Source: a virus (lineage: Duplodnaviria; Heunggongvirae; Uroviricota; Caudoviricetes). Taken from it: DNA of 64,000 bases. The notes beneath the pieces were generated by a model. It made no database searches and was not told the DNA's origin. It saw only the letters and a list, made by a program, of their open reading frames with translations. The stretch lies in IMG/VR virus record IMGVR_UViG_3300012956_000001, positions 153,730-217,729 of that record. One strand, given 5' to 3'. Below are positions 1 through 64,000 of this stretch, in pieces (positions within the stretch are counted from its first letter, which is position 1; each line of letters begins with the position of its first letter). The position numbers were made by a program, and so were the translations under genes.

Positions 1-94
1 CGAACCGGACGAACTCTCCGATATTTGACGTATAGAGTCTATTTATAGCGGTATAATGCAGGTTTCTAATGTATATTTTAAGGAGTAATACAAT

Positions 95-865
95 ATGTCT
101 TCTGAAGTCCAATATCCAACTGAAATAGTAGATCTACCGTCCAAAGGATGGTACTATCCAGAGAGTCACCCGTTGGCATCTGGTCAAATTGAAATCTACT
201 ATATGACGGCTAAGCATGAGGACATCCTCACCAGCCGAAATCTAATTCAGCGTGGTGTCGTTATTGATAAGCTCGTTGAAGCGTTGATCGTGAGTAAGGA
301 TATCAAGTATGAAGATTTGCTTGTCGGTGACAAGAATGGTTTGATGGTTGCTGCACGTATCATGGGATACGGTAAGGACTATAATACCACGATTGAATGT
401 CCAGCGTGTGAACAATCTACGTCACATACGATCAATCTTGAAGAGATCGGTAACAAAGAATTGACGTTTAGTGACAAAAACAAGAACAAGAATGAGTTTG
501 AGTTCAAGCTGCCGTTTAGCAAGCGAACCATCACGTTCCAGTTGTTGAGTCACAAGGATGAACGAGCAGTTCAGGCTGACCTTGATGCAGTAAAGAAAAT
601 GGTTAAGAGTGAAATAACAGCCGACGTTACCACTCGTATGAAAAAGTCTATCTTATCAGTTGATGGAGTACGAGACGGTAAGGCAGTTCGTGAGTTTGTT
701 GACTCAATGTTGGCGCGTGACGCGCAGGCGTTTCGAGAATACGCACGAACCGTAAATCCAGATATCGATTTGACATTTGATTTTGAATGTCCGTCGTGTG
801 GACACCGAGCTCGGTTAGAGGTGCCGATTGATGTAAACTTTTTTTGGCCTAACTCCAGCGTATAA
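95..865 (+). CDS. virion-module protein with two CxxC zinc-ribbon motifs (possible baseplate hub/assembly protein)
   Basis: 256-aa ORF with RBS-like AAGGAG upstream; motifs ECPACEQS and ECPSCGH; position immediately upstream of tape-measure gene. Confidence 0.4.
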   Translation: MSSEVQYPTEIVDLPSKGWYYPESHPLASGQIEIYYMTAKHEDILTSRNLIQRGVVIDKLVEALIVSKDIKYEDLLVGDKNGLMVAARIMGYGKDYNTTIECPACEQSTSHTINLEEIGNKELTFSDKNKNKNEFEFKLPFSKRTITFQLLSHKDERAVQADLDAVKKMVKSEITADVTTRMKKSILSVDGVRDGKAVREFVDSMLARDAQAFREYARTVNPDIDLTFDFECPSCGHRARLEVPIDVNFFWPNSSV

Positions 866-893
866 GTTAGAATTACACGATAGCATTTTTAGT

Positions 894-1064
894 ATGGTTA
901 CGTATGGTAAAGGTGGATGGACATATTCGGATTTGTACAATATGCCCGTCTTCCTTCGTATGTACTATATGAAAAAGCTAGCAGATGCAATTCAAAAAGA
1001 AAACAACGCTACAAAGTCTATGGATCACGGTCATGCTACACGACCCAACATAAGGCCGAAATAA
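894..1064 (+). CDS. small hypothetical protein (56 aa), ORF below the 60-aa track cutoff
   Basis: ATG at 894 to TAA at 1062-1064, packed exactly between stop of upstream gene and ATG 1066 of next gene. Confidence 0.3.
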   Translation: MVTYGKGGWTYSDLYNMPVFLRMYYMKKLADAIQKENNATKSMDHGHATRPNIRPK

Positions 1065-1065
1065 T

Positions 1066-1305
1066 ATGTCTGATACTCCCGCACGTAAACTAACACGATT
1101 ATTCATGGAGTCTTCCACCGAAGATCGTGAGCGAAAGTTTAAGAAATTCTTGGCTAAACACAAAGGCTTTCAACGTCTTTCCAACGAGGTTGATCGCCTG
1201 GAAAAGGAATTGCATAATTCTTTCATGAAGTTAGACAAGGACCATCCGAGACGTAAAGGTTACGAAGATTATTTTTCCTCTGACGAATGGAAGAAACATC
1301 TCTAA
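1066..1305 (+). CDS. small charged protein (79 aa), possibly tail assembly chaperone
   Basis: ORF immediately upstream of tape measure gene with TAATG overlap at 1303-1307. Confidence 0.35.
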   Translation: MSDTPARKLTRLFMESSTEDRERKFKKFLAKHKGFQRLSNEVDRLEKELHNSFMKLDKDHPRRKGYEDYFSSDEWKKHL

Positions 1306-4232
1306 TGTTTGACGAATCTCAGTTTGATAGGATGACAAAAAAAGCTGAAAAGTTTGAGAAGATACTACAACGATCTAAATCTTTGGGTATGTTGAGTGGT
1401 ATTGAAAAAAGTATTAAGTCTCTGTCTGGGGCAAATGAACAGACTAGAGCTTTGTTGGATCGTATCACCAAACTTGAAAAAATAACAAATCAAATTGCTC
1501 GAAGTGATGCGGGTATCACTAAGCGTATGTATGATCGTGTAAAATTCTATGATAAACAAAATGAGTTAATTAATAAGACTGTCGCTGAAATCAATAAACA
1601 GAGAGATGCAAACAGTGCTGCTTCGACTGAGGCTATATCCCAAACTGCATTAGAAATTTCAAAAATTGAACGTCAAATTGCAACACGACAAAAGTTTCAA
1701 AATAATCTAGCAGCCGAATATGAACTACGACGAGACGTTGCGGGATTTGACGATGCTGGTGTTATCGATGTTGCAGAACAGTATGGTGCGTCATTAAAAA
1801 AGCAACTTGAACTAAAGAACAAACTAGCATCGTTAGAACAAGTTAAAACACGTTTACAAGATGCTAGTGATGCAAAAGAAACCGAACTGAATAATAAGCT
1901 AAAAACTCAAAGTAAAATAAGAGAAGAAATCCTTGCACTAAAGGAGGCAGATAAACTCGTTCTTGCTGCGGAAAGAAAACAAGCTGCTAAGAACTTCTTA
2001 ACTAAGGAATTTGGCGGTGGTATTGTTGGTCAGGTCAAAGAATTAGGCAGCGCATTAAAGGCAATGGGCGCCGGCTTTGCTATTTTTGCTCTTATTGCAC
2101 TGGCCCTAAAGGCTATCCTTGGTTCTTACGTCAATGCACTGAAAGAAACTATTGACCAAGGATTGGACGCGTCTCAACGATTCTCTCAAATACAAAACAG
2201 TAGAGATGTTGTTGGAATGGGCGCTGCTCAGTGGGCACTTCTTGATCTAGCAGAAGTACAAAAGCAAACTGGTGCATTGAGTGATAAATTTGGTACCCTA
2301 GAAATACCAAGTGATTTGATTCTTCGTGCATCGTTGCTCAATAGACAACTTGGTTTGTCTGCTGATGAAACATCAACTATCCTTGAATACTTTGTTCGTA
2401 TTCGAGGCGAATCGGCTGCTGCCGCATCTAGTTCTGCACTAGTATTGAAGGCTACCGCGTTGGCAAACAATGCCAACCCAGCTCGAGTTATGCGTGACGT
2501 TGCTGCTAATGCAGCCAACTTTGCTAAGTCTGGTAAGGCTAGTGCTGATGAAATGGGTCGTGCTGCAATCCTCGTCCGTCGATTGGGTACGGAACTATCA
2601 ACCATTAGTGGTATTGCAGATCGTATCGTCACCGACTTTGAAGGTACATTAGAAGCACAAGCATCCATTGCTACGTTTGCACCAGGCATTGACATGACTG
2701 GATTGATGATTGCTTCACAATTTGGTACCGATGAAGATATTGCAACACAATTGAAGGCTACTGTAGATTCTATGGGCATGAATTTTGATAAGATGCCGCG
2801 TAGTTTTAAGTTGGCTATTTCCAGTGGTCTTGGTATCTCTGTACAAGAGCTCGCCAATATTGCTAACGCTACAAATGAAGCTATGAAAGTTACATCGCCG
2901 GGTGAGGATGCAATGATCAAAGCAAACAACAGTGCATTAAATGAATTGCAACAGGCCGTAGCAAATCCATTGGATTCTATTTCACGGGCAGTTATGGGCA
3001 TCTTCTCGTTCTTGACGACTCGTTGGGGCAGAAACGCCGAAGAAAAAGTCAAGGGTATGAACGACCAAGACTTGGCCAAGGCGGCTGGTAGCGGCTACTT
3101 CGTCGGCCGTGCCGGTGTTAAAGAAATGGATCGCCGTTCACTTGAACGTCAAATTCAAGATCTTTCACAGATAACACCGAAGACAAAAGAACAAAAGGCT
3201 CAGATTGACAAAACAATAGCGGATGCTCAGAAACAACTTGACTCAATGAGCGGCGAATCTCGTGCAGTTGGCGGAGTAGTTGGTAAAGACTCAGCACCAT
3301 CTGTATCATTGATGTCTATATTCAAAAACCTAAAGTCGAATGAAGTACCTACCATTCTACATCGCGGCGAAGCAGTACTGAACAAGGCACAAATGGGCAT
3401 CTTGTCTCAGATGACTTCCATCCAATCGAAGTTGAGTACATCACTAACAGGATTTATTGGATCGCTTGGAAAGACCATGACTAGCAAGGGCGGTATTCTT
3501 GACAAAGTTGGTGGTATATTCAACAGCGCTAAATCAGCTGGTGGCATTTTTGGTAAGATTGGTGGTCTCCTCGGTGCTTCAAAGCCAGCTGGAATTCTAA
3601 GTGGTGTTCTGGGTGGTACTGGCGGCGGCCTTCTTAAGAGCATCACCGGCGCATTGTCGGGTGGAGGCCTTGGTGGCATCGCTAAGAGTGTTGGTAGTTC
3701 ACTCGGCCTCGGCAAGATTGGCGCAATAGCTGGATCGGTTGTTCCTGGCCTTGGTACACTATTAGGTGGTGGATTGGGATCGGTTCTCGGTTCACTAGCA
3801 ACATCAGGCATTGGCAAGGCAGTCACCGGACTCATCGGTAAGGTGCCAGGTGTAGGCAGTGTTGTAAAGGGCGTAGGCAGTGTCGTTGGTAAGGTTGGTG
3901 GATTTATCGGTGGCTTGTTTGGCAAAAAGAAAAAGAAGCCAGTACCAGTGCAACCAGATATATCGCAAATGGCCGGTGATGCAGGTATTCTTAACCTGTT
4001 AACGTCTCTGGGCATTCCGGGCCTACAACAAGGTTTTTCCATTGGATCGCCAATCATGGGTTCTGCTACAGGCATGAGTGCTAATGGCGGATTCAGTTCA
4101 GCAAGTACACTAGGTATAGAACAGAAGTTGGATACGCTTATCAATCTACTACGTAGTGGTGCCATCGCGGTCAATATGGATGGTAAAAAAGTCTCTAGCT
4201 CGTTAATCGACGCTAATCGGTATGGAACATGA
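1287..4232 (+). CDS. tail tape measure / tail length determinator protein (true start may be ATG 1305)
   Basis: 981 aa; long N-terminal coiled-coil-like region rich in K/E/Q/L, internal hydrophobic segment FAIFALIALALKAILG, C-terminal Gly-rich repeats (GGIFGKIGGLLG...). Confidence 0.7.
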   Translation: MEETSLMFDESQFDRMTKKAEKFEKILQRSKSLGMLSGIEKSIKSLSGANEQTRALLDRITKLEKITNQIARSDAGITKRMYDRVKFYDKQNELINKTVAEINKQRDANSAASTEAISQTALEISKIERQIATRQKFQNNLAAEYELRRDVAGFDDAGVIDVAEQYGASLKKQLELKNKLASLEQVKTRLQDASDAKETELNNKLKTQSKIREEILALKEADKLVLAAERKQAAKNFLTKEFGGGIVGQVKELGSALKAMGAGFAIFALIALALKAILGSYVNALKETIDQGLDASQRFSQIQNSRDVVGMGAAQWALLDLAEVQKQTGALSDKFGTLEIPSDLILRASLLNRQLGLSADETSTILEYFVRIRGESAAAASSSALVLKATALANNANPARVMRDVAANAANFAKSGKASADEMGRAAILVRRLGTELSTISGIADRIVTDFEGTLEAQASIATFAPGIDMTGLMIASQFGTDEDIATQLKATVDSMGMNFDKMPRSFKLAISSGLGISVQELANIANATNEAMKVTSPGEDAMIKANNSALNELQQAVANPLDSISRAVMGIFSFLTTRWGRNAEEKVKGMNDQDLAKAAGSGYFVGRAGVKEMDRRSLERQIQDLSQITPKTKEQKAQIDKTIADAQKQLDSMSGESRAVGGVVGKDSAPSVSLMSIFKNLKSNEVPTILHRGEAVLNKAQMGILSQMTSIQSKLSTSLTGFIGSLGKTMTSKGGILDKVGGIFNSAKSAGGIFGKIGGLLGASKPAGILSGVLGGTGGGLLKSITGALSGGGLGGIAKSVGSSLGLGKIGAIAGSVVPGLGTLLGGGLGSVLGSLATSGIGKAVTGLIGKVPGVGSVVKGVGSVVGKVGGFIGGLFGKKKKKPVPVQPDISQMAGDAGILNLLTSLGIPGLQQGFSIGSPIMGSATGMSANGGFSSASTLGIEQKLDTLINLLRSGAIAVNMDGKKVSSSLIDANRYGT

Positions 4233-6454
4233 CATACAAAGGTATGACGGATCGGTTTGAAGAAAAAATGGATCGTCTCTACGGCAAATATTCTGCACGG
4301 GGTATCGATGGCGTAGGACAACCATTTTTAGAAATCAAGCCGAACGACCCGGACAGATCTAAAACAGCACACGACACACGATTGTCGCCGGGCCGATCAG
4401 CATCACTTGATCGATCACGTATTGCTGCATTCCTAAAGTCGCCAGCAGGCGTCAGATTCATGTTGAGTCAGGCAGAGTTACAGACAGGTAATACCTTCTC
4501 TGAAACTCGTCTGTACAATCCACTGTTTCCATTTGGACGATTAGATGCTAATTGGCTTCGTATTACTCGACCATTGGGCACTGCTCGTGGTGTAGGCGTA
4601 GGTGGTAACGGATCTACCAATATACTAGGAAGTGTGGTAAAGGGTTTGCTTACTGGTGATAATACCGTAGACCTTGCTGCACAAAAATCGCCTGGCTCTG
4701 ATGACAAGGTTGGTGGTGCTGGTAGACTTCAACGTGCAACATCACGTACGGTAGTAGATCGTGTAGTTGGTCGTAGTGGACCAACGGGACTATTAAACCT
4801 ACTACCACCAAACAAATTGACGCGTGTGGTCTCTGCCGTTAAGGGTGTACTAGAGACGGGCATATTAGATGTCAACGAACGACCAGAACTTGACATTGAT
4901 GGTCAATATTTTAGTATTGCACTATGGACAGGATTCTCACGAGTTCAGAAAGAACCAAATTCCTTTGTAAAGGCTGGTGCCGCTCTTCGTAAGGGTGATA
5001 TTGGTAGTGCATTGAGCAGCTTTGGCAGCGGTATAGTCAATACTATCAAAAAGAGCGTAGTCGGTACGAAGGGGTCGCCAATTCCAAACAAGGCAATAAC
5101 TGGAAGAAACGATCCCTCACGTACCGACTTAAGTGGTCTTCGATACTTCATTGTTAACAAGAATGATGCAGATCGATACTTACAAAATTCTATGCAAGGT
5201 ACACTTCCATCATTAGAATATTTGCATCGGTTGCCATATAAACTACAGGGCACTTCGCCGTTACTTACAAACACACCAAATACGTCTACAGCAACATCTG
5301 CTGCGGATAAACAAAAGCAAGTACAACGAGACACTGAGAAGAAAAAGAGCTTTCTTAGTAAGGTTGGTGGGTTTGTTAAGAGTGCCGCGACTATATTAAT
5401 TGGTGGTACCGCCAAGGCTGGTACAAACATTAACATCGGACCAACCGACCCAACCACAGGTCGATTGATTTCTGGTGCACAAACATCAAATCCGTTTGCA
5501 CAGAATCCTGCAGAAGAACGAATGTTGTTTGGTGAAATGTCACTAGGCAGCAAATACGAATCTGCCGATGGCGATGTAAAAGTATTTAAAGCCGATCTCG
5601 AAGAACAGACCAAGATATGGCAAGCTGACATTCGACAGCTTGTAACCGATAGAACCTATAATCTTGGATACGTCGGTGGTCTTACACCAGGCGTGAAGAT
5701 TGTTGACGATTTTGGTATCTTTGCATCCAAGAGAACAAAAGTTGACGGTGGCCGATACTTCAGCGACGGCGCTGCTGGATCGCCTGCAATTATGACCAAC
5801 AAAGAAAGTGATGTCGGCGGTAGAACGGTCAATGCAGATCTAAAAACAGAAATTCGTGACACATATAAGGATCTCATAGACTTCATGTTTCACGATTACG
5901 TTAACAATCAAGTCATTCCATTTAGAGCATCACTTACCCAGATTGCAGAATCAGTTACGGCAGATTTTGACGCACAACGATACATCGGACGTACAGAAAA
6001 GAATGTCGTATATGCTGGCGCTGGTAGAGAATTGACGTTTACGTTTTATGTACAAGCATATAGCAAAAAAGAGTTAGACTTTATTTGGAAAAAGATAAAC
6101 TATCTGACGGGTTTGTGTTTTCCAGCATCGTATGCTGATGGATTCATGGTTCCACCATTTGTACAATTGACCATCGGTAACTACTACGTCGATCAGCCAG
6201 GATACATTAAGAGCATCAATCACACAGTAGAAGATAATACATCATGGGACATTGATGTTGATGCACAAGTTCCTATGGGCATGACTATATCGGTAAGCTT
6301 CTCAGTAATAGAGAAGACACAGGTTCGAACAGGCTATAGCTTCTATGGCTATCCAGAACCGCCGCCGCGCACACAAGATAATCAGCCAGGATCACAGACC
6401 GTAGCAATTAATACAGCGGGCGTACCGTCTGCCACCGAACCGAGAACCGCATGA
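4229..6454 (+). CDS. tail/baseplate structural protein
   Basis: 741-aa ORF, ATGA overlap with tape measure stop; Gly/Thr-rich, no enzymatic motif recognised. Confidence 0.45.
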   Translation: MTYKGMTDRFEEKMDRLYGKYSARGIDGVGQPFLEIKPNDPDRSKTAHDTRLSPGRSASLDRSRIAAFLKSPAGVRFMLSQAELQTGNTFSETRLYNPLFPFGRLDANWLRITRPLGTARGVGVGGNGSTNILGSVVKGLLTGDNTVDLAAQKSPGSDDKVGGAGRLQRATSRTVVDRVVGRSGPTGLLNLLPPNKLTRVVSAVKGVLETGILDVNERPELDIDGQYFSIALWTGFSRVQKEPNSFVKAGAALRKGDIGSALSSFGSGIVNTIKKSVVGTKGSPIPNKAITGRNDPSRTDLSGLRYFIVNKNDADRYLQNSMQGTLPSLEYLHRLPYKLQGTSPLLTNTPNTSTATSAADKQKQVQRDTEKKKSFLSKVGGFVKSAATILIGGTAKAGTNINIGPTDPTTGRLISGAQTSNPFAQNPAEERMLFGEMSLGSKYESADGDVKVFKADLEEQTKIWQADIRQLVTDRTYNLGYVGGLTPGVKIVDDFGIFASKRTKVDGGRYFSDGAAGSPAIMTNKESDVGGRTVNADLKTEIRDTYKDLIDFMFHDYVNNQVIPFRASLTQIAESVTADFDAQRYIGRTEKNVVYAGAGRELTFTFYVQAYSKKELDFIWKKINYLTGLCFPASYADGFMVPPFVQLTIGNYYVDQPGYIKSINHTVEDNTSWDIDVDAQVPMGMTISVSFSVIEKTQVRTGYSFYGYPEPPPRTQDNQPGSQTVAINTAGVPSATEPRTA

Positions 6455-6729
6455 GCAATAGAGCACAGGCTAGATATACAACCAAGCTAGTAGAAAAAAA
6501 GCTTCCTGACGGTCGAACGGTGTATCAAACAGCAAAACCAAAGCCGATATCACCAGATATAGACGATATCATCATTACGGCCGATGAACGAGACCGATCT
6601 GATATCATTGCTAACAATGTATTCGGATCTGCCATGGAATGGTGGCGTATTGCTGCCGCCAACGGTCGTGTCGATGGAAGCTTGCACTTTACACCCGGAC
6701 AAAGAATCATCATTCCACGTAAGCGGTAA
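6451..6729 (+). CDS. LysM-like small tail protein (P2 gpX / T4 gp53-like fold)
   Basis: 92 aa; segment DIIANNVFGSAMEWWRIAAANGRVDGSLHFTPGQRIIIP resembles LysM peptidoglycan-binding motif; ATGA overlap with upstream gene. Confidence 0.5.
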   Translation: MSNRAQARYTTKLVEKKLPDGRTVYQTAKPKPISPDIDDIIITADERDRSDIIANNVFGSAMEWWRIAAANGRVDGSLHFTPGQRIIIPRKR

Positions 6730-6732
6730 TCC

Positions 6733-9700
6733 ATGTCAGACAAAGAAGAAGATCGTAGACCCTTTCCACAACTAAATTCATTCCGCCCTTGGACTAGTGC
6801 TGAATTAAAGAAGCGCCGAACAACATGGCCGACGCCAATTACCGCGCCATTTGTTCGTATGACTTCGTGCAATGAAGATACGTTCATTGGATACAAATAT
6901 TTCACACTTGGTTTGCACGGATTTGACGCGTCTAACGATACCAATCTCTTTGACCTGACATATGGTGCAAATAGAGACATTGTAGGGTATGCATATAAAG
7001 ATGGAAAGAAGACGCTCATCGATTCTACACAGATCAAGTATGTTACGCCCGACTTTAAAGACTTCAATAATTTGGCAGAAGACCACCCAAAGCGAAAGGC
7101 AGCGAACCAGCGAGTCCAACAGTCACAAGCATTGCAAGATCAAACAACTGCACTTGGCGCACACCCGATACCGGGTATTACGGCTGTTCAAGTCAAGCGA
7201 AGTGGTCTTGCCGCGCCGCTTATTGCCGAGGTTCGTTGGCAGTGTTACAACCAACAACAACTTGAATTTCTACGAAATCACTTTTTGGTGGTTGGTAGCT
7301 ATATTGTGCTGGAATGGGGTCACAAGTATCATGATAATGATAAGCGACCAAGTACAATCCTAGACTTTAACAGTGAAACCATTGAAGATACACTGACCGA
7401 AATTGTTGTTCGTGGACGAAAAGAAGTCATTGAAAAATTCTCACAACAAAATTCTGGAAATTACGACATTATAGTAGGTCAGGTTGGTAACTTTACCGTC
7501 GATATAGATCCAGCAACCAACATCTACAAGTGTAGCACGAGAATTGTATCTATTGGTGAAAACGTATGGGGCTTGAGTACTCAACAAACTGTTACTGTCA
7601 TTGAAAGCGGCAAAGACCCCAACAACGTTAACAGAATAAGTGACATACACAGTTATTTTGCACAAGGCGCTGGCTTTGATCAATTGTTGGGTAAGCTCGA
7701 AGCAACTTCTGCTGGTGCAAAATATGTTCGGCCACAACAAAAGGCATATGGCGAATCGGCACCCACGACAAATGAAACCGCTGAAGTAGGAGCAAATCCC
7801 AAGGATACTGCTTTCATTAGTTGGAAGGGATTTACCACCGATGTAGTTAATGACATCATAAAAATGTTTGATAACGTCAGTACGGATTCTACTACACAGG
7901 AGATGTACAACAAGCTAAAAACAGAACTTCGTGTATTGTTGACGCTCGGCGACGAACCAGACATCAATCTGTCACGACCAGAACTATACGATGAACAAAG
8001 AAAAATATATGACCGGGAGTGGATAGGCAATCATCCAGAATTGCGATCTATTGATCCCAATCTGTTAATCTTGATTACTCCCAAGGTTGCCGCCAATTCG
8101 CCTGCAACGGAATGGTTGGGCAATGGGTTGTTCGGTGAGGGTGCCCCAGATGAAAAACGTGCCAAGCTAAACAAGGGGTTGTGGATTAGCGCCGGATTGA
8201 TTCGTGATTCATTCTTACGAACCACCACCCTCCAAGCAGCAATACAACAGATCTTAAACGGCATGAATATTGCAGTTGGCGGCTATTGGCAGTTGCAATT
8301 GTTCTATGACGATGAAATTTCTGTGTATAAAATTATTGACTATAAGTTTGATGATACCGAAACGACACTCAAGACGCCGTTCTATGTATTTAACTCAAAT
8401 CAAAACGAACATCATAACGAAGTACTAGACATACAGTTCGATTCGGCGTTTCCGCCTGAGTTAATTACGCAGATGATGGTCGTTTCTATGATTCAAACGT
8501 CCACAGCTGAAGAACAGGCAGCGTATTTTGAAAAGTATCCAATGATCAACAATACTTCGCCATTTATGTTTGCGGTTAATTGGACATCATTGACCGATAT
8601 GTTGAAGAAGCGAATAACTGCACGTCGTAAAGAGTTTAGTGCGCCATTAGGTACTACGACATTAACCGTGTCTAAGGGAAATGAACAAAATGAGACCATC
8701 AATCTATCTCAGGGTAATCGAACGGGTGATATAGGCAACATTGGGCCACAGACGGGTAATACACCAACTGATTCTGCATCAGAAGGAACACCCAGAACGG
8801 TTATTGGATCATTGCCTAGTACACCAAAGGTTGAAGAGACGCCAACTGCTCCTGCGCCGCGAGGAACCGCCAAGCCGCCTACGAATCCAAATGAATTTGC
8901 ATTGACGCACAATCCACTGGATTCGATGACTATTACATCTGGGTTTGGTGCTCGATCTGCTCCGACGGCGGGCGCATCGAATGATCATCCTGGTCTGGAT
9001 ATTGCCACGCCACAGGGCACGCCGGTCAAAGCCGCCAGATCAGGCGTTGTTATTGACTCTGCATCAAACGTTAGAGGATACGGTGGTATTGTAAAAATCA
9101 TGCATAGTGATGGACACGAAACATGGTATGCACATCTAAGTAATACAACAATAGTAGAAAAAGGAGCATATGTTACTGGGGGTCAAACAATTGCACTATC
9201 TGGTGGTAGACCAGGCACCCCAGGCGCCGGAACATCTACTGGGCCACATTTACACTTTGAAGTACGATATAGGGGTGTTCCAAAGAATCCAAGCGATTCA
9301 TTATCTAAAGTGGGAACGCAACCCGCCAGACCAGATTCGCTGTTTGATAGATCTACAGCAATAATAATACCACCTGCTGCGTCAGATTCAACAAGCGGCT
9401 TTAAGGTATCAGCACCACAACAACCGCCAAGCAAGACCGAAGATCCTGCTGCTGTACAAAAGGCATTGGAGTATCAAAAGAAATTTGGTGATGACATCAT
9501 CAAGCTCATCCATCCAACAGCATCCATCTTACGTAACACCATTACGAAGCATGGATACGAAAATCTATCGGATACTATGATTAACGCATTTGTCTCGCCG
9601 TTTCCAACAACAACTTCGGTAGATGTACGTGTACAAGGTATAACTGGTATTAGCATTTCGGATGGATTCATGGTTGACAAATTGCCATTTATATTTGCTA

Positions 9701-9828
9701 GTTATGGTGTATTCCAAGTTACTGAATTGACTGATAGTATTACCGATAAGGGCTGGTATACTAACATTCGAGGATACTTCAAGATGATATGGCCCACCGG
9801 CACCGGCGGCTTGCGAGATGATCTATGA
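6733..9828 (+). CDS. baseplate hub / tail-associated protein with C-proximal M23 (lysostaphin-like) peptidase domain
   Basis: 1031 aa; HPGLDIATPQG (HxxxD) ... HLHFEV (HxH) M23 metallopeptidase signature. Confidence 0.75.
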   Translation: MSDKEEDRRPFPQLNSFRPWTSAELKKRRTTWPTPITAPFVRMTSCNEDTFIGYKYFTLGLHGFDASNDTNLFDLTYGANRDIVGYAYKDGKKTLIDSTQIKYVTPDFKDFNNLAEDHPKRKAANQRVQQSQALQDQTTALGAHPIPGITAVQVKRSGLAAPLIAEVRWQCYNQQQLEFLRNHFLVVGSYIVLEWGHKYHDNDKRPSTILDFNSETIEDTLTEIVVRGRKEVIEKFSQQNSGNYDIIVGQVGNFTVDIDPATNIYKCSTRIVSIGENVWGLSTQQTVTVIESGKDPNNVNRISDIHSYFAQGAGFDQLLGKLEATSAGAKYVRPQQKAYGESAPTTNETAEVGANPKDTAFISWKGFTTDVVNDIIKMFDNVSTDSTTQEMYNKLKTELRVLLTLGDEPDINLSRPELYDEQRKIYDREWIGNHPELRSIDPNLLILITPKVAANSPATEWLGNGLFGEGAPDEKRAKLNKGLWISAGLIRDSFLRTTTLQAAIQQILNGMNIAVGGYWQLQLFYDDEISVYKIIDYKFDDTETTLKTPFYVFNSNQNEHHNEVLDIQFDSAFPPELITQMMVVSMIQTSTAEEQAAYFEKYPMINNTSPFMFAVNWTSLTDMLKKRITARRKEFSAPLGTTTLTVSKGNEQNETINLSQGNRTGDIGNIGPQTGNTPTDSASEGTPRTVIGSLPSTPKVEETPTAPAPRGTAKPPTNPNEFALTHNPLDSMTITSGFGARSAPTAGASNDHPGLDIATPQGTPVKAARSGVVIDSASNVRGYGGIVKIMHSDGHETWYAHLSNTTIVEKGAYVTGGQTIALSGGRPGTPGAGTSTGPHLHFEVRYRGVPKNPSDSLSKVGTQPARPDSLFDRSTAIIIPPAASDSTSGFKVSAPQQPPSKTEDPAAVQKALEYQKKFGDDIIKLIHPTASILRNTITKHGYENLSDTMINAFVSPFPTTTSVDVRVQGITGISISDGFMVDKLPFIFASYGVFQVTELTDSITDKGWYTNIRGYFKMIWPTGTGGLRDDL

Positions 9829-10244
9829 GTTTTTCTAATGACCCCATTGGCGACTACCTTCGCGTCACAAAGATAAAAAACGCAATCCGACCGCCGGATA
9901 TGATTCCATATACGCCTATCATCTCAGAACGAGATCGTCGTAATGGTGAAATTGTCAGATATTTTGGCCGATTCATTACTCATACTGATCCATCGGACAT
10001 TGTAGAAGTATCTAAGACAACATACAACTTGTTAACACAGAATGCTCTCTATCAAACAGTAAAAATTAGATGGAAAGTTTCTGGTCGATTGGAAGACGAG
10101 TATGGGTTGCCTAACGGTAACACACAGATTAGATTGTATACTGGACCTCTCACAGCAAACAGACTAAGTGTAGAATTTGCCGACGAGTTATTACCAGGCA
10201 TTGCAAGCTACATTACCGACTACACGAGATTTTGGGAACCATAA
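9825..10244 (+). CDS. hypothetical baseplate-module protein
   Basis: 139-aa ORF with ATGA overlap to hub gene. Confidence 0.35.
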   Translation: MSFSNDPIGDYLRVTKIKNAIRPPDMIPYTPIISERDRRNGEIVRYFGRFITHTDPSDIVEVSKTTYNLLTQNALYQTVKIRWKVSGRLEDEYGLPNGNTQIRLYTGPLTANRLSVEFADELLPGIASYITDYTRFWEP

Positions 10245-10247
10245 TAC

Positions 10248-11606
10248 ATGCAATTGTTAGAAACGGTTACAGATGTAGAAACGGTTATGGAAAGGCTACA
10301 AAAACAGGATATTTTGATTGTTCCGATCCTAACCGATACAAAAACGCACCCGGCTGTAAATCCCGTGTGCGTTTTGTGCATTTCTACGTCTACGGAGTCG
10401 TTTTTAATCGGTTTGGACCACAATGAGATGGAAGTGCTCGATAAGTCCGTTTTATTGCGCCTGGCGTCAAGCCAGAGGGTCTGGGCAGCTGATAAAAAGG
10501 CTCTTTTCCATAGCTTTCCCGACCTGGCGACCGACGATGTGGCCTCGTTGGAGTATCTTGTCTCTGGTGAGGTCACAAAGGCGGAGACGTTCTATACCAT
10601 CACGCATAGGCACATGATGAATGTCTATGATACTGCGGTCAAAGTCAATAAAAGCATACCAATCATGCAGCATATCGCATTTTTGGAGGGCTATGTCGCA
10701 CATTTGTGGTCCGTAATTAATAATCATGTATCAATATGTGACACCACCGCATACAAGTGGTTGAATGAACAAGCAATACCCGCGTTGTCGTTTATTGAAT
10801 CGAATGGAATTCATGTTGACAGGCAACTTGCCGTACAACGATATCCAGATAAACGGCTGGGGAGACATTTAGCAACGGGATTGTTGTATTCGGAATATAA
10901 TCTATTCACCAAAACAGGTCGATGTTCCAATAAATTTGCTGGAATCAACTATGCTGCACTAAACAAACGTGACGGCACTCGTAAAATGTTCACGAGTAGA
11001 TACGAAACCGGCATGATGGTAATGGTTGACTTTGAAAGTTTCCACTTACGATTGATTGCTGACATGATTGGTTATGAATTTCCAACCAACATACCAGTAC
11101 ACCAATATCTGGGTCAGCAATACTTCGACAAACCAAATTTGACACCAGAAGAATATGACGAAGGCAAGAAAATTACGTTTCGATTGCTCTATGGCGAAGA
11201 TCGAGATGATAACATACCAGAATTCTTCAAAGCAGTCTATCAATACATTGATATGTTAATGGTGTTGCTCAACAAAAATGGCTATATTCTATCGCCATAC
11301 AACAAGCGACATATTGAACGAGACAAGATTGAAGACCCCACACCATCTAAGGTGTTCAATTACATGGTTCAGCTAGCAGAAACTGAAGTGAACCTGACGA
11401 GCATCAATAAAATGAAGACATTGTTTGAAAACACAAACTCTAAGCCTATGTTGTACACATATGATAGTATTTTGTTTGATTATGATGTACATGATGGAAA
11501 GAAACTTCTGATGGATGCTATTGCTATACTATCACACGACAACAAATTTCCGATGCGTGTGTATTACGGAAAAACGTATGACGAATTAACGGAGGTATCG
11601 GTATGA
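10248..11606 (+). CDS. highly diverged minimal family-A (Pol I-like) DNA polymerase-like protein
   Basis: 452 aa; VDFESFHLRLIADMIG resembles PolA motif A (DYSQIELR), GKKITFRLLYGE resembles motif B (K...F..YG), YTYDSILFDYDVHD resembles motif C. Confidence 0.5.
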   Translation: MQLLETVTDVETVMERLQKQDILIVPILTDTKTHPAVNPVCVLCISTSTESFLIGLDHNEMEVLDKSVLLRLASSQRVWAADKKALFHSFPDLATDDVASLEYLVSGEVTKAETFYTITHRHMMNVYDTAVKVNKSIPIMQHIAFLEGYVAHLWSVINNHVSICDTTAYKWLNEQAIPALSFIESNGIHVDRQLAVQRYPDKRLGRHLATGLLYSEYNLFTKTGRCSNKFAGINYAALNKRDGTRKMFTSRYETGMMVMVDFESFHLRLIADMIGYEFPTNIPVHQYLGQQYFDKPNLTPEEYDEGKKITFRLLYGEDRDDNIPEFFKAVYQYIDMLMVLLNKNGYILSPYNKRHIERDKIEDPTPSKVFNYMVQLAETEVNLTSINKMKTLFENTNSKPMLYTYDSILFDYDVHDGKKLLMDAIAILSHDNKFPMRVYYGKTYDELTEVSV

Positions 11607-12442
11607 CGACGATTGGGTTGGTTGGTCGAGGCTTTATAGGCGAAGCATTTTACCAACACATGAAAGAGTTTTACGATGTAAAAGTTTGGGATGTCGATCC
11701 AACAAAATGTAACGTTGAGTCGTTAGAAGAATTGGTTCATCGTGCATCTGTAATATTTGTATCGGTTCCCACGCCAATGAATTTGAAAACGGGTACGTGT
11801 GATACAAGTATTGTTGAAGATGTAGTCTCCAAGATTAACTTCATTGCCACCACCGACAAAATTGTAGTCATTAGATCGACGGTGCCGCCTGGCACGTGCA
11901 AGAGTTTGGACAAATCACCGAATGGCGTATCGATTGTGTTCAATCCAGAATTTTTAACAGAAGCAAATCATATTAGAGACTTTGAAGAACAAGATAGAAT
12001 TGTTCTTGGTGGTCAGCCTTTACAAAGTAAGGTGGTGGCAGATATTTATGCTACTGCGTTTCCGCTAGCGTTCATTGTGTTACTGGATTGGACATCCGCT
12101 GAAATGGTCAAATACACTGCCAATACGTTCTTAGCAACTAAAGTAACGTTTGCCAATGAAATAAAGCAAATATGTGACAAATTGAACATTTCGTATGATG
12201 GCATGATTAATGTGGTGAGTATGGATCGCCGCATTGGAGCATCCCATTGGTCTGTGCCCGGCCCTGATGGTCATTTAGGCTTTGGTGGAACGTGTTTTCC
12301 AAAGGATATTAACGCGTTGATTGCCCATGCAAAAAAATTGAAGGTCAAAGTCCCACTATTAGAAGCGGTTTGGAAGAAGAACCTACAATTGCGGCCAGAG
12401 CGTGATTGGGAGCAATCTAAGGGACGTGCCGTAACGCCTTGA
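11603..12442 (+). CDS. UDP-glucose/GDP-mannose 6-dehydrogenase family protein, C-terminally truncated (no UDP-binding domain)
   Basis: N-terminal GLVGRGFIG Rossmann motif; GFGGTCFPKDINAL matches catalytic-Cys motif GFGG[ST]CFPKD; only 279 aa; ATGA overlap with upstream gene. Confidence 0.6.
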   Translation: MTTIGLVGRGFIGEAFYQHMKEFYDVKVWDVDPTKCNVESLEELVHRASVIFVSVPTPMNLKTGTCDTSIVEDVVSKINFIATTDKIVVIRSTVPPGTCKSLDKSPNGVSIVFNPEFLTEANHIRDFEEQDRIVLGGQPLQSKVVADIYATAFPLAFIVLLDWTSAEMVKYTANTFLATKVTFANEIKQICDKLNISYDGMINVVSMDRRIGASHWSVPGPDGHLGFGGTCFPKDINALIAHAKKLKVKVPLLEAVWKKNLQLRPERDWEQSKGRAVTP

Positions 12443-12500
12443 GAGTATTGAGTTTACTACTTATGATGTAGTTCTGTTACATCATATTGGAGTTTGTTAC

Positions 12501-12914
12501 ATGAGCATAAATACTCAGTTACTTTGCACGTTTTGTACGGTTGAAACGCTGGAAGACACCCTCTCTAACATTGTTGCTAGTTACGACGTTGTATTCGATA
12601 CCATTTACGTACTTGAAAACGTAGATAGTCCTGAATCTCTCTGTTGTACGTATAATGTAGACACCGCCGTACCCCATCGCGGTGAAGTACCACCGGCCAC
12701 AATTTCCCTTCATCGTAAAAAGGCAACAAACACGTTATACACTATTAATGCACTTAACTTATTAATTGCTGATCTAAATAATGGTAACGTAGATAAAGGC
12801 TTTAAGGTGCCATGGGAAGATTATCGAAATACGATTTTGGTCACAGCATATAACAAGCTTAAAAAGATTACTACCAAGTTAAACGAGATTGTTAAAGTTC
12901 AAGATATCGCTTGA
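12501..12914 (+). CDS. hypothetical protein
   Basis: 137-aa ORF preceded by GGAG RBS. Confidence 0.4.
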   Translation: MSINTQLLCTFCTVETLEDTLSNIVASYDVVFDTIYVLENVDSPESLCCTYNVDTAVPHRGEVPPATISLHRKKATNTLYTINALNLLIADLNNGNVDKGFKVPWEDYRNTILVTAYNKLKKITTKLNEIVKVQDIA

Positions 12915-12938
12915 CAAACGCAGTAGTTTGAACTATCT

Positions 12939-12962
12939 TATGACCATGCCCGCACAGTAAAA
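12939..12962 (+). terminator. hairpin (cccgcacag-taaaat-ctgtgcggg) flanked by AGTAGTTT/AAACTACT inverted repeat
   Basis: 9-bp perfect stem seen directly; no clear U-tract. Confidence 0.35.
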
Positions 12963-13066
12963 TCTGTGCGGGAACATCGTCGAGAAACTACTTATAAGCA
13001 ATGGTTACGTTTTTAGATTCAAAACGATTTATCATTTACTAATTAAAAATCATTAGGAGTAATTTT

Positions 13067-13891
13067 ATGGCATTAGACGTATCGGCACTTCGTCAGAAAT
13101 TGAACGAACTAAAGGGTGGATCGGCGCGGAACGACATTCTTTGGAAGCCAACAGAAGGTGAGAACCTTATCCGTATTGTCCCGCTCAAGGACAACCCATC
13201 AAATCCATTCACTGAGCTATACTTCCATTATCTAGGTCGAAACACGTATCTATCACCAATCACATTTGGTGAACGTGATCCTATTGCTGAATTCGGCGAT
13301 GCGCTGATTTCTGGTGGTGGTCTATCCAAGGAAGAGTATCGTGAGGCAAAGAAGTTCACGCCACAGTGCAGAACCTTTGTACCGATCATCGACCGCAAGA
13401 AGCCCGAACAGGGCGTTCGTTACTGGGCGTTTGCTAAGACAGTATACACGGAATTGTTAAACATCATGGCCGACCCAGAAGTGGGTGATATCACCGATCC
13501 GCAGTTGGGTCGTGACTTGAAGATTACGTTCATTCCACAGGAAAAGTCCGACACGGGCTTTGCTAAGACCACGGCACGTATTGCGTTGAAGCAAACACCA
13601 TTGACGACGAACGCCGAGGAGCTTGAACTTTGGTTGAATGAGCAGCCAGATTTGATGTCGCTTAAGCAGCACAAGCGATTGAGCTACGATGAACTGAATG
13701 TCATCTTGAAGACATTCGTTGATGGTCCTTCCGCAGCACCAACCACTCGAAAGGTTGTCGAAACGAACGATAGTGACTGGGGTTCTGCCGCAGATGTTTC
13801 TCCGACTGCTTCCAAGTCAGCCAAAGCCACTAAGAAGGCTTCCGCTGTAGACGTAGAAGATCAGTTCGCAGAAATGTTTGACGAAGCATAA
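13067..13891 (+). CDS. gp32: single-stranded DNA-binding protein, T4 gp32-like
   Basis: 274 aa; core resembling gp32 OB region (LIRIVPLKDNPSNPFTELYFHYLG), acidic C-terminal tail VDVEDQFAEMFDEA typical of gp32; AGGAG RBS. Confidence 0.75.
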   Translation: MALDVSALRQKLNELKGGSARNDILWKPTEGENLIRIVPLKDNPSNPFTELYFHYLGRNTYLSPITFGERDPIAEFGDALISGGGLSKEEYREAKKFTPQCRTFVPIIDRKKPEQGVRYWAFAKTVYTELLNIMADPEVGDITDPQLGRDLKITFIPQEKSDTGFAKTTARIALKQTPLTTNAEELELWLNEQPDLMSLKQHKRLSYDELNVILKTFVDGPSAAPTTRKVVETNDSDWGSAADVSPTASKSAKATKKASAVDVEDQFAEMFDEA

Positions 13892-13899
13892 TTGATATT

Positions 13900-13928
13900 G
13901 GGGCAGGCTGAGCAATCAGTTCTGCCCC
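13900..13928 (+). terminator. hairpin ggggcag-N15-ctgcccc downstream of SSB gene
   Basis: 7-bp G/C-rich perfect stem seen in sequence. Confidence 0.4.
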
Positions 13929-13956
13929 ACAATACCCTTAACTATTGTGAGCGTTT

Positions 13957-15087
13957 ATGGCAACAACTAAAAAGAAAACAAATGATACCCGAGAAGACGA
14001 ACTAGCGTTATCTATTGTGGATGCGCTCAATAAGTCATTCAAGGATGGTCAGGTTGCTTATATCATCGGACAAGAGGAAACTCCAACCGATCTCACAGAT
14101 TTTGTAGGCACTGGTAGCTCACTATTAGATATCGCAATTAGCAATAGAGTAAATGGCGGCATTGCATGTGGTCGTATTACTGAGTTGACTGGATTGGAAG
14201 GTTCTGGTAAGAGTCTGATTGCTGCACATATGATGGCCAATGTTCAGCGTGAGGGTGGTGTCGTGGTTCTACTAGACACGGAGAATGCAGTTAATCCTGA
14301 ATTCTTTGATGCTATTGGACTAAATCTAGGACGTATGGTATATGCACAACCCGACACGGTAGAAGACATTTTCGTAATGATTGAGACAATCATTAATCGT
14401 GTGTGTGAAAAGAAAAGCAATGACAAGAAAGTTATTATCGTTGTAGACTCCGTAGCCGCTGCGCCTACCAAGCAGGAACTAGAAGCAGACTATGACAAGG
14501 ATGGATACGCAACGGGTAAGGCGATCATTCTTAGCAAGGCAATGAGAAAAGTCACACAGATTATTGCCAAGCAAAAGGTTGCTCTCGTATTCACCAATCA
14601 ACTCAGACAAAAGATGAATGCACCAGCATTTTCTGATCCGTGGACAACCTCGGGTGGAAAGGCTATCGCATTCCATGCAAGTGTGAGACTTCGATTGGCG
14701 GTTACTGGTAAAATCACGAACAAGGACAAGGAAGTAATTGGTGTATCAGTTAAAGCATCAGTTGTAAAAAACCGATTGGGTCCGCCGCATAGAACGACCG
14801 AGTTTAACGTGTATTTTGATCGTGGTATTGACGACGAAGATTCGTGGTTAAAGTTCTGTAAAGACAAGGATCTATTGTCAACTGGCGGCGCGTATGTTAC
14901 CTATACGGCACTTGATGGAAGTGAACATCGGTTTGCCAATAAAGAATGGAAGTCATTCTTGACAACCAATCCAACCCTTAAAACCGAAATCTACAATCGT
15001 ATGGCTGAGACAATGATCATGAGCTATTCGTCAGAGGGTCTGACGGAAGACGACATAGAACTATCAGCAGGAGCACTAGAGGAATGA
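13957..15087 (+). CDS. uvsX: RecA-family recombinase UvsX
   Basis: 376 aa; Walker A GLEGSGKS, RecA-core layout, Walker B-like VVVLLDTE. Confidence 0.9.
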   Translation: MATTKKKTNDTREDELALSIVDALNKSFKDGQVAYIIGQEETPTDLTDFVGTGSSLLDIAISNRVNGGIACGRITELTGLEGSGKSLIAAHMMANVQREGGVVVLLDTENAVNPEFFDAIGLNLGRMVYAQPDTVEDIFVMIETIINRVCEKKSNDKKVIIVVDSVAAAPTKQELEADYDKDGYATGKAIILSKAMRKVTQIIAKQKVALVFTNQLRQKMNAPAFSDPWTTSGGKAIAFHASVRLRLAVTGKITNKDKEVIGVSVKASVVKNRLGPPHRTTEFNVYFDRGIDDEDSWLKFCKDKDLLSTGGAYVTYTALDGSEHRFANKEWKSFLTTNPTLKTEIYNRMAETMIMSYSSEGLTEDDIELSAGALEE

Positions 15088-15323
15088 TGACCGTCAAGCA
15101 GCTTCGAGAAATTCTCGAAAATTATAAACCAACTGATTTAGTGATTCTGTCATCTGATGGCGAAGGTAATAGCTTCTCACCATTAGCAGATTCAACACGG
15201 GGCTTTTACATTCCAGATACAACATGGGATGGCGACTTTGTTGACGAAGATGATGTTGATGACGATGACGATATAAACCTTGAAGGAGCTTCACGAGCAA
15301 TAGTCTTGTGGCCTACTAACTAA
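15084..15323 (+). CDS. small highly acidic protein (79 aa)
   Basis: C-terminal run DFVDEDDVDDDDDINLE; ATGA overlap with uvsX stop. Confidence 0.45.
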   Translation: MMTVKQLREILENYKPTDLVILSSDGEGNSFSPLADSTRGFYIPDTTWDGDFVDEDDVDDDDDINLEGASRAIVLWPTN

Positions 15324-15324
15324 T

Positions 15325-16362
15325 ATGAATCTCGCAGAAAAGCTTAAACAATTTTCTGCATCTAATGAAGTAGTTGAGCCCATTGGTCGAGACAGCAAGG
15401 TGCTGTTGGTTGATGGGCTCAATTCGTACCTTAGATGCTTTGTTGCCACACCAACGATGAACGATGATGGTATGCATATTGGTGGGATGAGTGGATTCTT
15501 GCGTTCTGTTGGACTTGCCATCCGCCAATTCAAACCAACGCGATGTGTCATTGTGTTTGATGGCAAAGGTGGTAGTCAACGTAGACGAGAGATATTCAAA
15601 GACTACAAGGGCAACCGAAAGTCGATGACTAAACTAAATCGTACGTATGATTTCCAAACGATTGATGAGGAAGTAACCTCACAGAAACATCAGCTCAGAT
15701 TGTTAATCAATGCCATGCAACATTTGCCAGTTACGATTGTTGCCCCGGACAATGTGGAGGCCGATGACGTGCTTGCTTACTATGCCAACTTGATTGCTGA
15801 TCGTGGTGGTAATGCTATCATTATGTCTACCGATAAAGACTTCCTACAGCTTATCAATAAAAACATCAAGGTATGGAATCCAGTAAAGAAAAAGATGTAT
15901 GACGTTGATGCTGTATTAGAAGAATATGGCATTCATCCAAACAACTTTATCATCCTACGAACCATTGTTGGTGATGACAGCGACAATATTCCAGGCGTCA
16001 AGGGCATTGGACCAGCAACACTAAAGAAACATTTTCCCGAATTGGCAAATGAAACAATGGTGCCATGGGATCACATCTTTGCATCGGCAGAAAACAATAC
16101 CAGTAAAGCTGCTCAATTGCTATTGAATAGTAAGACGTTGCTTGAAATGAATACAACACTCATGCGATTAGATGAACAACAAATGAGTGGTAATACAAAA
16201 GCAAAAATTCTTGATCAGTTCGATGCTCCAATTGGATTACTTAACAAGTTGGGCTTGACACAGATGTTCGTTCATGATAGATTGATGAGTGCATTTCCTA
16301 ACCTAGATGATTGGTTGTTAAATACATTCGGTCCACTCACTCGTTTCAGCCACAAGGATTAA
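15325..16362 (+). CDS. rnh: RNase H / 5'-3' flap endonuclease (T4 rnh-like, FEN family)
   Basis: LLVDGLNSYLR, EADDVLAYYAN, IIMSTDKDFLQL correspond to the FEN/RNase H acidic-cluster motifs. Confidence 0.85.
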   Translation: MNLAEKLKQFSASNEVVEPIGRDSKVLLVDGLNSYLRCFVATPTMNDDGMHIGGMSGFLRSVGLAIRQFKPTRCVIVFDGKGGSQRRREIFKDYKGNRKSMTKLNRTYDFQTIDEEVTSQKHQLRLLINAMQHLPVTIVAPDNVEADDVLAYYANLIADRGGNAIIMSTDKDFLQLINKNIKVWNPVKKKMYDVDAVLEEYGIHPNNFIILRTIVGDDSDNIPGVKGIGPATLKKHFPELANETMVPWDHIFASAENNTSKAAQLLLNSKTLLEMNTTLMRLDEQQMSGNTKAKILDQFDAPIGLLNKLGLTQMFVHDRLMSAFPNLDDWLLNTFGPLTRFSHKD

Positions 16363-16363
16363 C

Positions 16364-17791
16364 ATGAAAGAAGATTTCCGCGAAGAAAATTTAGACACAC
16401 TACAAAAATTCGGTACCACGTTTCAAACAAAGGCTATTTCGTGTCTGCTCAATAGTCGGGAATTTTTGGATCAATCATACGACATTGTTGTACCTCATTA
16501 CTTCGAGAGTGATGCAAACAAGTGGATCGTAGAAAAGATATTGTGGTACTTCATTGAATATAAAAAGGCACCAACGCCAGAAGTGTTCAAACAGGAAGTG
16601 GACAAACTCACCCCGGAACAGAGTGTGTTACGCGTTTCTATTATTGAACAGCTCAAGCACGTATACAAGAATACTAAATCAGAAGATTTAGCATATGTAC
16701 AAAACGAGTTTCTAACCTTCTGTAAGAATCAAGCCATTAAGAATGCCGTTCTGCGTAGTGCAGACATGCTTAAGCGTGGCAAGTATGATGACATTAAGGT
16801 GATGGTGGATCGGGCCCTTCGATCTGGTCAGGAACGTAACATCGGACACGTATGGGCCGAAGACATTGAATCTCGTGTCACCAAGCTTGCTCGTGATGTT
16901 ATTCCGACGCCGTGGCCGTGTATCAACGAATTGATTGATGGTGGCTTGGGTGCTGGTGAACTTGGTTGTATTATTGCGCCGTCTGGTATTGGTAAAAGTT
17001 GGTTGCTTCGTGCCATCGGTGCCGAGGCGCTGCGCCGTGGAAAACGTGTCGTAGACTACACCTTTGAACTATCAGAAACATATGTCGGTCTTCGATATGA
17101 CACCATTATCACTGGTATCGAACCATCACACATTAAGAACAACGTACAAGCTGTCAAAAATCAAATCGATCAAATCGATGGTGAGTTGTTCATTAAGTAT
17201 TTCCCAACACGATCCGCATCTGTGAACCATCTCATGGCACACATCAATAGAATGACACAACTTGGGTATCCACCCGACTTGGTTATTGTAGACTACGCAG
17301 ATCTAATGCGATCCACCGAGAAGTCCAACGCACGACACGAAGAACTTGGATTCATCTATGAAGAACTTCGTGGTATGTTGGGTGAACTAAAGATTCCGGG
17401 TTGGACCGCATCACAAAGTCAACGATCTGCTCTTCAAGATGATGTTGTTGAGGCTGATAAGATTGCTGGTGCATATGCAAAGATATTCGTATCTGACTTC
17501 GTAATTTCAGCAAGTCGTAAATTGGCGGACAAGGTAAGTAACACCGGCCGAGTTCACGTAATTAAGAATCGATTTGGCGCAGATGGCATGACATTCCCAG
17601 CGAACATGGACCTCACACACGGTCAAATCGAAATCTATGATGAAAAGTCATCGGATGGTATGCTCATTAAGAATCGTATGCAAAACGGACAAGGGGTGGT
17701 CAAGCAACTTCTCCAAAAGAAGCTACTAGACATAGGTAAGGTCCAACACGCACTAGACGAGGGCGATACAGAATCCATTCAGTTAGATTAA
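16364..17791 (+). CDS. gp41: replicative DnaB-family helicase (T4 gp41-like)
   Basis: 475 aa; Walker A IAPSGIGKSW, Walker B DLVIVDY, RecA-like C-terminal domain. Confidence 0.85.
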   Translation: MKEDFREENLDTLQKFGTTFQTKAISCLLNSREFLDQSYDIVVPHYFESDANKWIVEKILWYFIEYKKAPTPEVFKQEVDKLTPEQSVLRVSIIEQLKHVYKNTKSEDLAYVQNEFLTFCKNQAIKNAVLRSADMLKRGKYDDIKVMVDRALRSGQERNIGHVWAEDIESRVTKLARDVIPTPWPCINELIDGGLGAGELGCIIAPSGIGKSWLLRAIGAEALRRGKRVVDYTFELSETYVGLRYDTIITGIEPSHIKNNVQAVKNQIDQIDGELFIKYFPTRSASVNHLMAHINRMTQLGYPPDLVIVDYADLMRSTEKSNARHEELGFIYEELRGMLGELKIPGWTASQSQRSALQDDVVEADKIAGAYAKIFVSDFVISASRKLADKVSNTGRVHVIKNRFGADGMTFPANMDLTHGQIEIYDEKSSDGMLIKNRMQNGQGVVKQLLQKKLLDIGKVQHALDEGDTESIQLD

Positions 17792-17802
17792 CAAAGTAGT
17801 AG

Positions 17803-17837
17803 ATGCTCACAGATACTAAATCTTGTCTCTGTGAGCA
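17803..17837 (+). terminator. intrinsic-terminator-like hairpin (atgctcacaga ... tctgtgagcat) followed by T-rich tract
   Basis: 11-bp perfect stem then actatttatcttt. Confidence 0.55.
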
Positions 17838-17882
17838 TACTATTTATCTTTCCATTCACCACTTTAGAATTAGAGATGTACT

Positions 17883-19733
17883 ATGAACCTTAGTAGCAAG
17901 ATTTTGTCCGACCTTACCACCCACATGAAATATTCGAAGTATCTCCCCGAATTCAATCGTCGTGAAACCTGGCAAGAGACTGTAACACGTAACAAACAAA
18001 TGCATCTGAAGAAGTTTCCTCAACTTGCAGATGAAATTGAACAAGCTTATCAATATGTCTATGATAGAAAAATCCTACCATCAATGCGATCCGTACAATT
18101 TGCAGGTAAGGCTGTTGAACTGAATCCGGCCCGAATTTACAATTGTTCATTTTTGCCTATTGACAGCGTTGATGCGTTCTCAGAAATTATGTTTTTGCTT
18201 CTATCTGGTGTGGGTGTTGGATATTCAGTCCAACGGCATCACGTAGAAAAACTTCCTCCAATTAATAAGAACAAAAAGACTCGTCGATTTGTTATCGGTG
18301 ATAGCATTGAAGGATGGGCCGACTCCATTAAAGTATTAATCCGTGCGTATCTGGACGGCAAGCCGACGCCAGTATTTGATTTCTCAGATATTCGTCCAAA
18401 GGGTGCACGATTGGTGACTTCTGGCGGCAAAGCACCGGGACCAGAACCACTTAAGGACTGCTTGCACAACATTCAGAAGATTCTAGATCGTAAGGATACT
18501 GGCGATCAACTACGACCAATTGAAGTACACGATATTTGTTGTTATATTGCCGATGCTGTATTAGCCGGTGGCATTCGTCGGTCTGCTATGATTGCATTGT
18601 TCAATATTGACGACGAAGACATGCTATCAGCAAAGACGTTTGATGAATTGGAACGTAACCCACACCGTCACCGTTGTAACAATAGTGCTGTCATCATTCG
18701 TCACAAGATTGAGAAAGAAGTGTTCCTTGATTTGTGGGCGAAGATCGAGGCATCGAAGTCTGGTGAGCCGGGCTTCTTTATGACGAACAGCGCCGATTGG
18801 GGATTGAATCCCTGTGCTGAAATCAGCCTACGACCATTCCAATTCTGTAACCTCACTACGATTGACGTTACTGATCTTGAAACCCAAGAAGAATTTGATG
18901 CACGAGCAAAGGCTGCAGCATTCATTGGTACACTACAGGCATCATACACAAACTTCCATTATCTTCGTGATATCTGGAAGCGTACGACCGAGAAGGAAGC
19001 GTTAATTGGCGTCAGTATGACTGGTATCGCGTCGGGTAACGTTCTCGCGTTGAACATGAAGACTGCTGCTGGGATTGTGAAGGAAGAAAATGCTCGTGTG
19101 GCTGCATTAATTGGCATTAACAAGGCCGCTAGAACCACTACGATTAAGCCCGAAGGAACTACTTCATTGGTATTGGGTGCCTCGTCTGGTATTCACGCAT
19201 GGCACAATGATTACTACATTCGTCGTATTCGTGTCGGTAAGAACGAAGCAATCTATCATCACCTAAACCAATACCATCCACAGTTGCTGGAGGATGAATT
19301 CTTCAAGCCAAACCAACAAGCCGTCATTGCTATTCCGGTCAAGGCACCAACTGGCGCTATAACACGACAAGAATCAGCCATTGATCTATTGTCACGCGTC
19401 TCTAAGGTGTGGAAGGAGTGGGTTAAGGCAGGGCATCGCCGTGGTGACAACGTAAACAACGTATCAGCAACCATTACTGTTAAGGATGAAGAATGGGTGG
19501 ATGTTGGTGAATGGATGTGGACGAACCGAGAACATTATACTGCACTATCTGTATTGCCATACGCGGACCACAACTACATTCAGGCACCATTTGAAGACAC
19601 CACACAGGAAGTGTATGACGAAATGATGTCACACATTGAAGCATTAGATTTGTCGCAGGTGTACGAACCAGAAGATGAAACCGAGTTGCAGCAGACCGTT
19701 GCGTGTGGCGGCGGCAGTTGCGAAGTGGTCTAA
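17883..19733 (+). CDS. nrdJ: adenosylcobalamin-dependent ribonucleoside-triphosphate reductase (class II, monomeric)
   Basis: 616 aa; active-site NPCAEISL motif, C-terminal CGGGSCEVV redox tail typical of class II RNR. Confidence 0.8.
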   Translation: MNLSSKILSDLTTHMKYSKYLPEFNRRETWQETVTRNKQMHLKKFPQLADEIEQAYQYVYDRKILPSMRSVQFAGKAVELNPARIYNCSFLPIDSVDAFSEIMFLLLSGVGVGYSVQRHHVEKLPPINKNKKTRRFVIGDSIEGWADSIKVLIRAYLDGKPTPVFDFSDIRPKGARLVTSGGKAPGPEPLKDCLHNIQKILDRKDTGDQLRPIEVHDICCYIADAVLAGGIRRSAMIALFNIDDEDMLSAKTFDELERNPHRHRCNNSAVIIRHKIEKEVFLDLWAKIEASKSGEPGFFMTNSADWGLNPCAEISLRPFQFCNLTTIDVTDLETQEEFDARAKAAAFIGTLQASYTNFHYLRDIWKRTTEKEALIGVSMTGIASGNVLALNMKTAAGIVKEENARVAALIGINKAARTTTIKPEGTTSLVLGASSGIHAWHNDYYIRRIRVGKNEAIYHHLNQYHPQLLEDEFFKPNQQAVIAIPVKAPTGAITRQESAIDLLSRVSKVWKEWVKAGHRRGDNVNNVSATITVKDEEWVDVGEWMWTNREHYTALSVLPYADHNYIQAPFEDTTQEVYDEMMSHIEALDLSQVYEPEDETELQQTVACGGGSCEVV

Positions 19734-19746
19734 CAGGAGAAAGATA

Positions 19747-20331
19747 ATGACAGGTTATGTAAATCATAGTGGTGGATGTAAAGGCGCTGATATGGCGTGG
19801 GAAGTTGCTTGTGATGCACACGGTGTAAAGACGATTGCATATTCATTTCACAATCACATTAATGAATCTGCAAATCCATATATTATGACAATTGATGAAC
19901 TTAAAGAAGGATACGAACAAGCGTTAATTGCTGATAAGTCTTTGCATCGTCAATTTACACGTACATTCCCAACATATGAAGATCCATTGCACATGTATGT
20001 AAAGAATTTAATATGTCGTAATTGGTTTCAAGTCAAACATGCTGAGTCAATTTATGCTATTGGCACATTTGCCACTAAAAACAAAACACAAGTAAATGGT
20101 GGCACCGGATGGGCAGTTCAAATGGCAGTAGATAATAGCAAGCCTGTACTTTTCTTTGATCAAGACTCAGATGGATGGTACATCTATGATTATTCTGTTG
20201 GCAGATTTGAATACATCGAGGGGACGCCAATATTGACGGTTCAATTTGCGGGTATAGGTACGAGAGACATTAAAGACAATGGTCTTCAAGCAATACTAGA
20301 TGTGGTGGAACACACTTTCTCACCAAAGTAA
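19747..20331 (+). CDS. Rossmann-fold SLOG/DprA-LOG-like nucleotide-binding protein
   Basis: N-terminal GGCKGADMAWEVA resembles the GxxxGxD motif of DprA/LOG/SLOG proteins; start set at ATG 19747 after AGGAGA RBS rather than the track ORF start that overlaps nrdJ. Confidence 0.4.
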   Translation: MTGYVNHSGGCKGADMAWEVACDAHGVKTIAYSFHNHINESANPYIMTIDELKEGYEQALIADKSLHRQFTRTFPTYEDPLHMYVKNLICRNWFQVKHAESIYAIGTFATKNKTQVNGGTGWAVQMAVDNSKPVLFFDQDSDGWYIYDYSVGRFEYIEGTPILTVQFAGIGTRDIKDNGLQAILDVVEHTFSPK

Positions 20332-20412
20332 TCTTCGAATTGAAACTTCGAATGTTGTTTTTGATTTGAACTTCAACTACTTATAGTTGAAGTATGGAAA
20401 CAAGAGGGTTTT

Positions 20413-20967
20413 ATGGGTAATAAGCGCCGATCAAAATATGAAAACAAATTTGCCAGTGGTCACACATTTGGCCACTGGCAGGTAACCACGGGCCAGATCG
20501 TTGGCTCACCAGCAACCATTGAAGTTAAGTGTGTTTGTGGTCATACCAAGTTTGTTGATGTATATACGTTGGTCAACGGTAAGTCGGTTAGTTGTGGCTG
20601 TGTTCGCGTAGGCGAGAACGCTCCCAACTGGAAGGGTGTCAAGGGGGTTGCCACGGCAACACTCTCACGAATGATCGGAACGAGCAATGTGTCTGCCAAT
20701 TATGCATCGGTGGTGTACAATGCTCAGAATGGACATTGTGCTCTTACAGGACAGACGCTAACCGCAACATCTGCTCGAGTAGCTCCTATCGATGTATCCA
20801 AGCCCATCTCTGGATCTAATGTAATGCTCGTACACAATAGTATTGCTAGTACTGCTAATGCACTTGGTGCATATGGTACACAAGCAATATCTAATCAGAT
20901 TGTCTCCAATACTTCATTTTCAAACAACATTTTCGATAAGTTAGGATTCAAACCTAACGGAGACTAA
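20413..20967 (+). CDS. HNH-like homing endonuclease (degenerate), paralog of 23034-23654
   Basis: N-terminal FGHW...C.CGH...SCGC zinc-binding block shared with the 23034 ORF; HCALTGQTL...ID...NVMLV resembles a DRID-type HNH core. Confidence 0.45.
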   Translation: MGNKRRSKYENKFASGHTFGHWQVTTGQIVGSPATIEVKCVCGHTKFVDVYTLVNGKSVSCGCVRVGENAPNWKGVKGVATATLSRMIGTSNVSANYASVVYNAQNGHCALTGQTLTATSARVAPIDVSKPISGSNVMLVHNSIASTANALGAYGTQAISNQIVSNTSFSNNIFDKLGFKPNGD

Positions 20968-20969
20968 TC

Positions 20970-21149
20970 ATGTGTTACGTTCGCTCTTGTTGCAACTGTT
21001 GTGGCTGTAGATGCTGTCACGGATATCATTATGTGGCACCACGACCAATATACATTTCACCAGTTACAACCACAACTGTAGTTACCACCACAACCACCAC
21101 ACGTACTAACGTCCTAGATAAACTAGGCTTCAATAAAAGAGGTTACTAA
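20970..21149 (+). CDS. cysteine-rich, Thr-rich mini-protein (59 aa) not in ORF track
   Basis: MCYVRSCCNCCGCRCCHGYHY...TTTTVVTTTTTT...LDKLGFNKRGY; 2-nt and 1-nt spacers to flanking genes. Confidence 0.45.
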   Translation: MCYVRSCCNCCGCRCCHGYHYVAPRPIYISPVTTTTVVTTTTTTRTNVLDKLGFNKRGY

Positions 21150-21150
21150 T

Positions 21151-21915
21151 ATGGCTACCAAGACTACCAAGACTGTAAAGAAGACAGTCAAAGCAAAGAA
21201 GACTACATCGAAGAATACCGCCAAAAAGACTTATGTAGCCATTGTTCTTGATCGTTCTGGCTCAATGGGTGGACTTGTAAAGGAAACTGTTGCTGGATTA
21301 AACGAACAGTTTGCTGCACTTCGCCGAGACGCTGATCTAGGCGGTGAAACCGAAGTTACTCTGGTACAGTTTGATGATCGTATTGATATCATACTGGATG
21401 GACAGCCGGCTAAGGAACTGGTTAATTGGACGGACAAAGATTTCCAACCGCGTGGCATGACCGCTATGTACGATGCCATCTGGACAGCCATCACCAACTT
21501 GAAGTCCAAGCATGAAACAGAAGATACGGGCTTTTTGGTATGTGTTATTTCCGATGGTCACGAAAATTCATCCCGCGAAATTACCCAACCAGCTCTATCA
21601 GCAGAAATCAAGCGTCTTCAAGATAGTGGCAAGTGGACATTTACGTACATGTTGGCAAATCAAGACATTCATCAGGCGGCTGCAACGCTTGGAGCCAACA
21701 TCAACAATGTCAGTTCATGGACGACCACGACTGCAGGTGCCGGAATTGCATATACAAGTAATGCCGTCGGCGCAGCATCATATCTAGGTGCTCGTAATTC
21801 TGGGTTGAGATCGGTAAGCAACTTTTATGCTAGTGCCACACCCACGGTAGCTAACATTGATCCAAATTCAACTGCTGCACCATCAACCACAACAGCCAAT
21901 ACACAAGGTAAGTAA
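21151..21915 (+). CDS. von Willebrand factor A domain protein with Lys-rich histone H1-like N-terminal tail
   Basis: MIDAS motif VLDRSGSMGG (DxSxS), downstream T and D residues (ISDGHENSS); N-terminus MATKTTKTVKKTVKAKKTTSKNTAKK. Confidence 0.75.
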   Translation: MATKTTKTVKKTVKAKKTTSKNTAKKTYVAIVLDRSGSMGGLVKETVAGLNEQFAALRRDADLGGETEVTLVQFDDRIDIILDGQPAKELVNWTDKDFQPRGMTAMYDAIWTAITNLKSKHETEDTGFLVCVISDGHENSSREITQPALSAEIKRLQDSGKWTFTYMLANQDIHQAAATLGANINNVSSWTTTTAGAGIAYTSNAVGAASYLGARNSGLRSVSNFYASATPTVANIDPNSTAAPSTTTANTQGK

Positions 21916-21916
21916 T

Positions 21917-22228
21917 ATGACCGAACTCACCCCGTCTGAATTTGACACACTAGTAACCACCAATGACATGTTTGTAATAAAGTTTTGGGCGGGGTGGTGC
22001 GAGTCTTGTATGGAAGCAGATCCTATTATTGAATCCGTCGCATCTACAACAGAAATACCATTTTATTCTGTGAATGTAGATTTGTATCCAGAAATTAAAC
22101 ATAGTGCACGTATAAAAGCGATCCCGGCTGTTTTATTTTACAAAGAGCGCCGTGTGCGATCATTTTTATTTGGCAATATTACAGAAGATAAAATCAAACA
22201 ACGACTATTGATGTTGGAGAGAATGTAA
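21917..22228 (+). CDS. thioredoxin-like protein
   Basis: FWAGWCESCM contains WCxxC active-site motif; start taken at ATG 21917 one nt after vWA stop. Confidence 0.7.
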   Translation: MTELTPSEFDTLVTTNDMFVIKFWAGWCESCMEADPIIESVASTTEIPFYSVNVDLYPEIKHSARIKAIPAVLFYKERRVRSFLFGNITEDKIKQRLLMLERM

Positions 22229-22229
22229 T

Positions 22230-22688
22230 ATGAACATAGGTTTTATGAAATTAGATCCAAAAGCAACCATTCCCACCAAAGCACATGATGATGATCTTGG
22301 ATTTGATTTGTATGCTTTAGAAGATGTAGACATTCTCGCAGGCGATGTAACAAAGGTACGAACGGGTATCGCAATGCGGTCACCCTCTAAATTCTTTACG
22401 AATGGATTGCTGACTACATTGGTAAACTATGGTGGAATACTAAAGGATCGATCCAGCGTGGCCACCAAGCAAAAAGTGTTCGTGGTTGCTGGGGTTATTG
22501 ATCCTCAATATACGGGTGAAATACTCGTAGCATTTGCTAATCCTCTTAATAAGGATGTAATGTTTAAGGCCGGTGATAAAATTGCACAGTTGGTACTAGT
22601 AGCTAGTCATCCAGCAGATGCACATGAAATTTTTGAAATTCAACCAACTACACGAGCCGACAAAGGTTTTGGGAGCAGCGGAACATGA
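22230..22688 (+). CDS. dut: dUTP pyrophosphatase
   Basis: 152 aa; GFDLYA, RSPS, GVIDPQYTGEI motifs of trimeric dUTPase. Confidence 0.85.
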   Translation: MNIGFMKLDPKATIPTKAHDDDLGFDLYALEDVDILAGDVTKVRTGIAMRSPSKFFTNGLLTTLVNYGGILKDRSSVATKQKVFVVAGVIDPQYTGEILVAFANPLNKDVMFKAGDKIAQLVLVASHPADAHEIFEIQPTTRADKGFGSSGT

Positions 22689-22999
22689 ACTTAATTGATT
22701 GGATTGATTCAAAGCCATTTGAATTCAAGAAAATCAACGTTCGTCCGTGGGGCGGATTTGAGCTATCCGTAAGCAAAGATGCTACTAATTGGATTGCTTT
22801 TAGCCGCCCCTTTGGCTCTGGATTCACTGAAAAGGAAGCATTTGAAAGCCTCTTGATTGAATCGTTACAATCTGATATATTACGTCCACAAATTACCAAT
22901 TGGATCGGTGAGGAATGGATTAAAGAATTGCAAGAAATCCCACAACCACAGGTTACTGATGTTCCAGAACATATGCATTTGACACCATACACTAGCTAG
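22685..22999 (+). CDS. hypothetical protein
   Basis: 104-aa ORF with ATGA overlap to dut. Confidence 0.4.
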   Translation: MNLIDWIDSKPFEFKKINVRPWGGFELSVSKDATNWIAFSRPFGSGFTEKEAFESLLIESLQSDILRPQITNWIGEEWIKELQEIPQPQVTDVPEHMHLTPYTS

Positions 23000-23033
23000 T
23001 TATACAGTATAATAACTACACATATGGTGATTC

Positions 23034-23654
23034 ATGAAATATTCTATGTTACAAATTGCAAGCAATAGTAAGTATATTAATTTTGTTAAGCTAAATGAAT
23101 GTTTTGGTCATTGGCGTATATTAGATATTACCGCACATGTGACAAAAAATAAAAGACAAAGCGGCATTTATTTTTTATGCAAATGTAATATATGCCAAAT
23201 AAAAACTCAGTTTGTTAACATACATCAATTAAAAAAACATAAGTCTTTTAATTCTGGTGGGTGTATTTCTTGTTCTAGGAAGCGTAATACGCCGTCGGGA
23301 AATGAAAGTATATTATGGAAGGGTTACGAAGAAATACCGATGTCGTATATACACAACATACGAAATTCTGCAATTAGAAGAAATTTGAAATGGGATGTAG
23401 ATTTGCCTTATTTGTGGAATTTATTTCTACACCAAAATAGAATGTGTAAAATTTCTGGTGTGTCATTGAATTTTTCATCTTCTATAAATTTACGAGATGG
23501 AACAGCATCATTAGATCGTATTGATAGATCTATAGGATATATTCGTGGTAATTTACAATGGGTACACAAAATTGTAAATGAAATGAAGTGGGACATGACG
23601 GATGTTGAATTAATCAATTGGTGTAATACTATATCACATTATAATGGTAAATAA
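23034..23654 (+). CDS. freestanding HNH homing endonuclease, markedly AT-rich
   Basis: N-terminal FGHW..C.C..C zinc module; C-terminal SLDRIDRSIGYIRGNLQWV HNH core; local AT-rich composition and flanking palindrome AGTTATAcagTATAACT at 22997-23016. Confidence 0.7.
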   Translation: MKYSMLQIASNSKYINFVKLNECFGHWRILDITAHVTKNKRQSGIYFLCKCNICQIKTQFVNIHQLKKHKSFNSGGCISCSRKRNTPSGNESILWKGYEEIPMSYIHNIRNSAIRRNLKWDVDLPYLWNLFLHQNRMCKISGVSLNFSSSINLRDGTASLDRIDRSIGYIRGNLQWVHKIVNEMKWDMTDVELINWCNTISHYNGK

Positions 23655-23660
23655 TACTAG

Positions 23661-26225
23661 ATGTATAACAATATATTTATAACAAATAGAACTGCCGATC
23701 AAGACTCTATTGTATATGTGTGGGGTGACGGCCAACATAATGATTCAGGATTGCACACATACAATTGGTCAGATTTTAACTATTCTTATAAGCTTGATCG
23801 TAATGGTGATAAGCAAACCATTTACGGTGATCGTGTAAGTCGTACAACACGATGGACCGAGGGTGCAAGCAATATATTCGAGAGCGATGTACCGCGTGAA
23901 ACCCGCGTACTCACCGACCTATATCTTGACAGCGACGAAGTAGCCAAGAATCATCGACTGCTTGTATTCGACTTGGAAGTGGAACGTGTTGCTGGTGCAT
24001 TTGCCTCGGTCGAAAAGGCTGATGGTAGAATCACCGCAATTGGTTGTTATGCCGACGTTCGTGATGAGTACGTGGTGTTTCTGCTCGATGATAAACAAAG
24101 ATTCTCCCCAAGAAAACAAACCGTAAAGAACGAAACCATTATTGCATTTGACTCTGAGAGTGAAATGCTTGAAGCGTTTCTATCCTATTATAGTGACTAT
24201 GCACCAACGTTGCTAACTGGATGGAACATCTATGCATATGACGTACCATATCTGTATCGTAGATTGATGGTGTTGTTTGACAAAGAAACGGCCAACTCAC
24301 TCAGTCCGATTGGAATGGTCAAATACTCCAAGCGCCGCGGGCAGTATCAAATTGCTGGTGTAAGTTGTTTGGACTATCTTGAAATGTATCAGAAGTTTAC
24401 ATTCTCACGCCGTCCGAGTTATCGCTTGCATGACATTGGATTGTATGAAGTAGAGATGGGTAAGATCGAATACGATGGCAGTCTAGATGACTTCTACAAA
24501 AACGACCTACCAGGCTTTATTGAGTACAACCTTCAAGACGTGCGTATCGTTGTTGAAATTGACAAGAAGATGAAGCTTGTGGATCTGGTCAAGAATATCA
24601 GTCACGTTGGCCATACACAATACGAAGATTATCGTTACAGTTCAAAGTACATTGAAGGTACGATTCTAACTTATCTACATCGTCAGGGTCGTGTCGTACC
24701 CAACAAGCGTGCTGAAGGACGTGCTGAATTTGAAGAAAAGCTTGAACTAGACGAGGAAGGATTCAAGGGTGCGTATGTAAAGGAACCAGAGACGGGCTTG
24801 TATAATTGGGTGTATAACCTAGACTTACAATCACTGTATCCGTCAATCATTATGTCATTGAACATTAGTCCAGAGACAAAGATTGGATACGTCAAGAATT
24901 GGAACCTTGACCAGCATTTAAAGAAAACTGCAACACATTACATTGTTGAGATTGGATCGGCAGAAAATCTACTGACCAGAGATCAGTTTATTCAATTCAT
25001 GAAAGACGAAAAGTTCATGGTATCGTCCAATGGTGTATTGTATCGATCCGACAAGCTCGGCGTCATTCCAGAAATTCTAGATGTGTGGTTCAATCAGCGA
25101 CTAGAATTTAAGAGCCTACAGAAGAAATACAAGAAAGAGGGTAATGTCGATCTTGCTGGGTACTATGATCGTCGTCAGCACGTGCAGAAGATTTTGCTGA
25201 ATTCGATTTATGGTGTTCTTGGATTGCCTATCTTTAGATTCTACGATCTGGACAATGCATTGGCTGTTACTGCGACCGGACAAGATGTTATCAAGATGAC
25301 CGCAAAATTCATCAATCAAAAATACATCAAACACACCGGGGACACCGATAAGACAGATTGGTGTATTTACATCGACACTGACTCTGTATATTTCAGTGCA
25401 GAACCATTTTTTGATGGCACCGAGAAAACCGACGAAGATCGTATTAAGAAAACGATTGAAGTTGCTGCGGATGCGGAAGAATCAGTAAACAAGTTCTATG
25501 ATGTGATGTCACGCGTTTCATTCTTCTGTATGAATCATCGATTTGTCATTAAACCAGAATATGTTTCACGTAGAGCAATGTGGGTGGCCAAGAAGCGATA
25601 TGCATTATGGACCGTACACGATTTAGACAATAATGTGCCGGTTACATCTACAGAACCATCCGTCAAGGGATTAGACATTCGTCGATCAAGTTTCCCACCA
25701 GCGTTCAAGGATTTGATGAACAATTGCTTGACCGGCATTCTTAATGACGCACCAAAGGAAGAATTGGATGTCATTATCTTGAAGTTTAGATCGGATATGA
25801 ACTCTATGTCATTTAAGACTATCGCACGAAATACATCAGTGAAGAATGTTTCAGAGTTCGATGTCAAGGGTGCAGTAGGATACCAAAAGTTTCCTAAGAA
25901 GGCCGCTGCTCACGTAAAGGCATCGGTATCATACAATCGTTGGCTCCGAGCACACAAGATGGATAAATCGCATGGTGTGATTCGTGACGGTGATAAGATC
26001 AAGTGGTGTTACTTGAAGAAAAACGAATTTGGTATTAAGACAATGGCGCTTAAAGGATATGATGATCCCGAGGAACTACAAGAACTCGTATACAACAATA
26101 TTGACCACCAGACCCTATTCGACAACGAATTAAAGAATAAACTGGATGATTTTTACTCTGCTATGGGGTGGGGATTGGTGCCAACCTCAGTCAATCAGTC
26201 GGCCGCGACCTTCTTTGACTTCTAG
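23661..26225 (+). CDS. gp43: family-B DNA polymerase (T4 gp43-like)
   Basis: 854 aa; exo motif LVFDLEVE, motif A DLQSLYPSII, motif C YIDTDSVYF, KKRY motif. Confidence 0.9.
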   Translation: MYNNIFITNRTADQDSIVYVWGDGQHNDSGLHTYNWSDFNYSYKLDRNGDKQTIYGDRVSRTTRWTEGASNIFESDVPRETRVLTDLYLDSDEVAKNHRLLVFDLEVERVAGAFASVEKADGRITAIGCYADVRDEYVVFLLDDKQRFSPRKQTVKNETIIAFDSESEMLEAFLSYYSDYAPTLLTGWNIYAYDVPYLYRRLMVLFDKETANSLSPIGMVKYSKRRGQYQIAGVSCLDYLEMYQKFTFSRRPSYRLHDIGLYEVEMGKIEYDGSLDDFYKNDLPGFIEYNLQDVRIVVEIDKKMKLVDLVKNISHVGHTQYEDYRYSSKYIEGTILTYLHRQGRVVPNKRAEGRAEFEEKLELDEEGFKGAYVKEPETGLYNWVYNLDLQSLYPSIIMSLNISPETKIGYVKNWNLDQHLKKTATHYIVEIGSAENLLTRDQFIQFMKDEKFMVSSNGVLYRSDKLGVIPEILDVWFNQRLEFKSLQKKYKKEGNVDLAGYYDRRQHVQKILLNSIYGVLGLPIFRFYDLDNALAVTATGQDVIKMTAKFINQKYIKHTGDTDKTDWCIYIDTDSVYFSAEPFFDGTEKTDEDRIKKTIEVAADAEESVNKFYDVMSRVSFFCMNHRFVIKPEYVSRRAMWVAKKRYALWTVHDLDNNVPVTSTEPSVKGLDIRRSSFPPAFKDLMNNCLTGILNDAPKEELDVIILKFRSDMNSMSFKTIARNTSVKNVSEFDVKGAVGYQKFPKKAAAHVKASVSYNRWLRAHKMDKSHGVIRDGDKIKWCYLKKNEFGIKTMALKGYDDPEELQELVYNNIDHQTLFDNELKNKLDDFYSAMGWGLVPTSVNQSAATFFDF

Positions 26226-26312
26226 TTGTATAGATTGTATACAACCTAGTATATCTTGAAATTGGTATACTAATTGAGTATCTTTATACAATGACCCGAA
26301 CCAGAGGATATA

Positions 26313-26759
26313 ATGAAGCTATACATTCCGCGCATTGGCGAAATTATTGAACTGTCTGCCCCGTGGCAGTTCGACTTGTTTTATGAAAATCGCAATGAGA
26401 GCGTATGGATGAAACTTAATCTTCCACTTGCTATGCCTCAACCAGGCGGATTTAACTATTTTGGGGCAAGCACAGCATTTGATCCCACCGATATTACCGT
26501 ACATAATCTTACAATGATTCCTCGTGAGAAATTTCCACCCACATCATGGAACAGATATATTGTATCTGCACCAGTGGAGTTTCCGACCGGGACAAAACTT
26601 AGTATCGAAAAAATTCAAATTCGTAGAGGTATGCGCCAATTTGATTCTATTACATTTCGAGTTCAACCCGGCACCACACCCGGATTTGAAAAAGGCAAGC
26701 CTAAATTCTGGGCCAAACTAGATCAAGTAAATACTATGGAGTGTGTTGACCGTGTATAA
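26313..26759 (+). CDS. hypothetical protein
   Basis: 148-aa ORF, GAGGA RBS; 3' end overlaps ligase start. Confidence 0.4.
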   Translation: MKLYIPRIGEIIELSAPWQFDLFYENRNESVWMKLNLPLAMPQPGGFNYFGASTAFDPTDITVHNLTMIPREKFPPTSWNRYIVSAPVEFPTGTKLSIEKIQIRRGMRQFDSITFRVQPGTTPGFEKGKPKFWAKLDQVNTMECVDRV

Positions 26760-27861
26760 GATCATCCATTCGTCACCCGAACTTGTGTCCACCACCAGAA
26801 CTGGTAGTCAGAAGTTCTGGCAAGGTCATGTTGGTAATGATGGCTCGAAGTGGTACACCCAAACTTCATATTGGCAAGTCAACAAGGCTGGCAAAAAGTC
26901 ACTGGTCCAATTTTCTGATCCGTATGAAGCAACGGTCAAGAATGCCGGGCGCGCCAACGAAACTAATCCCGAACAACAAGCAAATTTTGAATTCACTAGT
27001 ATGGTTCAAAAACAACGTGACAAGGGCTACACCGAAGTTGGTGCGAAATCCACGGTATTGCCATTGCCTATGTTGGCAGAGAAGTTCAAGGATCGTGGTC
27101 ATAAGATTACGTGGCCTGCGTATGTACAACGTAAGTACAACGGTCAGAGAATGCTGTTTGATGGGTGGGTTGGCTGGTCACGGGGAGGCAAGTATATCAT
27201 CCCCGAGGTCATTCAACACCTAAAGAATGGAACCACACTCAATTATATTCTTGATGGTGAATTGATCCTGCCTAATAATCTCTTGTTGCAAGAGACAATG
27301 AAGGCATCAAAGAAATACACCAAGGGATTGTCTGATCAGCTTCTATATATCGTATATGATATCGTTATTCCTAACGAACCATTTAGCAAGCGATTGGAAA
27401 TTCTCAAAAAGCTTATGCCAACTATGCCTGCCAACGTTAAGCTGGCTGAGACATATTTGGTTCACGATGTTTCCGAAGTGGCTACTTATCAAAAGCAATT
27501 TACCGCCGCTGGATACGAAGGTACGATGATTCGTGACGATTCTGGTGGTTATGAGATTGGGCATCGGTCAAATCAGCTACAAAAGTTGAAGGACTTTGTA
27601 GACGCTGAATTTAAGATTGTCGGTGTCAATGAAGGATCGGGTCGTTTTGCCGGGGCCGCCATCTTCTCGTGTGACAACGGCTACGGACAACTCTTTGACT
27701 GTGTGCCCGAGGGCACAATGGAATATAAACGAGATTTGTTTAATACCCGTGACTCACTGATCGGTCAATGGTTGACCGTTCGATATCAAGAATTGTCTAA
27801 GGACAAGGTTCCGATCTTTCCTGTTGGTGTGACGATCCGAGACGAGGCAGACTTTAAATGA
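26743..27861 (+). CDS. ATP-dependent DNA ligase
   Basis: motif I RKYNGQRML (KxDG-type adenylation lysine), nucleotidyltransferase domain followed by OB domain; GTG/TTG start. Confidence 0.8.
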   Translation: MLTVYKIIHSSPELVSTTRTGSQKFWQGHVGNDGSKWYTQTSYWQVNKAGKKSLVQFSDPYEATVKNAGRANETNPEQQANFEFTSMVQKQRDKGYTEVGAKSTVLPLPMLAEKFKDRGHKITWPAYVQRKYNGQRMLFDGWVGWSRGGKYIIPEVIQHLKNGTTLNYILDGELILPNNLLLQETMKASKKYTKGLSDQLLYIVYDIVIPNEPFSKRLEILKKLMPTMPANVKLAETYLVHDVSEVATYQKQFTAAGYEGTMIRDDSGGYEIGHRSNQLQKLKDFVDAEFKIVGVNEGSGRFAGAAIFSCDNGYGQLFDCVPEGTMEYKRDLFNTRDSLIGQWLTVRYQELSKDKVPIFPVGVTIRDEADFK

Positions 27862-28145
27862 CCACATATCGTGACAATCTTGGACACTTTTATATTCCGC
27901 CTCATTTGTTGGAATTGTCTGAAAAGTACGTTCCAGAAAAGTCTACATACGATCAGGTGTTTTCGCCGGACGTTGGTCCGGCCGTATGGACGGTTGTAAA
28001 ATCATTCAAGGCATCAAAGGGAACCTCCACGCATACAGTTGAGCGTAAGGGAAATGAATTGAAGTGTTCATGTCAATCGTTTCGTATTCAAAAGATGGGT
28101 TCTTGCAAGCACACAGTTGCAGTTGCTGAGGAACTCGGCATCTAA
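27858..28145 (+). CDS. hypothetical protein with C/H cluster
   Basis: 95 aa; CSCQSF...CKH possible zinc site. Confidence 0.35.
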   Translation: MTTYRDNLGHFYIPPHLLELSEKYVPEKSTYDQVFSPDVGPAVWTVVKSFKASKGTSTHTVERKGNELKCSCQSFRIQKMGSCKHTVAVAEELGI

Positions 28146-28157
28146 TGGAGTTGAATT

Positions 28158-28517
28158 ATGTCATATTGTAGATTTAGTAATGGTGATGTGTACATGTACC
28201 TTCATGCAGATGGTTTCATTGAATGTTGTAGCTGTTCATTCGAACCCACCACAAAAACCAATATGGGTGCGTTAGCAAAAATGCTAGGGCTTACACCAAA
28301 AACACATCCAGAACTGTATGAAGATTTTGATATGCCCGGTTCAGCACAGTTCAATCTTCGAAGTGAAGCAATTGAACATTTGTTGAAGCATAGAGAAGCC
28401 GGACATAGCATTCCAAAATATGCAATTGAAAAACTAAACAAGGAAATTCGAAACGATGGGGATTCTGTCAAGCCCGATGAAGATGGGGCATCATCCATCG
28501 TAGATTTAGGTAGTTGA
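28158..28517 (+). CDS. hypothetical protein
   Basis: 119-aa ORF. Confidence 0.35.
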   Translation: MSYCRFSNGDVYMYLHADGFIECCSCSFEPTTKTNMGALAKMLGLTPKTHPELYEDFDMPGSAQFNLRSEAIEHLLKHREAGHSIPKYAIEKLNKEIRNDGDSVKPDEDGASSIVDLGS

Positions 28518-28562
28518 GTTATACACTTGACTTTTGAATGGTTATGAGTTAGATTTACTACG

Positions 28563-28612
28563 TATAGATGAACAACGAAAGATGTTTTCGGACAAGTAGT
28601 TGTTCATCTATA
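28563..28612 (+). repeat. 14-bp perfect inverted repeat TATAGATGAACAAC / GTTGTTCATCTATA with 22-nt loop
   Basis: seen directly; lies between hypothetical gene and NAD-salvage genes. Confidence 0.6.
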
Positions 28613-28623
28613 ATAAAATACAC

Positions 28624-28648
28624 CTTAGATACAGATACGAGGTAACAT
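28624..28648 (+). promoter_or_regulatory. copy 1 (diverged) of repeated upstream element CTTAGATACA(A)GATA...
   Basis: accttagatacagatacgaggtaacatATG directly upstream of NMNAT gene. Confidence 0.4.
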
Positions 28649-29584
28649 ATGAGCAACGATACCCCTACAACGGATGTGGGCGTTATTATCGGTAGATTTC
28701 AAGTTCATCAGTTGCATGAAGCTCACATTGAGCTGATTGAGACGGTGAACAAGAAGCACGATAGGACGCTCATTTTTATTGGCCTGAGCCCACTCCGCAA
28801 CACCACCAGAAATCCTATGGACTTCAACACGCGTCGAAAGATGATTCTTGAATCATTTCCGCAGGTTGAAGTTTATTATATCGAAGATCATCGTAGTGAC
28901 GAAGTTTGGTCTGCCAACTTGGACCGAGAAATTACTAAGTGGTTGAAGCCCCACCAAACCGTCACACTCTATGGTAGTCGGGATAGTTTTATTTCGTCTT
29001 ATCATGGACGATACCAGACTGTTGAATTGCAGTCGAGCAAGATTATCTCTGGATCAGAAATCCGGCGGCGTATTTCGAATTCCTTTGAAAAGGATAAGTC
29101 GTATCGTGCCGGTGTGATTGCCGCGACATTTGATCGATATCCTACCAGTTACACGACCGTTGACATCGCAATCATAAACGAAAAGAATGAAGTTTTGCTG
29201 GGCAAGAAGCCCGGTGAGTTTGCTCTTCGATTCATCGGCGGATTCGCCAGCCCTGATTCCGACACATTCGAACAGGATGCTCGTCGTGAAGCAATGGAAG
29301 AAACTGGACTGAGCATTGATACTCTACGATATGTTGGATCGGCCAAGATCGATGACTGGCGGTACCGTGGTGAGATAGACAAAATCAAAACACTGTTCTT
29401 TGTAGGAAATTACATGTACGGTGCTCCCGAAGCAGGAGATGACATCGAATACGTGGAATGGGTAGATATGACGAGTCTGTTTTCTGGTAAGATTCACATT
29501 GTACCCGAACACATTCCGCTCGTTGTTATGCTCGGTGAATATGTGGGACAAAAGGCTTCGATTTTCAACAACAAAACCTCTTAG
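28649..29584 (+). CDS. bifunctional nicotinamide-nucleotide adenylyltransferase / Nudix hydrolase (NadM-Nudix type)
   Basis: N-terminal GVIIGRFQVHQLHEAH (cytidylyltransferase-fold HxGH-type motif), C-terminal Nudix box REAMEETGL. Confidence 0.7.
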   Translation: MSNDTPTTDVGVIIGRFQVHQLHEAHIELIETVNKKHDRTLIFIGLSPLRNTTRNPMDFNTRRKMILESFPQVEVYYIEDHRSDEVWSANLDREITKWLKPHQTVTLYGSRDSFISSYHGRYQTVELQSSKIISGSEIRRRISNSFEKDKSYRAGVIAATFDRYPTSYTTVDIAIINEKNEVLLGKKPGEFALRFIGGFASPDSDTFEQDARREAMEETGLSIDTLRYVGSAKIDDWRYRGEIDKIKTLFFVGNYMYGAPEAGDDIEYVEWVDMTSLFSGKIHIVPEHIPLVVMLGEYVGQKASIFNNKTS

Positions 29585-29607
29585 ATACAAGATATAGGAG
29601 AAATACA
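29580..29607 (+). promoter_or_regulatory. copy 2 of repeated upstream element CTCTTAGATACAAGATATAGGAGAAaTACAATG
   Basis: near-identical 33-nt string also at 29913-29945. Confidence 0.5.
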
Positions 29608-29910
29608 ATGACACCCGAAATCAGAACTATGGAAGAACAGGTACGAGAATTACAGAAGAAAATTGAATCTGCAAAAGCCGCTGAGTTGGAAGCAAATGAT
29701 CCGGCTAAAAAAGTTGCCGATTTGATCCATACCGTAACCTGTCACTCCAATCATGTCGATATGTGTGGCTGGGAGTATGAAAATTCAGAATCATATAAAA
29801 AGCCCGGTACCACTAGAAATCGATATTATGTTCGCGCACAAAAGCTTATTGTGAACGAAAATGTAAAGGAACTCATTCGTATTATCACCAAATTTCATTC
29901 AACCAGATAA
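29608..29910 (+). CDS. hypothetical protein between the two NAD salvage genes
   Basis: 100 aa, own copy of the repeated upstream element. Confidence 0.4.
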   Translation: MTPEIRTMEEQVRELQKKIESAKAAELEANDPAKKVADLIHTVTCHSNHVDMCGWEYENSESYKKPGTTRNRYYVRAQKLIVNENVKELIRIITKFHSTR

Positions 29911-29914
29911 CACT

Positions 29915-29942
29915 CTTAGATACAAGATATAGGAGAATTACA
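29915..29942 (+). promoter_or_regulatory. copy 3 of repeated upstream element CTCTTAGATACAAGATATAGGAGAAtTACAATG
   Basis: seen directly. Confidence 0.5.
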
Positions 29943-31322
29943 ATGACAAATTCCATTATGACCACGAGCAACATTCTTCGTAGTGACTCATACAAGGTCA
30001 GTCACCACAAGCAATATCCAGAAGGCACCACAGGCATCTATTCGTATATGGAGAGCCGCGGCGGCGCATTCCCCGAAACAGTGTTCTTTGGTCTTCAATA
30101 TTACTTGAAGGAATATCTCTCCCGCCAGATCACAATGGCCGATGTAGATTATGCCGAACAACGTATGAACAAGCACCTTGGGCCCGGCATTTTCAATCGT
30201 GCTGGTTGGGAACGTATTGTGACCAAGCACAACGGCTATCTGCCTGTTCGTATTAAGGCGGCACCAGAGGGGTTGGTCATTCCTACGCGTAACGTATTGA
30301 TGACCATTGAGAATACCGATCCTGAGTTGCCGTGGGTTACCAATTATGTCGAGACAATGTTGCTGAAAACATGGTATCCCATTACGGTCGCCACCATTTC
30401 CCGCGAAATCAAAAAGCTGATTCACCGATATCTTGATGAAACAGGTGACGTTAGTGGCATCGATTTCAAGTTGCATGACTTCGGATATCGTGGTGTGAGC
30501 TCCGAGGAGTCGGCGGCTATTGGTGGTATGGCACACCTTGTCAACTTCAAGGGTACGGACACCATGATTGCCCTTGAAGCCGCTGATATCTACTACGGCG
30601 AGGATATGGCCGGATTCAGCATTCCTGCCGCAGAACACTCGACCATTACCGCATGGGGTCGTGAGTTTGAATATGAAGCATATCAAAACATGATTCAACA
30701 GTTTGGTAATGGCCCATTGTACGCCGTGGTCAGCGACTCCTACAACATCTATGATGCATGTGAAAAGTTGTGGGGTGGGTCGTTGAAGGCACAAGTACTT
30801 GCTGCACCGGGCACATTGGTCATTCGTCCTGACTCTGGTGTACCACATGAAGTGGTTCGTCAGATTACCGAAATTCTCGGCCGTCAGTTTGGTTATACAA
30901 CCAACGACAAGGGCTATAAGGTACTGAATAAGGTTCGTGTCATTCAGGGCGACGGCATCAACTACGAAGAAATTGGTCGCATCCTTGAAGCATTGAAGAT
31001 TCGTGGATGGAGTGCTGACAACGTGGCATTCGGCATGGGCGGTGCCCTACTTCAGCAGTCGAACCGAGACACACAGAAGTTTGCCATTAAGGCGTCGAGC
31101 ATGGTTCGTAATGATCGTATTCGTGATGTATGGAAAGATCCGGTCACGGACAACGGTAAGCGCTCTAAGCGTGGTCGGTTGAAGCTTGTGTGGAATAGTG
31201 GCGTATTGGAAACGGTGGAAGAACATCAGCCCGGCCACGATGTAATGCAAACGGTTTGGGAAAATGGTGAATTGTTGGTGGATCAGACGTTTGATACCAT
31301 CCGTGGATCGGCCAAAATTTAA
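29943..31322 (+). CDS. nadV: nicotinamide phosphoribosyltransferase (Nampt/NadV)
   Basis: 459 aa; N-terminal ILRSDSYKVSHHKQYP and overall type-II PRTase layout characteristic of NadV. Confidence 0.85.
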   Translation: MTNSIMTTSNILRSDSYKVSHHKQYPEGTTGIYSYMESRGGAFPETVFFGLQYYLKEYLSRQITMADVDYAEQRMNKHLGPGIFNRAGWERIVTKHNGYLPVRIKAAPEGLVIPTRNVLMTIENTDPELPWVTNYVETMLLKTWYPITVATISREIKKLIHRYLDETGDVSGIDFKLHDFGYRGVSSEESAAIGGMAHLVNFKGTDTMIALEAADIYYGEDMAGFSIPAAEHSTITAWGREFEYEAYQNMIQQFGNGPLYAVVSDSYNIYDACEKLWGGSLKAQVLAAPGTLVIRPDSGVPHEVVRQITEILGRQFGYTTNDKGYKVLNKVRVIQGDGINYEEIGRILEALKIRGWSADNVAFGMGGALLQQSNRDTQKFAIKASSMVRNDRIRDVWKDPVTDNGKRSKRGRLKLVWNSGVLETVEEHQPGHDVMQTVWENGELLVDQTFDTIRGSAKI

Positions 31323-31339
31323 AACGGGGGGCATGTAAT

Positions 31340-32014
31340 GTGTTGCAATTTCTTAAAGAATATCAACTAACTGAATCGTTTATTGTTGATGCAAGCAACG
31401 CGGCCTCGTGGCCATTAGATGTACTTAAACCTCTAGTAAGAACACATGAATCATTTGTGGCTGGTGGATACTTCAAAGATTTATTCAGTTCACCGCCCAA
31501 AGATCCTCGTGATATTGATGTGTATTTTTACAATCAAGAATCATTTGATCTAATGTATGATAAATTTAATGCGTCACCGGTATACAAAAAGAAGCACCGC
31601 GGTACAAATGCAATCGCATATGAACATATACCAACTGGACATAGTATTGATTTGGTAACTTCAATTTTTGGCAAGCCACAGGAAGTATTGCGGTCGTTTG
31701 ATTTTACTATAACTAAATGTGCATTAGTACAAAAATTTGGTGAATTTCATCTACTGATGCATGATCAGTTTATGGATCATGTCAACAACAAAGTTCTAAC
31801 TACAGATGCGTATATAGATGTAGGTGTGGATCTGACCTTTGAAGATTTAAATATTACCGCAGTAAAAGACATTGATTGTAATAAACTGTTCAATCGAATG
31901 ATAAAGTATACCTTGTATGGGTATAAGCCATCACACGAATTGAAGACACAACTATTTAGATCAATTAAAGTACAAAAGATCGACACAATTACACCAGTAA
32001 TTACAGAATATTGA
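31340..32014 (+). CDS. pol-beta-superfamily nucleotidyltransferase-like protein
   Basis: VAGGYFKDLFSSPPKDPRDIDVYF fits hG[GS]-x(9-13)-DhDh minimal nucleotidyltransferase motif; GTG start after GGGGGG. Confidence 0.4.
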   Translation: MLQFLKEYQLTESFIVDASNAASWPLDVLKPLVRTHESFVAGGYFKDLFSSPPKDPRDIDVYFYNQESFDLMYDKFNASPVYKKKHRGTNAIAYEHIPTGHSIDLVTSIFGKPQEVLRSFDFTITKCALVQKFGEFHLLMHDQFMDHVNNKVLTTDAYIDVGVDLTFEDLNITAVKDIDCNKLFNRMIKYTLYGYKPSHELKTQLFRSIKVQKIDTITPVITEY

Positions 32015-32020
32015 TACATC

Positions 32021-32050
32021 TAAACCACTCTTGATTTTAAGGGTGGTTTA
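32021..32050 (+). terminator. hairpin TAAACCAC-N14-GTGGTTTA
   Basis: 8-bp stem directly after stop. Confidence 0.45.
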
Positions 32051-32089
32051 GTGTATATTGGATCTTGTTCTTTTACCTCAGAGGAGTAC

Positions 32090-32809
32090 ATGAAAAAGAG
32101 TTTACTTGAACGGTTTATTTCGAAGTACAATCTAGCTGGTGCGGTTGACGGAGTTACGTGGACCGCTGATGCTACAGGCCTATCCACAGAATTTGTAAGT
32201 GACGACAAGCACGTTATCGGCAAGATCAAAACCCCAAACATTAAATTTGATGATGGCAAGTATTCCATCTATGAGACGAAGGCGTTTCGTAGTTTGTTGG
32301 GTGTCTTAGACGATGAGATTGCTGTGTCCGTCAATCTTACCAACAATAAGCCACGGTCTTTGTCCATTAAGGATGATTCTACAAAGGTGGCATTCGTTCT
32401 TGCAGACCCGGCCAACATTCCGGGTGTTGCTACTTTGAAGCAGTTGCCTACGTTTGAAAACGTTATCACCTTGGACAAGACATTTGTTGACCGATTCATT
32501 AAGTCAACTGGTGCATTGGTAGATGTAGAAACGTTCACGGTCTTGTCTGATGGCAAGAAGGCTGAGATTGTGGTTGGATACGACAATAACAACACCAATC
32601 GCGTAACACTCTCCGTCACTGGCACACAGCTACAGAAGTGTGATCCCATTGATTTCCATGCACGATACATGAAGGAAATTTTGATGGCGAATCGTGAAGC
32701 CACGAGCGGTAAGTTTGAAGTGGCCAACGCTGGACTAGCACGTATCACATTTGAAATTGAAGATTTCGAAGTTGTGTACTATCTTCCCGTGGTCAAGCGA
32801 GAGAACTAA
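32090..32809 (+). CDS. gp45: sliding clamp (T4 gp45-like), start placed at ATG 32090 after GAGGAG
   Basis: about 240 aa, two-domain beta-rich protein located in clamp/clamp-loader synteny upstream of gp44 and gp62 homologs. Confidence 0.55.
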   Translation: MKKSLLERFISKYNLAGAVDGVTWTADATGLSTEFVSDDKHVIGKIKTPNIKFDDGKYSIYETKAFRSLLGVLDDEIAVSVNLTNNKPRSLSIKDDSTKVAFVLADPANIPGVATLKQLPTFENVITLDKTFVDRFIKSTGALVDVETFTVLSDGKKAEIVVGYDNNNTNRVTLSVTGTQLQKCDPIDFHARYMKEILMANREATSGKFEVANAGLARITFEIEDFEVVYYLPVVKREN

Positions 32810-33982
32810 ATGAGTTTAGATCAGTTTTTTGATACACCACAATTTGATGTAGAGGCCGAGAAGGTTCGGTTTATCGAACACCTAGATCGCCTAAAAGCGA
32901 TGGATGTTCGTGAACAAACTCTATATCAGAAATGGTATGAATTGTCCACCGAATACAAGTGGGCATCAAACAAAGCATCCATCTTGAAGGCCAATATCTG
33001 GCGACCCACGAATATACAGGATCGTGACGGAACCATTGCCGAATTGAAGGCCCTTCGTCCTAGGCTGCGTTTTATCGAAAAGACTGATAAGAAGGGTATT
33101 GAGGATTGGCTCATTTATCGTGTATTGATGAGTACGTTTAACTTCGACCAAAATCCGGGCCGATTCCTCAGATTTCTCGTTGAAGATGAAGTAACGGACA
33201 AGGTGCTTGGTATTACGTCACTGGGCTCTGATGTCATTAACATTGGATGCCGTGACCGATATATTGGTTGGAATGAAACCGACAAGTTGGCGGGCATGTT
33301 GAATCACACTGCCATTGGCACAACCATTGTCGCAACTCAGCCATTCGGTTACAACTTCCTTGGTGGTAAGCTTATCGCTGCCTTACTTGTGACGCCTACC
33401 ATTCGAGACATTTGGAAGCGTGAATACGGCGAGACATTGGTGGGCATTACTACCACTTCGTTGTATGGCGACGGATCAATGTATAACAGCATTCCGTGGT
33501 GGAAGTCATTGGGTGAAACCACTGGTAAGATTCCATTGAAGCCCACGGATGAATACTACATGCCATGGCACGAGATCATCAAAACCAAATATCCAGAACA
33601 ATATGATAAGTTGTTGTGGAACGCTGTTGGTGGTCCGTCCACTGGCGTTAAACAGAAAATCATTAACGTGATTTTCAAAGAAGTGGGCGTCAAGCCATCA
33701 CAGTATGTACACGGTTTCAATCGTGGTGTCTACTTTGCTTCGTTGTACGAAAACACCAAAGAGTTTCTCCGTAAGGAAATCACCGATGCTGAATTGATAC
33801 CAATCAAGCGATCAACGTCGATGGACGCCGTTATGGAGTGGTGGACAAAGAAAGCCATTTCACGATACGAGAAGTTACATGCCGAAGATAGACTAAAGCC
33901 CGAAGTGTTGTTCTATAATGATGTAATGTTCCAAACATGGGACGAAACAAAAACCAAATATCTTGGTGAGGTTGGCCGATAA
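32810..33982 (+). CDS. hypothetical 390-aa protein inserted between clamp and clamp-loader genes
   Basis: no motif recognised; TAAATG overlap with clamp gene. Confidence 0.45.
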   Translation: MSLDQFFDTPQFDVEAEKVRFIEHLDRLKAMDVREQTLYQKWYELSTEYKWASNKASILKANIWRPTNIQDRDGTIAELKALRPRLRFIEKTDKKGIEDWLIYRVLMSTFNFDQNPGRFLRFLVEDEVTDKVLGITSLGSDVINIGCRDRYIGWNETDKLAGMLNHTAIGTTIVATQPFGYNFLGGKLIAALLVTPTIRDIWKREYGETLVGITTTSLYGDGSMYNSIPWWKSLGETTGKIPLKPTDEYYMPWHEIIKTKYPEQYDKLLWNAVGGPSTGVKQKIINVIFKEVGVKPSQYVHGFNRGVYFASLYENTKEFLRKEITDAELIPIKRSTSMDAVMEWWTKKAISRYEKLHAEDRLKPEVLFYNDVMFQTWDETKTKYLGEVGR

Positions 33983-34188
33983 TGTCATCAATACGAAAAA
34001 ACAAACGAATGTTATTCAATAGAGCATTTGGCCGTCGAAGTGCAAAGGAAGAACCACAAAACTTGCCGGCGATACCAAACCCAAATGCATATCCTGTTAG
34101 GCACAAGCCATTAGGCAGATCGTCGGGAAGTGTAGAGGGTGTTGCCGGGTGGCGGTCAAATTACTATAAATTGGATGAAATCAAATGA
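33982..34188 (+). CDS. small basic hypothetical protein
   Basis: 68 aa; overlaps flanking genes by 1 and 4 nt. Confidence 0.3.
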   Translation: MSSIRKNKRMLFNRAFGRRSAKEEPQNLPAIPNPNAYPVRHKPLGRSSGSVEGVAGWRSNYYKLDEIK

Positions 34189-35102
34189 ATCATAGTTTGT
34201 GGGTTGAACAATACAGACCAACCACACTTGACGATTACATTGGCAACGATGCTTTGAAGGCCAAGGTTGGTCGTATGATTGCAGATGGCGACATTCCACA
34301 TCTATTGTTGAGTGGTCCACCGGGCACGGGCAAGACGACTGTTGCTAAGATCATCGTCAAAAACATTGAGTGTGATTACCTATACATCAATGCATCAGAT
34401 GATAACAACGTCGAAACCGTCCGTACTAAGATCAAGTCATTCGCATCTACCATCGGCTTCAAGCCAATGAAGATCATTATCTTGGACGAGGCAGATTACA
34501 TCACGATCAACGGCCAGGCTGCTCTCCGTAACATCATGGAGACGTTCTCACGGACCACGCGGTTTATCCTAACATGTAACTTCGTGGAACGAATCATTGA
34601 TCCGATTGTCAGTCGTACACAACAGTTTCATGTTGTACCACCGACTAAAATCGATGTTGCCAAGCACGTTGCTGGTCTTTTGAAAAAGGAAGATGTGAGT
34701 TATCAACCAACCGATGTGAAGTTGTTGGTGGATGCCCATTATCCCGATATTCGAAAAATCATTAATGAAGCCCAATTGAACACGATGAACGGTCAACTGA
34801 CCATTGATGCTGAAGAAGTCGTGTCGAGCGACATCAAGTTGAAGGTGGTTGAGTTGCTCGGTCAGAAGGGCGATGCAAAGAAACGATTCCAAGATATTCG
34901 TCAATTGGTTGCCGATGCTGGCATTCGAGACTTTTCGGACATGTATACGCTTCTATACGAGAAGGTCGATCAGTATGGCAAGAGTCATGTGAGTCAAGTC
35001 ATCTTGCATATTGCTGAAGGTCAGAAATATGATGGTCAGGTAGTGAATAAAGAAATCAACATGATGAGCACAATCATCAACATACTTCAAACCATAGGAT
35101 AA
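34185..35102 (+). CDS. gp44: clamp loader large subunit, AAA+ (T4 gp44 / RFC-like)
   Basis: EQYRP...LLLSGPPGTGKTT Walker A, IIILDEAD Walker B, SRT/SRC-like sensor (VSRTQ). Confidence 0.9.
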   Translation: MNHSLWVEQYRPTTLDDYIGNDALKAKVGRMIADGDIPHLLLSGPPGTGKTTVAKIIVKNIECDYLYINASDDNNVETVRTKIKSFASTIGFKPMKIIILDEADYITINGQAALRNIMETFSRTTRFILTCNFVERIIDPIVSRTQQFHVVPPTKIDVAKHVAGLLKKEDVSYQPTDVKLLVDAHYPDIRKIINEAQLNTMNGQLTIDAEEVVSSDIKLKVVELLGQKGDAKKRFQDIRQLVADAGIRDFSDMYTLLYEKVDQYGKSHVSQVILHIAEGQKYDGQVVNKEINMMSTIINILQTIG

Positions 35103-35332
35103 CACATGTTTACATTACTAATCATAGGATTTGCCGGCTATGTCGGATACAAAATTGGCAAGTCCGATAAATAAGATCATTCATGCGGTTACTAACCCCG
35201 GTTCGATGCCTGCATTTCATGCTAAGACAATGCAACGGCATCGAACCGAATGGCCCGCCCTGTGGTCTGCAATAGATGAGTTAATTCAACAACAAGGTAC
35301 TACTTATAGTAGAAACCTACTAGGAGACAAAA

Positions 35333-35668
35333 ATGAGCATTGAAACTGGCATGGGCAATATAACGGGTGCAAGTCCGGTACAACTGGATATCTCAGCAAC
35401 CACTCCGGTTGTATGTGAATGTGGTAATTACACATTTGTACATTCGGTATTTTTGCGAGAAGTATCTGCACTAGTATCACCGTCTGGTAAGGCTGGTATT
35501 GTGCCAGTGCCAACGTTTACATGTAATTCATGTGGTCGCGTGCCTGACCAAGTAGTACCGCCGTTCTTGAAGACGGAGAAGCAGGGCACCACCGCAGCAA
35601 TACCCGCAGGATCGGTTACAACCACACCAAGTTTGTCAAAGGGTGGATTAACCCTGTTGACTGACTAA
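35333..35668 (+). CDS. hypothetical zinc-ribbon protein
   Basis: CECGN...CNSCGR. Confidence 0.35.
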   Translation: MSIETGMGNITGASPVQLDISATTPVVCECGNYTFVHSVFLREVSALVSPSGKAGIVPVPTFTCNSCGRVPDQVVPPFLKTEKQGTTAAIPAGSVTTTPSLSKGGLTLLTD

Positions 35669-35670
35669 TT

Positions 35671-35970
35671 TTGGAGAACGTGATGTCAAATTTAAGTCTT
35701 GAAGTTGAAAACATTAAGGATTACATGCGTAAGGGCATGCCCGAGGGCGCTGAACCTGTAATCAAGTCTATTAATGTATTGTTCCGTCGAATCGAAGAAC
35801 TAGAACATGCCTTGATTCCATTTGCTCGCCAGGGATTGGCTAGCAACGAAGACAAGCCATTGATCCTAGTCTATCACAAGCACTGTCAGGCCGCTTACAA
35901 AACGTTGTCTGCTCGTGTTGCTGAATCGGTTCGTCCACCTGAGCCAGAGTATCTCCCAGCAGAGGTCTAA
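35671..35970 (+). CDS. hypothetical protein
   Basis: 99-aa ORF, GGAG RBS. Confidence 0.35.
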   Translation: MENVMSNLSLEVENIKDYMRKGMPEGAEPVIKSINVLFRRIEELEHALIPFARQGLASNEDKPLILVYHKHCQAAYKTLSARVAESVRPPEPEYLPAEV

Positions 35971-36330
35971 ATGCCGTTCTATAGAAAGAAGCCTGTAGTT
36001 ATTGAAGCAGTTCAATGGACAGGCAGCAATATTAATGACGTAGTAAGTATGCCTAGAAACTTTGATCTTAGTCATCTTATTGTAAATTGGAATGGTACGC
36101 TTAGCATTAAGACTCTTGAAGGTGTGATGCAAGCTGAGATCGGTGACTTCATCATCTGCGGCGTCCAAGGTGAATTATATCCGTGTAAGCCTGATATCTT
36201 TAAGCAGACATACGAGGATATAGAAGCCGAAGCGAAGTCAGCATTACCATCTCAGTTTAAAGAATTGAAGTCATTCATTTCTGATCTGAAGAATCGAGCA
36301 CAAAATAGACTTGATGAGCTAACCAAATAG
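35971..36330 (+). CDS. hypothetical protein
   Basis: 119-aa ORF, TAAATG overlap. Confidence 0.35.
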   Translation: MPFYRKKPVVIEAVQWTGSNINDVVSMPRNFDLSHLIVNWNGTLSIKTLEGVMQAEIGDFIICGVQGELYPCKPDIFKQTYEDIEAEAKSALPSQFKELKSFISDLKNRAQNRLDELTK

Positions 36331-36337
36331 AGGATCT

Positions 36338-36784
36338 GTGTCTCAAAAAACGCCGTTCGATCATATCAACGCCATATACAATAATCAGCGACTTGATTAT
36401 TATGATACACTAACCGACCACGACAAGAAAACATTCAATGCCTATGTGATTAGCATGGGCATTAGTATGAACTGGGATTTCTTGCCTATTGTCAATATAG
36501 CAAATCGATATTGGGATGAACTATCTCCACGATCATTGTATTTGTTCTATAGCCAGCTCATCCCGAAGGGCAAGTATTTCAACAAGTGGGTCAAGGGTAA
36601 AAAGGATGCCTCGTATGAGCCATGGCTGATTCAGTTGGTTTCCAAGAAATACGAAATTTCACACGATGAAGCAACAGTATATATTTCGATCTTTCTAAAG
36701 ACTGACGAGGGCCGCGCTGAACTACGAGAGATCTGTACTGGCTTTGGTGTAGACGAGAAGAAACTCAAGAAGGCAAAACTGTAA
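36338..36784 (+). CDS. gp62: clamp loader small subunit (T4 gp62-like)
   Basis: LIPKGKYFNKWVKGKKDASYEPWLIQLVSKKYEISHDEATVYISIF parallels gp62 region AVPRGKRYGKWAKL...LAKRYQVNTNDAINYKSIL. Confidence 0.6.
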   Translation: MSQKTPFDHINAIYNNQRLDYYDTLTDHDKKTFNAYVISMGISMNWDFLPIVNIANRYWDELSPRSLYLFYSQLIPKGKYFNKWVKGKKDASYEPWLIQLVSKKYEISHDEATVYISIFLKTDEGRAELREICTGFGVDEKKLKKAKL

Positions 36785-36794
36785 GGAGTGTCTT

Positions 36795-37121
36795 ATGTGG
36801 GAAGGTTTAGACAATCTGCCAGAATCGTTGATTCGTAAAACTAATGATGACGTATTCGTATGCATCTATTGTGGCAATAAAGATCTAAAACGTTGTAATA
36901 CACCATTGGATTCTATACTATCATCAAATCCAAGTAAGATGCGTGCCGAAGTAACTTGTGGTAAATGCCATCGTGAATTGCCATATTTGAATGAACGTTG
37001 GTATGGATTGAAATCACGAGAACTCATGAAGAACTACGGATATTCTAAAACTAACCCCTGCCCATTTTGGACGGGCAAGTTACCATTTTGGGCGATAAGC
37101 AATGCCAAAAAAACCGATTAA
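36795..37121 (+). CDS. hypothetical zinc-finger protein
   Basis: CIYCGN...CGKCH. Confidence 0.4.
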   Translation: MWEGLDNLPESLIRKTNDDVFVCIYCGNKDLKRCNTPLDSILSSNPSKMRAEVTCGKCHRELPYLNERWYGLKSRELMKNYGYSKTNPCPFWTGKLPFWAISNAKKTD

Positions 37122-37241
37122 GCAACAATCAGGCAAAGGCGACACGCCGAGACCCATCGCCGTCGATCCAAACCAATACGAATTGAATTGGGAACGAACA
37201 TTTGGATCACCGAGTAAAAAAACAGATAAACTAGATGATAA

Positions 37242-37276
37242 ACACCCCACACCTTGACTTTTCGGTTGTGGGGTGT
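37242..37276 (+). terminator. hairpin ACACCCCACA-N15-TGTGGGGTGT
   Basis: 10-bp perfect stem. Confidence 0.5.
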
Positions 37277-37310
37277 TACATTTGTACAACACCTATTTGT
37301 CGAGAGTCCA

Positions 37311-38219
37311 ATGACTGATGAAGCAGTTTTAGATATTCCAAAGGTTCGATCTGTAAGTTATAGTCAATATACATTATGGGCTACTTGTCCTGAGCAATGG
37401 AAGATTCGTTATGTTGACGGCGTAAAGTCTGAGTCTGGTATCGAACTGGTATTCGGAACTGCCATGCATGATACGATTCAACATTGGCTGACATTATTGT
37501 ACGGACCAAATCCAGAGAAGGCGAAAATATTTGATGTGAAGGGATATCTCAAAGAACGATTGATGCTTCATGTCAAGAAAGAATTGTTCTTGGAAGATCG
37601 AAAGCTTACCACAAAGGAAGAAGTCGCTGAGTATTACGCTGATGGATGTAATATCATCGATCACGTACTTCAGCACAAGAAAGATTTCTTTCCAAAAAAC
37701 TATGAGTTGGTTGGTATCGAAGTTCCGCTGGAGTTGGAGGCATCGCCTGGTGTACGGTTTCGCGGCTTTATTGACGTAGTGTTGTATCATAAGGCGGCAA
37801 AAACATATTACATCTATGACTTCAAAACGTCACGTTACGGCTGGTTCTCACAGAAGAAAGATCACAAGAAACTCGACCAGCTTCTACTATACAAGAAATA
37901 CTACAGCGAAGTATTGGGTGTGTCGCCTGACAACATCAATGTCAAGTTCATTATTCTCAAGCGTAAGGTTAACGAAAATTCTGACTATGCCGTAAAGCAT
38001 ATGGTTGGGTTTGAGCCGTCGCATGGTTCGACCAGCATGAAGCGTGCCAATGAGCGATTCTCTAAGTTCCTCGAATTGTTTGACGAGAATGGTGTTCCAA
38101 AGTTGGATACTATTCGACCTACGCCATCTGAGTCGGCATGTAAATATTGTATTGCAAAAAATGATCCGAAGATGTGTGCATTTTCATTTTACAAGTCCAA
38201 TAAAAAATCACTGGTATAA
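37311..38219 (+). CDS. Cas4/RecB-like PD-(D/E)xK exonuclease with four-Cys cluster
   Basis: GFIDVVLY...YIYDFKTS nuclease core; one N-terminal Cys (CPEQW) plus C-terminal CKYCIAKNDPKMC; start moved to ATG 37311 (track ORF begins at TTG inside terminator). Confidence 0.65.
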   Translation: MTDEAVLDIPKVRSVSYSQYTLWATCPEQWKIRYVDGVKSESGIELVFGTAMHDTIQHWLTLLYGPNPEKAKIFDVKGYLKERLMLHVKKELFLEDRKLTTKEEVAEYYADGCNIIDHVLQHKKDFFPKNYELVGIEVPLELEASPGVRFRGFIDVVLYHKAAKTYYIYDFKTSRYGWFSQKKDHKKLDQLLLYKKYYSEVLGVSPDNINVKFIILKRKVNENSDYAVKHMVGFEPSHGSTSMKRANERFSKFLELFDENGVPKLDTIRPTPSESACKYCIAKNDPKMCAFSFYKSNKKSLV

Positions 38220-38224
38220 CGACT

Positions 38225-38842
38225 ATGATTCTTAAAAAATGGAAGGATGCGCTGTTGCGTAAGAGTGATGAAGAATCGTTAGATTCTCAAGCGGTTACCG
38301 ATCTAAAAAATCAGATCATGGAATCGTATAAAGATTTACATCAAAGAACCCAAAATATGCAGCGCGCGTTAAAAATACCGCCACCAACTTCCGGCCCAAG
38401 TGGTGCTGCGCCGCTACCACCGACTAACTCCGGTATAATTCCCAATGCTATGTTACAGGGCGGGATGTCCATACCAACACAATCAGCATATACGATTGGA
38501 AGTGGATCAATTGGTCCGGGCCAAATCAGTATAAGTCATGGACAAGCATTTGGTCCACTTAATGGTCCATCTACTACCATTTCTGATCTAGAAAAACATG
38601 TTGATGATATGGAAGTAAGGATAAAGAAACTCATTGTGGAACGTGATGAAGCCCGCAAATATGCTGAATTGTATCGAGACAAGTACATTCAGTTAAAACG
38701 TGGTGTGACTGTTGCTGATGCTAAAAGACACGATGCCATTCGAAAGCAGTTATGGAATTCGGATTTGCTAAATCAAAATGATCCAGTAATCAAAAATATT
38801 CAAGAACAATTTGACAGCATGTTTAACGAGGATCAAAAATGA
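38225..38842 (+). CDS. hypothetical protein with Pro/Gly-rich middle and coiled-coil C-terminus
   Basis: 205-aa ORF. Confidence 0.35.
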   Translation: MILKKWKDALLRKSDEESLDSQAVTDLKNQIMESYKDLHQRTQNMQRALKIPPPTSGPSGAAPLPPTNSGIIPNAMLQGGMSIPTQSAYTIGSGSIGPGQISISHGQAFGPLNGPSTTISDLEKHVDDMEVRIKKLIVERDEARKYAELYRDKYIQLKRGVTVADAKRHDAIRKQLWNSDLLNQNDPVIKNIQEQFDSMFNEDQK

Positions 38843-39234
38843 GTGGATGGCGAGGAGTAGACTTGGACGGCACCCTAGCAGAATATCATCATGGTGATCT
38901 ACGAACGCACGGATGGACATATATCGGACCACCAGTTCCAGCGATGGTCGAACGTGTTAAGCAATGGCTCGCACAAGGCGACGAAATTCGAATTTTTACT
39001 GCCCGTGTATCCGAGGAACATCCAGGCGAATTAGCCAAAATTCGTGAAGCTATTGAAAATTGGTGTGAAGAACACATTGGACAAAAGCTCATAGTAACTA
39101 ATGTAAAAGATTACAGTATGTTTGAATTGTGGGATGACCGCGCCGTACAGGTCATACCGAATACTGGTGAAAATGCCGCTGAAGCTGCATATGATAGGGG
39201 CTACGAAAATGCCATTATGGGTGAGGGGTACTGA
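38839..39234 (+). CDS. HAD-superfamily hydrolase-like small protein
   Basis: VDLDGTLAEY matches HAD motif I DxDG[TS]. Confidence 0.45.
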   Translation: MSGWRGVDLDGTLAEYHHGDLRTHGWTYIGPPVPAMVERVKQWLAQGDEIRIFTARVSEEHPGELAKIREAIENWCEEHIGQKLIVTNVKDYSMFELWDDRAVQVIPNTGENAAEAAYDRGYENAIMGEGY

Positions 39235-39236
39235 AA

Positions 39237-39764
39237 ATGATATTGGACTATAATGAAGTGGCGGAGTGGATCGAAGTACATACCCGACGAGTTTCGCCTA
39301 TGCAAACTGGCTCACTCACCTTCAAACTAAATGAGTTTCAACAGACTCTACTATATGAGATTTGTAAATTTGATCGAATCATTACGGTCAAGGAACGTCA
39401 AGTTGGTGCATCTACATTATTGATGGGATTTGCACTGTACGTATCTGATGTACACAAGCAGGGAGTTGCATACTACACCCACACACCGGGCAACGAAGGC
39501 CGTAGATTTCGTAAGATAAATGGACATACAAGTGCAGATACCATTGATAGAATAAGATTTTGTCAACGAATAGAAAATATCTCTAGTTGGAATATATCCA
39601 CTGTTATTAGTGATACGCATGATATCTTTAGTCCAAATTTAGCACATGACATTCCAACAACAGCCAATTGTATAGGCCCCAACGATATAGCAAAGACTAT
39701 AATCGTCATTGATAAAATTCCAGAAATGGTGAAGGGAAAATATGCCGCTGATCACTACAAATAA
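39237..39764 (+). CDS. hypothetical protein
   Basis: 175-aa ORF. Confidence 0.35.
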   Translation: MILDYNEVAEWIEVHTRRVSPMQTGSLTFKLNEFQQTLLYEICKFDRIITVKERQVGASTLLMGFALYVSDVHKQGVAYYTHTPGNEGRRFRKINGHTSADTIDRIRFCQRIENISSWNISTVISDTHDIFSPNLAHDIPTTANCIGPNDIAKTIIVIDKIPEMVKGKYAADHYK

Positions 39765-40335
39765 ACCTCGTGTGTTGTATCTTGATGTTGACGATACACT
39801 TTTGATTTGGCAACGGACCACCGATGGCACGGATGGTGTTTCTGGATTTGCGGCACCAAGAGCTGCTGAATTCATTCGGTGGGCTGTGGAACACTTCGAG
39901 GTTCGTTGGTTGACCATGTGGTGCCCGCCGGGCACACTAGACCAACATTCAGCAGATGAATTGGAATACAGATTCAACAAGCGTATTTCTGCCCAAGAAT
40001 TTATGGCCATTCGCAATCCAATGAAATTTGAAGCAGGGCTTAAGACGGATGCTATTGATTTTGATGATCCCCTCCCGTGGGTCTGGGTCGAAGATGATAT
40101 AATGCTGACCGAGGAACAACTCCTACGTCGCAAGCATCTATACGATAACTTCTATCCTACGAATGTGAGCATAGACCCAACCAGATTACAATTAACGTGG
40201 CAAAAACTTGCACATCGATTTATGCTGCCCGATGCACCTAGTATCATTACCACGGAAGTAGATCACCCACCAACCGCCGTCCTAACCGAGGTGGAAATCA
40301 TGAAAATGTTTAGACCGAAAATGAGGATTTTATGA
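39742..40335 (+). CDS. HAD-like hypothetical protein
   Basis: LYLDVDDTLL resembles HAD motif I. Confidence 0.4.
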   Translation: MPLITTNKPRVLYLDVDDTLLIWQRTTDGTDGVSGFAAPRAAEFIRWAVEHFEVRWLTMWCPPGTLDQHSADELEYRFNKRISAQEFMAIRNPMKFEAGLKTDAIDFDDPLPWVWVEDDIMLTEEQLLRRKHLYDNFYPTNVSIDPTRLQLTWQKLAHRFMLPDAPSIITTEVDHPPTAVLTEVEIMKMFRPKMRIL

Positions 40336-40961
40336 CCGATGTAGTACAAATATCAGCCGATAAGGCACGATTCATAAGTGACACGCACTATGGACATGCC
40401 AATATCATCAAGTATTGTGGTCGTCCGTTTACGTATCCAGACACGTATCTAATGGACATGACAATGCTCAATCACTTCAAGGAAGCTGACGCATCTGGTA
40501 AGATCGTATTCCATTGTGGTGACTTCCTGTTCAACACCAAGAATCTTCTCAAAGATGATTGGCGACCAACCGGACAACACTACATTGTTCTTGGTAATCA
40601 CGACAAAGGTGCTGATCCAACTGGTAAGCATCGAGCCCTATATAGTGAATACTTTACACACATCATAGGTACGTCCTCAACGTGGAAAACACACACCCTA
40701 CGAATTTTGGTAGATGGTGTGGCCGTGGTACTGAGTCACGAACCACAAAGGCATCTCGGGGATGCACAGTATAATGTGTATGGACACCATCACAATAATC
40801 TGGTCAGACCGAACACCCACGACCCAGAACTAGTAGAACGAGACTATGGGTGGATATTCGACAATGATCGATACTACAATGCTGGCGTAGAACTCACCAA
40901 CTATAAGGCAGTCTCCCTCGAAGAACTGTCCACTCTCCCTAGACCCACGAAGTCGGCGTAA
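40332..40961 (+). CDS. calcineurin-like metallophosphoesterase
   Basis: ISDTHYGH (GDxHG-like) and LGNHDKG (GNHD) motifs. Confidence 0.7.
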   Translation: MTDVVQISADKARFISDTHYGHANIIKYCGRPFTYPDTYLMDMTMLNHFKEADASGKIVFHCGDFLFNTKNLLKDDWRPTGQHYIVLGNHDKGADPTGKHRALYSEYFTHIIGTSSTWKTHTLRILVDGVAVVLSHEPQRHLGDAQYNVYGHHHNNLVRPNTHDPELVERDYGWIFDNDRYYNAGVELTNYKAVSLEELSTLPRPTKSA

Positions 40962-40980
40962 CTGCCGACTTCTGTGTTTT
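40949..40980 (+). terminator. intrinsic terminator GAAGTCGGC-gtaact-GCCGACTTC then TGTGTTTTTC
   Basis: 9-bp perfect stem plus T-tract, overlapping stop codon. Confidence 0.6.
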
Positions 40981-41028
40981 TCTACTATCTTCTACTATTT
41001 ATAGTCAGTACCTTAACGGAGATAGTAC

Positions 41029-41208
41029 ATGGTCAAGCCACCTAATGACGCGGAATACGGAACGATTCAAATCCGGCGTCATGTCAAAGATCAAGTCGTA
41101 GATTTTTGTAATCGAAAAGGATTGAAAATCGGTCGATTTGTAGAGAATTTGTTTTTACACGCTGTATCTGGCTCCGGCGGAACATTCAGCGGATCTATGG
41201 AGAAATAA
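41029..41208 (+). CDS. small ribbon-helix-helix (CopG/Arc-like) DNA-binding protein, 59 aa, not in ORF track
   Basis: GTIQIRRHVKDQVVDFCNRKGLKIGRFVENLFL = beta-strand then two helices; GGAGA RBS; stop 1 nt before next ATG. Confidence 0.45.
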   Translation: MVKPPNDAEYGTIQIRRHVKDQVVDFCNRKGLKIGRFVENLFLHAVSGSGGTFSGSMEK

Positions 41209-41209
41209 T

Positions 41210-41473
41210 ATGAAAGTATGGAAATTGTGTATTGCATTAATTCGTGAGTACGGACTATTCGGCGAATTGACAGATTTAAACTTTTCAAAGTATACACCAC
41301 TAGTCAACAAGACTCTATCAGTACCTCTGAAAGATGGCGAAAATTTGAAAGTAGATTACAGAGAGGTAGATAAAATACTTCGAACCACACCAGGCGGAGG
41401 ATTCGTCGCCACTCATAATAATTGGTCAACCAGTACAAAAGATCCCATCAACGACAAGCCGGTTGGATCATAA
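41210..41473 (+). CDS. hypothetical protein
   Basis: 87-aa ORF immediately after RHH-like ORF. Confidence 0.4.
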   Translation: MKVWKLCIALIREYGLFGELTDLNFSKYTPLVNKTLSVPLKDGENLKVDYREVDKILRTTPGGGFVATHNNWSTSTKDPINDKPVGS

Positions 41474-41476
41474 ATT

Positions 41477-42058
41477 ATGACAACATCAGAAATTGTTACT
41501 CCTGCTGTAACTAAGCCACCCAGAGATGGTTGGCTACCCAAGGATCAACGTAAGAAGATACTGTTGTTAAGTGACGATCTCCGCATGCCGAGTGGCGTTG
41601 GCGTTATGTCCAAGGAAATCGTTTCTCAAACATGTCATCGACTAAACTGGGTTCAACTGGGTGCTGCTATCAACCATCCAGAGGTAGGTAAGGGTGTGGA
41701 TGTATCAGAATCGTTGAGTGCTGAAGTGGGCGTTGAAGACACGTACCTTCGTGTGTTTCCCTACAACGGATATGGTGACCCGGGCATTCTTCGTTGGTTG
41801 TTGAAGACGGAAAAGCCCGATGCCATTATGCACTTTACCGATCCTCGCTTCTGGGGATGGCTCTATCAGATGGAACACGAAATTCGTAGAGAAATTCCAA
41901 TTACATATTTGCACGTTTGGGACGATGTACCATTCCCCCGATATAACAGAGATTTCTATAGATCGTGTGATGCCATTTTTAGCATTTCTAAGCAAACACA
42001 TAATATCGTAAAGCAGGTTGTAGGTGTTGAAAATGTTGAATCCATTAAAGTGTATTGA
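41477..42058 (+). CDS. glycosyltransferase family 4 (GT-B), N-terminal half; ends at in-frame TGA
   Basis: KILLLSDDLRMPSGVGV resembles GT4 N-terminal Rossmann; same frame as 42065 ORF. Confidence 0.5.
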   Translation: MTTSEIVTPAVTKPPRDGWLPKDQRKKILLLSDDLRMPSGVGVMSKEIVSQTCHRLNWVQLGAAINHPEVGKGVDVSESLSAEVGVEDTYLRVFPYNGYGDPGILRWLLKTEKPDAIMHFTDPRFWGWLYQMEHEIRREIPITYLHVWDDVPFPRYNRDFYRSCDAIFSISKQTHNIVKQVVGVENVESIKVY

Positions 42059-42064
42059 GGATAT

Positions 42065-42985
42065 ATGCCACAACCAAAGCGTGAACATGATGAATCCAAG
42101 TTAAAAATTGCGTATATCCCACACGGCGTAGATTCAAATCTGTGGAAGCGTCTCACCACAGAAGAAGAACTGAAGGCCGCAGCAGAAGTACGTACCAGAA
42201 TGTTTGGTGCTGATGCTGACAAGGTTAAGTTCGTTGTACTATACAACAACCGAAATATTCGTCGTAAGATGACGGGTGATGTAATTTTGGCATATCAACG
42301 ATTCCTAGAAAAGCTTACACCACAAGAACGTGATGCATGCAGATTGCTATTTCATACGGCTCCTGTGGACGACAATGGTACCGACCTCTTTGCTGTTCTC
42401 CGCGATCTTGCACCAGAGGTTAAGGCCATATTCTCCACAGATCGTGTGTCCACAGAAGATATGGTGAAGATTTACCATAACTGTGATGTGGTCATCAATC
42501 TGGCGTCGAACGAAGGCTTTGGTATAGGAACACTGGAAGCGATCATGTCAGAGAAGATGATCGTTGCTAATGTCACCGGCGGACTTCAAGATCAGATGGG
42601 TTTTGTAGACGAAGATGGTAACTCATTAGACGCTGATGTACATTACAATGCAGAATGGAGCACCAACGCCGATGGCACATATCGTGAACATGGTGAGTGG
42701 GTAGTTCCTGTATTTCCAAACAACCGTGCCTTGATCGGGTCACCTCCAACCCCATACATCTTCGATGATCGTTGTGATTGGCGTGACGCAGCTGATGCAC
42801 TACACGAAGTATACAAGCTTGGACCAGAGGAACGAGCCCGTCGAGGCAAGCTAGGTCGTGAATGGGCTATGAAGCCTTCCGTGGGCATGACGGCCGAAGA
42901 GATGGGCCAACGACTATTAAAGGCATTTGATAATGTCTTTACCACATGGACGCCAAGAAAGTCATTTGGCATTTACAAGGCATAA
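42065..42985 (+). CDS. glycosyltransferase family 4, C-terminal donor-binding half
   Basis: VINLASNEGFGIGTLEAIMSEKMIVANVTGG matches GT4 E-x7-E region. Confidence 0.65.
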   Translation: MPQPKREHDESKLKIAYIPHGVDSNLWKRLTTEEELKAAAEVRTRMFGADADKVKFVVLYNNRNIRRKMTGDVILAYQRFLEKLTPQERDACRLLFHTAPVDDNGTDLFAVLRDLAPEVKAIFSTDRVSTEDMVKIYHNCDVVINLASNEGFGIGTLEAIMSEKMIVANVTGGLQDQMGFVDEDGNSLDADVHYNAEWSTNADGTYREHGEWVVPVFPNNRALIGSPPTPYIFDDRCDWRDAADALHEVYKLGPEERARRGKLGREWAMKPSVGMTAEEMGQRLLKAFDNVFTTWTPRKSFGIYKA

Positions 42986-43280
42986 TATGACAGACAAACT
43001 AACTCCCGTGATGGAAGAGCTTCAACCTGTATTGGATAGCTTTTTGAAGATACACATCAATCAGCCATTGACAGATGAACTGAAAGAAATCCTAGTTCAT
43101 CTATTGGACGCCAAACTCACCGACGCAGGTTACACAGATCGACTGATTCGTGTTACAGAAGCGTTACCTGGCGAACCAACGATGATTATGGTGTTTACCA
43201 GAAATGACAATGATAAGGCAGAGAACAAGATTACAGCTACTACAATTTCTATTAGAGATACTATAGATGGGGACATTTGA
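42927..43280 (+). CDS. hypothetical protein
   Basis: 117-aa ORF. Confidence 0.3.
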   Translation: MIMSLPHGRQESHLAFTRHNMTDKLTPVMEELQPVLDSFLKIHINQPLTDELKEILVHLLDAKLTDAGYTDRLIRVTEALPGEPTMIMVFTRNDNDKAENKITATTISIRDTIDGDI

Positions 43281-44635
43281 TAATGAATAAACCGATGTGT
43301 ATAATTCAAAGCCCACTAGAAACACGTTCTGGCTATGGTGACATGGCCCGAGATATCGCACGTCATATTATTGAGTTGGATCTATATGATGTAAAGCTTG
43401 TTAGTTTGCCGTGGGGTGCCACGCCAATGAATGCACTAGATCCGGTCAAGGATATAGAGCTCATCAAGCGAATTGCACAACCACCAGTTCAGCTGCCCCG
43501 TCAGCCGGAATTGTTTATTCAGATTTCTGTACCAAATGAATTTCAACCAATCGGTAAGTACAATATTGGCATTACGGCTGGTATTGAAACCACACTAGTA
43601 TCGTTACCGTGGATTCAAGGTTGTAACCGAATGAATGCCATTTGGACGATCTCACAACACTCGAAGGAAGTGTTGATGAACACCACCATAGAAGAAAAGG
43701 ATCAATCGGGTCGAGTCACTGCGACAACAAAGTTAAACGTACCAATTGACATTTTACACAATTGTATACATCCAGACATTATCAAGAAGATTACCGTAGA
43801 AGAAATTTCTGATCCGGTACGATCTGTGATGAGCAATGTAAAGGAAAAGTTTGCTTATCTGTTTGTTGGTCATTGGCTCCGTGGTAACATGGGCGAGGAT
43901 CGAAAGAATGTTGGTCTATTAATTAAAATCTTCTGTGAGACATTCAAGACGACTTCCTCCGTGAATCGACCGGCTCTTATACTAAAGACCTCAGGCGCCG
44001 GATTCAGCATCCTCGACCGAGAAGATTGTTTGAACAAGATTCAACAAATTCGTGGTAGTGTGGGTCCGAACTGTCCAAACGTATACTTGCTTCACGGCGA
44101 ACTGTCTGATTCAGAAATGAATCAATTGTACAATCACCCAAAGGTTAAGGCACACGTTAGCTTTACGAAGGGTGAGGGCTTCGGCCGTCCACTTCTAGAG
44201 GCTACCATAAGTCAAAAGCCAGTAATTGCATCTAATTGGTCAGGCCATCTAGACTTCTTAAATGTTGATGAAGCCATATTGGTTCCTGGCGAATTACGGC
44301 CTGTAGAGCCGGGTGCTGTCTGGGAGAACGTCATCATTCCACAGTCGGCATGGTTTAACGTGGACCCCAACAATGCCGCGTCAGCATTGATGCATGTGTT
44401 TAAGCGATATGATCAATTCTTGCTACCAGCCAAGAGGCTGGCCAAGAAGAATCTTGAACAGTTCTCGTACGAGGCCATTAAGAAGCAGACAGCTGATCTA
44501 TTGGCCAAGTATGTACCGGCATTCGTCATGGAAGTACCTGTCAATCTGCCTACCTTAAAGAAGCTTGGCGGCAAGCCCGCACAACCTACCGTCTTACCTA
44601 CACTAAAGAAGATTGTTGCAAATGAAGAAAACTAA
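43277..44635 (+). CDS. glycosyltransferase family 4
   Basis: SFTKGEGFGRPLLEATISQKPVIASNWSG GT4 signature; 452 aa. Confidence 0.7.
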   Translation: MIMNKPMCIIQSPLETRSGYGDMARDIARHIIELDLYDVKLVSLPWGATPMNALDPVKDIELIKRIAQPPVQLPRQPELFIQISVPNEFQPIGKYNIGITAGIETTLVSLPWIQGCNRMNAIWTISQHSKEVLMNTTIEEKDQSGRVTATTKLNVPIDILHNCIHPDIIKKITVEEISDPVRSVMSNVKEKFAYLFVGHWLRGNMGEDRKNVGLLIKIFCETFKTTSSVNRPALILKTSGAGFSILDREDCLNKIQQIRGSVGPNCPNVYLLHGELSDSEMNQLYNHPKVKAHVSFTKGEGFGRPLLEATISQKPVIASNWSGHLDFLNVDEAILVPGELRPVEPGAVWENVIIPQSAWFNVDPNNAASALMHVFKRYDQFLLPAKRLAKKNLEQFSYEAIKKQTADLLAKYVPAFVMEVPVNLPTLKKLGGKPAQPTVLPTLKKIVANEEN

Positions 44636-45041
44636 GCTTCCACTTCAAAGTGCTAAGCTCGAATCTGAAAGTGCCCAACACTTGGCAAGTCACAGATCGT
44701 ATATGTCAAATGCAACAAAGATTACTCCAAAGCAAATCTCGGTGGGCGATGTAATTCAGTTCATGTATGACGGCGAACAGCGAACGGTCTATGTGATGAA
44801 TCCAGATTGGGCAATGAAGTTACACGGACTGTCCATGAAGGCAATTGATCGCAGAACATTGATGGTTGAAGTCGTAGCTAAGTCAGATCTGTATAAGAGT
44901 CCACAAGACTTCTATACACGCGTACTAAGTCAAGGTCCGGTGAGTAAAACAGATTCGTATAGAACGTATGATCTCAGAAAGATGGGCAACATCATGAAGG
45001 TTGAATATCAAATCGATGAACGGGGTCGTGAAGAACTATGA
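44613..45041 (+). CDS. hypothetical protein
   Basis: 142-aa ORF. Confidence 0.3.
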   Translation: MLQMKKTKLPLQSAKLESESAQHLASHRSYMSNATKITPKQISVGDVIQFMYDGEQRTVYVMNPDWAMKLHGLSMKAIDRRTLMVEVVAKSDLYKSPQDFYTRVLSQGPVSKTDSYRTYDLRKMGNIMKVEYQIDERGREEL

Positions 45042-45778
45042 TCAATGTCATATATCGGTTGAGTGACAACGGATACAACAAGCCCAAGTTTCCTAATGCA
45101 ACAAAACTGCACTGCTTTAAAAACATGTTGTCTCAATTTCATCCAAATTGGGTACATGTCTTTGTAGACGAAACTAATTTGTTGCCGGAAACTAGACAGG
45201 CAATGATCGATGAGAACAATCATTGGTGGGCAGAATACGGAGATCAAATTGGAGCCGGATTTGGACACTTTGAATTCTACACGGCTGGTAGTTCAGCAGC
45301 CAGTTGGCGACATGTTTTTGACTTTGCACTAAATAAGTTTCGACCGGAAGAATATGTGTACTTTGTGGAAGATGATTATCTACATCTGGAAGGTGCACGG
45401 TCAATATTAACACAGGGATTACAAATTGCAGATTACGTTAGTCTGTACGATCATAATGACAAGTACATACCAGCATCCCAAGGTGGCAATCCGTTCATTG
45501 ATGAAGATGCAGGCGAAGTAACCAAGGTATTTCGTACCAAAGATGTACACTGGAAGCTTACCAATAGTACCACGATGACGTTTGCTACTACGGTTGCTCA
45601 ACTACGTGAAGATGAGGCCACTTGGCGTGAATTTACACAAGGATCACATCCAAACGATTTCTCTTGTTTTTTGAAACTACGTGAACTTGGTCGATCATTG
45701 ATTACACCCATCCCCGGCTATTCCACACACTGCGAACCACGCTGGGCAAGTCCTGGCACTGATTGGGATGTCGTATGA
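45038..45778 (+). CDS. putative GT-A-fold glycosyltransferase
   Basis: YVYFVEDDYLH DxD-like motif; context. Confidence 0.35.
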   Translation: MINVIYRLSDNGYNKPKFPNATKLHCFKNMLSQFHPNWVHVFVDETNLLPETRQAMIDENNHWWAEYGDQIGAGFGHFEFYTAGSSAASWRHVFDFALNKFRPEEYVYFVEDDYLHLEGARSILTQGLQIADYVSLYDHNDKYIPASQGGNPFIDEDAGEVTKVFRTKDVHWKLTNSTTMTFATTVAQLREDEATWREFTQGSHPNDFSCFLKLRELGRSLITPIPGYSTHCEPRWASPGTDWDVV

Positions 45779-46629
45779 AAGATTTGTTAATTGGTGCAGC
45801 TGATCTATATGATTGGTCCAAGATAAAGGTATGGGCCACTTCAGCACGCCAAAGTGGCTTTACGGGTGATATTGTATTGTTGACGTATCGCGTTGCACCG
45901 GATGTAGTTGAACATGCCAGTAAGCTAGGCGTCGATGTATATCAAATTGAGCACAATTCCTTTGGTGGTCCGATTACACATAATGATAAGGGGCGAGATA
46001 CCCAGGCACATCAGTTGCGATTCTTTCATATGTGGCAATTCTTATCCACTGATGACAAATATCAAGAATATGATCGTATTATAACTACCGATGTTCGGGA
46101 TGTGTGGTTTCAAAAAAATCCGTCAGATTGGTTAGATAAACATCGTGATATATTATGTAAGTCGCCACTGGTAGCATCATCAGAGGGCATCAAATATAAA
46201 GATGAACCGTGGGGCGCTGATAACATGATTAACGGATTTGGGCCTTTAGTATGGAATGTTGCAAAAGAATGGACCATATACAACGTTGGAGTGGTGGCTG
46301 GACAATCATTTCGTATGATGGGGTTGTTCTTAACGTTGTATCACATGACTACTGGTAGATACATCCCATCAGATCAATCTGCATATAACATATTAACCAA
46401 TCAAACCATGGCTACTCAATTTATGAACACTATGCACATTGATGATTGGGCATGCCAATGTGGTACGGTTCTAGATCCACAAAAATCTCATTTGGAATTG
46501 TCTGACCAACGACCAATCGTATTACCAGATGGTCATGTCATAAATCCTAGTGGTGAAGAATACCACATTGTACATCAGTATGATCGAGTTCCAAAAATAC
46601 TTTCCTTAGTGGAGTCGTTATATGCCTGA
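45775..46629 (+). CDS. hypothetical protein, possible nucleotide-sugar transferase (DxD: TTDVRDVWF)
   Basis: ATGA overlap at 45775; context in glycosylation island. Confidence 0.3.
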   Translation: MKDLLIGAADLYDWSKIKVWATSARQSGFTGDIVLLTYRVAPDVVEHASKLGVDVYQIEHNSFGGPITHNDKGRDTQAHQLRFFHMWQFLSTDDKYQEYDRIITTDVRDVWFQKNPSDWLDKHRDILCKSPLVASSEGIKYKDEPWGADNMINGFGPLVWNVAKEWTIYNVGVVAGQSFRMMGLFLTLYHMTTGRYIPSDQSAYNILTNQTMATQFMNTMHIDDWACQCGTVLDPQKSHLELSDQRPIVLPDGHVINPSGEEYHIVHQYDRVPKILSLVESLYA

Positions 46630-46744
46630 TATACCACCCAAGCCTAAGCCACCAGAACTAGAAGATCTCCCCGATCACATCAGTCCGTGGTTCGCCCTAT
46701 TATTTGTAATTCCCTTTGTCATCCTCATCATTCGGTCTCTATGA
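46622..46744 (+). CDS. 40-aa Pro-rich peptide with C-terminal transmembrane anchor, not in ORF track
   Basis: MPDIPPKPKPPELEDLPDHISPWFALLFVIPFVILIIRSL; start overlaps upstream stop, stop overlaps downstream ATG (cTATGAt). Confidence 0.35.
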   Translation: MPDIPPKPKPPELEDLPDHISPWFALLFVIPFVILIIRSL

Positions 46745-48210
46745 TATCCATCGTTGTATGTTATCGTAATCGTGAAGAACATCTCAAAAAGTTTGTACCG
46801 CATATGCGACAATTCTTTAGAGATACACCACACGAAATCATCATTGTTGAACAGGCCGACAATCTTCGGTTCCGCCGTGGCAATCTATTGAACGAAGGCG
46901 TTCGTATTGCCAAGGGCGATGTGATTGCTTTGCATGACGTAGATTACCTACCAACGGAAGGTACATCATATTGGCAGGATGGAACCGATGTACACCGACC
47001 AGCTGGCCGTGTAGAATTTATTTTGATGGACGGGTCGCCCCGACCAGAAGAAGATATTCCATCTGGCTATCGTCACTTTAAAGATAAGGTAGATGATGAT
47101 TTCTTTGGCGCTGTGACGGTGTTTAGCAAAGAAGCAATTTGGAAAATTAACGGATTTAACCCACTATATGACGGATGGGGATTAGAAGATGCAGATCTCA
47201 GACAAAGGATTGCTGCCAGCGGATTGCACGTGTCCAGCGGACACAACCTGTTCCAGGCCTTGCCGCATGCGGACTCATTCCCAGGCCTCAGCGACGAGGG
47301 GTTCCAGCATAACCAAAGGATATTTTCCCAGGCAGATGAATTTCGACTACTTGGCATTAACACAACCTTCCCAACCGTCATGGCTCGATCAGATAAGGCT
47401 AAGGAATGGGGCGTGGATCAATGGATTGAAGCAACGAATTTTACGGCGGTTTCGCCGGAATTAACAGCGTACATGACCGTAGACAACGTATCTGAGATGT
47501 ACGAAGATACACCTGATGTGCATACATTAATCTGGAAGAACTTCAAGACGCTTGTCAACGCAACGCCACATTTAAAAGAACATCGTGATTGGGTTGTTCA
47601 AAATAACTGGGGCTATGGCAATCGAGCATTTCACTGGATGTGGAATATTCTAATTCAGCAGGCACCACAAAACTTCAAGTTCTTGGAGATTGGTGTATTC
47701 AAGGGTCAAACGATTAGCTTGATTTCCATGTTAAATGGAATTCACCGGAAGAACGGTACAGTATACGGCGTCACTCCATTGAGTAAGTCTGGTGACAAGT
47801 ATGCAACACACCCAGATATTAATTACGAAGAATGTATACAACACATCTATGGTCAATTTAAGCTTGATGCATCCGATCTCAATATCATTGAAGGATACAG
47901 TAATGACCAAGCAATTATTGACATATCCACACAAGAAGGCCCGTATGATTTTGTATATGTGGATGGCTGTCATGACTATGATGTAGTCGTTTCCGACCTA
48001 GAGAAATATGGCGATATGCTCCGGGTTGGTGGATACTTAGTAGTAGACGATAGTAGTAATAATCTACAGATTCCAGATGGACTAATTCGCATGAATTGGC
48101 GTGGACTGCCAGATGTTACGAAGGCCGTTGAGGATGTACTAGAAACAAATTCCAAATTCACTCATCGGTTTGCCGTCGGGCACAATCGAATCTTTCAGAG
48201 GATTGCATGA
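46741..48210 (+). CDS. bifunctional glycosyltransferase (GT-A, beta-4-galactosyltransferase-like) / class I SAM methyltransferase
   Basis: N-term SIVVCYRNREEHL...IIIVEQ...FRRGNLLNEG...HDVDYLP (GT-A DxD); C-term LEIGVFKGQT and DFVYVDGCHDYD (Methyltransf_24-like). Confidence 0.6.
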   Translation: MISIVVCYRNREEHLKKFVPHMRQFFRDTPHEIIIVEQADNLRFRRGNLLNEGVRIAKGDVIALHDVDYLPTEGTSYWQDGTDVHRPAGRVEFILMDGSPRPEEDIPSGYRHFKDKVDDDFFGAVTVFSKEAIWKINGFNPLYDGWGLEDADLRQRIAASGLHVSSGHNLFQALPHADSFPGLSDEGFQHNQRIFSQADEFRLLGINTTFPTVMARSDKAKEWGVDQWIEATNFTAVSPELTAYMTVDNVSEMYEDTPDVHTLIWKNFKTLVNATPHLKEHRDWVVQNNWGYGNRAFHWMWNILIQQAPQNFKFLEIGVFKGQTISLISMLNGIHRKNGTVYGVTPLSKSGDKYATHPDINYEECIQHIYGQFKLDASDLNIIEGYSNDQAIIDISTQEGPYDFVYVDGCHDYDVVVSDLEKYGDMLRVGGYLVVDDSSNNLQIPDGLIRMNWRGLPDVTKAVEDVLETNSKFTHRFAVGHNRIFQRIA

Positions 48211-48848
48211 TGCTATTACAGAAAAAGATTGCAGGTATACTTGAAGACCTAAAGGCAGGCAAGCCCGTTATTGTCGTTGACAATTATGATCGTGAAAATG
48301 AAGGCGATCTGGTCATGGCTGCTGAGAAGGTAGATGCCAAGACACTTGCATTTATTGCACGAGAAGCTCGAGGCATCATGTGCATTCCTACAGCAAAGAC
48401 CATTCTTGATAGACTTGAAATTCCGATGAGTCCATCAAACAACAATGACAAGTTTAGTACGCCGTTTACGGTGAGTATTGATGCTCGTGATGGCGTCACA
48501 ACGGGTGTAAGCGTAGAAGATCGTATGGTTACAATTGGATTGGTGCTTGACGAAACCACCAAGCCAGAACAGTTGGCCTATCCGGGTCACCTATTCCCAC
48601 TTCGTCCTCGTCGTGGATTGCTTAAGGAACGTCAGGGACACACCGAAGCGTCGGTACAACTGTGCTTGATGGCGAAGATGAAGCCGGTTGCAATTATCTG
48701 TGAAATTATGAATAATGATGGTTCTATGGCACGCGTTCCCGATCTAGAACTATTCTCTATTGAACACAATTTGAATATGATCTCAATTGATGAAATTATA
48801 GAGTTCTGTGAACATGCTGGATGGGAGCCATCGGAGGATGTAGGCTAA
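48207..48848 (+). CDS. ribB: 3,4-dihydroxy-2-butanone-4-phosphate synthase
   Basis: VIVVDNYDRENEGDLVMAAE matches DHBP synthase signature (DDEDRENEGDL), about 213 aa as for RibB. Confidence 0.75.
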   Translation: MMLLQKKIAGILEDLKAGKPVIVVDNYDRENEGDLVMAAEKVDAKTLAFIAREARGIMCIPTAKTILDRLEIPMSPSNNNDKFSTPFTVSIDARDGVTTGVSVEDRMVTIGLVLDETTKPEQLAYPGHLFPLRPRRGLLKERQGHTEASVQLCLMAKMKPVAIICEIMNNDGSMARVPDLELFSIEHNLNMISIDEIIEFCEHAGWEPSEDVG

Positions 48849-49792
48849 TGGAAATTAATGCACGTGCATATAACACATTTGAATTACGACCAAACGGACT
48901 AATCAAAAAATCTAGTCCGACCGAACGACTTGCAGATGAAATTGGCTATTATAGAATCGTTCAACGTGACATCAACAAGTCTATATTCTTTCCACGACTT
49001 GTGGCATCGCAAATGGGCAATCCAAATTGGATTCTAATGGAACGGTACGGATACAAAAATCTGGGAGAATATCTCGTGGGCCGTGCCGGCACAGTTCCAG
49101 ACTGGACTGAATTGTACACTCAGTTGGCTATGACACTCAGCCAATTTGAAATGTTTACTGATACCCAACCGGGCAATTCAGCATACATCATTGACATGCT
49201 CATTACAAAGACCGAACGTGAAATGAAGGCGCTTGCTGATGCTCGTCCTGATTTAGCGTCGTTGTTTACACGGGACACCGTTACACTCAATGGTGTGGTA
49301 CTAACAAACTTCCACAAAATCTGGCCGGAAGTGTCCAAGTACATCATGTCGGACATGTTGGAGTATAACAGTTCTATGATTCATGGCGATATGTGCTTTA
49401 GCAATATTCTGTATGAAGATGGCATCATGAAGTTTATTGATCCTCGTGGATCATTTGGCAAAAAGGGCATCTTTGGTGACATTCGATACGATGTGGCAAA
49501 GTTGTATCACTCGGTCGATGGTGGATACGAATTCTTGATTAACGACGAATATGAATTGATCACCGTTGAAGACCAATATACATTGTATTACTCGTGCAAC
49601 AGCATTAAAGCCGCGGCTCAACAAGAGTTTGAAAGTATGTTTTTACGTGGTGCCTTTAACAAGAAGCACATTAAGATCATTGAAGGATGTATCTTTATCG
49701 GTATGGCCGCACGACACTATGATTCAACACTTAGACAAAAAGCCATGTATCTCATTGGCGTTCGTTTACTAAACGAGGCAATGAAACTATGA
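48848..49792 (+). CDS. APH/choline-kinase-family small-molecule kinase (LicA/AmgK-like)
   Basis: Brenner motif IHGDMCFSNIL and FIDPRGSFG...D; start placed at ATG 48848 (TAATG overlap). Confidence 0.65.
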   Translation: MEINARAYNTFELRPNGLIKKSSPTERLADEIGYYRIVQRDINKSIFFPRLVASQMGNPNWILMERYGYKNLGEYLVGRAGTVPDWTELYTQLAMTLSQFEMFTDTQPGNSAYIIDMLITKTEREMKALADARPDLASLFTRDTVTLNGVVLTNFHKIWPEVSKYIMSDMLEYNSSMIHGDMCFSNILYEDGIMKFIDPRGSFGKKGIFGDIRYDVAKLYHSVDGGYEFLINDEYELITVEDQYTLYYSCNSIKAAAQQEFESMFLRGAFNKKHIKIIEGCIFIGMAARHYDSTLRQKAMYLIGVRLLNEAMKL

Positions 49793-50556
49793 ACGTATTA
49801 ATCTTGATGGCCGGTGATGGTAAACGGTTTGTTGATGAAGGCATCAACATGCCAAAGCCATTGATTGAGGTAAATGGAAAGACCATTCTAGAATGGACCA
49901 CTCGTTCTATTCCGTTCATAAATCATGACAATGAAAATCCAGATGGTCTACCATCAAACCGATTGTATTTTGCTATTCGTGAAGAGCATGAGGAACAGGG
50001 CATTAGTGACAGGTTAAAGTCAATTTATGGCGATGATATCAACATCATCACGTTTAAGAAGTTGACTAATGGCAATCTTGAAACCGCATATATGTGTGCA
50101 ACATTAATAGATGAAGATGAACCTCTGCTGGTATTGGATAGCGACAACAAATATAACGATAACAACATACTAGAGACATTTGTTGAGTCGTTGGATTTTG
50201 ATCATAGCATGGTCGTGTCGTACTTTGATCCAATTGATGACAGTTCCAAGTGGGCATTTATATACACAGATGGTGCGGTTGTCAAGAAAATTGTCGAAAA
50301 AGATCCTAAGGCATTAGAACAGGGCGGTCTTCCATTGGTGGGTACATTCTGGTTTAAGACCAATAGACTGTTCTTGGATCTGTCAGAGTATATCATTGCT
50401 AATGGTTTTAAAGTAGGCACGCCTGGGAAGGAAGAATTCTATATGACACAAGTACCAGCATTACATGCTGCCAATGGCGGTGCTGTATTTGCCCACAAGG
50501 TTGATGGCGTGGTGCCGCTTGGTACTCCCGCCGATGTAGCGAAGTTCAGAGTATGA
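49789..50556 (+). CDS. sugar-phosphate nucleotidyltransferase (LicC/MurU-like, GT-A fold)
   Basis: MNVLILMAGDGKRFVDEGINMPKPLIEVNGKTILEW matches N-terminal G-x-G-x-R-x-(n)-K-P-L signature. Confidence 0.7.
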   Translation: MNVLILMAGDGKRFVDEGINMPKPLIEVNGKTILEWTTRSIPFINHDNENPDGLPSNRLYFAIREEHEEQGISDRLKSIYGDDINIITFKKLTNGNLETAYMCATLIDEDEPLLVLDSDNKYNDNNILETFVESLDFDHSMVVSYFDPIDDSSKWAFIYTDGAVVKKIVEKDPKALEQGGLPLVGTFWFKTNRLFLDLSEYIIANGFKVGTPGKEEFYMTQVPALHAANGGAVFAHKVDGVVPLGTPADVAKFRV

Positions 50557-50927
50557 AGCAACTACGACTGTGTTTTGACGTTGATGGAACTATCTGTACC
50601 AATAAAACGGGCGACGAATCTTATGAAGATGTAGTTCCGTTGCCTGGTGCTATAGAATCACTCCAAGCATTAAAAGATCAAGGCCATTACATTATTCTAC
50701 AAACTGCACGGCACATGAAAACCTACGCCGGCAACGAGGGACAAATTCTTGCACAATTTGGATATTTCTACAAGTGGTTAGAAAAATGGAATGTACCATA
50801 TGATGAAATTTACATTGGTAAGCCTCACGCAGATTTATTCATCGACGACAAAGGCAGACAACATTTAGATTGGTCACAAACATCAACTCTCATAGAAACA
50901 TTTGGAAGGTCACATGACAACGGTTAA
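50553..50927 (+). CDS. HAD-superfamily phosphatase
   Basis: CFDVDGTICT (DxDGT) motif I; small cap-less 124 aa. Confidence 0.55.
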   Translation: MKQLRLCFDVDGTICTNKTGDESYEDVVPLPGAIESLQALKDQGHYIILQTARHMKTYAGNEGQILAQFGYFYKWLEKWNVPYDEIYIGKPHADLFIDDKGRQHLDWSQTSTLIETFGRSHDNG

Positions 50928-51771
50928 GCAAACTCCACTATTCTTTTTTGACACAGCAGATCTAGATGTAATCCAAAACGTATGGGATAGATTGGGACCA
51001 TACGTTCCAGACGAAGCAATGGCCGGCATCACCACCAATCCAAGTGCATTGGCAAAGGTCAACTGTGATGATCTTGACAAGTTTGAAACACTTACATACA
51101 AGTTGGCTCGATTTGTAAGCAGCGTACGCAAGAATGATATCAATTTTGAAACTGGTACGGTACACGTTCAATTGCCAAGTTCCACGGCAACAGAAGCTGA
51201 GTTGGTGGCATGGACCAACTACGTTAAGGATCTCGGCGACGGCCGGTGTCATATTGCTATGAAAATTCCACCGTACAAGCATATTCTGGACATTGTAAGT
51301 GCACGTAGCCTAGAAGAAAAGGTACAGATCAATGTCACTGGTACCTCAGACGCGGCCACGGCCCTACGGTGTTTCAGCTATCCACAGGTTTCGTATGTAA
51401 GCATCATTCCAGGCAGAATGGAAGAAGTGGGCATTGATGCAACCAAGCACCTAAATTTGGTACATCAACGTTACAAGGCCTTCGCCGGTGAACAGTATGT
51501 AATTGCTGGTTCCATGCGAACGGTTGATGGATTAAAGCGATCCATTGCTGCTGGTTGTGTACCAACCATTGGTCAACGTGTGTGGGATGCTATGACCGAT
51601 CAAGACTATAAAGAATTTGCATCGTGGTGGTCCACCATCACACCGACCAGTTCGTACATTGATGATATTCCTCAGATTGATCAAACTAACATTGATCTAA
51701 CAGATGCTTTCTTCAAGCAAATGGACGAGTTGGGCCAGCCACTCTACAAGGCATTTGCCGCAACAGTATGA
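50914..51771 (+). CDS. transaldolase / fructose-6-phosphate aldolase family protein
   Basis: FFFDTADLDVIQ and GITTNPSAL are transaldolase-family signatures. Confidence 0.65.
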   Translation: MTTVKQTPLFFFDTADLDVIQNVWDRLGPYVPDEAMAGITTNPSALAKVNCDDLDKFETLTYKLARFVSSVRKNDINFETGTVHVQLPSSTATEAELVAWTNYVKDLGDGRCHIAMKIPPYKHILDIVSARSLEEKVQINVTGTSDAATALRCFSYPQVSYVSIIPGRMEEVGIDATKHLNLVHQRYKAFAGEQYVIAGSMRTVDGLKRSIAAGCVPTIGQRVWDAMTDQDYKEFASWWSTITPTSSYIDDIPQIDQTNIDLTDAFFKQMDELGQPLYKAFAATV

Positions 51772-52505
51772 AAATTGCTCTGTGCATGAGTGGTCATGCT
51801 AGAACCTACGCACAGACATTTGAAACGTGGCGTGATAATCTCCTGGCACACCACGATGTTGATGTATTTTTTCATGTGTGGGATACACTCGGACCAAGAA
51901 CATATGGCAGAGGAGCCCCGGGCCACTCAGGCATAGAACAAAGTGAATTACTAAATTTAGATCACTTAATTAACATATGGCATCCTACACTTGCCATCAT
52001 GGACAAGTATGTATATTTTCATCAACACTTTGATACAAAGTCTGCCAAGTGGTATCGTACCAGAGAAGCATTAGGATTACGAGACATTGATCGACCACTA
52101 GGCAATATGTCAATGTATTACAAGTGGCGTGAGTGTAACAACCTTCGACTCCGCCATGCAGAACAACATAACATCACCTACGATATGGTCATTCGGTCGA
52201 GGCCGGACATAGCATTGCGGGAACAGTTGCCAGCAGAATGTTTTCATAATAATTCGGTTACCTATATTCCTATTGCTGGGTCTTGGGCAGAAAACGAAAT
52301 TAGTGATTACATCACACTCGGCACATCCGAACAGTTAAATCACTGGTGTAGCATATACGATCAGCTGGACGAAAAGTATACTTCAGCATTAGAAAGCAAC
52401 GACTTTACAAAAGCGTTATATCCACACAAATTGTTCTACCATCACTTTGTCGATCATAACCAACCATTTAAACAGGTTCCTATTAATTGTGAGATCATTA
52501 GATGA
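51768..52505 (+). CDS. hypothetical protein, tandem paralog A
   Basis: MKIALCMSGHARTY...TF...DVFFHVWD parallels next gene. Confidence 0.4.
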   Translation: MKIALCMSGHARTYAQTFETWRDNLLAHHDVDVFFHVWDTLGPRTYGRGAPGHSGIEQSELLNLDHLINIWHPTLAIMDKYVYFHQHFDTKSAKWYRTREALGLRDIDRPLGNMSMYYKWRECNNLRLRHAEQHNITYDMVIRSRPDIALREQLPAECFHNNSVTYIPIAGSWAENEISDYITLGTSEQLNHWCSIYDQLDEKYTSALESNDFTKALYPHKLFYHHFVDHNQPFKQVPINCEIIR

Positions 52506-53224
52506 AAACTGCACTAATCCTTAGCGGACAGCCACGCTCTGTAGAAAAGACATTCCCACTTATCAAACAACACATTCTCGACATTAACCAGCCGGATGTA
52601 TTCATTCATACCTGGCGAGATGATAGATTGTGTGGCCGGTCACCTGTGTCATCCGGTGGTGTGGTGGCATCTGATCCCATTCCAGAAAACATCAACGAAA
52701 TTATCTTAAACTTGTATAATCCTGTTGCAATTAAAATTGAACGGCCGATTGAGTTTAATGAGTTCAATTTCAATGATAACAAATATCCACAGATTAAACC
52801 GAAGAATTCCCTTAGCCAGAGATATTCTGTTCGGGAGTCATTCAAGTTGTTACTAGATCACGCTGCATGGACCGACACAACTTATGATTATGTCATTCGT
52901 ATGCGGTTTGATTGGGCGATTCAAATGGACATAGATGTAACTACATTGCCAACGGACACAATCACCACACCTAACGACTGTCCACATCAAGGTGGATTGA
53001 ATGATCAATTTGCTGTGGCTCCACAACACTTAATGTTGCACTATGTTCAACTATTTGATCAAATTCCAAGATTATTTTCGTATGGTGTGCCGTTTTGTGA
53101 TGAAATTCTTCTTGGGGAACATCTACGAAGTGCCAATATTGTAGCAAATGCCATACCGATACCATATACAATTCAGCGTTCGTCAACAGGCGTTACCAAC
53201 ATTCTACATACGGATGTAATATGA
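52502..53224 (+). CDS. hypothetical protein, tandem paralog B
   Basis: MKTALILSGQPRSV...TF...DVFIHTWRD. Confidence 0.4.
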   Translation: MKTALILSGQPRSVEKTFPLIKQHILDINQPDVFIHTWRDDRLCGRSPVSSGGVVASDPIPENINEIILNLYNPVAIKIERPIEFNEFNFNDNKYPQIKPKNSLSQRYSVRESFKLLLDHAAWTDTTYDYVIRMRFDWAIQMDIDVTTLPTDTITTPNDCPHQGGLNDQFAVAPQHLMLHYVQLFDQIPRLFSYGVPFCDEILLGEHLRSANIVANAIPIPYTIQRSSTGVTNILHTDVI

Positions 53225-53952
53225 TTAAGTTGGTCGATACAAAGGACAAATACACGAATGATCAGGCGGCCAAGCAACAATTGGCTGATCTGTTTGGTGA
53301 CACCACAAAGTATACTCTAGAGTTTGATCCATTTTGGAATGAGATGGTACCTCAAGCGATCAAGATGCACAATCGTCATGGTATGGGTGAATATGCCGGA
53401 TCGGGCTGTGTGGACTATAACGAGGCTAAGGCACTATACATTTTTACTCGGCTATTGCGTCCAAAGATTGTTGTAGAACTCGGGTATGCGGGAGGCATAT
53501 CCACCAGTTTTATTGCACGTGGATTAGAAATGAATGGTGCCGGCCAAGTTCACACCGTTGATCTATCGCCAGAATACTGGGATGTATGTCCCACGTTTCA
53601 ACAGTATCGTAAACAAGAAACGATTGTACAGTATCATGCTACTGATGCTATTCAATTCTTGAAAGACACCGACGTAGCCCCGATCCTAACGTTTAGTGAT
53701 GCCACTCACGAAGAAGAACCCACTCGACAAATTGCTGAATTACTAAAAAAGAAGTGGCCTCATGCCGTACACTTATATCACGAATGGGGTATGAGTAATA
53801 AAAGTGCTGCAGAAGAACGATCCTATGTCAGCATGCAAAATTTAATTGGTACACAATATGAACGTGATGCCTTTGAGAGTGTATTTGGCGATCAATATAG
53901 ACACGGTGGATTGTATGGGTCGTGTGGCCTTGGAATTGTGATGCCTCTATGA
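53221..53952 (+). CDS. class I SAM-dependent methyltransferase (Methyltransf_24/TylF-CmcI-like)
   Basis: IVVELGYAGGIST glycine-rich SAM loop, acidic residue downstream (HTVDLS). Confidence 0.55.
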   Translation: MIKLVDTKDKYTNDQAAKQQLADLFGDTTKYTLEFDPFWNEMVPQAIKMHNRHGMGEYAGSGCVDYNEAKALYIFTRLLRPKIVVELGYAGGISTSFIARGLEMNGAGQVHTVDLSPEYWDVCPTFQQYRKQETIVQYHATDAIQFLKDTDVAPILTFSDATHEEEPTRQIAELLKKKWPHAVHLYHEWGMSNKSAAEERSYVSMQNLIGTQYERDAFESVFGDQYRHGGLYGSCGLGIVMPL

Positions 53953-54314
53953 TAATAACAAGCATTGATCCGACCGAGATAAAATCATACGCAAAGTCGT
54001 ATATAAGTGAGGTGGCGGCCACGTATTTTGAAATTCGAAAGTCGTGGGGCCCTGGCTGGAAAGTGTTCGAATCGCCCGAGGACATAGAACGTATCATATA
54101 TTATCTTATAGATAGATGTTGTGAAACACCGACTGGCAATACCATTGACACTACCGGCATAAAAGTACGTGTCCAACGAGCAATATTTACAGAAGACGCC
54201 CGTGTACACTATGACTCGAAATATCCAAAACATAGTCGTGCAGCAAACGGTAAGGGACTACAAGATTATACCAGTTTGGATATAACCTTCATTCTATCGG
54301 ATCGTACTAAGTAA
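53949..54314 (+). CDS. hypothetical protein
   Basis: ATGA overlap at 53949. Confidence 0.3.
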   Translation: MIITSIDPTEIKSYAKSYISEVAATYFEIRKSWGPGWKVFESPEDIERIIYYLIDRCCETPTGNTIDTTGIKVRVQRAIFTEDARVHYDSKYPKHSRAANGKGLQDYTSLDITFILSDRTK

Positions 54315-54354
54315 AATGTATACATCTTAACACATCTAGATTTTGTACCTCAAT

Positions 54355-54403
54355 CCGGTTAGATTTATCACGTTCCTTGTAGGACGTTTCCAAATCTAAC
54401 CGG
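54355..54403 (+). repeat. 12-bp perfect inverted repeat CCGGTTAGATTT / AAATCTAACCGG with 25-nt spacer
   Basis: seen directly upstream of SPFH lipoprotein gene. Confidence 0.55.
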
Positions 54404-54415
54404 AGTTTTTATACA

Positions 54416-55249
54416 ATGAAGTTCACACGATTTGTTCCTCTTATTGCTCTTTTGACCCTCGCGGCCTGTGAGCGGGTCGATCAGACCGAATATTGTGTAA
54501 AGACACAATACGGCAACGTCACCGATAAGGGCTTGGAGCCCGGATTGACCAATACGGCGTCTCCCGGTGTCTCGCTGACCTGTTTCTCCCTAACGGATCA
54601 AAACTTCCCTGAGAAGACGAGCGATGAAGATCCGGGCACATTGACCCTCGAAGTCCAGACGGGCGGCGGCGAACAGCCACTAACCATTGCGGTCGAAGTC
54701 AGCGCAGTATATGCATTTGATCGTGCCTCGGTCTATGATGTATTCGTTGCCAAGCGTACCGAAGATGCTGCTGAAGTAGAAGTCTTTAACAGCATTCAGG
54801 AAGGTACTCGTGCGGCCTTCGGATCGTGGACGGTTACGGAAATCTTCTCCGATCAGCGTGCCACATTGTCGGACAGCCTTCGGGCCCACATTCAACGAAA
54901 GCTTGGCAATCGTGCGATTATGAAGAACGTGTTCGTGAAGCGAATTTCCTTGCCTAAGGCCATTGAAGATGCACGAATTGCATCGGCACAACAGGCACAG
55001 ATTTTGGCGAAGGCACAACAGCAATTTGTAATTGACAGTCAGAATGCCCGTGGTGTTCTTATGAAGGCCGAGGCCGACGCCAAGGCAAACGAACTTCGTG
55101 GTCAGTCATACCAGTCAAATCCCAAGTTGCTTGACCTTGAAATCGCCAAGGCGTGGTCCGATGGATTGAAGGGTGCATGTAATGGCGCATCAACTTGTAT
55201 CATCGGTGGCCAGGCACTTGATCTCCTTCCTCTCCGAAATCGTCAATAA
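54416..55249 (+). CDS. SPFH/band-7 (stomatin-prohibitin-HflK/C-like) lipoprotein
   Basis: signal peptide with lipobox LTLAAC; Ala/Gln-rich coiled coil ...AKAQQQFVIDSQNARGVLMKAEADAKANELRGQ typical of SPFH C-terminus; GC clearly above window average. Confidence 0.7.
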   Translation: MKFTRFVPLIALLTLAACERVDQTEYCVKTQYGNVTDKGLEPGLTNTASPGVSLTCFSLTDQNFPEKTSDEDPGTLTLEVQTGGGEQPLTIAVEVSAVYAFDRASVYDVFVAKRTEDAAEVEVFNSIQEGTRAAFGSWTVTEIFSDQRATLSDSLRAHIQRKLGNRAIMKNVFVKRISLPKAIEDARIASAQQAQILAKAQQQFVIDSQNARGVLMKAEADAKANELRGQSYQSNPKLLDLEIAKAWSDGLKGACNGASTCIIGGQALDLLPLRNRQ

Positions 55250-55261
55250 TTAACGTGGAAT

Positions 55262-55284
55262 GGGGTGAGCTAATAACTCACCCC
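55262..55284 (+). terminator. hairpin GGGGTGAG-N7-CTCACCCC
   Basis: 8-bp G/C-rich stem after SPFH stop. Confidence 0.5.
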
Positions 55285-55292
55285 AACTCATA

Positions 55293-55601
55293 ATGTATAT
55301 ACTTAATGGATTTGGCGTATGGGTTGTTTTGTTGTTTGTAATATTGATGGTACTCAAGTTTGGCGGTCATGTAGTCAATGATAAAGAAAACTGGGCAGTC
55401 GGCGCAGCCGATTTGGCAGCTGAGTTTAGAGAGGCACCAATTCACACCATCGGCATTTTTGGAATTGTTAGTGTTATCGTTATTGGTGCATGGCCGATCA
55501 TTCTTACCGTAATGGCATTGGCCTTCGCGGCATTTCTCATTGGCGGGGTTCCATACATTGTATTTACCCGTACTATATCAACGCCTAAGCAGGAGAAGTA
55601 A
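55293..55601 (+). CDS. small integral membrane protein (3 predicted TM segments)
   Basis: hydrophobic stretches VWVVLLFVILMVL, IGIFGIVSVIVIGAWPIILTVMALAFAAFLIGG. Confidence 0.4.
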   Translation: MYILNGFGVWVVLLFVILMVLKFGGHVVNDKENWAVGAADLAAEFREAPIHTIGIFGIVSVIVIGAWPIILTVMALAFAAFLIGGVPYIVFTRTISTPKQEK

Positions 55602-55603
55602 TC

Positions 55604-55810
55604 ATGGTTATTTTCGCTGAACTATTTTTGTTTGCTATGGTTCTTTTTGGCGTCTTTCGGTTCTTGAAGAATGAAATTGAAATCAAGGTTCTTCGAGCAA
55701 AGAATGCCAAGCTTGAAGAGGATGTCATTGAACTTCAAAAGATTCTTCTTCAAGATGAAGTTGACGAATTTGGCAAGGCGCCAAGGGGCAAGCAAATTCT
55801 TCATGGATGA
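55604..55810 (+). CDS. single-pass membrane protein with coiled-coil tail
   Basis: MVIFAELFLFAMVLFGVF then KNEIEIKVLRAKNAKLEEDVIELQK. Confidence 0.4.
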   Translation: MVIFAELFLFAMVLFGVFRFLKNEIEIKVLRAKNAKLEEDVIELQKILLQDEVDEFGKAPRGKQILHG

Positions 55811-55813
55811 CAT

Positions 55814-56353
55814 ATGACACAACAGAACTATGATGAATTGTACGCTCAATTAACATCACACCCGACTGTAGGTGAGACAGGGCCGCCGCATGCAGAATTT
55901 CTTATGCATGCGGCGAGACAGTCAAATGCAAAAGTCATTGTTGAAATTGGGTTCAATCGAGGCAGTTCAGCTTTATCGTTACTTATGTCGAGTGATGACT
56001 GCGTGGTGTATTCGGTGGATATTCGTACACCAGAAGAAGTTCGGGCATCGTGTGATTTCTTGACTGCACAATTTCCAAATCGATTTCACTACATCCACGG
56101 TAACAGTAGAGAATTATTGTCGTTGTTGCCCATTAGTAATGCTGATCTTGTATTCATTGACGGGGATCATTCGTATGATGGTGTGCGAAATGACGTTGAA
56201 CAATCCTTACAACTAAATCCTCGATGTATCGTATTTGATGATTATTATCACGGGTCACACCGACATGATATTCAACGGGTCATTGACGAATTTCAGTTAG
56301 TTGTAGCAGAAACAAGTGATATTGGATGTGGGCAGGCGTTTGTCAATCGATAG
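55814..56353 (+). CDS. class I SAM-dependent O-methyltransferase-like protein
   Basis: VIVEIGFNRGSS glycine loop, DLVFIDGDHSYD motif. Confidence 0.6.
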   Translation: MTQQNYDELYAQLTSHPTVGETGPPHAEFLMHAARQSNAKVIVEIGFNRGSSALSLLMSSDDCVVYSVDIRTPEEVRASCDFLTAQFPNRFHYIHGNSRELLSLLPISNADLVFIDGDHSYDGVRNDVEQSLQLNPRCIVFDDYYHGSHRHDIQRVIDEFQLVVAETSDIGCGQAFVNR

Positions 56354-56422
56354 TCCATTTCTACTATTTTATGATACTACTTATTAGTGGTGTTACTGGT
56401 CATAGTTTAGTGGAGAAACATC

Positions 56423-57169
56423 GTGGGACAAAAGCCAGCAGAAATAATATATGGAATATGTGAATTGTGTAGGGTCCAATTTGCATATCCAGACAAGACA
56501 ATAAATAAGAACCGAAGATTTTGTTCCGGTTTTTGTGCTAAATCACACAATGGTTTATCTAATAAAGGACGAGAGAGAACCAATGAATGGAAGTTGTGGG
56601 CAAAACAATATTTTTTAGGTGAGAATAATCCGTTCTATGGCAAGACACACACATCAGAATCAATTTCACGGATGTCACAAGCAAGTAAAGGCCGTCCATG
56701 TAAACCGGAAGTGAAACAATTTTTCTCCGATTTGTATTCCGGTGAGGGCAATCCATTTTATGGAAAGACACATTCCGAGCAGACTCTCTTAAAAATAAAA
56801 CAGCATGCTAACTCGGAGCAGGGTCGTAGAATTAGAAGAAACAACGCCATAAAGAAAAATCAATTCACACCAAATTATAGTAAAGATGCGTGTGAGTTGT
56901 TTGATGAAATCAATCGTGAACTTAGTTGGAATGGACAACATGCAGAAAACGGTGGCGAGTTTTTTATCAAAGAGTTAGGCTACTGGGTGGATTACTACGA
57001 GCCAAATCTTAATATTGTGATTGAATACGATGATAAATCGCATAACTTGAAGTCAAAGAAAGAACGAGATGCAAGAAGACAACAAGAAATTGAACAACAT
57101 CTCGGTTGTAAATTTTATAGAATCCCATTTAATAGGAAGGCAGGATGGAAAAAAATTATACAGTCCTAG
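56423..57169 (+). CDS. homing endonuclease-like protein: Zn finger + two NUMOD3 repeats + C-terminal Vsr/DUF559-like PD-(D/E)xK domain
   Basis: NNPFYGKTHTSESISRMS and GNPFYGKTHSEQTLLKIK (NUMOD3); C-term NIVIEYDDKSHN...ERDARRQQEIEQHLGCKFYRIP; GTG start after GGAGAAA. Confidence 0.6.
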   Translation: MGQKPAEIIYGICELCRVQFAYPDKTINKNRRFCSGFCAKSHNGLSNKGRERTNEWKLWAKQYFLGENNPFYGKTHTSESISRMSQASKGRPCKPEVKQFFSDLYSGEGNPFYGKTHSEQTLLKIKQHANSEQGRRIRRNNAIKKNQFTPNYSKDACELFDEINRELSWNGQHAENGGEFFIKELGYWVDYYEPNLNIVIEYDDKSHNLKSKKERDARRQQEIEQHLGCKFYRIPFNRKAGWKKIIQS

Positions 57170-58182
57170 TGACTGGCGCAGCAGGGCTATTGGGTTCTAG
57201 ATTAGCTGAATATTTGATAGCTACCAAACAAAATGTAACGGTGGTTGGCGTAGACGATCTATCCGGTGGATTTGTTGAGAACATACATCCATCGGTAATA
57301 TTTCATCAACACGATGTTGGTGATCCAGAAAGCCTAGATAAGTTGTTTGCCACACATAAATTTGATGTCGTCTATCACTTTGCTGCGTATGCTGCAGAAG
57401 CATTAAGTCCTTTTATTCGACAATTCAATTATACCAACAACTTACTCAATACGGCCAATGTCGTCAACTTGTGTATCAAGTATGATGTTGGCCGTTTGGT
57501 GTTTACATCAAGCATGGCGGTCTATGGAACAGGCATCCCACCATTTGACGAGTCACAACCACGTAATCCAGTTGATCCATACGGTGTCGCCAAGGCGGCC
57601 TGTGAAATGGATATTGAGATTGCCGGTGAACAACACGGACTAGATTACTGTATCATCCGACCACACAACGTATACGGTCGTAATCAAAATCTGTGGGACT
57701 CGTATCGTAATGTGTTGGGCATTTGGATGTACAAGCATATGAACGGTGATCCACTTACCATATTTGGTGATGGTGAACAGCTCAGAGCATTTAGCGAGAT
57801 GAACGATGTGCTTGAACCGTTCTGGGTTGCAGGCACAGACGAGAAGGCATCTAGACAGATCATCAATCTCGGCGGTATCCATGAAACAAGCATTAAGGAT
57901 GCGGCAAATATTCTGACTGATGTAATGGGTGGTGGCACGATCATTCATCTTCCACCACGACACGAAGTAAAGTACGCATATCCAACGTGGAAGAAGTCTG
58001 TTGAATTGTTGGGCTTTGAGCATAAGACTTCATTACATCATGGATTGTCTAATATGTGGTCATGGGCACAACAACAGCCAAAGAGAGAACGATTTATCTG
58101 GTCGAAGTATGAACTGGATAAAGGCATGTATGATTATTGGAAACCAGAAGCTCTGAAAGACGGGCATTGGAGAACATCATGA
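57145..58182 (+). CDS. NAD-dependent nucleotide-sugar epimerase/dehydratase (extended SDR)
   Basis: VLVTGAAGLLGS (GxxGxxG), YGVAKAACE (YxxxK). Confidence 0.8.
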   Translation: MEKNYTVLVTGAAGLLGSRLAEYLIATKQNVTVVGVDDLSGGFVENIHPSVIFHQHDVGDPESLDKLFATHKFDVVYHFAAYAAEALSPFIRQFNYTNNLLNTANVVNLCIKYDVGRLVFTSSMAVYGTGIPPFDESQPRNPVDPYGVAKAACEMDIEIAGEQHGLDYCIIRPHNVYGRNQNLWDSYRNVLGIWMYKHMNGDPLTIFGDGEQLRAFSEMNDVLEPFWVAGTDEKASRQIINLGGIHETSIKDAANILTDVMGGGTIIHLPPRHEVKYAYPTWKKSVELLGFEHKTSLHHGLSNMWSWAQQQPKRERFIWSKYELDKGMYDYWKPEALKDGHWRTS

Positions 58183-58445
58183 AATTTTGTGACCCATATA
58201 ATTTGCCTATAGAAATTGGTGACGGCGTTATAAACATGGATTTATTTCCTACAAGATATCCAATTTCAGGCGGATTTCCATACTCTAGAGAAGATATAGC
58301 GACTGTCATAGAAGTTGGACCGGCCTCGGGATCTAGCGACGGGCATCGTTACGCACAGGTAACCATACAATGGCCACCTAGATATGGCAGCTCCGGCACA
58401 TACACATACCAAGCAGCAAGTTTGTTACTCGTATCTAAACCATAG
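58179..58445 (+). CDS. hypothetical protein
   Basis: ATGA overlap at 58179-58182. Confidence 0.3.
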   Translation: MKFCDPYNLPIEIGDGVINMDLFPTRYPISGGFPYSREDIATVIEVGPASGSSDGHRYAQVTIQWPPRYGSSGTYTYQAASLLLVSKP

Positions 58446-58454
58446 GAGGTTGGT

Positions 58455-58739
58455 GTGACGAATCACGAAACCAATCCTTTGCTAGAATTAGCAAAGGATG
58501 AAGCTATACAGAAAAAAAACAAAGTAGTTTTCGATGGAGTCTTTGGTAGAAAATACCCAGGCTGTTCTGTCGATTTTGAGAAAAACGTTATTACCTGTGA
58601 AGAAGATGGTGTCGTAACGTCGATGTCATTCGCGGTGGCAATTCAATTAATGGTATTGCACAATATGAACATGGATGATATTGTGGAAAATCTCCGTAGT
58701 CTATTTGAAATTCTAGACGTTGATGGACAATTAATATAA
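58455..58739 (+). CDS. hypothetical protein
   Basis: GTG start after GGAGG. Confidence 0.3.
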   Translation: MTNHETNPLLELAKDEAIQKKNKVVFDGVFGRKYPGCSVDFEKNVITCEEDGVVTSMSFAVAIQLMVLHNMNMDDIVENLRSLFEILDVDGQLI

Positions 58740-59539
58740 TGTCAAATGTTACATTGATTATTCCGTCGTATCGTAATCCCAAGTATCTTGATCTCTGCCT
58801 TAAGTCAGCAGTCGAAAATCGAGTTGATCCAAAGAACGGAATCACTGTCATACTAGATGGCTATGTCGAAGAAAATCGTGAAGTGATTGCTTTATATGAA
58901 GATGCTGTAGATTTTATTGAACTAGAAGAAAATCAAGGCATGCAAACGGCACTCAACTACGGCGTAATGCAAGCCACTACACCATATGTCTTTATTATCA
59001 ATGACGACAATGTAATGCCTAAGGAATGGGATACTCGTCTCATGAAAGATGTGTTGGTAATGGGCGATAAGTTTGCACTTACTGTCGATCAGATAGAACC
59101 CACAGGACCAGGCATGTTCAAGTTTCCGGTTCATGATTTGGGGCAAGATGTAGATTCATTCGACTATAAAGCTTGGTTAGAATATGAATATTCTACAAAA
59201 CAAATGATGGTCGCCGGTGATGGCCGAATCTTTCCATTTGTTATGAAGAAGAAGTATTATCTGGCGTGCGGTGGGTTTGATACGTTTTATGATAGTCCAA
59301 ATATCTGTGATTGGGATTTCTTTTTGAAATTGGAATTGCTTGGGTTCAGCTTCCCACGCACCAGATCATTACGACTCTATCATTTTGGATCGGTGGCTAC
59401 AAAGAAAAATGCAGAGTCTACTCAGTTCACAGAACGTGAACGACATGCATATGAAATGTATAATTGGAAGTGGGGCGCACTACCATACAACGGTAATCAA
59501 AATACAAAAATTCATCCGAGCGGATTCAGAGGGTTTTAA
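58739..59539 (+). CDS. glycosyltransferase family 2 (GT-A)
   Basis: LIIPSYRNPKYLDLCLKS and FIINDDN (DxD). Confidence 0.6.
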   Translation: MSNVTLIIPSYRNPKYLDLCLKSAVENRVDPKNGITVILDGYVEENREVIALYEDAVDFIELEENQGMQTALNYGVMQATTPYVFIINDDNVMPKEWDTRLMKDVLVMGDKFALTVDQIEPTGPGMFKFPVHDLGQDVDSFDYKAWLEYEYSTKQMMVAGDGRIFPFVMKKKYYLACGGFDTFYDSPNICDWDFFLKLELLGFSFPRTRSLRLYHFGSVATKKNAESTQFTERERHAYEMYNWKWGALPYNGNQNTKIHPSGFRGF

Positions 59540-59541
59540 TC

Positions 59542-60087
59542 ATGATTCAGGTTATTGGTATTTCTGGCAAGGCCGGAAGCGGCAAAGATTACATCAGTCA
59601 TCAGTATCTTGCCCCATTGGGATTCAAACAATGGAGCCTGGCTTGGCACTTTAAGGTGTGGATTGTGGGCAAGGGGCTGGCAACACACGAAGAAACATTT
59701 GTGACCAAGCCGCCACATATTCGGAACGAACTTCAACTTGAGGGAACCGAACGTGGTCGAATGGTATATGGCGACGATGTATGGTGTGAGACCGCCCGTG
59801 AATGGTTTACGGTGTTACATGAACAATGGGGGATTGATAAGTTTGTGATCCCCGATGTTAGATTTCCAAATGAAGTAAAATTCATAAGAAATATGGGCGG
59901 CAAAGTTATCAGATTACATGCACCCAATAGAATTTTAAACAGTTCGTTGACTGAATCTGCCCGCCAGCACATTAGCGAAACTGCTCTGGATCATTTCATA
60001 CCAGCACAATTCGATGGCATCATAAACAACGATCCCGAATATGCACACACAGTACAAGATCAATTAATGCATATATTGGCACAATAA
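59542..60087 (+). CDS. P-loop kinase resembling T4 gp1 deoxynucleoside-monophosphate kinase
   Basis: MIQVIGISGKAGSGKDYIS vs T4 gp1 MKLIFLSGVKRSGKDTTADF. Confidence 0.55.
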   Translation: MIQVIGISGKAGSGKDYISHQYLAPLGFKQWSLAWHFKVWIVGKGLATHEETFVTKPPHIRNELQLEGTERGRMVYGDDVWCETAREWFTVLHEQWGIDKFVIPDVRFPNEVKFIRNMGGKVIRLHAPNRILNSSLTESARQHISETALDHFIPAQFDGIINNDPEYAHTVQDQLMHILAQ

Positions 60088-60104
60088 TACAACTAAAGGT
60101 TATC

Positions 60105-60848
60105 ATGAAAAAGCTAAATTTGATATTCGATCTTGACGATACACTGGTGGATTGTAGTAAGTTCTATAAGCAGCAACAGGAAGCATTTGCACAATATCAG
60201 CACGAACGCACGGGCTTGTCTGTTGACCTAATTAAAAAGGTTCGTGAAGACATCGACGTTAACTTTATGTCTACACCAGATGGGTTTAGCCGTGCCAGAT
60301 TTCCACGATCATTTGCCGCTACATCAATGACCATTGATATGATGTTGGGCAATTCTATGGATGAAGAAGCTGCGAGGCAAAGTTTTGAACTGGGTGATCT
60401 AGTATTTGACGCGGAGTATCCACTATGCCCCGGTGTAGATGTCATGTTATCAGCATACAAAGATGCCGGTCATAATTTGTTTCTTGTCACAAAGGGCGAT
60501 TTTGCCGTACAAACCAAAAAGATAGAAATGAACGGCTTATCGAACTGGTTTTCTACTGACAAAATCTATATTGTTGCACAAAAGTCACACGTAGAATATG
60601 GTCGAGTGTTGCATGATCACCACTTAGACAAATCAGATACTTGTATTATTGGTGATTCAATACGTGATGACATGATTAGTGCTGAACACCTTGCAGTTTC
60701 TTGTGTATGGGTACACGGTAGGCACAATACCGGCTGGTCATATGAAAATGCAAAATATAAACCAATATTCAGTATAGAACATGCTGCAGATCTTGTAACT
60801 TTAATTGACCCAATTACTGGAAAGTTGTTGGCTGATCCCCTCGTGTGA
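60105..60848 (+). CDS. HAD-superfamily hydrolase (phosphatase)
   Basis: IFDLDDTLVD motif I, VTKGD motif III-like, IGDSIRDD motif IV. Confidence 0.6.
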   Translation: MKKLNLIFDLDDTLVDCSKFYKQQQEAFAQYQHERTGLSVDLIKKVREDIDVNFMSTPDGFSRARFPRSFAATSMTIDMMLGNSMDEEAARQSFELGDLVFDAEYPLCPGVDVMLSAYKDAGHNLFLVTKGDFAVQTKKIEMNGLSNWFSTDKIYIVAQKSHVEYGRVLHDHHLDKSDTCIIGDSIRDDMISAEHLAVSCVWVHGRHNTGWSYENAKYKPIFSIEHAADLVTLIDPITGKLLADPLV

Positions 60849-60892
60849 TACTTATACGTGTAGTTTGCTGTATAATTTCACAGGAGAACAAT

Positions 60893-61219
60893 ATGTTGCA
60901 GGATACTTTGGCAGTAGTTACACCAACAACCGGATCGGAATTGATCTTGTATTGGGTCACATTGCTAGCAGGCGCAGCATCTGGATATGCTGTAAAGGGT
61001 CTTGAAAAGGTAAAGGCATTCGCTGGTAAGTTGACCGAATTTGTTAAGCTAGCCGTAGTTGCTGGTCTATCATTTGTAGGCCTAAAGTTCGCTGTATATT
61101 TTGGCCTTGCTCTACCAGACAATCCTCTAAGCTGGGACCCAATTGCAGTAAACACGGCATTGTCCACCATACTAGGTTATGTCGTTGCTAAGACTGGTCT
61201 GGTAAAAAAGACTTCATAA
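60893..61219 (+). CDS. small membrane protein with 3 hydrophobic helices (holin-like topology)
   Basis: start at ATG 60893 after AGGAGA; LILYWVTLLAGAASGYAV, LAVVAGLSFVGLKFAVYFGLAL. Confidence 0.4.
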   Translation: MLQDTLAVVTPTTGSELILYWVTLLAGAASGYAVKGLEKVKAFAGKLTEFVKLAVVAGLSFVGLKFAVYFGLALPDNPLSWDPIAVNTALSTILGYVVAKTGLVKKTS

Positions 61220-61250
61220 AAACCCTCTGATACTCGGAGTATCAACTATC

Positions 61251-61700
61251 ATGTCTCGTATTCTTAAGAATCTTTTTGTATTTATGGCACTGGTCGGATG
61301 TACACCGGCCTTGTCAGCAGCTCCAGTTGTAAAGCCTGCCGCAAAGACCGCAATTGCTCGTCCAGCTATGGCCACCGCGATTGTTGCTGGTGACACCATT
61401 CTTGTTCGTGCAACTTGTGACACCGACGCACCAAGCGTTGCTTGCTTCATCACGGTTCGTGACTCCATCGCAGGCACCACCGTTCTAAATAACGTTCGCG
61501 TTACCTTGGGACAGACCGTTTCCCTACCGCCACGACTTTGTACAGTTCCGGGTCCGGTGGTATATACAGCGTCATTTGTAGGTGTTACTGCGTCAGGCCG
61601 TACCTCAGCAACAACAAACGCACGTGGCGAAGTAACATGCGACCCAGCGGCCGCACCAGCCCGTGCAACTTTGATAGTCGAAATCCGACCAGGCGGTTAA
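61251..61700 (+). CDS. secreted/lipoprotein of unknown function
   Basis: signal peptide MSRILKNLFVFMALVGCTPALSAA with lipobox-like LVGC; GC elevated. Confidence 0.45.
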   Translation: MSRILKNLFVFMALVGCTPALSAAPVVKPAAKTAIARPAMATAIVAGDTILVRATCDTDAPSVACFITVRDSIAGTTVLNNVRVTLGQTVSLPPRLCTVPGPVVYTASFVGVTASGRTSATTNARGEVTCDPAAAPARATLIVEIRPGG

Positions 61701-61701
61701 T

Positions 61702-63201
61702 ATGAATATCACGCGAAAATTACTCGCGTGGGCATCATTGGTGGCGTTGGGGTATATCACTCCAGCGCCACTTGTTGCTCAAGCGCAGGTAAGCTTATCT
61801 CATTGGATCGTACAACCAGCAGAAGTAAAGGATATAGATTCACTAGAAGTTGTCATAAAGAATATCGGTGGAACATTGGAAAAACCCGATATTAAGATGT
61901 ATTTGATTCATGCACCTTGGTTAGCTGCACGCGACTCACTATTCCTACGTACCGACGCAAGTCGATATGGTGTGGTTGGAAAGCACGTTGCAGTAACTGG
62001 TCCGTGGAAGCGGTTTATATCGTTTATTGAATTGGATGGTTTGGTAGAAATTGCCCCCGATTCTCTTATTGATAATGAGGCAGCAAGTCCTCAAAGTTTT
62101 GCTGTTTGGTCAATTCCCTTTCACGGCGCTGATTTAGCATGGCAAATGGGTGCCCGTGGACAAGGCACCGTCGGCGCAGGCGCGGATACTGGAATTGACC
62201 AATTTCATAGAGAGTTTAGTGGTCGATTTCTTCGTGGACTTAATGTTGGCACGAACGGCACTAATCCGGTAGATTCGACCAATTTTACGGATACCATCGG
62301 TGGATGTAATGGGCACGGAACACACACCACCAGTAGTATTGTCGGTGCTACGGTTGGCATGGCACCAGATGCATCTGCTGTACATTATCGTGTATTTGAT
62401 AGTGGCGGCGGAGGATGCTTGGCCTATGCCTCATCGACAACTAGGGCGATTCTTGACGCAACCCGCGTCGGCTACGATGCAGTAAATGTCAGTATCGGCC
62501 ACGGCGGCTTGCCTTATTCACTTGGGGTTGCGGTCACCGGATTTAGAAATGCTGGCGGCATAGTTTGTGGGTCCAATGGCAACAGTGGAACGTCGGGACT
62601 TTTTGCGCCTGCAGGATTTGCAGACGCAGTCGCATCGGCCGCCGTGGATGGGTCTGGTAATAGAGCAGGCTTTTCACAGTATGGTGCTGAAACAGATTTT
62701 GGGTCCGCAGGCGTTGGTGTCAATGGCGCTATGCCCGGTGGTGGATATGCCGCTAAATCCGGCACTTCTATGGCAAGTCCAACCACATGCGGACTATTCT
62801 TACAATTATTTAGTACACCAGAATTTAAAGCAATGGCAAGAAATCGTGCCAAAGTAGATTCAGCACAAGCGCTACTCTGTGCAAGTGCAGAACGTAAACC
62901 GGCCGGTGGTCGAGATGTATACACAGGCTGCGGAACCCCAAATATAGCACGTGCCATTGCTATGATGCGTGGCGGCGTAGAAATTGCGGGAGTAAAAACG
63001 GACACCATTCCACCAGCAGCACAAATTCCACCATCTACATGTAAAACGGTGGTATCAACAAAACCGTGGTCAGCAACAACTGATTCACCGTGGATTACGT
63101 TATCATCTACACCAACACAACTATGTTATAGTGTCAATCCTAGTTTAATTCCAGCAGGCGTGTCAAGTACTACAGCTATTATCAATTATAGATCAAATTA
63201 A
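61702..63201 (+). CDS. secreted subtilisin-like serine protease (peptidase S8)
   Basis: signal peptide; Asp GADTGID, His NGHGTHTTS, Ser GTSMASP catalytic triad motifs. Confidence 0.85.
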   Translation: MNITRKLLAWASLVALGYITPAPLVAQAQVSLSHWIVQPAEVKDIDSLEVVIKNIGGTLEKPDIKMYLIHAPWLAARDSLFLRTDASRYGVVGKHVAVTGPWKRFISFIELDGLVEIAPDSLIDNEAASPQSFAVWSIPFHGADLAWQMGARGQGTVGAGADTGIDQFHREFSGRFLRGLNVGTNGTNPVDSTNFTDTIGGCNGHGTHTTSSIVGATVGMAPDASAVHYRVFDSGGGGCLAYASSTTRAILDATRVGYDAVNVSIGHGGLPYSLGVAVTGFRNAGGIVCGSNGNSGTSGLFAPAGFADAVASAAVDGSGNRAGFSQYGAETDFGSAGVGVNGAMPGGGYAAKSGTSMASPTTCGLFLQLFSTPEFKAMARNRAKVDSAQALLCASAERKPAGGRDVYTGCGTPNIARAIAMMRGGVEIAGVKTDTIPPAAQIPPSTCKTVVSTKPWSATTDSPWITLSSTPTQLCYSVNPSLIPAGVSSTTAIINYRSN

Positions 63202-63238
63202 TGAAATGCCTCGGCGTAACCCGAGTGGAGATACAGTA

Positions 63239-64000
63239 ATGAAAATTATAAAAGCAGCATTGGCACTATGTTTGTGGTTGGTACCATCTGTAATGGTTGC
63301 ACAAAAGCCTACATCTGTTCGTATAACAACGGTAGATATGGTCGATTCGGTAAAAATCACCGTATCGTGGCCCAAGCTTACCAACTATAACACCTACGAT
63401 GTGTTAACCTTCAGCAATCCTCGATTGTTTGAAACAGAACAACTTCGTATCGTTACTGGTACAAGTTGGTCTTTGTTTATACCAAAGAGCAAATTAGTTG
63501 ATGGATTAAAGTTTTACGCCAGCGTCCGCGCGTCATCAACACCGACATATGGATCTATAACATATACGCCGGTTGTGACTCCGCCGCCGGATACAGTAAT
63601 TGTCACCCCACCACCAACAGATACCGTAGTTACTCCGCCGCCAGTTGTGGTGCCGCCATTTGATGGTTCTTTGCCACCACACCCACGAGTTTGGATGGAT
63701 GCCTCTCGTATAACACATTTAAAAGCTCAACGGGCTGCTAATGCGGTTCGTTGGACGCGAGTTTTGGCTGCAGCGGATGGTCAGGTTGGCCGAACCACAT
63801 TTAACATCGTTGATCTGGACAAGGTACCCGATCTTTGTTTGGTGTACCTTGCCACGGATGATGTACGATATGCACAGCGAGTAGGCGTAATTCTTACAGC
63901 ATATGCTACAGAGGCAAACAACCTTACTGGTGATTCTGGTTATGGTGTAAGATTCAACTTGCCGCTTGTTACTATGGGACTAGATTGGTGTTACAACGGA
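63239..64000 (+). CDS. partial secreted protein (continues beyond window): signal peptide, beta-rich domain, Pro/Thr-rich linker, then possible polysaccharide-lyase-like domain
   Basis: MKIIKAALALCLWLVPSVMVAQ signal peptide; TPPPDTVIVTPPPTDTVVTPPPVVVPP linker; open to window end. Confidence 0.4.
   Translation, partial: MKIIKAALALCLWLVPSVMVAQKPTSVRITTVDMVDSVKITVSWPKLTNYNTYDVLTFSNPRLFETEQLRIVTGTSWSLFIPKSKLVDGLKFYASVRASSTPTYGSITYTPVVTPPPDTVIVTPPPTDTVVTPPPVVVPPFDGSLPPHPRVWMDASRITHLKAQRAANAVRWTRVLAAADGQVGRTTFNIVDLDKVPDLCLVYLATDDVRYAQRVGVILTAYATEANNLTGDSGYGVRFNLPLVTMGLDWCYNG

Follow-up and report, generated by a model that had tools for sequence, protein, structure and literature searches.

The locus described here is probably a phage envelope module of long standing, in which a lipid-anchored SPFH cage is encoded together with small membrane proteins under expression signals of its own. 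It lies in the window, by which we mean the whole 64-kb stretch of DNA from a large uncultured phage that was analysed, and its features are collected in Table 1. The module has long been resident in the phage and is not a recent acquisition from a host, as synteny, equal divergence of the neighbouring genes, an NJ tree, a shared GC excess and codon bias all indicate. Many large phages already have an annotated SPFH lipoprotein, with a function that is in each case predicted only, and a 2026 paper still called the reason for an SPFH gene in phages unclear.

Table 1. Features of the SPFH module and its upstream region (positions in the window)
Feature	Position	Strand	Description and basis
Promoter-like element	54337-54365	+	TAGATT-N17-TAGATT; read directly from sequence
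Upstream hairpin and tail	54354-54410	+	Arms 54354-54366 / 54392-54404; RNA fold, conserved in relatives
SPFH/Band-7 lipoprotein gene	54416-55249	+	277 aa; Pfam, PHROG, family alignment, AlphaFold2, Foldseek
Intercistronic hairpin	55261-55285	+	9-bp GC-rich stem, loop CTAATAA; between SPFH stop and next start
Three-TM membrane protein gene	55293-55601	+	102 aa; hydrophobic stretches 3-21 (TM1) and ~47-93 (hydrophobic hairpin)
Bitopic partner gene	55604-55810	+	68 aa; N-terminal TM 2-20, then charged coiled-coil helix

The first-pass annotation had proposed an SPFH lipoprotein gene followed by two small membrane proteins, and both parts of this proposal hold. Membership of the SPFH/Band 7 superfamily was judged by a Pfam score above the gathering score, and the product of the first gene reaches 47.6 bits against Band_7 (PF01145; cutoff 23.6, E = 2.6e-12, residues 20-203). 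It also matches the phrog_200 'lipoprotein' profile over nearly its full length (residues 7-275, E = 9e-28). Its N-terminus, MKFTRFVPLIALLTLAAC, contains the lipobox LAAC (LTLAAC) with Cys18 as the lipobox cysteine, according to the pattern of a signal peptide ending in [LVI][ASTVI][GAS]C. Cys18 is invariant in an alignment of 27 family members, and the residue at +2 after it differs among them (E, D, S, A, T or Y). Four further cysteines, C27, C56, C255 and C261, are invariant in the same 27 sequences, which suggests two extracytoplasmic disulfides, and the protein has no hydrophobic window of transmembrane length. The lipobox and the invariant cysteine together predict lipidation, and the protein would thus be lipid-anchored and face the periplasm. 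Its closest counterpart in deposited phage genomes is at most about 25% identical, and a nucleotide search of these genomes gave no match to the locus.

The protein is laid out as a signal peptide with lipobox, an SPFH domain, a coiled coil of about 75 residues (181-254) and a C-terminal Cys-x5-Cys tail. The single-chain AlphaFold2 model (pLDDT 87.6) has helices at 181-234 and 236-254, and a Foldseek search with it returned erlin, HflK/C, stomatin and prohibitin with E values near 1e-12. The predicted fold is that of a complete SPFH protomer, in which a long coiled coil and a C-terminal tail follow the SPFH domain; HflK/C, stomatin, prohibitin and erlin, which form rings or cages, are built in this way. 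Several SPFH cages enclose or regulate proteases (PMC2636767), and one could therefore imagine that the phage protein modulates a host membrane protease (FtsH, for instance) in the manner of HflK/C, shielding phage proteins or diverting the host's proteolysis. The fold matches and an orientation towards the periplasm, as in HflK/C, are what this idea has in its favour. However, a lipid anchor would replace the transmembrane one, a single SPFH gene stands where a K/C pair would be needed, no gene for a protease is linked to it, solved SPFH proteins are only marginally similar in sequence (best E 5e-4), and an NCBIfam scan of all three module proteins gave no SPFH, HflK or HflC match, so that we hold such a role to be quite unlikely. 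Membership of HflK/HflC proper was rejected on the lipobox in place of a TM anchor, the lack of an adjacent second SPFH gene and the NCBIfam result.

The two small proteins differ in how widely they are conserved. A bitopic protein of 60 to 76 aa, of the same build as the 68-aa one, is encoded just 3' of the SPFH gene in every related phage, directly adjoining it in L001 and L006, and again in Longimicrobiaceae; on this sequence evidence the protein is a conserved partner of the SPFH gene. Its C-terminal ...GKxILHG is conserved in the phage alignment, about 48 residues lie beyond the TM segment, and the positive-inside rule leaves its topology undecided. The 102-aa protein is, by comparison, an addition of the window's subclade, where a three-TM protein of 100 to 119 aa and the conserved intercistronic hairpin have been added between SPFH gene and partner: homologues occur only there (L003, L008, L009, L010, L042, L043 and L044; 24 to 65% identity), and the gene is missing from L001 and L006. 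It has a conserved WP in the hydrophobic hairpin and a basic C-terminal tail, and it gave no Pfam, PHROG or PADLOC match. k-mer-seeded homologue searches with the two small proteins returned only the window's own sequences and one 76% relative. The NfeD-like partners expected at first pass are not what we find: neither small ORF has an NfeD Pfam match, and the soluble segments are too short for an OB-fold. Apart from a sub-threshold LapA_dom, neither matched Pfam at E <=0.01. A two-component spanin, defined as a small proline-rich outer-membrane lipoprotein plus an inner-membrane protein with a periplasm-spanning domain, was also considered and rejected, the lipoprotein here being a 260-aa SPFH protein and the bitopic protein having only the short stretch beyond its TM segment given above.

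The shape of the 102-aa protein invites the thought that it is a holin or antiholin restrained by the SPFH cage and the bitopic protein until triggering, so that the module would time lysis. It is of holin size, with three hydrophobic segments and a basic tail, and in Kayvirus the SPFH protein MbpS and the holin-like MbpV are encoded between an endolysin and a second lytic enzyme. The holin criteria concerned (small size, at least one TM segment, a charged C-terminus) are nevertheless weak and non-specific, and the protein appears holin-like in shape only. It matches no holin family in Pfam or PHROG, no endolysin is found among the scanned neighbours, MbpV has no detectable homology to the 68-aa partner, and L001, L006 and the bacterial loci keep the SPFH-partner pair without the three-TM gene. 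Lysis timing by this route therefore seems improbable to us.

Pairing of an SPFH gene with a small gene for a TM-plus-charged-helix protein recurs in phages, namely in the Kayvirus lysis module (MbpV-MbpS) and in halovirus HF1, an observation that counts in favour of reading the locus as a module. Counting against it, no endolysin adjoins the module, and in the syntenic L003 a distance of 8-10 kb separates it from the amidase and lysozyme genes.

How old is the association of the SPFH gene with the phage? The first-pass annotation had seen a host cassette (moron), recently acquired and lying between an inverted repeat and a terminator. Some observations would fit such an origin. The GC content of the SPFH gene is 51.3%, against 42.9% for the window, and its GC3 is 0.52, against 0.377 expected from its own amino acids and the codon usage of the phage; it ranks first among 50 long window genes for GC and for GC3 excess (z about 2.1-2.4), which bears out the higher GC and differing codon usage reported earlier. 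Cellular homologues 47 to 51% identical exist in high-GC Gemmatimonadota, and the surrounding region is an insertion-prone island, in which orf130, a 179-aa methyltransferase and a homing endonuclease are lineage-specific.

The comparison with relatives, however, points the other way. A scan of IMG/VR with back-translated peptides yielded no confirmed relative. Gene context was read for eight near relatives. Each of these is a large phage contig that carries phage genes, and each has an SPFH orthologue, in most cases in the same syntenic slot. Identity to these relatives is 72 to 77% for the SPFH protein, compared with 70 to 81% for the flanking methyltransferase and 65 to 78% for the epimerase, so that the three agree in divergence. 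In an NJ tree, the phylogeny called for at first pass, the phage SPFH sequences form a monophyletic, deep clade of their own, which argues against a recent host origin. The GC excess recurs in nine of nine related loci. Moreover, the codon preferences are those of the phage, and not those of a high-GC host: the codon deviation of the SPFH gene correlates with that of NAMPT (r = 0.78) and of the gp32-like/NAMPT/clamp-loader group (r = 0.65), and the gene retains the phage-typical codons CGT, GAA, GAT, ATT and TTG. Its codon bias exaggerates a high-GC3 bias that the phage's own gp32-like, NAMPT and clamp-loader genes have in common, and the gene stands at the end of a composition continuum without being an extreme outlier. 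Thus, of the two observations that the first-pass annotation had named as refuting recent acquisition, orthologues are indeed present in every related phage locus read, but codon usage is still distinguishable from that of the rest of the window. The inverted repeat is a local hairpin kept with the gene and not a terminal repeat, and no direct repeats flank the module. Altogether, recent capture of a host cassette is largely refuted, and we regard it as very improbable. What is left of the GC3 excess might still stem from a high-GC source long ago; GC is 61 to 70% in the cellular homologues. More generally, a phage gene that stands out in GC or codon usage has not necessarily been transferred recently.

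We also looked at the module as a mobile cassette or transposable unit, for which terminal inverted repeats at both ends, a target-site duplication and patchy presence in close relatives would be expected. This was rejected: the inverted repeat is a single hairpin, direct repeats are lacking around the module, a search for the ends of a mobile element gave none, and no related locus lacks the gene.

The elements that had been taken for a bracket are in fact two unrelated local hairpins, neither of them a terminal repeat of a cassette. The upstream one had been called a 12-bp perfect palindrome; the repeat is perfect, but it is interrupted, with 13-nt arms and a 25-nt spacer that itself holds a 6-bp sub-stem. 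Perfect inverted repeats of at least 12 nt with a spacing of at most 60 nt occur only three times in the window. As RNA it folds at -27.3 kcal/mol (z = -5.0), and G + U5 (54405-54410) follow directly on its 3' arm. The Shine-Dalgarno sequence GGAG (54402-54405) lies in and beside this arm, 10 nt before the ATG. The arms reach 17 bp in L003, L009 and L044, with one mismatch in L043; compared with these relatives, the window has lost one T in the 5' arm and the matching A in the 3' arm, that is, a compensated indel. These arms were compared by eye, since automatic alignment misplaces the paired indel.

A promoter-like element overlaps this hairpin, its -10-like hexamer (54360-54365) lying inside the 5' arm. 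At the same position, L003, L009, L043, L044 and L001 have TTGACA-N17-TAGATT, L008 has TTGACT-N17-TATCTT and L010 has TTGACT-N17-TATGTT. In the window the -35 hexamer is degenerate (TAGATT, 3/6), so that the promoter is putative there and may be weak. Arrangements of a promoter with a hairpin also precede the gp32-like and NUDIX-NAMPT genes. An Rfam scan of the region gave chance-level matches only, well under gathering scores. The palindrome TGTATACA upstream was considered as an operator and dropped, as it occurs in five copies against 1.7 expected, only two of them intergenic.

The second hairpin, between the SPFH gene and the next, has a fold z-score of -4.9 and is conserved: over eight phage loci, pairing holds in 98.5% of cells, and six of the nine pairs have changed on both sides. 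Its covariation score was reached in none of 500 shuffles, and slid controls pair at 43 to 57%. The loop CTAAnnA is conserved, with CTAAnAA in seven of the eight loci. The terminator proposed downstream of the SPFH gene thus corresponds to a real GC-rich hairpin, but it is not a canonical intrinsic terminator: its tail, AACTCATAATG, has no U-tract, and a terminator scan gave no site there. The L010 hairpin carries TTTTC. Judged from sequence conservation, both hairpins are RNA-level signals, and they suggest how the module is insulated from neighbouring transcription.

From these elements, we propose the following scheme. After Sec export and lipidation, the SPFH protein would be tethered to the membrane, facing the periplasm, and would oligomerise, the resulting ring or cage enclosing a patch of membrane, with the bitopic partner and the three-TM protein serving as its anchor or clients. 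Oligomerisation, lipidation, location in the inner or outer membrane and partner binding are all predicted steps. As to expression, the relatives have a sigma-70-like promoter whose -10 hexamer falls within the 5' arm of the upstream hairpin. Read-through transcripts that began further upstream may fold the whole hairpin, with its U5 tail and the Shine-Dalgarno sequence sequestered, and so be terminated or left untranslated, whereas transcripts initiated at the promoter would start in the hairpin loop and leave the Shine-Dalgarno sequence free. The downstream hairpin might lower or stabilise expression, leaving the cage subunit in excess over the small proteins. As to its role, we suggest tentatively that during infection the module restrains small membrane proteins or the energised membrane, and so serves envelope integrity or lysis timing. 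Membrane remodelling, which the first-pass annotation had named beside superinfection exclusion and lysis timing, is a conceivable role as well.

Superinfection exclusion is another role to be weighed: an early periplasmic lipoprotein cage and its partner would block DNA entry or receptor function of later phages. The sigma-70-like promoters of the relatives suggest that host RNA polymerase transcribes the gene early, the protein is predicted to be located in the envelope, neighbouring genes encode sugar- or surface-modifying enzymes, and in Vi01-like phages an SPFH gene adjoins an annotated superinfection exclusion gene. Nevertheless, this last adjacency rests on annotation only, there is no similarity to known exclusion proteins, and a PADLOC scan of all three module proteins gave nothing relevant. 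In addition, the two-gene module of Gemmatimonadota occurs in ordinary chromosomal contexts, which suggests a housekeeping membrane role, and we therefore find exclusion unlikely.

These bacterial homologues are among the nearest known systems. The five-cysteine pattern defines a small SPFH subfamily of about 43 clusters at 50% identity, whose cellular members in GTDB genomes all belong to Gemmatimonadota. The SPFH proteins of Longimicrobiaceae and Gemmatimonadaceae share the identity given above over their full length with the phage protein, together with the lipobox and the four extra cysteines, and in Longimicrobiaceae an ORF of 64 to 75 aa, encoding a TM segment plus coiled coil, directly follows or overlaps the SPFH stop codon. 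When 1255 bacterial ORFs are ranked with an HMM of the phage partner, these post-SPFH ORFs take 14 of the first 15 places; profile comparison of phage and bacterial partners gives an hhalign probability of 71%, and single matches are weak (E 0.02-4). The bacterial loci differ in being chromosomal and GC-rich and in lacking the three-TM gene and either phage hairpin. They are also uncharacterised, and their heterogeneous neighbourhoods (DinB, outer-membrane beta-barrel proteins, TonB receptors, an EamA transporter) give no functional hint. More speculatively, and with little confidence, one may picture the SPFH lipoprotein and its bitopic partner as a non-NfeD class of SPFH-partner system, not recognised before, in Gemmatimonadota and a lineage of jumbo-size phages. 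In the phages a holin-like three-TM client would have joined it, the cage timing lysis or protecting the infected envelope and a hairpin switch restricting translation to promoter-initiated transcripts.

SPFH proteins are annotated in T4-like, Vi01-like, RaK2-like, Kayvirus, crAss-like and Lak phages and in haloviruses. To these the locus adds a distinct extracytoplasmic subfamily, predicted to be lipid-anchored and probably disulfide-bonded, and an always co-encoded bitopic partner, found beside bacterial homologues too, which makes for a concrete two-protein system. The cellular cage proteins HflK/HflC, QmcA-YbbJ (NfeD), stomatin, prohibitin and erlin share the predicted protomer architecture, and HflK/C probably the periplasmic orientation as well; unlike them, the phage protein appears lipid-anchored instead of held by an N-terminal TM segment, is encoded by a single gene and is only marginally similar in sequence, and its partner, having no OB-fold, is not an NfeD protein like YbbJ. 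Also close are the SPFH 'lipoproteins' of PHROG 200, known from the T4-like 44RR, Aeh1 and RB43, from RaK2-like and Vi01-like phages and, as a prohibitin-like lipoprotein, from haloviruses HF1/HF2: they too come from large phage genomes and have a signal peptide or lipobox and an only predicted function, and in HF1 the SPFH gene is directly followed by a small ORF with an N-terminal TM segment, but the window protein belongs to the distinct five-cysteine subfamily. The MbpV-MbpS region of Kayvirus (the lysis region of Staphylococcus phage K-like phages) likewise joins an SPFH membrane protein gene to one for a small protein with N-terminal TM segment and charged helix, in a region with early-type host promoters. 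There the small protein is encoded ahead of the SPFH protein, opposite to the order in the window, the pair lies between endolysin and transglycosylase genes, and, the host being Gram-positive, MbpS has no periplasmic disulfide pattern.

As the first-pass annotation had noted, the SPFH gene differs in composition from the phage genes around it. It ranks first among the 50 long genes (z about 2.1 to 2.4), with 51.3% GC against 42.9% for the window and a GC3 of 0.52 where 0.377 is expected. Its amino-acid composition, combined with the codon usage of the phage, predicts 46.0% GC, so that protein sequence accounts for about 3 points of the 8.5-point excess and codon choice for the remainder. Codons preferred by the phage (CGT, GAA, GAT, ATT, TTG) are retained and TTA, ATA, AGA and AAA are avoided, and the pattern of a high-GC genome (CTG, CGC, GAG, GAC) is not taken up. 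The bias is thus an exaggerated version of the phage's own, and not the foreign flavour previously read as a sign of acquisition. The NAMPT, gp32-like and clamp-loader genes are close to the SPFH gene in GC3 (0.529, 0.507 and 0.505), and the direction of its codon deviation correlates with this group (r = 0.65) and above all with NAMPT (r = 0.78). The bias may track expression level. Two ORFs elsewhere in the window (23034-23654 and 31340-32014) are much stronger outliers, in the low-GC direction, with 29.6% and 34.4% GC and GC3 values of 0.23 and 0.27, respectively; neither has a Pfam match, and recent acquisition is more plausible for them than for the SPFH gene.

A recent transfer from a host, as initially proposed, can be weighed against the distribution of the gene. 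Among 5.8 billion proteins searched, 67 homologues were found, and the eight nearest whose contigs were read lie on phage-like contigs of up to 230 kb that carry RNA and DNA ligases, clamp, clamp-loader, NAMPT, ThyX and lysozyme genes; P0032, a homologue of about 50% identity, likewise lies on a phage-like contig (242 kb). The window belongs to a large uncultured phage; it has nearly all its ORFs on the + strand and includes DNA polymerase, ribonucleotide reductase, NAMPT, gp32-like and clamp-loader genes. The small proteins of the locus are carried by a 217.7-kb contig. In six related phage loci (L003, L008, L009, L010, L043, L044) the SPFH gene has the position that it has in the window, the order being methyltransferase, SPFH, a protein of about 100 to 119 aa, one of about 68 to 76 aa and, further on, an epimerase, the gene immediately upstream of SPFH being different in L010 and L008. 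Identity to the window proteins is 72 to 77% for SPFH, 70 to 81% for the flanking methyltransferase and 65 to 78% for the epimerase, and nucleotide identity is about 66 to 75% throughout. The SPFH gene is GC-richer than its flanks in 9 of 9 related loci, by 2 to 14 points (51.6% against 38.0% in L008). A neighbour-joining tree, the phylogeny that had been called for, places the window in a deep clade with every sequence of known phage context except P0032, which belongs to a second clade. The unit had also been described as bracketed by a repeat and a terminator; no terminal repeats or target duplications bracketing it were found. The synteny, an SPFH identity similar to that of the flanks, the recurrent GC excess and the tree together argue against recent acquisition. 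The features first noted are thus real, but their reading as a recent gain from a host is judged to be wrong.

Cellular homologues with 47 to 51% identity were found at 30 loci, all in Gemmatimonadota (Longimicrobiaceae and Gemmatimonadaceae), in a GTDB scan that used one genome per species and two peptide patterns, so that other phyla are possible. Their SPFH genes have 61 to 70% GC, near that of their own genomes, in varied chromosomal contexts; the metagenomic homologue P0042 also has a cellular context. The subfamily is small: when 1.84 billion representatives were searched exhaustively with a profile, only 43 clusters reached E <= 1e-30, and beyond these the scores drop to those of generic SPFH proteins.

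Features of the SPFH locus (window coordinates)
Feature	Position	Strand	Remarks
orf130 (gene-called as 121 aa)	53922-54314		lineage-specific
Upstream hairpin	54354-54404		interrupted inverted repeat
SPFH lipoprotein, 277 aa	54416-55249	+	Pfam Band_7 47.6 bits (cutoff 23.6); PHROG 200 'lipoprotein' 9e-28
Downstream hairpin, 9-bp GC-rich stem	55261-55285		no U-tract
102-aa ORF, three hydrophobic segments	55293-55601	+	first ORF 3' of SPFH gene
68-aa ORF, N-terminal TM helix then charged helix	55604-55810	+	second ORF 3' of SPFH gene
179-aa methyltransferase, second Methyltransf_24 gene	55814-56353		lineage-specific
NUMOD3 homing endonuclease ORF	56423-57169		lineage-specific; Pfam 1e-16; between 179-aa methyltransferase and epimerase, overlapping epimerase start

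The lineage-specific elements at the locus are the neighbours of the SPFH gene, not the gene itself. Counterparts of orf130 and of the second Methyltransf_24 gene are absent in L001, L003, L006, L008, L009 and L010, so the SPFH unit, itself conserved, sits in an insertion-prone island. L042, the closest relative, has a 179-aa Methyltransf_24 gene at the corresponding position and the same flanking genes without the NUMOD3 endonuclease, which therefore looks like a recent mobile insertion. Upstream, two tandem paralogues (51768-52505 and 52502-53224; phrog_13607, weak DUF7796 matches) are surrounded by transaldolase, methyltransferase, glycosyltransferase, epimerase and HAD genes, a cluster suggestive of a sugar- or surface-modification island. 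A Druantia DruA domain (PF14236, 8.5e-26) was matched in the window protein at 32810-33982, and in L008 a DruA-domain ORF (3279-3908) lies immediately 5' of the SPFH gene.

The 12-bp perfect palindrome reported upstream of the gene is indeed a perfect repeat, although an interrupted one, with 13-nt arms and a 25-nt spacer. It folds much more stably than shuffled sequence (z = -5.0); it is followed by G plus U5, with the ATG ten bases on, and a GGAG ribosome-binding site lies within and beside its 3' arm. The hairpin is common to the window, L003, L009, L043 and L044; the arms are 17 bp in these relatives, and the window has lost a T on one arm and, matching it, an A on the other. These four loci and L001 carry TTGACA-N17-TAGATT 5' of SPFH, the TAGATT falling within the 5' arm, while L008 (TTGACT-N17-TATCTT) and L010 (TTGACT-N17-TATGTT) have no hairpin. 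In the window the -35 hexamer has decayed to TAGATT, so that its promoter may be weak. Read-through transcripts would fold the hairpin, with its U5 tail, and occlude the Shine-Dalgarno sequence; transcripts from the unit's own promoter would begin in the hairpin loop and be translatable. Two intergenic regions contain the palindrome TGTATACA, one 5' of the SPFH promoter region (54317-54324) and one after the DNA polymerase gene (26236-26243); the window has 5 copies where 1.7 would be expected, a difference that is not clearly significant.

As to the terminator proposed after the SPFH gene, the GC-rich hairpin is real but lacks the U-tract. Only four perfect hairpins with a short loop and at least 8 bp occur in the window, this one included, and it is conserved in 8 phage loci, with 98.5% of cells paired, both sides changing in 6 of 9 pairs, and a CTAAnnA loop (CTAAnAA in 7 of the 8). 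A promoter-plus-hairpin comparable to that of SPFH precedes the gp32-like gene and the NUDIX-NAMPT pair, which groups the SPFH unit with them in both regulation and codon usage. At these sites (28527-28612 and 12911-12972), 5' of NUDIX-NAMPT and of the gp32-like gene, sigma-70-like promoters (TTGACT-N17-TAGATT and TTGACA-N17-TATCTT) each have a strong hairpin after them; in one case it is formed by perfect 14-nt inverted arms around a 22-nt loop, in the other by a 9-bp stem. Elevated GC3 is common to these genes and SPFH.

A lipobox, LAAC (Cys18), closes the N-terminal signal of the SPFH protein; the protein has no hydrophobic stretch of TM length. The lipobox Cys, C27, C56, C255 and C261 are invariant in 27 aligned sequences, a minority of this five-Cys subfamily having a TM anchor in place of the lipobox; two conserved Cys pairs in a secreted lipoprotein would imply periplasmic disulfides. 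The AlphaFold2 model is confident (pLDDT 87.6) and comprises an SPFH domain, two helices (181-234 and 236-254) and a tail at the C-terminus. Foldseek matched it to erlin-1/2, HflK/C, stomatin, prohibitin, QmcA and flotillin, all ring- or cage-forming. Sequence similarity to them is marginal, and neither the HflK nor the HflC model of NCBIfam matches.

Two small membrane proteins do follow the gene, with TM segments in both. The 102-aa protein is restricted to the window's subclade and evolves fast (24 to 65% identity). In every phage relative an ORF of 60 to 76 aa, encoding an N-terminal TM helix followed by a coiled coil, lies 3' of SPFH, directly after it in L001 and L006. In Longimicrobiaceae (L013-L015, L024-L026, L030, L032, L038), TM-plus-coiled-coil ORFs of 64 to 75 aa, of two sequence types, abut or overlap the SPFH stop codon; a simple scan found none after SPFH in the Gemmatimonadaceae loci. 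Among 1255 ORFs of bacterial loci, 14 of the 15 top matches to an HMM of the phage partner are these Longimicrobiaceae ORFs, each match being individually weak, and the profile-profile probability between phage and bacterial partners is 71%. The partner is not the NfeD-like protein that had been suggested; a faint DivIC match of the partner in one relative fits an FtsB/DivIC-like shape.

We favour, with some reserve, the view that the SPFH protein, lipid-anchored and facing the periplasm, forms a ring or cage that serves the phage, together with its bitopic partner, as a stable auxiliary envelope module. What this module does more exactly can only be guessed at, the candidates being control of the envelope or of lysis timing, superinfection exclusion, and control of a host membrane protease. 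SPFH proteins have been recorded in published papers on T4-like, RaK2-like, Vi01-like and other phages, and the present gene is a new, divergent member of this already noted, uncharacterised class. The Kayvirus paper offers only the speculation that the SPFH protein aids secretion of a lytic enzyme. Outside the family described here, in the Kayvirus pair MbpV-MbpS inside the lysis region, the SPFH gene likewise lies beside a small ORF encoding a TM segment plus charged helix, with no detectable homology between MbpV and the window's partner, and the same arrangement is seen in halovirus HF1, where the small ORF is 44 aa long.
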